From: Stramenopiles sp. TOSAG23-2
Taxonomy: Eukaryota
Direction: 5' to 3'
NCBI GenBank assembly: GCA_900128395.1
Contig: LT649244.1
Location: 47,611-67,610, forward strand
DNA: 20,000 nucleotides
Shown: piece by piece, positions 1 through 20,000 of the stretch
Layout of the letters: each line of letters begins with the position of its first letter
How positions within the stretch are numbered: position 1 is the stretch's first letter
Position numbers and translations under genes: made by a program
Notes under the pieces: model-generated
What the model saw: only the letters and a program-made list of their open reading frames with translations
Database searches by the model: none
What the model was told of the DNA's origin: nothing

Positions 1-1
1 T

Positions 2-1564
2 TTACGCGGTCATCGTATAGCTGGTTCATGGTTGGAAATTATCGACTCACACTGGTTATCGATTGGAGGTAGACCAGATTACGATGAAATGATAAATAAT
101 ACATCAGAGTTTTTAAGAAAATATGGCGAAAAATTAGAGAAAGAGGAAAAAGAGGAATTCGAAGCAATGGAAGAAGCAAAGAGAAATGGCATGGAATATA
201 AAAAAGAAAGCACAGAAAAAAATTCATCCTTAGATTTAATAGGGCCATGGAATTTACCATTAAAATCAAAGGATAGAAAAAACAACGAAGCCGTGATATT
301 CCATATATTTCAACAAATGCTACAATCGACGAACAAAAATAAATCAAGACATTTTATACAACAAATTCCAATGGATTCAGATTTATTATTATCACCAGAG
401 GAACTTAAGAAAAAAAAGAAGAAAGAAAGAAAGAGAAAACAAAGAAATAAAGAAAAAGAAGAGGAGGAAGAAACGCCGATGGAAGAAATAGCTGAACATG
501 TAATTACGAAAAATCAATTATTTGAATCATTGCGATCGGACAAAGAAGTCATTATGAACATGGCTAGATTTTCAACGTTTAAACCAATTTTACGGAATGA
601 ACTATTTAGCGATTTATATGATAGATTGATCACACGAACATCAGGTTTGTTAAATTTTTCAGAATTTTTACAATTTCTTGAATATGGTGAAAATGAAGGT
701 GAAAACAGATTAATGTTAAGGAGATTATTCGATGCTATAGATTTTGATAACAGTGGAACCATCGAGAAAAAAGAACTTTTAACTGCTTTCAATTACAACA
801 AAGATGTCGTGAGTCTTTTGAAGCGTAAGCCTAGTCTAGCAATCTTGCTAAGGCCGGAGTTGTTTAAGGAAAGCTTCTTTAAATTTGACACAGATGAAAA
901 TGGAATGGTAAATTACGAAGAATTCGTTCATTTTGTAACTGTTAGCCAAGCTACAGCGAATCACAGAGCAAAACTTCGCGAAATTTTTGATATTATTGAT
1001 CATGACGGTAAAGAAATCATTACAAAAAGGGGTGTCCTAAAGGCATTTACAGTAAACAAAAAAATCATCAAGTTAGTCAATTCAGAGCCCTTGTTACGAA
1101 TTTTATTAGTACCTAGATTATGGGAAAAGGCTTTCATGTCTATTGAGTCCAAATCAAGGAAGACAGACAAAGTCACCATAACATTTGAAGAATTTGCATC
1201 ATTCGTTTTAAATCAGAAACATTCAAAAATTAATCCAGTCCTATTGGAATATTTATATCAATCCATCACATCTATGTCTGATGATTATTGTACAAGGCGT
1301 CAAATGTTTCGCAGTTTAACCAGAAATAAAAATATATACACAATCTTGAGTCAAACAGGACCTTTAAAACGTTTAGTGCAAGGCCCGGCAATGTTAAAAG
1401 CATTTAAACGGTTGTCAAAAAAACGTGGATATTTCAGTCTTAAAGATTTTTTAATATTTGCTGCTAAATCAAAGAAAGAATTTCGAGAAGAAAAGAAACG
1501 AACAAGCATATTTAAAGAAGAGACTATAAATAGTTTAGAGACTGATAGTGATAAGGAATCATAA
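2..1564 (+). CDS. Multi-EF-hand Ca2+-binding protein, 5'-truncated by the window edge
   Basis: The frame is open from base 2 (tta cgc ggt cat...); the track start at 32 is only a TTG. Canonical EF loops DFDNSGTIEKKE and DTDENGMVNYEE, degenerate loop DHDGKEIITKRG, about four ~80-aa EF-pair repeats, and a Lys/Arg-rich NLS-like stretch KKKKKKERKRK. Confidence 0.85.
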   Translation, partial: LRGHRIAGSWLEIIDSHWLSIGGRPDYDEMINNTSEFLRKYGEKLEKEEKEEFEAMEEAKRNGMEYKKESTEKNSSLDLIGPWNLPLKSKDRKNNEAVIFHIFQQMLQSTNKNKSRHFIQQIPMDSDLLLSPEELKKKKKKERKRKQRNKEKEEEEETPMEEIAEHVITKNQLFESLRSDKEVIMNMARFSTFKPILRNELFSDLYDRLITRTSGLLNFSEFLQFLEYGENEGENRLMLRRLFDAIDFDNSGTIEKKELLTAFNYNKDVVSLLKRKPSLAILLRPELFKESFFKFDTDENGMVNYEEFVHFVTVSQATANHRAKLREIFDIIDHDGKEIITKRGVLKAFTVNKKIIKLVNSEPLLRILLVPRLWEKAFMSIESKSRKTDKVTITFEEFASFVLNQKHSKINPVLLEYLYQSITSMSDDYCTRRQMFRSLTRNKNIYTILSQTGPLKRLVQGPAMLKAFKRLSKKRGYFSLKDFLIFAAKSKKEFREEKKRTSIFKEETINSLETDSDKES

Positions 1565-1811
1565 GAAAGTAGATGAATGTCTCGATAATCTCACCAAAAA
1601 TATGTATGATAGCGTGTTTTTATAGAAAAATACACGTGTGTACGTATCATACGAAGCGTAAAATATCATATGATATCTCTCTACCCAACTTTTTTTAAAA
1701 TGGTATGCATATCATATCATATATATATTATATATATATCATACATGCATGTACATGTATGTATCACATTATACATAAAATATGTGATATATAATATCAT
1801 ATATGTACGCG

Positions 1812-1840
1812 TATATATATATACACACACACACACACAC
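1812..1840. repeat. Compound (TA)n(AC)9 microsatellite
   Basis: tatatatatat followed by (ac)9 at 1823-1840. Confidence 0.9.
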
Positions 1841-2107
1841 GTATATTTGTTTTCTTTCAGTTTCTCTCTTTTTACTATTTTTTTTTCTTTTATCTATATT
1901 TTATTTATATTTGTTGGCTTGTTACAAAGAACGCACTGTTAATGAATTATTAACATTAGTTTTCAGAAAAAATCAATCATTGCCACGTGCTACCGGTACA
2001 TATCATATAATATATATATATACTTCGTATTATATATATATATAATACGTATATCACCAACTTTACTTTATTTCCTGTATATTTATTTAACGTTAATACA
2101 AGTACAT

Positions 2108-4429
2108 TTACATTTTGGCGCCTAAGGTTGCAAAAATACTAGGAGATGCAGGCTCGCCAAATTTCTTTGCAAGTTTTTTTAATTCCCAGTCAGTTGTTAA
2201 TTTATGATGGTTTGGTTCTGCACCTTCCCAATGTGCATCCCATGCAACAGGCGCATCATCAACACTTGCAGTTTTCATTGCTTCCCACATACCAGGACCC
2301 CATCCGGCAGCATTAATCATATTTGTTCCTACTAATGCATGCGGTTCGCCAGTTTCCCCCCGTGGATAGAAGCGTCGAGATCCAGCTCTTTCTAGCAATT
2401 CATCAATCATGCGTGGTACGTTCATGTAGGTATCATAATATGTCTCATCACCATTACCGTAAACAGCATGTTGAAGACCTTTTAAAGGTTTATTTGGATT
2501 TTCTGATGCAGCTTTTAAATGATAATAAAATTCCCAGAAGTTTTTTGGTGGGTTACCATACATGCTTGATGTACATACAACTAAAAATTTCGTATTTTTC
2601 AATGAATTGAAATTAAAATCATTACCAGTAACAATTGAAGCAGGTTTTTCCAAATCGCCTCCCTCTGGGAACATTCCTAAAATATCTGTAGCATCACGCT
2701 CGGAATCACCCATGAAAAAGGATCCGAATACAAGTGCGACATCTTGACCACCAATATCTCCACTATCCATGGCTGGGGCACTATTATCACTTCCTTCTGT
2801 GCCATCAGCTGCTGCTGTTAATTTACCAACTTCCGTTGTTACAGCTTCATCCCATTCGATGATATCAACTTCGTCACCAACAACTTCACCAACTTCTTGT
2901 GATGGTGCAGAGCTATAGGTGATAGTAATAGGATCAGCCCCATTATTCTGTGGAATGGTAATAGTAGTGGTACTACCTGGAACAGTTCCAGTTACAATAG
3001 GCGGTGGAGGTTGTTTTACATATTCAGAAGCAGATGCACCTGCAACACGTCCAAATACAACACATTCAAGCAAAGCTGAGCCACCAAGACGATTACGTCC
3101 ATGGATACCACCAGCTAACTCACCAGCAGCAAATAATCCTGGGATTACACGATTTGAACCATCGTATACACATTCTGATTTTGGACTAATTGCAAGACCA
3201 CCCATTGTGTAATGTACAACTGGGGTAACTTGTGCGACGTAAAAACTGTCATTAATATCAAATGGTGCATTTGTGAAATAAATTTTACCAAATGGATCCG
3301 TACCTTTCTTTGCATAATCATTATATTGATCAAATGATTCTTTTAATTGTGAGGTAGGGATGCCCATTTCTGCAGCAAGGTCAGCACCACTGTCGAAATG
3401 CTTCATAACACGACGGGAGACGTAATGTTTACAATGCCAATCTAAATTTGATGCTGCAGCACTGTTCAATACAAGACGGTATGGTGCTTTGCCGTGTTCC
3501 CACATATTACCGGTTACATAATCACGTTTGCCGATATCATTGCAAAATCGAAAGCCATCGTTACCAAGTAAAATACCACCTTCACCACGCAATGCTTCTG
3601 CTGCTAAAAATTTAGTTTTATTGTCTGGATCATCTGGATTAACAAGACCAGTTGGATGCACTTGTACATGTTTCAACGCAATAGCTTTTGCACCAATATC
3701 CATGGCAATATCAATACCTTCGCCTTGGGAATGGTCACCGTTCGTTGTTGGCAAATGTACTAAATCTGGACGGATTTTTTCCAACAATGAACCTTTATGG
3801 TTGCCGCCAGCACCATAACCACCAGTTGCTAATACAACAGCATCTGCTACAACGGTTTCCATTGCACCATCACCATTTTCAAATTCCACACCAACAACAC
3901 GACCATGTGGATCTTTAATAAGCTTTTTCGCAGAGGCATTGATTACTAAGTCACACGTACCATCTTCGGCATCAGCTAACTGTTCATATTTTTGCATAAG
4001 TGCAGAAGTAATCTCCATGCCTGGAAATTTACCACCAGATTTTGAACGATGCGTACGTTGATTTGTATGCCCACCTAAACGGGATACAGTATCAAGAGCA
4101 AGACCAAAATTATCTTGGATCCAATGTACAGCACCTGCACTATTTCCTGCAATAACTTTTGCAAGTGGATATGGTGTAGGCATTGGACCAGTTTTCACAC
4201 CAGTAGCGGAACGTACGGTATCCTCAAGAAACTGATCAACACTATCTTTCAAACCCATTTTAGCTTGTGTACGACTACCAGCACCATTAATACCAGAAGT
4301 TGCTTTAGTACTATTACCACCAAGGAAAGGATTTTTTTCCAATAATGTTACTTGTACACCATTTTGTATGAGTGTATGTGCGGCTGATAAACCTGATAAA
4401 CCACCTCCAACAACAATTGCGCTTGGCAT
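2108..4429 (-). CDS. Soluble FAD-dependent fumarate reductase (Osm1/Frd1/flavocytochrome-c family) fused to a C-terminal flavodoxin-like domain
   Basis: GGGLSG Rossmann motif, GGNSTKATSGIN, QVHPT, AEALRGEGG, KRDYVT, VHYTMGG and GRNRLGGSALLECVVFG. Pro/Thr/acidic linker at aa ~472-562. Flavodoxin motifs VALVFGS, VVCTSSMYGNPPKN and LKGLQHAVYGNGDETY from aa ~563. C-terminus is AKM. Confidence 0.92.
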   Translation of the reverse strand: MPSAIVVGGGLSGLSAAHTLIQNGVQVTLLEKNPFLGGNSTKATSGINGAGSRTQAKMGLKDSVDQFLEDTVRSATGVKTGPMPTPYPLAKVIAGNSAGAVHWIQDNFGLALDTVSRLGGHTNQRTHRSKSGGKFPGMEITSALMQKYEQLADAEDGTCDLVINASAKKLIKDPHGRVVGVEFENGDGAMETVVADAVVLATGGYGAGGNHKGSLLEKIRPDLVHLPTTNGDHSQGEGIDIAMDIGAKAIALKHVQVHPTGLVNPDDPDNKTKFLAAEALRGEGGILLGNDGFRFCNDIGKRDYVTGNMWEHGKAPYRLVLNSAAASNLDWHCKHYVSRRVMKHFDSGADLAAEMGIPTSQLKESFDQYNDYAKKGTDPFGKIYFTNAPFDINDSFYVAQVTPVVHYTMGGLAISPKSECVYDGSNRVIPGLFAAGELAGGIHGRNRLGGSALLECVVFGRVAGASASEYVKQPPPPIVTGTVPGSTTTITIPQNNGADPITITYSSAPSQEVGEVVGDEVDIIEWDEAVTTEVGKLTAAADGTEGSDNSAPAMDSGDIGGQDVALVFGSFFMGDSERDATDILGMFPEGGDLEKPASIVTGNDFNFNSLKNTKFLVVCTSSMYGNPPKNFWEFYYHLKAASENPNKPLKGLQHAVYGNGDETYYDTYMNVPRMIDELLERAGSRRFYPRGETGEPHALVGTNMINAAGWGPGMWEAMKTASVDDAPVAWDAHWEGAEPNHHKLTTDWELKKLAKKFGEPASPSIFATLGAKM

Positions 4430-4643
4430 AATTGATATCTTTTTTGTTTTAAATATTATTTCCTTTCGTATTGATTTAATGATATATCACGTATATATAT
4501 ATAATTATATATATGTATATATGTGTAAATATATATGTTTGTATATGTCTATATCTTTATATATATATGTATATTTGGATATTTTCATTCATTCTGTGTC
4601 TGACGATTCATGTGCAAATAATCGAATTTTATCATATAATGAT

Positions 4644-4674
4644 ATTTGCATGTTAATTTGCATGTTAATTGGCA
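4644..4674. repeat. 12-bp tandem repeat ATTTGCATGTTA (x2.5) in a divergent promoter
   Basis: atttgcatgtta atttgcatgtta attggca, between the divergent FRD and AKR starts. Confidence 0.75.
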
Positions 4675-5046
4675 CACGATTAAGGCACGTGCTATTTCGA
4701 TCCTCCAGGAAAAAGTGATGGAGTAAAATACGAAAAAAGATAAAATATCGGATTTTGCACCACCAGGACCACCTTAATTTAATATAACTTGTGTCACCAA
4801 TCACCAATCTAAATCAATCACCAAAAAAAAAATGCATTAATCATCACCAAAAAGAGAATCACCACCACCAATACCACACATAAATAATATCTTAATCTTT
4901 ATTAAAATGTATTCACACATTATCAATGTACATACACCACACTACATATACATCAGTATATATACTATACAAACATACATACAAAAATATAATAATTATA
5001 TCATTATTATTAACTCGATTGTTTTAATACCACAAATAGCATTTGC

Positions 5047-6039
5047 ATGATCAACATAACAAAACGATTATTTAGTTCGATAAAAGTAATACAACAAATT
5101 GAAACAAAAGTTTATATTATGTCAAAAACAATTAAATTAAATAATAATTTAGCAATACCACAACTTGGATATGGAACATATATGCGGAAAGATACGTATG
5201 AGGATGTTGGTGGTGTGAAGCAAGCTGTATTGAAAGCGTTGGAGATCGGATATCGACATATAGATTGTGCATCGTTTTACAAAAATGAAAAGGAGGTTGG
5301 CCAAGCTATCAAAGAAAGTGGTATTCCAAGAAATGAATTATTTATTACTGGTAAAGTCTGGAATGATTTTCAAGGTCTTGAACGTGCAAAAGTTAGTTTC
5401 TTAAAATCAATGGAAGATTTAGATATTGACTATTTTGATTTATTTTTAGTTCATTGGCCTTTACCAGGGTACCATTGCGAGACATACAAATGTTTAGAGC
5501 AATTGCAAAAAGATGGAAAAGTGAAAAGTATCGGCTTAAGTAATTATACAATTGATGATTATGAAGAGTTGGAAAAAAGTGGAATATCTGTGAAACCTGT
5601 ATGTAATCAAGTTGAAGTGAATCCTGGTTTATATAGGAAGAAAACAATTGATTATTTCATGGAGAAAGATATTATTATTGCTGCTTACAAGCCTTTACGT
5701 GCTGGTAAAATATTAAAAAATCAAACTGTAATTGATATGGCAAGTAAATATAACATATCACCTGCTAGATTATCGATATTATGGGGGTTACAACATGATA
5801 TGATTGTTATACCGAAATCATCGAATCCAAAAAATATGCTAGATAATTTTGTATCAAGTAGTAGTAGTAACGATGATGATAATAACAGTGGTGATGTGAC
5901 AATATCAAAAGAAGATATGGCAACATTAGATGCTTTGACGACGGACGACGACAAAAAAGCTTGGTATGAACATTATCTTAGTCGTCGTGGGCAAGATCCA
6001 CCACCAAAAGGTGAAAAACGGAAATCGATGGAGGAATGA
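5047..6039 (+). CDS. Aldo-keto reductase (2,5-DKG reductase / AKR5-like)
   Basis: IPQLGYGT; catalytic tetrad D (HIDCA), Y (FYKNE), K (ITGKVW), H (LVHWP); IGLSNY, NQVE and IPKS motifs. Second in-frame ATG at 5119. Confidence 0.93.
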   Translation: MINITKRLFSSIKVIQQIETKVYIMSKTIKLNNNLAIPQLGYGTYMRKDTYEDVGGVKQAVLKALEIGYRHIDCASFYKNEKEVGQAIKESGIPRNELFITGKVWNDFQGLERAKVSFLKSMEDLDIDYFDLFLVHWPLPGYHCETYKCLEQLQKDGKVKSIGLSNYTIDDYEELEKSGISVKPVCNQVEVNPGLYRKKTIDYFMEKDIIIAAYKPLRAGKILKNQTVIDMASKYNISPARLSILWGLQHDMIVIPKSSNPKNMLDNFVSSSSSNDDDNNSGDVTISKEDMATLDALTTDDDKKAWYEHYLSRRGQDPPPKGEKRKSMEE

Positions 6040-6045
6040 CTCTCC

Positions 6046-6750
6046 ATGCAAGATAAAATGAAGTTATTAGATTCCATAAATCGTTTGAAATTGTTTCCAA
6101 AAATTTATATTAATAAAAAAATAAATAAATACAGTTTAACAAATGATTGGGATGGAATTGGCAATAACAACGTTGTGGAGGATGATAATAATAATAACTG
6201 TATGAAAACAAATGCATCTGATAATGATATTAAATGTATTCCACCACCAATTTTACCAAGCCAACCAATGTCCATTTGTATTCGAATGGGTATAGGAAGT
6301 TTTAGTAGTTATACACGTCAATCAATTTTACATTGTGGTATAAGTGATTCCAATGGAAAAGTATATCATTTTGATGAAAATGGATATAATAATGAATCTA
6401 ATTGGTATGAGAGTTTATCCATGCAATTAATAGCAATGTCACCGATTAATAATAATAATAATAATAGCAAAGGTAAGAACTATAACGACATAGATGAACA
6501 AATCATCAACAAAGAACAATGGGATGAAAATTTGAAACGATATCATATATATCATCAAAATAATTTACAAAAATGCATTTATCATGCAAAGGAGAATAAT
6601 TGTTATGATTATGTAACTGATTTTTTAAATATGGTACAATGGAATAATTTCACAAACCATACCAAAAATGTCATCGTGAAAACATATTTAGAACCACTGG
6701 TTTTAAATATGGAAAATTATTTGTATATGTGGAAGGAGTTAGTTAATTAA
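6046..6750 (+). CDS. MKRN2OS-like (DUF4796) protein, permuted papain/NlpC-P60-type fold; start codon uncertain
   Basis: LHCGISDSNGKVYHFDENG and YHAKENNCYDYVTDFLN resemble the two conserved blocks of MKRN2OS as I recall them. Alternative ATGs at 6058 and 6202. Confidence 0.65.
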   Translation: MQDKMKLLDSINRLKLFPKIYINKKINKYSLTNDWDGIGNNNVVEDDNNNNCMKTNASDNDIKCIPPPILPSQPMSICIRMGIGSFSSYTRQSILHCGISDSNGKVYHFDENGYNNESNWYESLSMQLIAMSPINNNNNNSKGKNYNDIDEQIINKEQWDENLKRYHIYHQNNLQKCIYHAKENNCYDYVTDFLNMVQWNNFTNHTKNVIVKTYLEPLVLNMENYLYMWKELVN

Positions 6751-7097
6751 CGACAAAATCAAGAGTGCATTTAGATATCATTTTAAAAGATAAATATGTG
6801 TGTGGGTATTAAATTATTATTTAAATGATATCATATTCGTATATACGAGTAATATAATCAATATATGATATCTAATATAATAATTTGAAATAATTTACAA
6901 AAATGTACGCGTAATTTTATATGATGCCATACTATTTTTCAAAAAACATTTTTTATTTTTATATACGAGGAGAGTGTATTCATATATATATTATATTTTA
7001 TAAAAAATAAAATATTTTTTTAAAAAATATACTCGTATTTTTCTCATATCATATTACTTTTATTTTCATTAAAATGTGTGTTCATCATCATGTCATG

Positions 7098-7122
7098 CTC
7101 TCTCTCTCTCTCTCTCTCTCTC
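7098..7122. repeat. (CT)12 microsatellite immediately after the MFS stop codon
   Basis: Uninterrupted ct repeat at 7098-7122; the MFS stop is at 7125-7127. Confidence 0.95.
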
Positions 7123-7124
7123 CC

Positions 7125-8597
7125 TTATGTCATCTCTACAAATGATGGCGATCTACTACCAACTAATCTTGCCATATTTAAATCATCATCATCGTCTTCA
7201 TCAATTTCCATATCATTTTCATCGTTCAATTGTGTATAATACCCTGCCTCATTTTGTTTATGAGATAGTGTTGTATTATTTATATCAACAGAATTAATGA
7301 AATTTGCTACATAAATAGCACCAATGAAACCAAATATAGAAAATACTAGAAATGGAAAACCTTGAAAGTAAACATCGTTTACATCTTCTTTTTCCCTATA
7401 TACCTTGCTAAGTTTATCGGAATATGAAAATAGTAATCCACATGGTATAGTCAATACAAATGATGCAATTGCACGACATTGACTCATAGCACCCATTATA
7501 GCTCCTTGTTCCTCGGAAGATACAAAACTACTTGTAACACTATCCAGCATAGTATTTGCAGTAAAACATAGAAATGCAAAACTTGCAGGTACAAAAAATG
7601 CAATGTAAAAAGATTCTTGTATAATCCCATAACCAATATCTTTAAAAGCATAAAATAAAAATCCAATTACAATGACTTGTTTCCGGCCAAATTGTTTTGC
7701 AATAAACTTAATATTTAAATTTGCAATGATACCCATAATGCCAGATACCATTACAAAACTTATATAATTTGGACTTTTATCCTTAAAGCGTAATTGCATG
7801 TATGGTCCGAAGCCTGTTGTAACTGGCTGAAATGCAGCAACTCTTAAAATATTCAACATTGCCATATGTTTTATATTCGGTTTAGCATTCATAATGTATG
7901 TTATGCTATCAAATAAATTGATACTTCGATCATTTTCATCTTTCATCTTTTCAATTTCAGTTCTATTAACTGTACCTTTTGGCAAAAAAACGGATACTAA
8001 AACACCAAATCCTATTAAGAATATACCAACATATCTCAAAAGCAATGTATGAGCATCTAATACTGGTTGAAAATCAGCTACTTCTTCTTCAATAGCCCAT
8101 TTCTCAAATGTCATACCACGGAGTGGGTATTTACCTTCAATCACCGCGCCCAAACCACCACCTAGCAAGAATCCGAATGCTATTGTTGCGTACATGATCC
8201 CTAAATTTTTCATTTTTTCATCTGGAAGTGAATTGTCGATAATGTATGATTGTAAAATGCAAACAACAGCTTGGCCTATGCCGCTACAAATTACCATGGC
8301 AATTAAAACTGACATAATTGATAGCTCGTTATGAAATGATAGACTTATCAAAGGAGCTGGCATCATCGCTGTTGTAATGGCAAGTGGAATATTTCTTCCA
8401 ATTTTATCTGATAATTTCCCACCTAATGGAGAAACAAAGAACGTTATGAAATTGATGCATGTAGCAACAATTGCAGTTACGGTTTGTGTGTCTGTTCCAT
8501 AATTTTTATTCAATATGGAAATCCATGCAAAGATAGGCAATAATGTAGATAGACCTATTAGCAATGGCAGGGTGTAAACTAATTGCCATGCAACCAT
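7125..8597 (-). CDS. Major facilitator superfamily transporter (TetA/MFSD14/DHA1-like)
   Basis: About 12 hydrophobic segments, MFS motif A GGKLSDKIGR, second-half copy AKQFGRK, and EEQGAIMG. First ATG at 8597 (the track start at 8606 is TTG; in-frame TAA at 8618-8616). Confidence 0.9.
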   Translation of the reverse strand: MVAWQLVYTLPLLIGLSTLLPIFAWISILNKNYGTDTQTVTAIVATCINFITFFVSPLGGKLSDKIGRNIPLAITTAMMPAPLISLSFHNELSIMSVLIAMVICSGIGQAVVCILQSYIIDNSLPDEKMKNLGIMYATIAFGFLLGGGLGAVIEGKYPLRGMTFEKWAIEEEVADFQPVLDAHTLLLRYVGIFLIGFGVLVSVFLPKGTVNRTEIEKMKDENDRSINLFDSITYIMNAKPNIKHMAMLNILRVAAFQPVTTGFGPYMQLRFKDKSPNYISFVMVSGIMGIIANLNIKFIAKQFGRKQVIVIGFLFYAFKDIGYGIIQESFYIAFFVPASFAFLCFTANTMLDSVTSSFVSSEEQGAIMGAMSQCRAIASFVLTIPCGLLFSYSDKLSKVYREKEDVNDVYFQGFPFLVFSIFGFIGAIYVANFINSVDINNTTLSHKQNEAGYYTQLNDENDMEIDEDDDDDLNMARLVGSRSPSFVEMT

Positions 8598-8939
8598 GAT
8601 AATCAATCTATATTGTTACGTATGTGTGAGTACTCTATATATATTGTTTGAATGTTTGGATATCTATATATTATAGACATTTTCCCACGAGAGGATAGTT
8701 CAATGTATCTATATATATATCTTTTTGATTATTATTCGATCTGGCTAATTTTGTGCCATGTGTGACGTGTGGTACCATCATTCACGCGCTGAATGTGCTG
8801 CGTAGATCTATACCATGTATACCTCCTGTGCTGAACTTTACTACACCCCAAAAACCTTTGTGTGAATTTAATGAATTTAAGGGAATTAGCATGTTGAAAT
8901 AGATTTGAAATACTGAACAAGCTCTAACACATGTTTACG

Positions 8940-8955
8940 ACAGTACTAGTACTGT
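8940..8955. other. Perfect 16-bp palindrome ACAGTACTAGTACTGT in the divergent MFS/TOP2 promoter
   Basis: Self-complementary over 8940-8955. Confidence 0.85.
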
Positions 8956-9195
8956 AGCATTAGCATCATTTTGATATTGATGTGTGGCCATACTGTATGT
9001 GGTGAGAAGATGCTGCAGTTGTTAATAATAATAATGTTATTATTTTTTTTTTGTTGTAAATTAATTTCTATAATTTTGAATTTAAACATAGATTTGGAAA
9101 TAGAGTCCTCTACAACGCCAGCACGTCAATAATAGTAAGTTAATAATAATAATAGTTATTATTATTGCTGTTACTTATTTTAAAACAAAAATAAA

Positions 9196-12100
9196 ATGAA
9201 TAAATTATGGATACCATATCATACATCCATGAAACAAATGTTGAGACGAAGACGATATGGAAATACATTAAATTATTATAATAATCATAATATTAGACTA
9301 TTACAAAAATATTCATCTACTTTAGAAAAAGAAGAATATACTAGGGTAGATCCAGTGGAACACGTTTTATTACGTCCTGGGATGTATGTCGGCGCAACAC
9401 AACGATCTAGTAGAGTAATGTGGCTTGTGAATCAAAATAATAGTGAAATGGAAAATGTAAATAAAGACGATGAAATTATAGATGCCACTTCTGCAATAAG
9501 TATTGGACAAGAAAAAATATCATTTACACCTGCATTATATAAAATTTTTGATGAAATACTTGCGAATGCAGCAGATAATGTTCAGCGAGATAGTAAAATG
9601 ACAAAGATCCACGTTGACATAGATGAAAATACTGGCGAAATATCCATATTTAACGATGGGGCTAGCATCCCAGTACGTATGCATGAAAAAGAAAAAATGT
9701 ACATACCAGAACTTGTTTTAGGTAATTTAATGACAGGGTCCAATTTTGATGATAATGTAGGTCGGTTAACAGGTGGCAGGCATGGGTTTGGTGCAAAATT
9801 AACAAATATATTTTCCAAACGTTTTGAAATTGAATGTGCCGATCCAAAAGAAGGTTTGCTATATAATCAAGTATGGGAAAATAATATGCAACAAAAATCC
9901 GTTCCACATATTGAGCCGTATAATAGCAAAAATGGTTATGTGCGAATAACATTTCAACCAGATTTTCATCGATTTAATATGGATACATTATCCGATGATG
10001 ATACATCTCGTGTTATGGAAAGAAGAGTCATCGATGTTGCTGGCGTGAACCCCCAGTTAGACGTGCAATTGAATGGAAAGAAAGTGCCGATATCCGATAC
10101 ATTTGGCTCGTATGCATCGTTGTATCAATCAAAAATAAATAAAGAACCAATAATATGTAAACCAAATAATCGTTGGGAGGTATGTGTTATGCCTTCACCT
10201 GATGGTATTTTTGAACAATTTAGTTTTGTTAATAGTTTAACTACTTTCCGTGGAGGTACACATGTTAATGTCATTGCAGATCAAATTGCACGTAATTTAG
10301 CACAACAAATCAATTCTAAACATGGTAAAATATTAGATCATCCCGTAACACCAATGCAAGTGAAATCACACATGTGGTTATTTGTAAAATGTTTAATTGA
10401 AAATCCATCTTTTGATTCGCAAACTAAAGAGTTTTTAGAAACGCCACCAAATGCATTTGGTAGCGTATGCTCTTTAAGTCCATCGTTCTTAAAAGATGTT
10501 TATCAAAACAGCGGCATTGTTGAGCGCGTAGTGGATTGGGCAAGGGCTAAGCAACAAGTTGAATTTATATCAAAAATGAAATCTCAGCCTAAATCGAAAT
10601 TGTTAAATATACCGAAATTAGAAGATGCGAATGATGCTGGTTCTGCAAAATCATTGGAGTGCTCGTTGATATTGACTGAAGGTGATTCAGCAAAGGCATT
10701 AGCAGTTGCTGGACTTTCAGTTGTCGGGCGTGATAAATACGGTGTATTTCCATTAAAAGGTAAAATGTTAAATGTGCGTGATGCACCTGCTAAACAAATT
10801 GTAAACAATGAAGAAATAAAAAATATTATATCGATATTGAATTTAGATATGAGAAAGAAATACAAAGGTGATGATTTAGCTGGTCAAGGTTTGCGTTATG
10901 GGCGTATTATTATCATGGCTGATCAGGATCATGATGGGTCGCATATCAAAGGTTTATTGTTGAATATGATAGCCTGTTTTTGGCCGGAATTGATTAAGAA
11001 AAAAGATTTTCTGTGTACTTTCAATACACCCATTGTGAAAGCATTTAAAAAAGGTCGTACAAAAAATAAAAAAGGGACCAAAACATTTTTCACATTGGCA
11101 AATTATAATAAATGGAAAACTTCCTTAACAGATGAGGAATTGAGAACATTTAATGTAAAATATTATAAAGGTCTGGGAACGAGCACAGCTGATGAAGCTC
11201 GATCATATTTTAGTCATTTAGATAAACATTTAGTTCCATTTTCACACGTAGGAGATGGTGATCGTGATTTTGAACGGTTGGATATGGCATTTCGCGGACA
11301 TCGCGCAGCAGATCGTCGGGAATGGCTATTGGGGCATTTGGAAAACGAAAAAACAAAGGAAGATGGAGATGGCCGGTTGCGTTTACAATCAAAAGTACCA
11401 ATATCAAAGTTTGTTGACGATGAATTGGTTTTATTTTCGTGTGCGGATAATATACGCAGCATTGGCAATGCTATTGATGGGTTAAAACCATCACAGCGTA
11501 AAGTCTTATATGCATGTTTCAAACGTAAATTAAAATCAGAAATTAAAGTTGCACAGCTGGCAGGTTATGTTAGCGAACATTCTGCGTACCACCATGGTGA
11601 AATGTCATTGCAAAGTACGATTATGGGTATGGCACAAGATTATGTTGGCTCCAATAACATTCCATTGCTATTTCCATCTGGACAATTTGGAACTCGTTTG
11701 CAAGGTGGAAAAGATAGTGCTAGTGCACGTTATATATTTACTAGGCTGCAAGCTGTTACACGTATGATATATCCAGTGGCTGATGATCCATTATTGACAT
11801 ACAATGATGATGATGGGTATTTAGTTGAACCAGAAATGTACGTGCCGATTATACCAATGGCTCTTGTTAATGGTATTGAAGGGATTGGCACAGGTTGGTC
11901 AACATCTGTTCCAATGTACAATCCATTGCATTTGATTCAATGGCTAATTGCGGATATGGAAGGTAAAAGTAAAAATAAGTTAATTCCATGGGTCCGTGGA
12001 TTTACTGGGGATATACGGCCAAAACGTGCCGTCAAAGGCTCTACCTCTGTTGCCACCTTTGAAAGCGCTGGTAAAGTCCACGTGAAAAACACTACTACTG

Positions 12101-12861
12101 TTGAAATAACTGAATTGCCAGTAAATCGATGGACGGAGGATCAAAAGCTTTTATTGACAAAATTATTAGCAAGTAAAACGATTACAAATTTTCGTGAACA
12201 TCATACAGAGGAGAAAGTTTCGTTTCGAATTACTTTGAAACGTAACCAATTGAAGGTACTAAATGATGAAGAAAAGTTGCTCCGATTGTTTAAATTAATA
12301 TCACCAATACATACATCAAATATGCATTTATTTGATGCTACTGGTACTATTAAGAAATTTCATACGCCGGAAGATGTAATTGAGGAATATTATCCAGTAC
12401 GATTGAATTTGTATGAAGATAGGAAAAACTATGAATTATCAAAATTGAGTGTGAAGAAAAAAATGCTTGATAATCGTTCTAGATTTATCGAAATGGTTAG
12501 TGATGGTAACATTGAAATTCAAAATCGTAACCGTGATGAAATTGCTGCATCATTATCAAGCAATGGATTCTTAACTAAATCTGCCATAAATGATTCAAAT
12601 ATGGAAATGGAAATGATTGATGGTGAAAACATTGAAGAAAATTCACATCTTGATTCAGCCGAATGGAAAGAGTATGATTATTTACTAAATATACCATTGT
12701 GGCAACTCAGTGCTGAAAGTGTTGAAACACTTCGAAAAGAAAATATAGAAATTAATGAGAAAGTTCATTTAGTGGAAAATACTTCAGCAGAAGCTATGTG
12801 GAAAAATGAATTGGGTACCTTGTCGAATTATTTGAGTACTAAAAATAAAGGTTATCAATAA
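9196..12861 (+). CDS. TOP2: DNA topoisomerase II (type IIA), probably organellar
   Basis: EHVLLRPGMYVG; GHKL motifs EILANAADN and GRHGFGAKL; TOPRIM motifs EGDSA, PLKGK and DQDHDG; YYKGLGTS; DGLKPSQRK; catalytic ASARYIFT (Tyr846, codon 11731). Arg-rich, acid-free N-terminal extension and no charged C-terminal tail. Confidence 0.97.
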   Translation: MNKLWIPYHTSMKQMLRRRRYGNTLNYYNNHNIRLLQKYSSTLEKEEYTRVDPVEHVLLRPGMYVGATQRSSRVMWLVNQNNSEMENVNKDDEIIDATSAISIGQEKISFTPALYKIFDEILANAADNVQRDSKMTKIHVDIDENTGEISIFNDGASIPVRMHEKEKMYIPELVLGNLMTGSNFDDNVGRLTGGRHGFGAKLTNIFSKRFEIECADPKEGLLYNQVWENNMQQKSVPHIEPYNSKNGYVRITFQPDFHRFNMDTLSDDDTSRVMERRVIDVAGVNPQLDVQLNGKKVPISDTFGSYASLYQSKINKEPIICKPNNRWEVCVMPSPDGIFEQFSFVNSLTTFRGGTHVNVIADQIARNLAQQINSKHGKILDHPVTPMQVKSHMWLFVKCLIENPSFDSQTKEFLETPPNAFGSVCSLSPSFLKDVYQNSGIVERVVDWARAKQQVEFISKMKSQPKSKLLNIPKLEDANDAGSAKSLECSLILTEGDSAKALAVAGLSVVGRDKYGVFPLKGKMLNVRDAPAKQIVNNEEIKNIISILNLDMRKKYKGDDLAGQGLRYGRIIIMADQDHDGSHIKGLLLNMIACFWPELIKKKDFLCTFNTPIVKAFKKGRTKNKKGTKTFFTLANYNKWKTSLTDEELRTFNVKYYKGLGTSTADEARSYFSHLDKHLVPFSHVGDGDRDFERLDMAFRGHRAADRREWLLGHLENEKTKEDGDGRLRLQSKVPISKFVDDELVLFSCADNIRSIGNAIDGLKPSQRKVLYACFKRKLKSEIKVAQLAGYVSEHSAYHHGEMSLQSTIMGMAQDYVGSNNIPLLFPSGQFGTRLQGGKDSASARYIFTRLQAVTRMIYPVADDPLLTYNDDDGYLVEPEMYVPIIPMALVNGIEGIGTGWSTSVPMYNPLHLIQWLIADMEGKSKNKLIPWVRGFTGDIRPKRAVKGSTSVATFESAGKVHVKNTTTVEITELPVNRWTEDQKLLLTKLLASKTITNFREHHTEEKVSFRITLKRNQLKVLNDEEKLLRLFKLISPIHTSNMHLFDATGTIKKFHTPEDVIEEYYPVRLNLYEDRKNYELSKLSVKKKMLDNRSRFIEMVSDGNIEIQNRNRDEIAASLSSNGFLTKSAINDSNMEMEMIDGENIEENSHLDSAEWKEYDYLLNIPLWQLSAESVETLRKENIEINEKVHLVENTSAEAMWKNELGTLSNYLSTKNKGYQ

Positions 12862-12974
12862 AAATTATATGCATCATATATATATATATTTTTATTTTAC
12901 ACACGCATAATTTATTTTTAATTTTTACTCATTATACGAAGTCGTATATTATATACATATCGTAACACATGTTT

Positions 12975-15644
12975 TCATACCTTTTCTTGAAAACCCGTTA
13001 ATGCTTCTTCCACTTTATCATTTAATTCATTGATAAATACATCTATTTCAACTAATCTATTCTTACCATTTTCCATTTTAATCCATTTTTCAAATTTCTT
13101 TTTTAAAGATTCAAGTGTCATTGGTCTATTGATTAAATCATCACGGAAAATTATATACATGCATTGATTTGTCGCTGAGATTAAATCAAACGTGAAATCT
13201 TCTAACATTTTGGAATCTGTAAAGAAATTCTTGTCATCATCATTATCATCATTGGGGTCATCCTTTTTTAATGATGATACAGGTGGATCTGGAAATTTTC
13301 GCAATATATCCATATAACCATTGTTAAATTTTTCTAGTGTGGCTAAAATAATTTCCTTTTCATCATTGAAAATGTTGCTGTGATTTAAAGCCATTTTACG
13401 ATTAATATTGTTGATAATCGTTCTATCACCACCACCAGTACCACTTCCATCACCTTCATCTTCGTCATCATCTCCATCAAGTTCCATATTATCCTCCAAC
13501 ATATCTTCATCGTATATTAAACCTCCCTTATCTAACACTTCTTCTAAATTCGCAATCATTGCATCGCGTTCTGTTACATATTCTTTTAAATTTGCCTCTT
13601 CCAATTGCGTCAATAACATACAATTGACTAATAGTTTTCTAATTTTAGCCGACAGTTCATATACATCTGAACGATGTATTGGTGTTTCCAATTCACAGTC
13701 ATTAACTTCCTTGCAATACGAATGCGTTAAACCAAACATACCAGGTGCATATACAGGTTTTCCATGCAAATAACATCTACCTGTTACTTTTGTTTTTATT
13801 TTATAATCACCATTTAAATCTGTATATTCATAAATTCGATGTATCATACATAAATCTTCATCTGCAAAATGCATTACAAATTCTTTATTGTTTGCTATAC
13901 AATATGCAACTAAAAATCGATTGCGAGGCTCAAAACAAAGAAATTCTTGCTTCATTCCAGGAAAATACAATTGTCCTGCGCCCCATTTAAATACAGGCAA
14001 GGCTTCCATGTCATCTTTATCCTTCAATGGTGCAAATATACTTCCATTTTCCTCATTTGAAAACTTCTGTGCACTATATACTGTCTTACCATATAATTTA
14101 TTAAATTCCATCACTCCATTTGTTGTTAGATTACAAAATGAATATTGTGAAGGAAGATCGTTATTATCATTTAATTCACGAAAAATGGTATATGTTGTCG
14201 CTTCATCAAAGACGTTCGTATCACCATCCTCGTTAGATGGGCCAATGCCTTGTTTGCAATAAGTACCAATCGATGGCAATGGAATTTTAGTATTGTTGTC
14301 ATTATTATTTACATTTACAATATGATTATTTACCAATTCGTTCCATGAATTCATTTCAAAATCATCATTGCCATAATAATGATTACCATGATAAGATGAA
14401 AACATCATCATTCCAGCAATATTATTCGTATAACCATTCTCATCGACATGGTCACCACCATCACTACCATGATCCTCCTGATCATTGTTGGATACCGATG
14501 ATAATAGATTTTTATCTACATATTCTTGCAAGGTGACGCATATATTACGTGCCATGAACATTGGATCCTCTTGTAACAATACTACTGATTCATCCTCTGC
14601 ATCGTCTACTATATCACCACTAAATTCAAACTTTGCAAAATTTGGTGCAATTTCACCTTTTTCTTCATCGTATTCCGTTACCCATTGATACTCCCTTCCT
14701 GGGCCATTGATACCATCAACTTCTGGAAACAATATACGATCATAATCTGGTATATACGAAAGCCATTGTCGTAACTCTGGATTAGTACTTAACGAGAAAA
14801 AATTACCATCGTGTATACTAGCATTTTCTAATCGAAATGAATTTGCATATGGTTGTGTCGTGATAATATCCATTGCAACATTGCCTTCAATGGATAACCC
14901 GGCAAACCCATTATAATGTATGTCATTGCCTAAAAATATACGATTGTAACTAATATTACCAACTTTAGATGCTTCTGGCATCAACCCATTGATTGGTCCA
15001 AGTACAGTATTCATATCATATGATGGTGTGGAAAAAAATAGCATATTTAAACTATTTTCATACTGTTCCTTATCTATTTTTAACCTATCAGAAAATAATT
15101 GCAAGCATTCCGGTGGCATTCCATCTTCTTCTGATGAAAATGTTAAAAGAGAACACTTATCATCGAAGGAACCTATCATTAATGAAGCTTCCACACCACT
15201 ATCTTTCGTATTTGTTACGTTCAAATCATCTTGTTTGATATTTCTTGAGTTACATAAGTTTATATTATCATTCCCAATAACAATATTGAAATTATCATTT
15301 AATAGAGCTAATATTTTTTTAATATCTTCATCTGTTTGATCTGTTGCGAAGAAAAAAGCAACTAAATGTTTATTTTTATTGTCAAAAATTAATGTATCGT
15401 TTGACTTTATCTTAGTAATTTCATTCGATATTTTGTCAACCAATGGTATGGTTACATCATCAATTAAAAATTCTTTTGATACAAAATGTAAATATCTTTT
15501 ATTATTGTAAAGGTGACTATTATTATTATTATTAAAATGCAGTGATTGTAGATTGGCATTACATAAAAATAAACATTGTCGTCTTGGGCGATATTTATTA
15601 CCAACGCTTCTGAAAAATGGTTTCGTATATTTAGTTAACATCAT
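12975..15644 (-). CDS. FIST-N/FIST-C plus Lon N-terminal (PUA-like) domain protein with presequence-like N-terminus
   Basis: FIST-like blocks MPEASKVGNIS..IFLGNDIHYNGFAGLSI and AGMMMFSS..PSIGTYCKQGIGP..TYTIFRE (aa ~95-490). Lon-N-like LPVF..LYFPG..FLCFEPRNRFLVAYC (from aa ~548). The 889-aa ORF is uninterrupted. Confidence 0.72.
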   Translation of the reverse strand: MMLTKYTKPFFRSVGNKYRPRRQCLFLCNANLQSLHFNNNNNSHLYNNKRYLHFVSKEFLIDDVTIPLVDKISNEITKIKSNDTLIFDNKNKHLVAFFFATDQTDEDIKKILALLNDNFNIVIGNDNINLCNSRNIKQDDLNVTNTKDSGVEASLMIGSFDDKCSLLTFSSEEDGMPPECLQLFSDRLKIDKEQYENSLNMLFFSTPSYDMNTVLGPINGLMPEASKVGNISYNRIFLGNDIHYNGFAGLSIEGNVAMDIITTQPYANSFRLENASIHDGNFFSLSTNPELRQWLSYIPDYDRILFPEVDGINGPGREYQWVTEYDEEKGEIAPNFAKFEFSGDIVDDAEDESVVLLQEDPMFMARNICVTLQEYVDKNLLSSVSNNDQEDHGSDGGDHVDENGYTNNIAGMMMFSSYHGNHYYGNDDFEMNSWNELVNNHIVNVNNNDNNTKIPLPSIGTYCKQGIGPSNEDGDTNVFDEATTYTIFRELNDNNDLPSQYSFCNLTTNGVMEFNKLYGKTVYSAQKFSNEENGSIFAPLKDKDDMEALPVFKWGAGQLYFPGMKQEFLCFEPRNRFLVAYCIANNKEFVMHFADEDLCMIHRIYEYTDLNGDYKIKTKVTGRCYLHGKPVYAPGMFGLTHSYCKEVNDCELETPIHRSDVYELSAKIRKLLVNCMLLTQLEEANLKEYVTERDAMIANLEEVLDKGGLIYDEDMLEDNMELDGDDDEDEGDGSGTGGGDRTIINNINRKMALNHSNIFNDEKEIILATLEKFNNGYMDILRKFPDPPVSSLKKDDPNDDNDDDKNFFTDSKMLEDFTFDLISATNQCMYIIFRDDLINRPMTLESLKKKFEKWIKMENGKNRLVEIDVFINELNDKVEEALTGFQEKV

Positions 15645-15877
15645 CTTTCATGTGCAAGCAAAAGGTTTTATAATATATTCGTGGAATATGTTGTTTGATA
15701 TAATGATATATAATCGTATATGTTACGTATATGTATCGATATATTCACATACTAATAATAAAATGTAAATTCAGTGTACCTAGGTAGTGTTAATGCAAAT
15801 GCACAAATCGAAAATCGAAGAAGATGGTCGGTAATTGGTAATGGAAAAGGACGAAGTACATTTGCACATTTCTAATT

Positions 15878-16050
15878 CTGGCATTCCATTCCAGCATTCC
15901 AGGCATTCCAGCATTCCTGGCCTTGCTGGCCGCTGGCCTTAGGGCTGGCCCAGCTGGCCCAGCTGGCCCAGGGCTGGCCCGGCTGGCATTCCACCCATTC
16001 CTGGCATTCTGGCTGGCTGGGCTGGCCTTAGCTGGCATTCCAGCATTACC
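15878..16050. repeat. GC-rich island of short GCATTCC and GCTGGCC units; possible non-autonomous mobile element core
   Basis: Abrupt GC rise. Clusters of gcattcc flank a central array of gctggcc(ca). The island is flanked by a 10-bp direct repeat AAGTACATTT (15854-15863 and 16051-16060). Confidence 0.8.
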
Positions 16051-16575
16051 AAGTACATTTATTCCTAGACTAGCTACTATGGCCATACCAGAATCTACAT
16101 TTGGCATACTTCACTAGATGGATGATGAGATGGATATATTCGTTATACTTGGTACGATATCAATACAGTCTTATTATGATGGTATTTCTATATAAAAATA
16201 CGATGTGAAACACACATCAGAGGGGTGTCCATAATACACGCCGTATACAAATATATATATATCATACAATATAAACTATTTATCCAATGAGATATAAAGA
16301 GAAATATATTTCATCAAAGTATATACATCATATCTAAACAACATTGAATTTGTATTTATTTATATAAATTACCCATCTTGAAATGTATTTTAGAATATAT
16401 TGATAGCAGTTTATTGATTGGTAGTCCATTGCATTGCCTTACACGTATAGTTCATTCAAGAAATGCGTGGGGGGAAAATCGATTTTGGATCAGCGAGGGA
16501 ATACCTGGGTGGGGATGGGCTGGTCAAGTGAAAGCAATTGCAAAAGAACACGAAGCGTCTTTGGATTGCGTAGAT

Positions 16576-16944
16576 TTACAAACATTGCGCGAATTTTCTT
16601 CTGCCGGAGAAAAAAATACAATGGTTTTCTTGGCTCTTTACATTGTAATATGGTGTATGTGACGAACGAATATAACTTTTACCATCAATATCATATTTTT
16701 GTTTATATAATGTATCTCTATAGGTTGTTATTTTTCTTTCTTTATTAGATGATGGCAATTCCTTACGTCGTTTTGGATTAATTCTCACAACTGGTGGTGT
16801 TGGTTTTAATAATGGAACATTAAAATTATTTATTGGTTTTTTATGCAAAGCTATACATCTTCCAATATTGACATTGTGTAATAATATTTCTTCTTTATCA
16901 CGATTATTGGAATCTTCATCTTTGTTGAAATTATCATAATTCAT
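16576..16944 (-). pseudogene. Coding-like 122-aa ORF of unknown function, possibly part of a degraded gene spanning ~16460-17130
   Basis: Asn/Lys/Pro-rich translation similar in composition to real genes here. Coding-like sequence continues past in-frame stops on both sides (LQRQQQHKQSKD upstream; TSPSPPRYSLADPK downstream). No recognisable domain. Confidence 0.3.
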
Positions 16945-17366
16945 GTCTTTGGATTGTTTATGTTGTTGTTGTCGTTGTAATTATATGCTGTGTGAACTGT
17001 GAAATGTGATCGTATATTGGGATGTGTATCAGTTCATCTCTCGTTTATTACATTTATTATGGAGGACGACGGAATAAAACGTTTTGATGTTTTTTGTTGT
17101 GGTATAACGTTTTTGCTTTCTTCATTATTTTCCTATGATGTGTAAGATATAGTACGGAGTAGTCGTATACTGGTATTATATATAAACAGCACTGCACTCA
17201 CATTCTCTTCAATTTATTTCCTTCTTACTTCATCACATAAAAAATATAAGTGGTTATTATTAATATATAAAATAGTAGAATAAATAGAACATACAGTAGT
17301 ATATATCAATAACTATACACAACAACAACCGTATAATAAAAAGCAAAACAATTGTGCAAAGAAAAA

Positions 17367-18059
17367 ATGAATAGGTTATTACATTTACAATGCACTAAAC
17401 GATATTTAAGAAGATCATGTACTAATTCTTCTTTGTTTATGAAAAATAATAACAATATAGAGAATAAAAAAAGAATGCCAAATTATATTTTTGATAAAAA
17501 ATCTTATAATAAAAAAGTATTAAATAATCCAATCAACAAACATAAACAATATCATCTACCATCTTTGTCTATTGTTAATAATTGTAACTGTCATCAAAAG
17601 CGTTTATTTTCAAAGACTACCGTAAAACAAAAGAAATCTGGAGGGAATGATGATAATTTTGATGAACAAGAAATGGCACAACTTTTGAAATCATTGGAAG
17701 AAGATAAGGAAACGGAAGAGTTACGAGAGATGAAATTTCCAGGTGTTCAAAGAGGGGAAAAAATGGTAATAATATTTACTTGTACTGTTTGTAATACACG
17801 GACTGGGAAGACTATTAGTAAACTTGCATATGAAGAAGGTGTAGTCATTGCACGTTGTCCAGGCTGTGAAAGCTTACATTTAGTTGCTGATCGTCTAAAT
17901 TATTTTGGAGATGAAAATTGGGATATTGAAAAATTTTTAAATGAACGTGGTGATAATATTAAATTAATTGATAGTGATGATAAATTATTACAAATTCAAA
18001 TGACTGATATTGTTGGCAGTACAAGTAATAAAAAGAAAGATGATGATGGGAGGCAATAA
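17367..18059 (+). CDS. DNLZ: DNL-type zinc finger protein (Zim17/Hep1/DNLZ, mitochondrial Hsp70 escort)
   Basis: FTCTVCNTR..YEEGVVIARCPGCESLHLVADRL matches zf-DNL. Basic N-terminal extension with KRLFS. First ATG at 17367 (the track start is TTG). Confidence 0.9.
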   Translation: MNRLLHLQCTKRYLRRSCTNSSLFMKNNNNIENKKRMPNYIFDKKSYNKKVLNNPINKHKQYHLPSLSIVNNCNCHQKRLFSKTTVKQKKSGGNDDNFDEQEMAQLLKSLEEDKETEELREMKFPGVQRGEKMVIIFTCTVCNTRTGKTISKLAYEEGVVIARCPGCESLHLVADRLNYFGDENWDIEKFLNERGDNIKLIDSDDKLLQIQMTDIVGSTSNKKKDDDGRQ

Positions 18060-18361
18060 AGAGAGACAAGAGAGCTGTATTTTTGTAAAAAATAAAAAGG
18101 TAATATGTAGGTGTACAATTATTTTCATTTTTTACTTTACGCACGCACACCACATAAATCGTTCGTAGTACGCGTACGTATATCTGTATCTAGAAGAAGT
18201 AGATGATAGAGATACAAAATAAAAAAAAGCACTTTTTATTATTTTTGTCATTTTTTATAAAATTAATATGATAATATGCATATTTCCCAACACTCAAAAT
18301 GAATCATCATAATATATATACATTAAAACAAAATATAATATATATTATATATATGCATCTA

Positions 18362-18828
18362 CTACATTGACAAATGTGCATCCATATTGGATTCGACAAT
18401 TTCAGCCTCTATTTTACATCCACCACCTGTACAATATCCAGGTCCTAATGTTGTTTTCGTATTGAAAAATTCACATAAACCACCTCTACATGTTGGGTTG
18501 AAACTTTCAAAAAATATACATCCTCCACCAGTACAAGTTGGATCCTAATAAAAAAAAAAGATAAAATAATAAATTAAGTTAGTTACTATACTACAAAAAT
18601 GAAGACGAAAGACTAAAACATTCCAAATATACTTACTTGTGACCTCCAAAATGTACATAATCCACCACTACAATCTATTGTTTCTTTACAATCTTTATAA
18701 TAACATCGACCTGTTTCACATGGTACATCACAACTTTTGTAACGAATATTTTTTTTTTTTCCAAAAGTTAAATTAACATTTCCACAAATTATTAATACGA
18801 TAATTAAAATAAATCTAAGGTCTAACAT
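18362..18828 (-). CDS. Small secreted Cys-rich CxGGxC-repeat protein, 2 exons (18828-18637, 18544-18362), 124 aa
   Basis: Hydrophobic signal peptide MLDLRFILIIVLIICG. A phase-0 splice joins ...TFWRSQ to DPTCTGGGCIFFESFNPTCRGGLCEFFNTKTTLGPGYCTGGGCKIEAEIVESNMDAHLSM*. The repeat motif continues across the junction. Confidence 0.85.
18545..18636 (-). other. 92-nt spliceosomal intron
   Basis: GTAAGT donor, AACTAAC branch-point-like motif, T-rich tract and TAG acceptor. Confidence 0.88.
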
Positions 18829-18954
18829 GTTGCTATTTATTTTCTATTCTTTCCCTCTTATTAATAATATACCATACAATAAATACTATTTTCCAATTAT
18901 TTGATATGTATACAATTCATCTCTATATTCTTTCTTTGGATAATACAGTATGTA

Positions 18955-19004
18955 TACATTTATACTTTGTGTATTTAATTTCAAGTTACATAAACCAATC
19001 ACAT
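18955..19004 (+). repeat. Left arm of ~50-bp inverted repeat (partner 19949-19998)
   Basis: 48/50 identity to the reverse complement of 19949-19998, including 39 bp perfect (18966-19004 vs 19949-19987). Confidence 0.95.
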
Positions 19005-19148
19005 TCATCCCAAGTTACGGGTTAGAGTATAGGGTTACTACCTATCAAATAACAACAATTTGTAGTTAAAAAGGGTATTAGAATACCGACATACCAATTC
19101 TATTATTAAAATTTAATAAAAATACACTATTTTTAAACTCTCTTCTCT

Positions 19149-19214
19149 CTTCTGATGTTGAACCATAATTATCACACACACTTCTGATGTTGTGAACCAT
19201 AATTATCACACACA
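19149..19214. repeat. Tandem duplication, 32 + 34 bp
   Basis: cttctgatgttgaaccataattatcacacaca followed by cttctgatgttgtgaaccataattatcacacaca (identical apart from a 2-nt indel). Confidence 0.95.
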
Positions 19215-19497
19215 TCCCATTCGCATCTGTCTTCTTCCTCTTCTTTAAAGACGTTGTCACTTGTATGCATATACATATATCCCATTTTTCAATTGTGTTT
19301 ATATATATATAGACAATATATAAAAAATAATTTTTTTTTCAAATTGCTGTAATAAAAAATATTTTTTTGAAAATATCTTCTTTTATGTATATCATATATG
19401 ATATCGCAATATGCATAATATATATATAAATATATACATCATACTGAAATCATCCGATAAATATCATATATATATATACGTACTATTAGAATTTTTC

Positions 19498-19950
19498 TTA
19501 TTTTGAAGAATTTGGATACATGTAAGCTTTGTAATTAACAAATCTACCAATGGTATTGCCATTACTGCTATTATATGCTTCTGGTACAGCACTTCTTGGG
19601 GTTGGCATTGGTGGTGAACTATAAGATGAAATATCAGGCTGTATGATATTTAAAACCATTTCACGCAATTTGTCAACATTTTCAATTGCATCCTTTTCAT
19701 CAACTTGAACACCTTCCGAATTCAATAAATTTACTAATTCACTACTTGAAAAAGTCGCAATTTCTTTTTTCATTTCTTCAAATGCATAGACATCTTCTTT
19801 AAACTGTTGTTCTGGTGTGAATCCAGTGGCATAATTGTCACCTTCTACATCAGCAAATTGATTTGAACTAGCATCATCTTCTTCTTCATCATCGAAATCT
19901 TGTACTTCTACGTTGTGTGTCGCCATCTGTTGTTGTTGTTCTTGTAGCAT
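19498..19950 (-). CDS. Acidic hypothetical protein (150 aa) with a possible SAP/LEM-like helix-extension-helix
   Basis: ATG-started ORF with protein-like composition (poly-Q, DDEEEDD). IATFSSSELVNLLNSEGVQVDEKDAIENVDKLREMV loosely resembles HeH motifs. Confidence 0.65.
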   Translation of the reverse strand: MLQEQQQQMATHNVEVQDFDDEEEDDASSNQFADVEGDNYATGFTPEQQFKEDVYAFEEMKKEIATFSSSELVNLLNSEGVQVDEKDAIENVDKLREMVLNIIQPDISSYSSPPMPTPRSAVPEAYNSSNGNTIGRFVNYKAYMYPNSSK

Positions 19951-19998
19951 GTGATTGGTTTATGTAACTTGAAATTAAATACACAAAATATAAACGTA
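19949..19998 (-). repeat. Right arm of ~50-bp inverted repeat; forms the immediate 5' leader of the 150-aa ORF
   Basis: Reverse complement tacgtttatattttgtgtatttaatttcaagttacataaaccaatcacat matches 18955-19004. May extend beyond the window. Confidence 0.95.
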
Positions 19999-20000
19999 AC

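Follow-up and report, generated by a model that had tools for sequence, protein, structure and literature searches.

The window, a 20,000 bp stretch of the genome of Stramenopiles sp. TOSAG23-2, carries on its reverse strand an intronless gene in which a soluble fumarate reductase (FRD) is joined to a flavodoxin domain. The host is MAST-4-like; MAST-4 is one of the ocean's abundant groups of bacterivorous flagellates. The reading frame is a single uninterrupted one from ATG to TAA, as the initial annotation had it, and ends in a peroxisomal targeting signal (PTS1). The features are as follows, all on the minus strand.

2108..4429, intronless fumarate reductase-flavodoxin fusion gene, 773 aa, with a PTS1 end (ORF, Pfam, spanning RNA contigs)
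3014..4429, soluble fumarate reductase, FAD and clamp domains, residues 1-472 (Pfam, NCBIfam, PDB match)
3656-3658, catalytic H258 (Osm1 alignment)
3596-3598, catalytic E278 (Osm1 alignment)
3587-3589, catalytic R281 (Osm1 alignment)
3524-3526, catalytic R302 (Osm1 alignment)
3212-3214, catalytic H406 (Osm1 alignment)
3089-3091, catalytic R447 (Osm1 alignment)
2912..2971, conserved linker beta-hairpin, residues 487-506 (alignment; predicted strands 487-492 and 501-506)
2801..2878, second conserved linker motif, residues 518-543 (alignment; shared with cytochrome b5 sisters)
2747..2800, variable Ala/Gly/acidic tether, residues 544-561 (variable length and sequence; pLDDT below 50)
2264..2746, flavodoxin domain of the diflavin-reductase (P450 BM3/CPR) type, residues ~562-722 (Pfam, fold, profile matches)
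2696..2725, atypical phosphate loop GSFFMGDSER, residues 569-578 (alignment to 1bvy_F)
2120..2263, family-specific C-terminal extension, V-x-W-D-A-x-W ... H-H ... W-x-L, residues 723-770 (alignment)
2111..2119, C-terminal tripeptide A-K-M, PTS1 (ORF translation)

The gene and its domains

In a Pfam scan of the ORF, residues 4-453 matched FAD_binding_2 (E 8e-74) and residues 599-697 matched Flavodoxin_1 (E 5e-11, over the cut-off). The GC3 values of the two halves, 0.20 and 0.25, match those of the neighbouring genes (0.17-0.27). The linker is bridged by contigs in all four RNA runs examined: a single contig covers window positions 2034-4462 in run X1 and 1900-4488 in run X2, and contigs of runs X7 and X9 cross the linker. 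Among proteins of 425-1353 aa, 27 of the 27 homologue clusters matching the flavodoxin region also carry PF00890. Split genes or an assembly chimera are ruled out by these contigs and by the shared architecture. The gene is present in seawater RNA libraries from several studies, and all labelled sequencing runs that contain it are marine. The architecture had not been recognised from characterised eukaryotic enzymes, and a literature search found no paper describing it; PMC10268365 mentions neither fumarate, flavodoxin nor peroxisome.

The FRD half scores 379 bits against NCBIfam TIGR01813, the flavocytochrome c subfamily (cut-off 285), and its best PDB match is yeast Osm1 (5glg, E 1.5e-92). 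The six catalytic residues listed above are intact, as had been claimed, and all 22 aligned fusions have them unchanged. They correspond to H281, E301, R304, R326, H435 and R477 of Osm1, whose catalytic residues are as identified in PMC6242907 (in excerpt). Together with PF00890, this supports the initial assignment as a complete soluble fumarate reductase of the Osm1/Fcc3 type, and reduction of fumarate is predicted from these residues.

The C-terminal flavodoxin fold is also borne out. A 217-aa model has a pLDDT of 95, and FMN domains of diflavin reductases match it at Z 16-18 (rmsd 2.5-3.4 Å over 141-151 residues), with model residues ~6-166 corresponding to window ~2264-2746. The best sequence match is the P450 BM3 FMN domain 1bvy_F (E 1.7e-10; profile E 1.5e-16). 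ESM Atlas searches returned only generic flavodoxin and fumarate reductase clusters (0.86-0.90). The C-terminal extension is common to the fusions and to free-standing flavodoxins; no solved counterpart of it was found, the structure matches stopping near model residue 170.

FMN phosphate loops follow the pattern S/T-x-T-G-x-T/A. Of this, GSFFMGDS keeps S570, G574 and S576, and departs from it in Asp575 and in an insertion, of one residue when compared with BM3. Nine of the ten loop positions are invariant in 22 of 22 fusions and the motif recurs in the free-standing flavodoxins, and the loop is, on alignment, a subfamily signature. The isoalloxazine loops are TSSMYGNPP (BM3 TASYNGHPP) and GNGDETY (BM3 GCGDKNW), near-invariant in the 22 fusions, with Y664 aligning with the Trp of GDKNW, the position of the stacking aromatic. 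FMN binding is predicted but not assured, because the phosphate loop is atypical.

The ~90 aa between the domains were initially described as a flexible linker. This holds for the variable tether just before the flavodoxin, but not for the two conserved segments at ~487-506 and ~518-543. The first, TTITIPQxNGADPITITY, is also found in the b5 fusions P0236-P0242, and the predicted hairpin is a feature inherited from the FRD-b5 parent. The second reads GDEVDIIEWD..VTTEVGKLTAAADG.

Relatives, targeting and origin of the fusion

The PTS1 consensus is S/A/C-K/R/H-L/M. A strict PTS1 is present in 25 of 28 fusions, the remaining three ending in AAL, ASL and SSL. In a wider set of 90 proteins with both halves, near-copies included, a strict PTS1 occurs in 61 and an ASL end in 16. 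A strict PTS1 is also present in 63 of the 97 nearest FRD relatives. The host genome has a PEX14 match (Pex14_N, E 8.7e-11), which is the basis for assuming import machinery. A peroxisomal location is thus predicted from the conserved PTS1.

In the FRD-domain tree the 22 fusions form one clade (SH-aLRT 100), which is sister to six b5 fusions (support 100). The linker of these b5-bearing sisters is common with that of the fusions up to the swap point, directly after the second linker motif. Since there is a single clade in both trees, repeated independent fusions are rejected. The trees show that the fusion arose once, a flavodoxin having replaced cytochrome b5 inside a PTS1-bearing FRD-b5 family.

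Free-standing flavodoxins of ~210 aa in marine protists belong to the same family as the fusion's flavodoxin domain, and a strict PTS1 ends 71 of the 88 matches in the search for them, or 62 of the 65 complete members. The domain came from this free-standing PTS1 family: in the one event shown by the trees, a free-standing flavodoxin with a peroxisomal tag took the place of b5 in an FRD-b5 gene that was likewise tagged. As the FRD relatives and the free-standing flavodoxins both carry PTS1, the tag was present independently in each of the two parents. The initial annotation overlooked the peroxisomal targeting signal, the one-time exchange of b5 for flavodoxin and the existence of the free-standing family. 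In databases the free-standing proteins are labelled 'sulfite reductase alpha subunit-like' or hypothetical. The family of small PTS1-tagged flavodoxins is apparently undescribed. A recent bacterial origin was considered; in a limited test with three exact patterns on GTDB genomes, none of 24 prokaryotic pattern matches was confirmed as a relative.

Members of the fusion clade that seem to lack a carrier (P0235, P0243, P0248, P0255 and P0256) are truncated, or are reading frames that continue into an intron, and the P0248 cluster contains a full fusion. At locus L072 the FRD starts in one frame and its remainder lies with the flavodoxin in another. A spliced-leader scan, meant to help assign hosts, found none in the 39 loci listed out of 41. 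A carrier-less PTS1 relative does exist (P0323), as do natural FRD-b5-acyl-CoA oxidase fusions (P0326 and P0330), two among the 120 FRD relatives listed and distant from the flavodoxin-fusion clade.

Among the closest known systems, the eukaryotic FRD-cytochrome b5 fusion, such as Penicillium chrysogenum Pc12g03090 of the microbody proteome, has the same FRD subfamily, PTS1 and carrier position and, in the sister clade, the same linker; database members include Amoeba proteus, Lotharella and Bigelowiella. The microbody proteome of Penicillium includes an FRD-b5 fusion (review PMC7348727, in excerpt), which gives the b5-bearing relative proteomic support. The present carrier differs: instead of a haem b5 domain of ~80 aa it is a flavodoxin of ~210 aa that brings its own PTS1 and C-terminal extension, and the Pfam scan found no PF00173. 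Osm1/Frd1 is the best solved match and has the six catalytic residues in common with the fusion, but lacks a carrier domain and is located in the ER and the intermembrane space of mitochondria (PMC5638582). Residues P162, W295 and F362 of its second pocket align with F135, T272 and H335 of the fusion. The trypanosomatid glycosomal NADH-fumarate reductase FRDg likewise combines a peroxisome-type organelle with an FMN-based relay, organelle and FMN both being predictions for the fusion. FRDg has ApbE, a covalent FMN motif and an NADH-taking b5-reductase domain (PMC8065229, in excerpt). None of these was matched in the Pfam scan of the fusion, and an outside electron donor would therefore be needed.

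The P450 BM3 FMN domain and the diflavin reductases (CPR, NOS, NDOR1, sulfite reductase) are the best sequence and fold matches to the flavodoxin, which has a BM3-like short loop. The fusion differs from them in its phosphate-loop insertion, its extra ~50-aa C-terminal extension, its fumarate reductase partner and its PTS1 end, and it lacks the FAD/NADPH reductase module (no FAD_binding_1 or NAD_binding_1 match in the Pfam scan). The bacterial flavinylated FRDs show the same haem-to-flavin carrier swap on a PF00890 enzyme, as in Listeria FrdA compared with Shewanella FccA. There, an extracellular, covalently flavinylated FMN_bind domain replaces a multihaem cytochrome c (PMC8238504, in excerpt). 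The fusion's carrier is instead a non-covalent flavodoxin fold, eukaryotic and predicted to be organellar, and represents an independent event.

The tethered flavodoxin and alternative readings

It seems fairly probable that the fusion is a soluble fumarate reductase of the peroxisomal matrix with its own one-electron shuttle, using fumarate as an electron sink in MAST-4 and other marine protists. Import would be of the PEX5 type through the C-terminal AKM. The FMN of the tethered flavodoxin would then accept electrons from reduced peroxisomal flavoenzymes, for which PTS1-bearing flavocytochrome b2, acyl-CoA dehydrogenases (ACADs) and acyl-CoA oxidases (ACOX) are candidates. Swinging on its tether, the flavodoxin would reach the electron-entry face of the FAD domain, which would be the b5 docking site in the parent family and is the second-flavin site in Osm1. 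Fumarate would be reduced to succinate by FADH2 through the Osm1/Fcc3 mechanism. On balance, fumarate would take the place of O2 in re-oxidising peroxisomal flavoenzymes, and no H2O2 would form.

A role as a tethered carrier is favoured because the flavodoxin occupies the slot of the haem module in the closest relatives. Flavodoxin and b5 forms resemble each other at the electron-entry residues K42, T44, F135, L275, H335 and Y336, and the carrier domains are similarly acidic (-8 for flavodoxin, -6 to -10 for b5). Osm1 oxidises reduced FMN, FAD and riboflavin through its second pocket (PMC6242907, in excerpt). The predicted full-length structure is mediocre (pLDDT 68.5) and uninformative on domain docking, and a complex prediction of FRD half, flavodoxin half, FAD and FMN, made with alignments unused, scored 0.01 against a mark of 0.34 and counts neither way.

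The same chemistry may have been selected mainly to spare iron or for low-oxygen life, as when flavodoxin replaces ferredoxin. This is the rationale suggested initially, and is considered unlikely. Each enzyme has one haem fewer, the gene's labelled runs are all marine, a precedent has been argued for bacterial FRD-like enzymes (PMC8238504, in excerpt) and Osm1 serves anaerobic flavin re-oxidation (PMC6242907, in excerpt). Iron sparing is nevertheless poorly supported, because at least 30 cytochrome b5 matches remain in the genome; it also has six haem-peroxidase matches, and both of the host's other soluble FRDs retain b5. A fixed fusion, unlike flavodoxin/ferredoxin pairs, would not be switchable with iron status, and the occurrence of the gene in seawater RNA libraries also counts against the link, which is weak at best. 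Still less probable is that the flavodoxin is not a working FMN shuttle but a flavin-free or regulatory module, or a passenger peroxisomal protein, with the FRD half using free reduced flavin like Osm1. In favour of this, the phosphate loop departs from the usual pattern and is often skipped by profile matches to FMN domains of solved structure, which begin after it; two free-standing members fall below Pfam Flavodoxin_1 detection at 1e-5, Osm1 functions without a carrier domain (in the excerpted source) and P0323 has none. However, the 22 fusions show little or no variation in the loop hydroxyls S570 and S576, the TSSxYGxPP loop and the aromatic Y664. Sequence identity is similar in the domain (63-88%) and in the catalytic half (64-96%), and the domain overlays holo FMN domains from the first strand on and sits in the exact slot of a redox domain.

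That the enzyme is cytosolic, or acts on another alpha,beta-unsaturated acid, is very improbable. The non-canonical ends in three of 28 fusions and the ASL ends of the wider set would fit the former, and PF00890 enzymes have many substrates (PMC8238504, in excerpt). The terminal tripeptide, however, stays within S/A-x-L/M while upstream residues drift, the pattern that selection on a signal would leave; the six residues of the dicarboxylate site are all the same as in Osm1, and urocanate reductase ranks below Osm1 and Fcc3 in sequence and fold searches.

Electron donors and peroxisomal redox balance

For the shuttle reading, PTS1-bearing candidate donors in the host genome are flavocytochrome b2 (L025/L026) and three ACADs (L056, L059 and L060); there are also three ACOX matches. 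The natural FRD-b5-acyl-CoA oxidase fusions speak for this reading, their rarity and their distance from the clade against it. A PTS1-bearing NAD(P)H reductase was considered as donor, and none was seen among the genome's seven FAD_binding_6 matches. Since ACAD10/11-type enzymes require no acceptor in vitro (PMC12440821, in excerpt), the ACAD link is weakened. A search of the host genome found no catalase match. A catalase-peroxidase-like ORF ends in ARL, so the absence of an H2O2 scavenger was dropped as a driver, and H2O2 can probably be dealt with in the host peroxisome. Among fumarases of the host genome, none with a strict PTS1 turned up; a class II-like one ends in GKL.

Peroxisomes are usually pictured as passing electrons directly to O2. 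How their dehydrogenases regain the oxidised state in the absence of ETF or a respiratory chain is not well settled. It is possible, and is offered here tentatively, that marine-protist peroxisomes run a soluble, haem-free electron chain without O2 or H2O2. PTS1 flavodoxins would be its general carrier from dehydrogenases to fumarate reductase, an analogue of ETF or b5 with mitochondria-targeted and tail-anchored sister forms, and the fusion would reveal the carrier's partner. The fusion is a concrete candidate for O2-free peroxisomal electron disposal, with terminal reductase and carrier in one organelle-tagged chain, and suggests a function for the small PTS1 flavodoxins, a family with dozens of members in dinoflagellates and other marine protists. 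It is also a clean natural experiment, in which a haem domain has given way to a flavin domain at the same linker position and both forms are available for biochemical comparison.

A conserved fumarate reductase-flavodoxin fusion

The fusion of a fumarate reductase (FRD) with a C-terminal flavodoxin domain is real and conserved. The ORF and its neighbours in the window are:

2108-4429, (-): FRD-flavodoxin fusion ORF, a single frame of 773 codons
5047-6039, (+): aldo-keto reductase gene, divergent, its start 617 bases from the FRD start
6046-6750, (+): DUF4796-like ORF, beginning 6 bases past the aldo-keto reductase stop
12975-15644, (-): ORF of 889 aa whose start resembles a presequence; Pfam gave no match at E 0.1

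A Pfam scan matched both FAD_binding_2 (residues 4-453) and Flavodoxin_1 (residues 599-697) but no NAD(P)H module. The TIGR01813 score is above its cut-off. Among solved structures, the N-terminal part is closest to the yeast soluble fumarate reductase Osm1 (5glg, E 1.5e-92) and next to Shewanella flavocytochrome c3. The C-terminal 217 aa have a predicted fold with a pLDDT of 95 (83-row alignment), which matches diflavin-reductase FMN domains (those of syNOS, NDOR1, sulfite reductase and P450 BM3) with Z of 16.1-17.7 over 141-151 aligned residues; BM3-type domains are also top-ranked in sequence comparison. The initial annotation, which read an uninterrupted ORF with a complete soluble FRD and a flavodoxin fold, is borne out by these results. 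It had also described the flavocytochrome c3-type active site as intact, and all six of the Osm1 catalytic residues named in PMC6242907 have counterparts in the fusion protein (H258, E278, R281, R302, H406 and R447), none of which varies among the 22 aligned full-length fusions.

Contigs were compared for four of the 24 listed RNA-library runs. In each of X1 and X2 one contig covers the entire ORF, and the linker is bridged by contigs of X7 and X9, which argues against split genes. Coverage in all four ends 24-59 bases upstream of the fusion ATG; this common end is consistent with mRNA, contigs alone being no proof of transcription, and the gene is very probably expressed. The fusion stretch is present in 20 of the 24 rows, from nine studies, and every organism-labelled one is marine. 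An 18S rRNA on a different contig of the assembly exactly matches a MAST-4 probe given in PMC4234645, and the host is therefore taken, from this match, as a putative MAST-4-type heterotrophic stramenopile.

Origin of the flavodoxin domain

Among proteins of 425-1353 aa, the flavodoxin region was always joined to PF00890 (27/27 matches). The closest relatives without a flavodoxin are FRD-cytochrome b5 (b5) fusions, 63-70% identical across 95-100% of residues 1-545. An FRD-domain tree was built with IQ-TREE from 109 rows (midpoint root, SH-aLRT support, no bootstrap), omitting 17 rows with coverage below 380 aa or tandem domains, including five partial flavodoxin fusions. One branch (SH-aLRT 100) separates the 22 flavodoxin fusions from all other rows; six b5 fusions form the sister group (joint support 100), and both groups lie deep among 72 b5-bearing rows. 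Five of the six sisters have the same linker hairpin as the fusions and the same ...EW(D)xxVTTEVGKLTxGADG motif, and their b5 starts after this motif, at the point where the flavodoxin starts in the fusion. The single clade and the common linker indicate that flavodoxin replaced b5 in one event. Five carrier-less rows within the clade were rejected as real carrier-less forms, being truncations or intron read-ins. The GC3 of fusion-bearing sequences, 0.22-0.85, suggests that several host lineages have the fusion. In 15 of 71 FRD-b5 relatives the proton-relay Glu (position 278) is Gly, the other five catalytic residues being kept.

The initial annotation had tentatively tied the exchange of haem for flavin to low-iron or low-oxygen metabolism. 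A bacterial haem-to-flavin carrier substitution in the same superfamily, for which iron economy is the proposed reason, is described in PMC8238504. However, the host genome keeps at least 30 b5 matches, retains b5 on its other FRDs and has six haem-peroxidase matches, and thus no general retreat from haem is seen that would favour the low-iron rationale.

Searching the flavodoxin part against 1.84 billion representatives yielded free-standing relatives, which belong to a large family (proteins P0087 and P0331-P0400; loci L079-L099) of ~210-aa flavodoxins from marine protists that start MAPNVALVYGSFFMGD and end mostly in SKL or AKL. The members with a species name are from Tripos fusus and Symbiodinium pilosum. 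A GSFFMGD(S/C) signature and a C-terminal W-D-A-x-W...H-H extension occur in most members. A search with one free-standing form gave 88 matches, 71 with a strict type 1 peroxisomal targeting signal (PTS1), including 62 of the 65 matches of 200-240 aa with a Met start. Relatives were found at 41 loci in metagenome assemblies, this genome has the fused copy and no free-standing form was found in it, and in 185,579 prokaryotic genomes none of 24 pattern matches was confirmed.

A FastTree flavodoxin tree was built from 100 rows, 28 of them drawn at random from the PTS1 matches. It places the 27 fused domains in a single clade (99) within a subfamily (99) that includes free PTS1 and presequence-bearing forms; tail-anchored flavodoxins form a sister clade. 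The presequence-bearing forms have an Arg-rich N-terminus and a charged tail, mitochondrion-like as judged by eye. The more distant clade (16 rows, support 97) has a hydrophobic C-terminal tail as in tail-anchored cytochrome b5. Together these sister forms comprise P0091, P0095, P0096, P0105 and P0404-P0409, and P0132, P0151, P0156, P0160, P0172, P0188 and P0220. Two proteins may be assembly or prediction artefacts: P0097 has six tandem flavodoxin domains, and P0129 (4122 aa) combines seven Fe-hydrogenase-like repeats with flavodoxin and FAD_binding_1 domains.

Proposed electron transfer and candidate donors

The strict PTS1 consensus is S/A/C-K/R/H-L/M. The fusion protein ends in AKM and so carries a predicted PTS1, a point missed in the initial annotation. 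Of 28 fusion proteins, counting the query and the nearly identical representative of its cluster, 25 end in a strict PTS1 and the remaining three in AAL, ASL and SSL. Among the 97 nearest FRD relatives, 63 have a strict PTS1, and many of those without it are truncated or tandem predictions. The genome has one PEX14 match and three acyl-CoA oxidase (ACOX) matches. An FRD-b5 fusion in the Penicillium microbody proteome, reported in the review PMC7348727, gives proteomic support for a peroxisomal location of the parent family.

The fusion is the only soluble FRD with a PTS1 found in the incomplete assembly. One of the two others is an FRD-b5 that lacks a PTS1. The second (L004:123-3089, (-)) is an FRD-b5-Erv1 fusion of 988 aa with a signal-peptide-like start; its b5 is degenerate, and with its Erv1/ALR sulfhydryl oxidase domain it unites the Osm1-Erv1 couple in one natural chain.

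The catalytic residues, fold, carrier position, tag and single origin are shown by the analysis, and FMN binding, the direction of electron flow and the donor are inferred; taken in full the mechanism is moderately probable. FMN binding is plausible. The ring-binding loops match those of BM3 (TSSMYGNPP for TASYNGHPP; Y664 for the Trp of GDKNW), and the phosphate loop retains S570, G574 and S576, with the invariant R578 close by, but deviates in carrying an Asp and one inserted residue. Flavodoxin and b5 forms have largely the same electron-entry face. At eleven positions the fusions share an invariant residue that b5 forms seldom have, such as S142 versus Tyr, and some of these may adapt the docking site.

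Since the chain has no NAD(P)H module and no PTS1 was seen among the seven FAD_binding_6 matches in this genome, a peroxisomal flavoenzyme is the likelier donor. One candidate is a flavocytochrome b2 with PTS1, an enzyme type known as mitochondrial and cytochrome c-linked. Its two copies (b5 + FMN_dh; L025:1468-3009 and L026), ~11.8 kb apart on one contig, lack a presequence and end in SKL. Others are three strict-PTS1 acyl-CoA dehydrogenases (ACADs) among 12 ACAD loci examined, and ACOX, with an AKM end on one of the three matches. FRD-b5-ACOX triple fusions are known from other sequences (P0326, P0330), but they are few and distant from the fusion clade, which counts against the reading of a flavoenzyme donor. 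One member of the P0326 cluster is named from Gloeochaete wittrockiana, outside the evidence on the donor. Also against it stand the in vitro activity of mammalian ACAD11 without acceptor, stated in PMC12440821, and the finding of no strict-PTS1 fumarase in the genome. A class II fumarase-like ORF (L106) lacks a presequence and ends in GKL, and a 226-aa b5 protein (L023:1093-1773) ends in ARL. One of several catalase-peroxidase-like ORFs has a PTS1 (L113, ending ARL), so avoidance of H2O2 need not be forced, a further point against this reading; monofunctional catalase had no match in the incomplete genome.

Relation to described enzymes

The fusion is a member of the Osm1/flavocytochrome c3 family and a descendant, not a member, of the FRD-b5 fusions. 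It belongs neither to the diflavin reductases nor with trypanosomatid FRDg as outlined in PMC8065229. The architecture had not been recognised from characterised eukaryotic enzymes, and a search of the main texts of largely open-access papers agreed: it found no description of a eukaryotic FRD-flavodoxin fusion, of a peroxisomal PTS1 flavodoxin with fumarate reductase, or of fumarate as electron acceptor for a peroxisomal acyl-CoA dehydrogenase. Supplementary tables might list a fusion of this kind or a peroxisomal proteome prediction. Fusion sequences are already in public collections, labelled only 'flavocytochrome c' or similar.

Judging from their sequences, the fusion united two proteins that each had a prior peroxisomal tag, which provides a Rosetta-stone argument for a redox partnership. 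The fusion is more interesting than first described, because it carries a peroxisomal tag and brings to light a family of free-standing flavodoxins.

Follow-up and report, generated by a model that had tools for sequence, protein, structure and literature searches.

What might a eukaryotic protein do, and in which compartment, if it joins a FIST fold to a Lon substrate-binding (Lon-N) domain and carries neither a protease nor a ubiquitin-ligase module? The question is raised by one gene of Stramenopiles sp. TOSAG23-2, located in a stretch of 20,000 nucleotides (contig LT649244.1, positions 47,611 to 67,610), hereafter referred to as the window. The gene product is designated P0001, and the features discussed below are the following:

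12975..15644, minus strand: FIST-fold plus Lon-N fusion ORF (P0001), 889 aa, single exon, with colinear RNA-library contigs
15492..15644, minus strand: N-terminal extension, residues 1-51, a probable mitochondrial presequence; basic, acid-free, unstructured, pLDDT about 25
14175..15491, minus strand: three-repeat FIST fold of the FBXO22 type, residues 52-490; repeat 2 at about 173-265, insert at about 266-352
14385..14402, minus strand: FSSYHG (residues 415-420), replacing FSCxGRG; Ser417 (14396-14394) aligns with FBXO22 Cys326
14013..14174, minus strand: linker, residues 491-544, poorly conserved and of variable length
13695..14012, minus strand: Lon-N beta (PUA-like) subdomain, residues 545-650, with LPxF..PG..FEPRxRFL and 25 invariant positions
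12978..13694, minus strand: Lon-N helical subdomain, residues 651-889, with long helices and an acidic insert (about 706-738), weakly conserved

The DNA of the window is eukaryotic and rich in AT (GC about 0.3). In it, the fusion gene and a type II topoisomerase gene converge tail to tail, and the other neighbours are unrelated housekeeping genes. The reading frame runs from 15644 to 12975 without an internal stop or intron, and P0001 was matched once in a search of its own genome. Sequencing runs listed for the stretch number 24, of which 20 contain part of it and 14 are recorded as RNA, drawn from 9 studies. RNA was mapped from four runs of three studies, in the form of contigs only, and the mapping therefore conveys neither strand nor level. 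The contigs of these runs are colinear over FIST and Lon-N, with none covering the entire ORF; a single one (13950-14211) crosses the full linker between the two domains, and no intron-like joint was found inside the ORF. RNA cover is sparse at the start of the ORF (first 400 bases) and, in all four runs, absent from the intergenic bin 15774-16090. Two records that might have indicated splicing, an X4 record linking 13804 with 15516 and containing 7 foreign letters, and an X1 record linking 18256 with 13787, were rejected as AT-rich joints with loose ends. P0001 is thus transcribed as a single unspliced message, on evidence that is fair rather than strict. Its interpretation as a fragment of a Lon gene was ruled out, the frame being bounded by stops, its orthologues full-length and the Lon genes located on other contigs. 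The differences available for dN/dS were too few (3 silent, 4 + 2 replacement).

Relatives were sought among 5.8 billion and 1.84 billion proteins, using word filters and strict E-values by which distant fusions may be missed. With P0001 as the query, 4 of 6338 candidates matched, and a second search yielded 14 matches, 7 of them at 1e-30 or better; the distant member P0040 retrieved 2 of 7999 and 2 of 8000 candidates. Metagenome contigs provided 5 loci from 101 pattern matches. In the searches as run, relatives were found solely among marine protist sequences, and one sequence in the P0053 cluster carries the source name 'Stramenopile-MAST_4'. Six representatives were used throughout: P0001 itself, P0003 (65% identical, truncated), P0035 and P0005 (53-55%), and P0040 and P0053 (25-27%). 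P0006, P0008, P0012, P0013 and P0016-P0018 were excluded from alignments as fragments, P0006, in which residues 174-255 are skipped, probably being a gene-calling artefact. P0014 and P0015 (E about 1e-5) were rejected as repeat proteins matching a low-complexity stretch. The only match of the first alignment search with P0001 was a chance phage sequence. No published description of a FIST and Lon-N fusion was found in the literature searched, which left most subscription journals and all supplements outside; within these bounds, the parts are known and their combination is undescribed, in agreement with the original prediction, which had not recognised the architecture.

Both domains had been predicted from the letters of the sequence, and their recovery required more than a plain search. 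Pfam returned no family for P0001 alone, whole or in halves (with the sole exception of a weak Tubby-like match to the C-terminal half, E 0.004), and a PDB sequence search returned no match; the domains are therefore invisible to such searches. The expectation that a domain search would yield FIST and LON_substr_bdg consequently failed for P0001 itself but held for the full-length orthologue P0040 (about 27% identical), which reaches 25.0 bits for FIST and 39.8 bits for LON_substr_bdg against Pfam cut-offs of 23.2 and 28.7 bits, respectively. A first structure model, built on an alignment of 7 fusion sequences only (mean pLDDT 47), matches Lon N-domains over residues 545-885 (Z 12.3-12.7; Foldseek Lon-N E 6.5e-7), including that of E. 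coli Lon (2ane; Z 12.6, rmsd 1.8), and, in the absence of bacterial rows, FBXO22 over residues 52-491 (Z 8.9). A second model, restricted to the FIST part and with its alignment deepened by 64 bacterial FISTs (pLDDT 82, pTM 0.84), matches FBXO22 (8ua3) at Z 21.4, with 277 residues aligned at rmsd 3.3 over model residues 2-441; this model leans on its alignment, whereas the fusion-only model does not. The next relatives of the FIST-only model are chorismatase (Z 11.2) and barbiturase (Z 9.3), both of which are also named as fold relatives in the available text of the FBXO22 structure paper (bioRxiv 2024.06.03.594717). Moreover, in the Atlas model of P0040, residues 8-416 match a bacterial FIST cluster (TM 0.77) and residues 455-721 LONRF clusters, which make up most of the structure neighbours of 455-725. 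Scored against our own profiles, P0001 obtains 11.5 bits for FIST and 15.1 bits for LONRF Lon-N, values reached by none of 500 shuffles.

Taken together, the Pfam scores of P0040, the two models and the comparison of our own profiles with shuffles confirm the fusion of FIST with Lon-N, and the structure search that had been proposed as a check recovers both folds, the former as FBXO22. What had been described as a Lon-N/PUA-like domain is indeed Lon-N, present as the complete domain (beta and helical subdomains) rather than as its PUA-like part alone. The claim that no AAA+, protease, RING or F-box motif is recognisable likewise holds. Walker A, Lon catalytic-serine (GxSAG) and RING patterns are absent from all six orthologues, and neither an AAA+ module nor a Ser-Lys protease domain is present, the chain of P0001 ending with the Lon-N helices and being filled by the two folds and their linkers. 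Pfam detects no RING in P0001 or its orthologues, whereas the LONRFs of the same genome score clearly, and no F-box in the six proteins, in which the stretch ahead of the FIST fold amounts to just 20-51 residues, variable and unstructured.

Judged by profile, the FIST of the fusion is of the FBXO22/FSCxGRG type, unlike the other bacterial FIST types sampled. Profiles of this GRG type, made from three random sets of 17 bacterial FISTs each, give the six orthologues 12-58 bits, compared with -1.5 to 6.8 bits from a profile of 17 non-GRG sequences, a set that we take, from its motifs, to represent the NosP type, with no named NosP among its members. A profile of 11 proteobacterial GRG-type FISTs gives 1.7 to 11.8 bits, and our own FIST profile gives the orthologues 13-50 bits (47.9 bits for P0040), the homology spanning the whole FIST and being best in repeats 1-2. 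The bacterial FSCxGRG/GFFxxGEIGP FISTs, of about 400 aa, are thus homologous to the fusion over the entire FIST; in our sample, however, they stand alone and retain a signature that the fusion has lost. All 64 bacterial rows carry the invariant C, G, R and G of FSCxGRG, the D that follows and a His near the end; GFFxxGEIGP is invariant among them by pattern selection, and FBXO22 retains it independently. Human FBXO22 matches the GRG-type profile at E 5e-12, and an alignment count places its motif cysteine at 326, which, according to the available text of one report, is the reactive cysteine exploited by several degraders (PMC12583737). An FBXO22-like fragment from the TOSAG23-2 genome itself (L022) keeps this signature mostly intact (FTCGGRG, GFFAGGEIGP). 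In the fusion, by contrast, FSSYHG occupies residues 415-420 of P0001 in place of FSCxGR, as had been noticed originally. The cysteine equivalent to FBXO22 Cys326 is serine in six of six orthologues (Ser417 in P0001), none of which keeps the Arg, Glu, FF, His or GDFL block of the FIST_C signature, and neither an invariant His nor a CxxCH or CP motif was found in their FIST. FBXO22 (PDB 8ua3, 8s7d) accordingly shares with the fusion the pseudo-three-fold globule of three repeats and the FIST sequence type, and the fusion departs from it in the lost GRG/GFFxxGEIG/His signature and the serine at the Cys326 site, in lacking an F-box, and in possessing an insert of about 90 residues, a Lon-N domain and a presequence-like N-terminus.

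Repeat 2 of FIST is the best-conserved part of the protein (75% to P0035, 40-45% to the distant pair P0040/P0053) and has invariant motifs of its own (FSTPS, PxECxxLF and KxG...RxF), and three cysteines are invariant in the FIST part (164, 180 and 369), which together disfavour plain decay. FIST-3 is poorly conserved, at 20-24% between clades. An invariant polar set comprises S205-T206-P207-S208 in repeat 2 and, at the corresponding strand end of repeat 3, S416-S417, along with D126, K227 and R235; the persistence of such residues at symmetry-related positions leaves room for a ligand site. The fusion FIST therefore appears to have changed its job or its ligand while being kept under constraint.

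For the Lon-N half, a profile was built from the C-terminal halves of the six fusions. It scores the RING-Lon-N proteins of the same genome at 53.8, 38.4 and 17.7 bits, the Lon-N-only ORF of that genome at 21.2 bits and nine bacterial stand-alone Lon-N proteins at 9-24 bits, compared with at most 1.7 bits for eleven protease-attached N-domains; hhalign gives 95.9% against the LONRF type, and PDB 7cay is matched by profile at E 0.006. On these profile scores, the domain is classed with the LONRF/stand-alone type, closest to the LONRF ubiquitin ligases. LONRF1-3 (L016, L018 and L019 in this genome) provide the closest Lon-N sequences and predicted structures and have a FEPRY-type motif, and the fusion differs from them in its FIST fold in place of RING (and TPR) and in its probable matrix location. 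Lon protease (LonA) shares the fold of the N-terminal substrate-binding domain, although the sequence type of the fusion is far from that of protease-attached N-domains. Protease-free Lon-N is also found in the chloroplast iLON/LON-like/LCP1 proteins and in bacterial stand-alone proteins (PDB 7cay, 1zbo; Z 12.3-12.4). The plant and algal members are, in the available accounts, targeted to organelles; the N-terminal composition of the fusion would fit a mitochondrial presequence. They consist of Lon-N only, whereas in the fusion a FIST of 440 residues comes first and the location is apparently mitochondrial. Conservation is concentrated in the beta part, with 25 invariant positions in 106 (72% to P0035, 30-35% to the distant pair), compared with 1 invariant position in 239 in the helical part.

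With regard to location, the first 20-50 residues or so are unrelated in sequence among the six orthologues, and their first 30 residues contain 4-8 R/K and 0-2 D/E. P0001 has 7 R/K and 0 D/E there, its first acidic residue being 58. No hydrophobic stretch occurs in the six proteins (no 19-residue window above 1.2 on the Kyte-Doolittle scale). The DNL zinc-finger gene of the window, whose family we take to be mitochondrial, scores comparably in the same count, and the HslU and HslV frames look comparable by eye. Since a basic, acid-poor and unconserved extension is present in six of six orthologues, mitochondrial import is likely, and P0001 is probably delivered to that organelle. We go no further than this because our home-made presequence count is partly met by other proteins too, for example a DUF4796 ORF with 8 basic and 2 acidic residues; the earlier label 'apparently mitochondrial' is thus supported by the extension and tempered by the limited specificity of the count.

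We tentatively read P0001, at a little short of an even chance, as an adaptor that serves protein quality control in the mitochondrial matrix, has no catalytic activity of its own and acts beside Lon, HslUV or a ClpX-like ATPase. The N-terminal extension would direct import into mitochondria and then be cleaved. The beta subdomain of Lon-N, being of the LONRF/stand-alone type, would bind damaged or specific client proteins, while FIST would serve as a protein-binding platform, as in FBXO22, rather than as a heme/NO sensor, with its conserved repeat 2 holding a client or partner. The resulting complex would pass clients to, or shield them from, a separate AAA+ machine, namely mitochondrial Lon, HslUV or the ClpX-like ATPase. 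Two ubiquitin-ligase recognition modules, each without its E3-recruiting part, would thereby operate in an organelle that relies on AAA+ proteases instead. Candidate partners are encoded in the same genome: two Lon proteases, one of them mitochondrial-type and lying in two frames on a short contig, as well as HslU and HslV, whose N-terminal extensions resemble that of the fusion, and a ClpX-like ATPase. The genome being incomplete, the failure to find ClpP does not amount to its absence; with the other machines found, ClpXP, one of the partners named originally, is doubtful.

Published work on each module bears on this adaptor model. Arabidopsis LON-like2 showed 7-fold enrichment in a CLPC1 trap (PMC8889267), and Chlamydomonas LCP1 was placed near HSLU2, CLPC1 and ClpP (bioRxiv 2025.08.22.671721); both of these Lon-N-only precedents are chloroplast associations, and the authors, in the available text, leave their function open (PMC8889267, bioRxiv 2025.08.22.671721). 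The term 'proteolysis adaptor' is therefore plausible by organellar precedent, that of Lon-N-only proteins with AAA+ unfoldases, although the precedent comes from chloroplasts. LONRF2 has been described as binding and ubiquitylating misfolded proteins (PMC10226518), and the FIST of FBXO22 as binding BACH1 through a surface at the edge of repeat 3 (bioRxiv 2024.06.03.596960, 2024.06.03.594717). This binding mode is not simply transferable, because the BACH1-binding FIST-3 is poorly conserved in the fusions.

Several other readings of the protein were weighed against the adaptor. A gate controlled by ligand or redox state, in which the rewired FIST senses a metabolite, thiol redox or another non-canonical ligand and controls Lon-N, is one of the two main rivals, though an unlikely one: the fusions have their own invariant polar set where bacteria have theirs, three invariant FIST cysteines, and next fold relatives (chorismatase and barbiturase) that are small-molecule enzymes, but the C and R of FSCxGRG, which FBXO22 and every bacterial row keep, are lost in all six orthologues, and buried cysteines are often conserved for structural reasons. 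Far less probable still is a heme/NO sensor that gates proteolysis in the manner of bacterial NosP. Mitochondria make heme, which would suit such a role. The non-GRG profile, made from a set that includes sequences with NosP motifs, nevertheless scores well below the GRG-type profiles on the orthologues, and an invariant His and CxxCH and CP motifs were sought in vain in their FIST. NosP and CdpA, which share the FIST and FIST_C Pfam pair with the fusion by descent, are connected with NO and heme in published work that offers little on mechanism (PMC8846402, PMC8738867); they differ from the fusion in FIST type by profile (the NosP type being assigned from motifs) and in having a kinase or c-di-GMP output. 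Moreover, the FIST of FBXO22 reportedly lacks an obvious ligand pocket, and its binding is described as insensitive to heme (bioRxiv 2024.06.03.594717), and the original proposal of a ligand-gated, heme/NO-responsive protein is thus unsupported.

Alternatively, in the other main rival reading, P0001 might be a non-proteolytic mitochondrial scaffold, inhibitor or assembly factor that binds one enzyme or complex, or RNA through its PUA-like part, without any AAA+ link. The Lon-N-only protein LCP1 of Arabidopsis is reported to inhibit thioredoxin y2, a non-proteolytic effect (PMC8889267, bioRxiv 2025.08.22.671721), and the single invariant position of the helical subdomain speaks against conserved binding to a Lon-like coiled coil; in the best-studied relatives, however, as far as the available accounts go, both modules recognise substrates for degradation systems, and we consider such a scaffold improbable. 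An even smaller chance is given to a cereblon-like substrate receptor of a cytosolic or nuclear ubiquitin ligase, with the helical part of Lon-N docking on an E3 scaffold. The fold search did match cereblon (Z 11.7), both modules are known in E3 systems and the Lon-N domain has a long helical insert, but a presequence-like extension is present in every orthologue and the helical part on which docking would depend is not conserved.

As to origin, no Lon-N gene was found near bacterial FIST genes at any of 80 loci, within up to 5 kb, using a Lon-N profile that detects stand-alone Lon-N and misses 10 of 11 protease-attached N-domains. Queried with P0040, 121 and 251 bacterial genomes gave 7 and 19 matches, each to one domain only and in frames of at most 499 aa, and 0 of 50 pattern matches on viral contigs hold the fusion. 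A fused bacterial operon as the source was rejected, given the 80 FIST loci devoid of a Lon-N neighbour and the failure to find a bacterial fusion in the genomes searched. A FIST tree of 71 rows (excluding P0004 and P0007) unites the fusions in one clade (support 1.0), set on a very long stem, and does not resolve a donor. Since the genome of TOSAG23-2 has an FBXO22-like gene as well as LONRF genes, and thus a donor of either kind, the simplest guess for the Lon-N half is that the fusion arose inside eukaryotes.

Little is understood of the way in which organellar AAA+ proteases select clients, a process in which Lon-N-only proteins are, in the accounts available, candidates for a part. The fusion adds a second recognition module to Lon-N and points to mitochondria. 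It also represents a FIST lineage in which a signature that bacteria and human FBXO22 both retain has been lost, along with its reactive cysteine (Cys326 in FBXO22, the one used by degrader drugs), and hence offers a natural comparison for the role of that signature. A broader reading, which we regard as improbable, is that FIST plus Lon-N constitutes an old, patchily kept organellar family, a mitochondrial receptor whose FBXO22-type and LONRF-type modules select clients for Lon or HslUV, possibly under metabolite or redox control through the rewired FIST site. If true, the fusion would be an adaptor dedicated to a eukaryotic mitochondrial AAA+ protease and subject to regulation.

The source genome encodes a set of proteases and ATPases in addition to the FIST–Lon-N fusion gene, together with two further FIST proteins, at the following loci (contigs of G000, the source genome, in brackets):

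L157 (G000:C717), HslU
L161 (G000:C6272), HslV
L159 (G000:C683), ClpX-like ATPase
L150:3159-5188 (G000:C3710), mitochondrial-type Lon, in two overlapping frames
L015:526-2892 (G000:C629), second FIST protein, of another type than that of the fusion, in a 788-aa frame
L022:444-890 (G000:C7570), FBXO22-like FIST protein, C-terminal fragment

HslU and HslV each carry a presequence-like extension, and the ClpX-like ATPase contains long inserts; ClpP was not found in the incomplete assembly of this genome. The two Lon frames have in common a stretch around MDRMEVITLSGYDLPEKV, which may point to an intron, to a short duplicated segment, or to faulty assembly. The 788-aa FIST protein has membrane-like segments at its N-terminus and matches only FIST and FIST_C in Pfam, where no output domain was recognised, and the FBXO22-like fragment mostly keeps the FIST signature. 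Among bacteria, the gene for a GRG-type FIST (a protein with the FSCxGRG signature) is accompanied by a small neighbour gene in eight cyanobacterial loci (L026, L027, L030, L035, L059, L062, L069, and L080); the small neighbour, inspected by eye, may be CP12-like.

Two retrieved DNA records, L002 and L003, carry the fusion gene at 98-99% identity but, from about 80 bases beyond its stop codon, no longer follow the window sequence (window position 12893; L002:2803 onward; L003:1126-4138). Beyond this point, L003 continues for at least 3 kb of other sequence, which was not found in G000 by DNA search. Two ORFs lie in it, one for a double thioesterase (4HBT) and one of ankyrin type that also matches the F-box weakly. 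The departure, which falls between the fusion gene and the neighbouring topoisomerase gene, could reflect either a polymorphic insertion or a difference in assembly.

Three other features of the window were recorded:

2108-4429, minus strand, fusion of a fumarate reductase-like FAD protein with a flavodoxin domain
9196-12861, plus strand, type IIA topoisomerase, 1221 aa
15790-16107, minus strand, GC-richer repeat stretch of GCTGGC and GGAATG units, upstream of the fusion gene

The repeat stretch can be read as a low-complexity ORF of 105 aa, and its RNA cover is almost nil in the four sequencing runs compared. The flavodoxin fusion ends in AKM. The topoisomerase begins with a basic, acid-free N-terminal extension of 43 residues and terminates shortly after the topoisomerase IV A-type domain; it looks like a TOP2 targeted to the mitochondrion.
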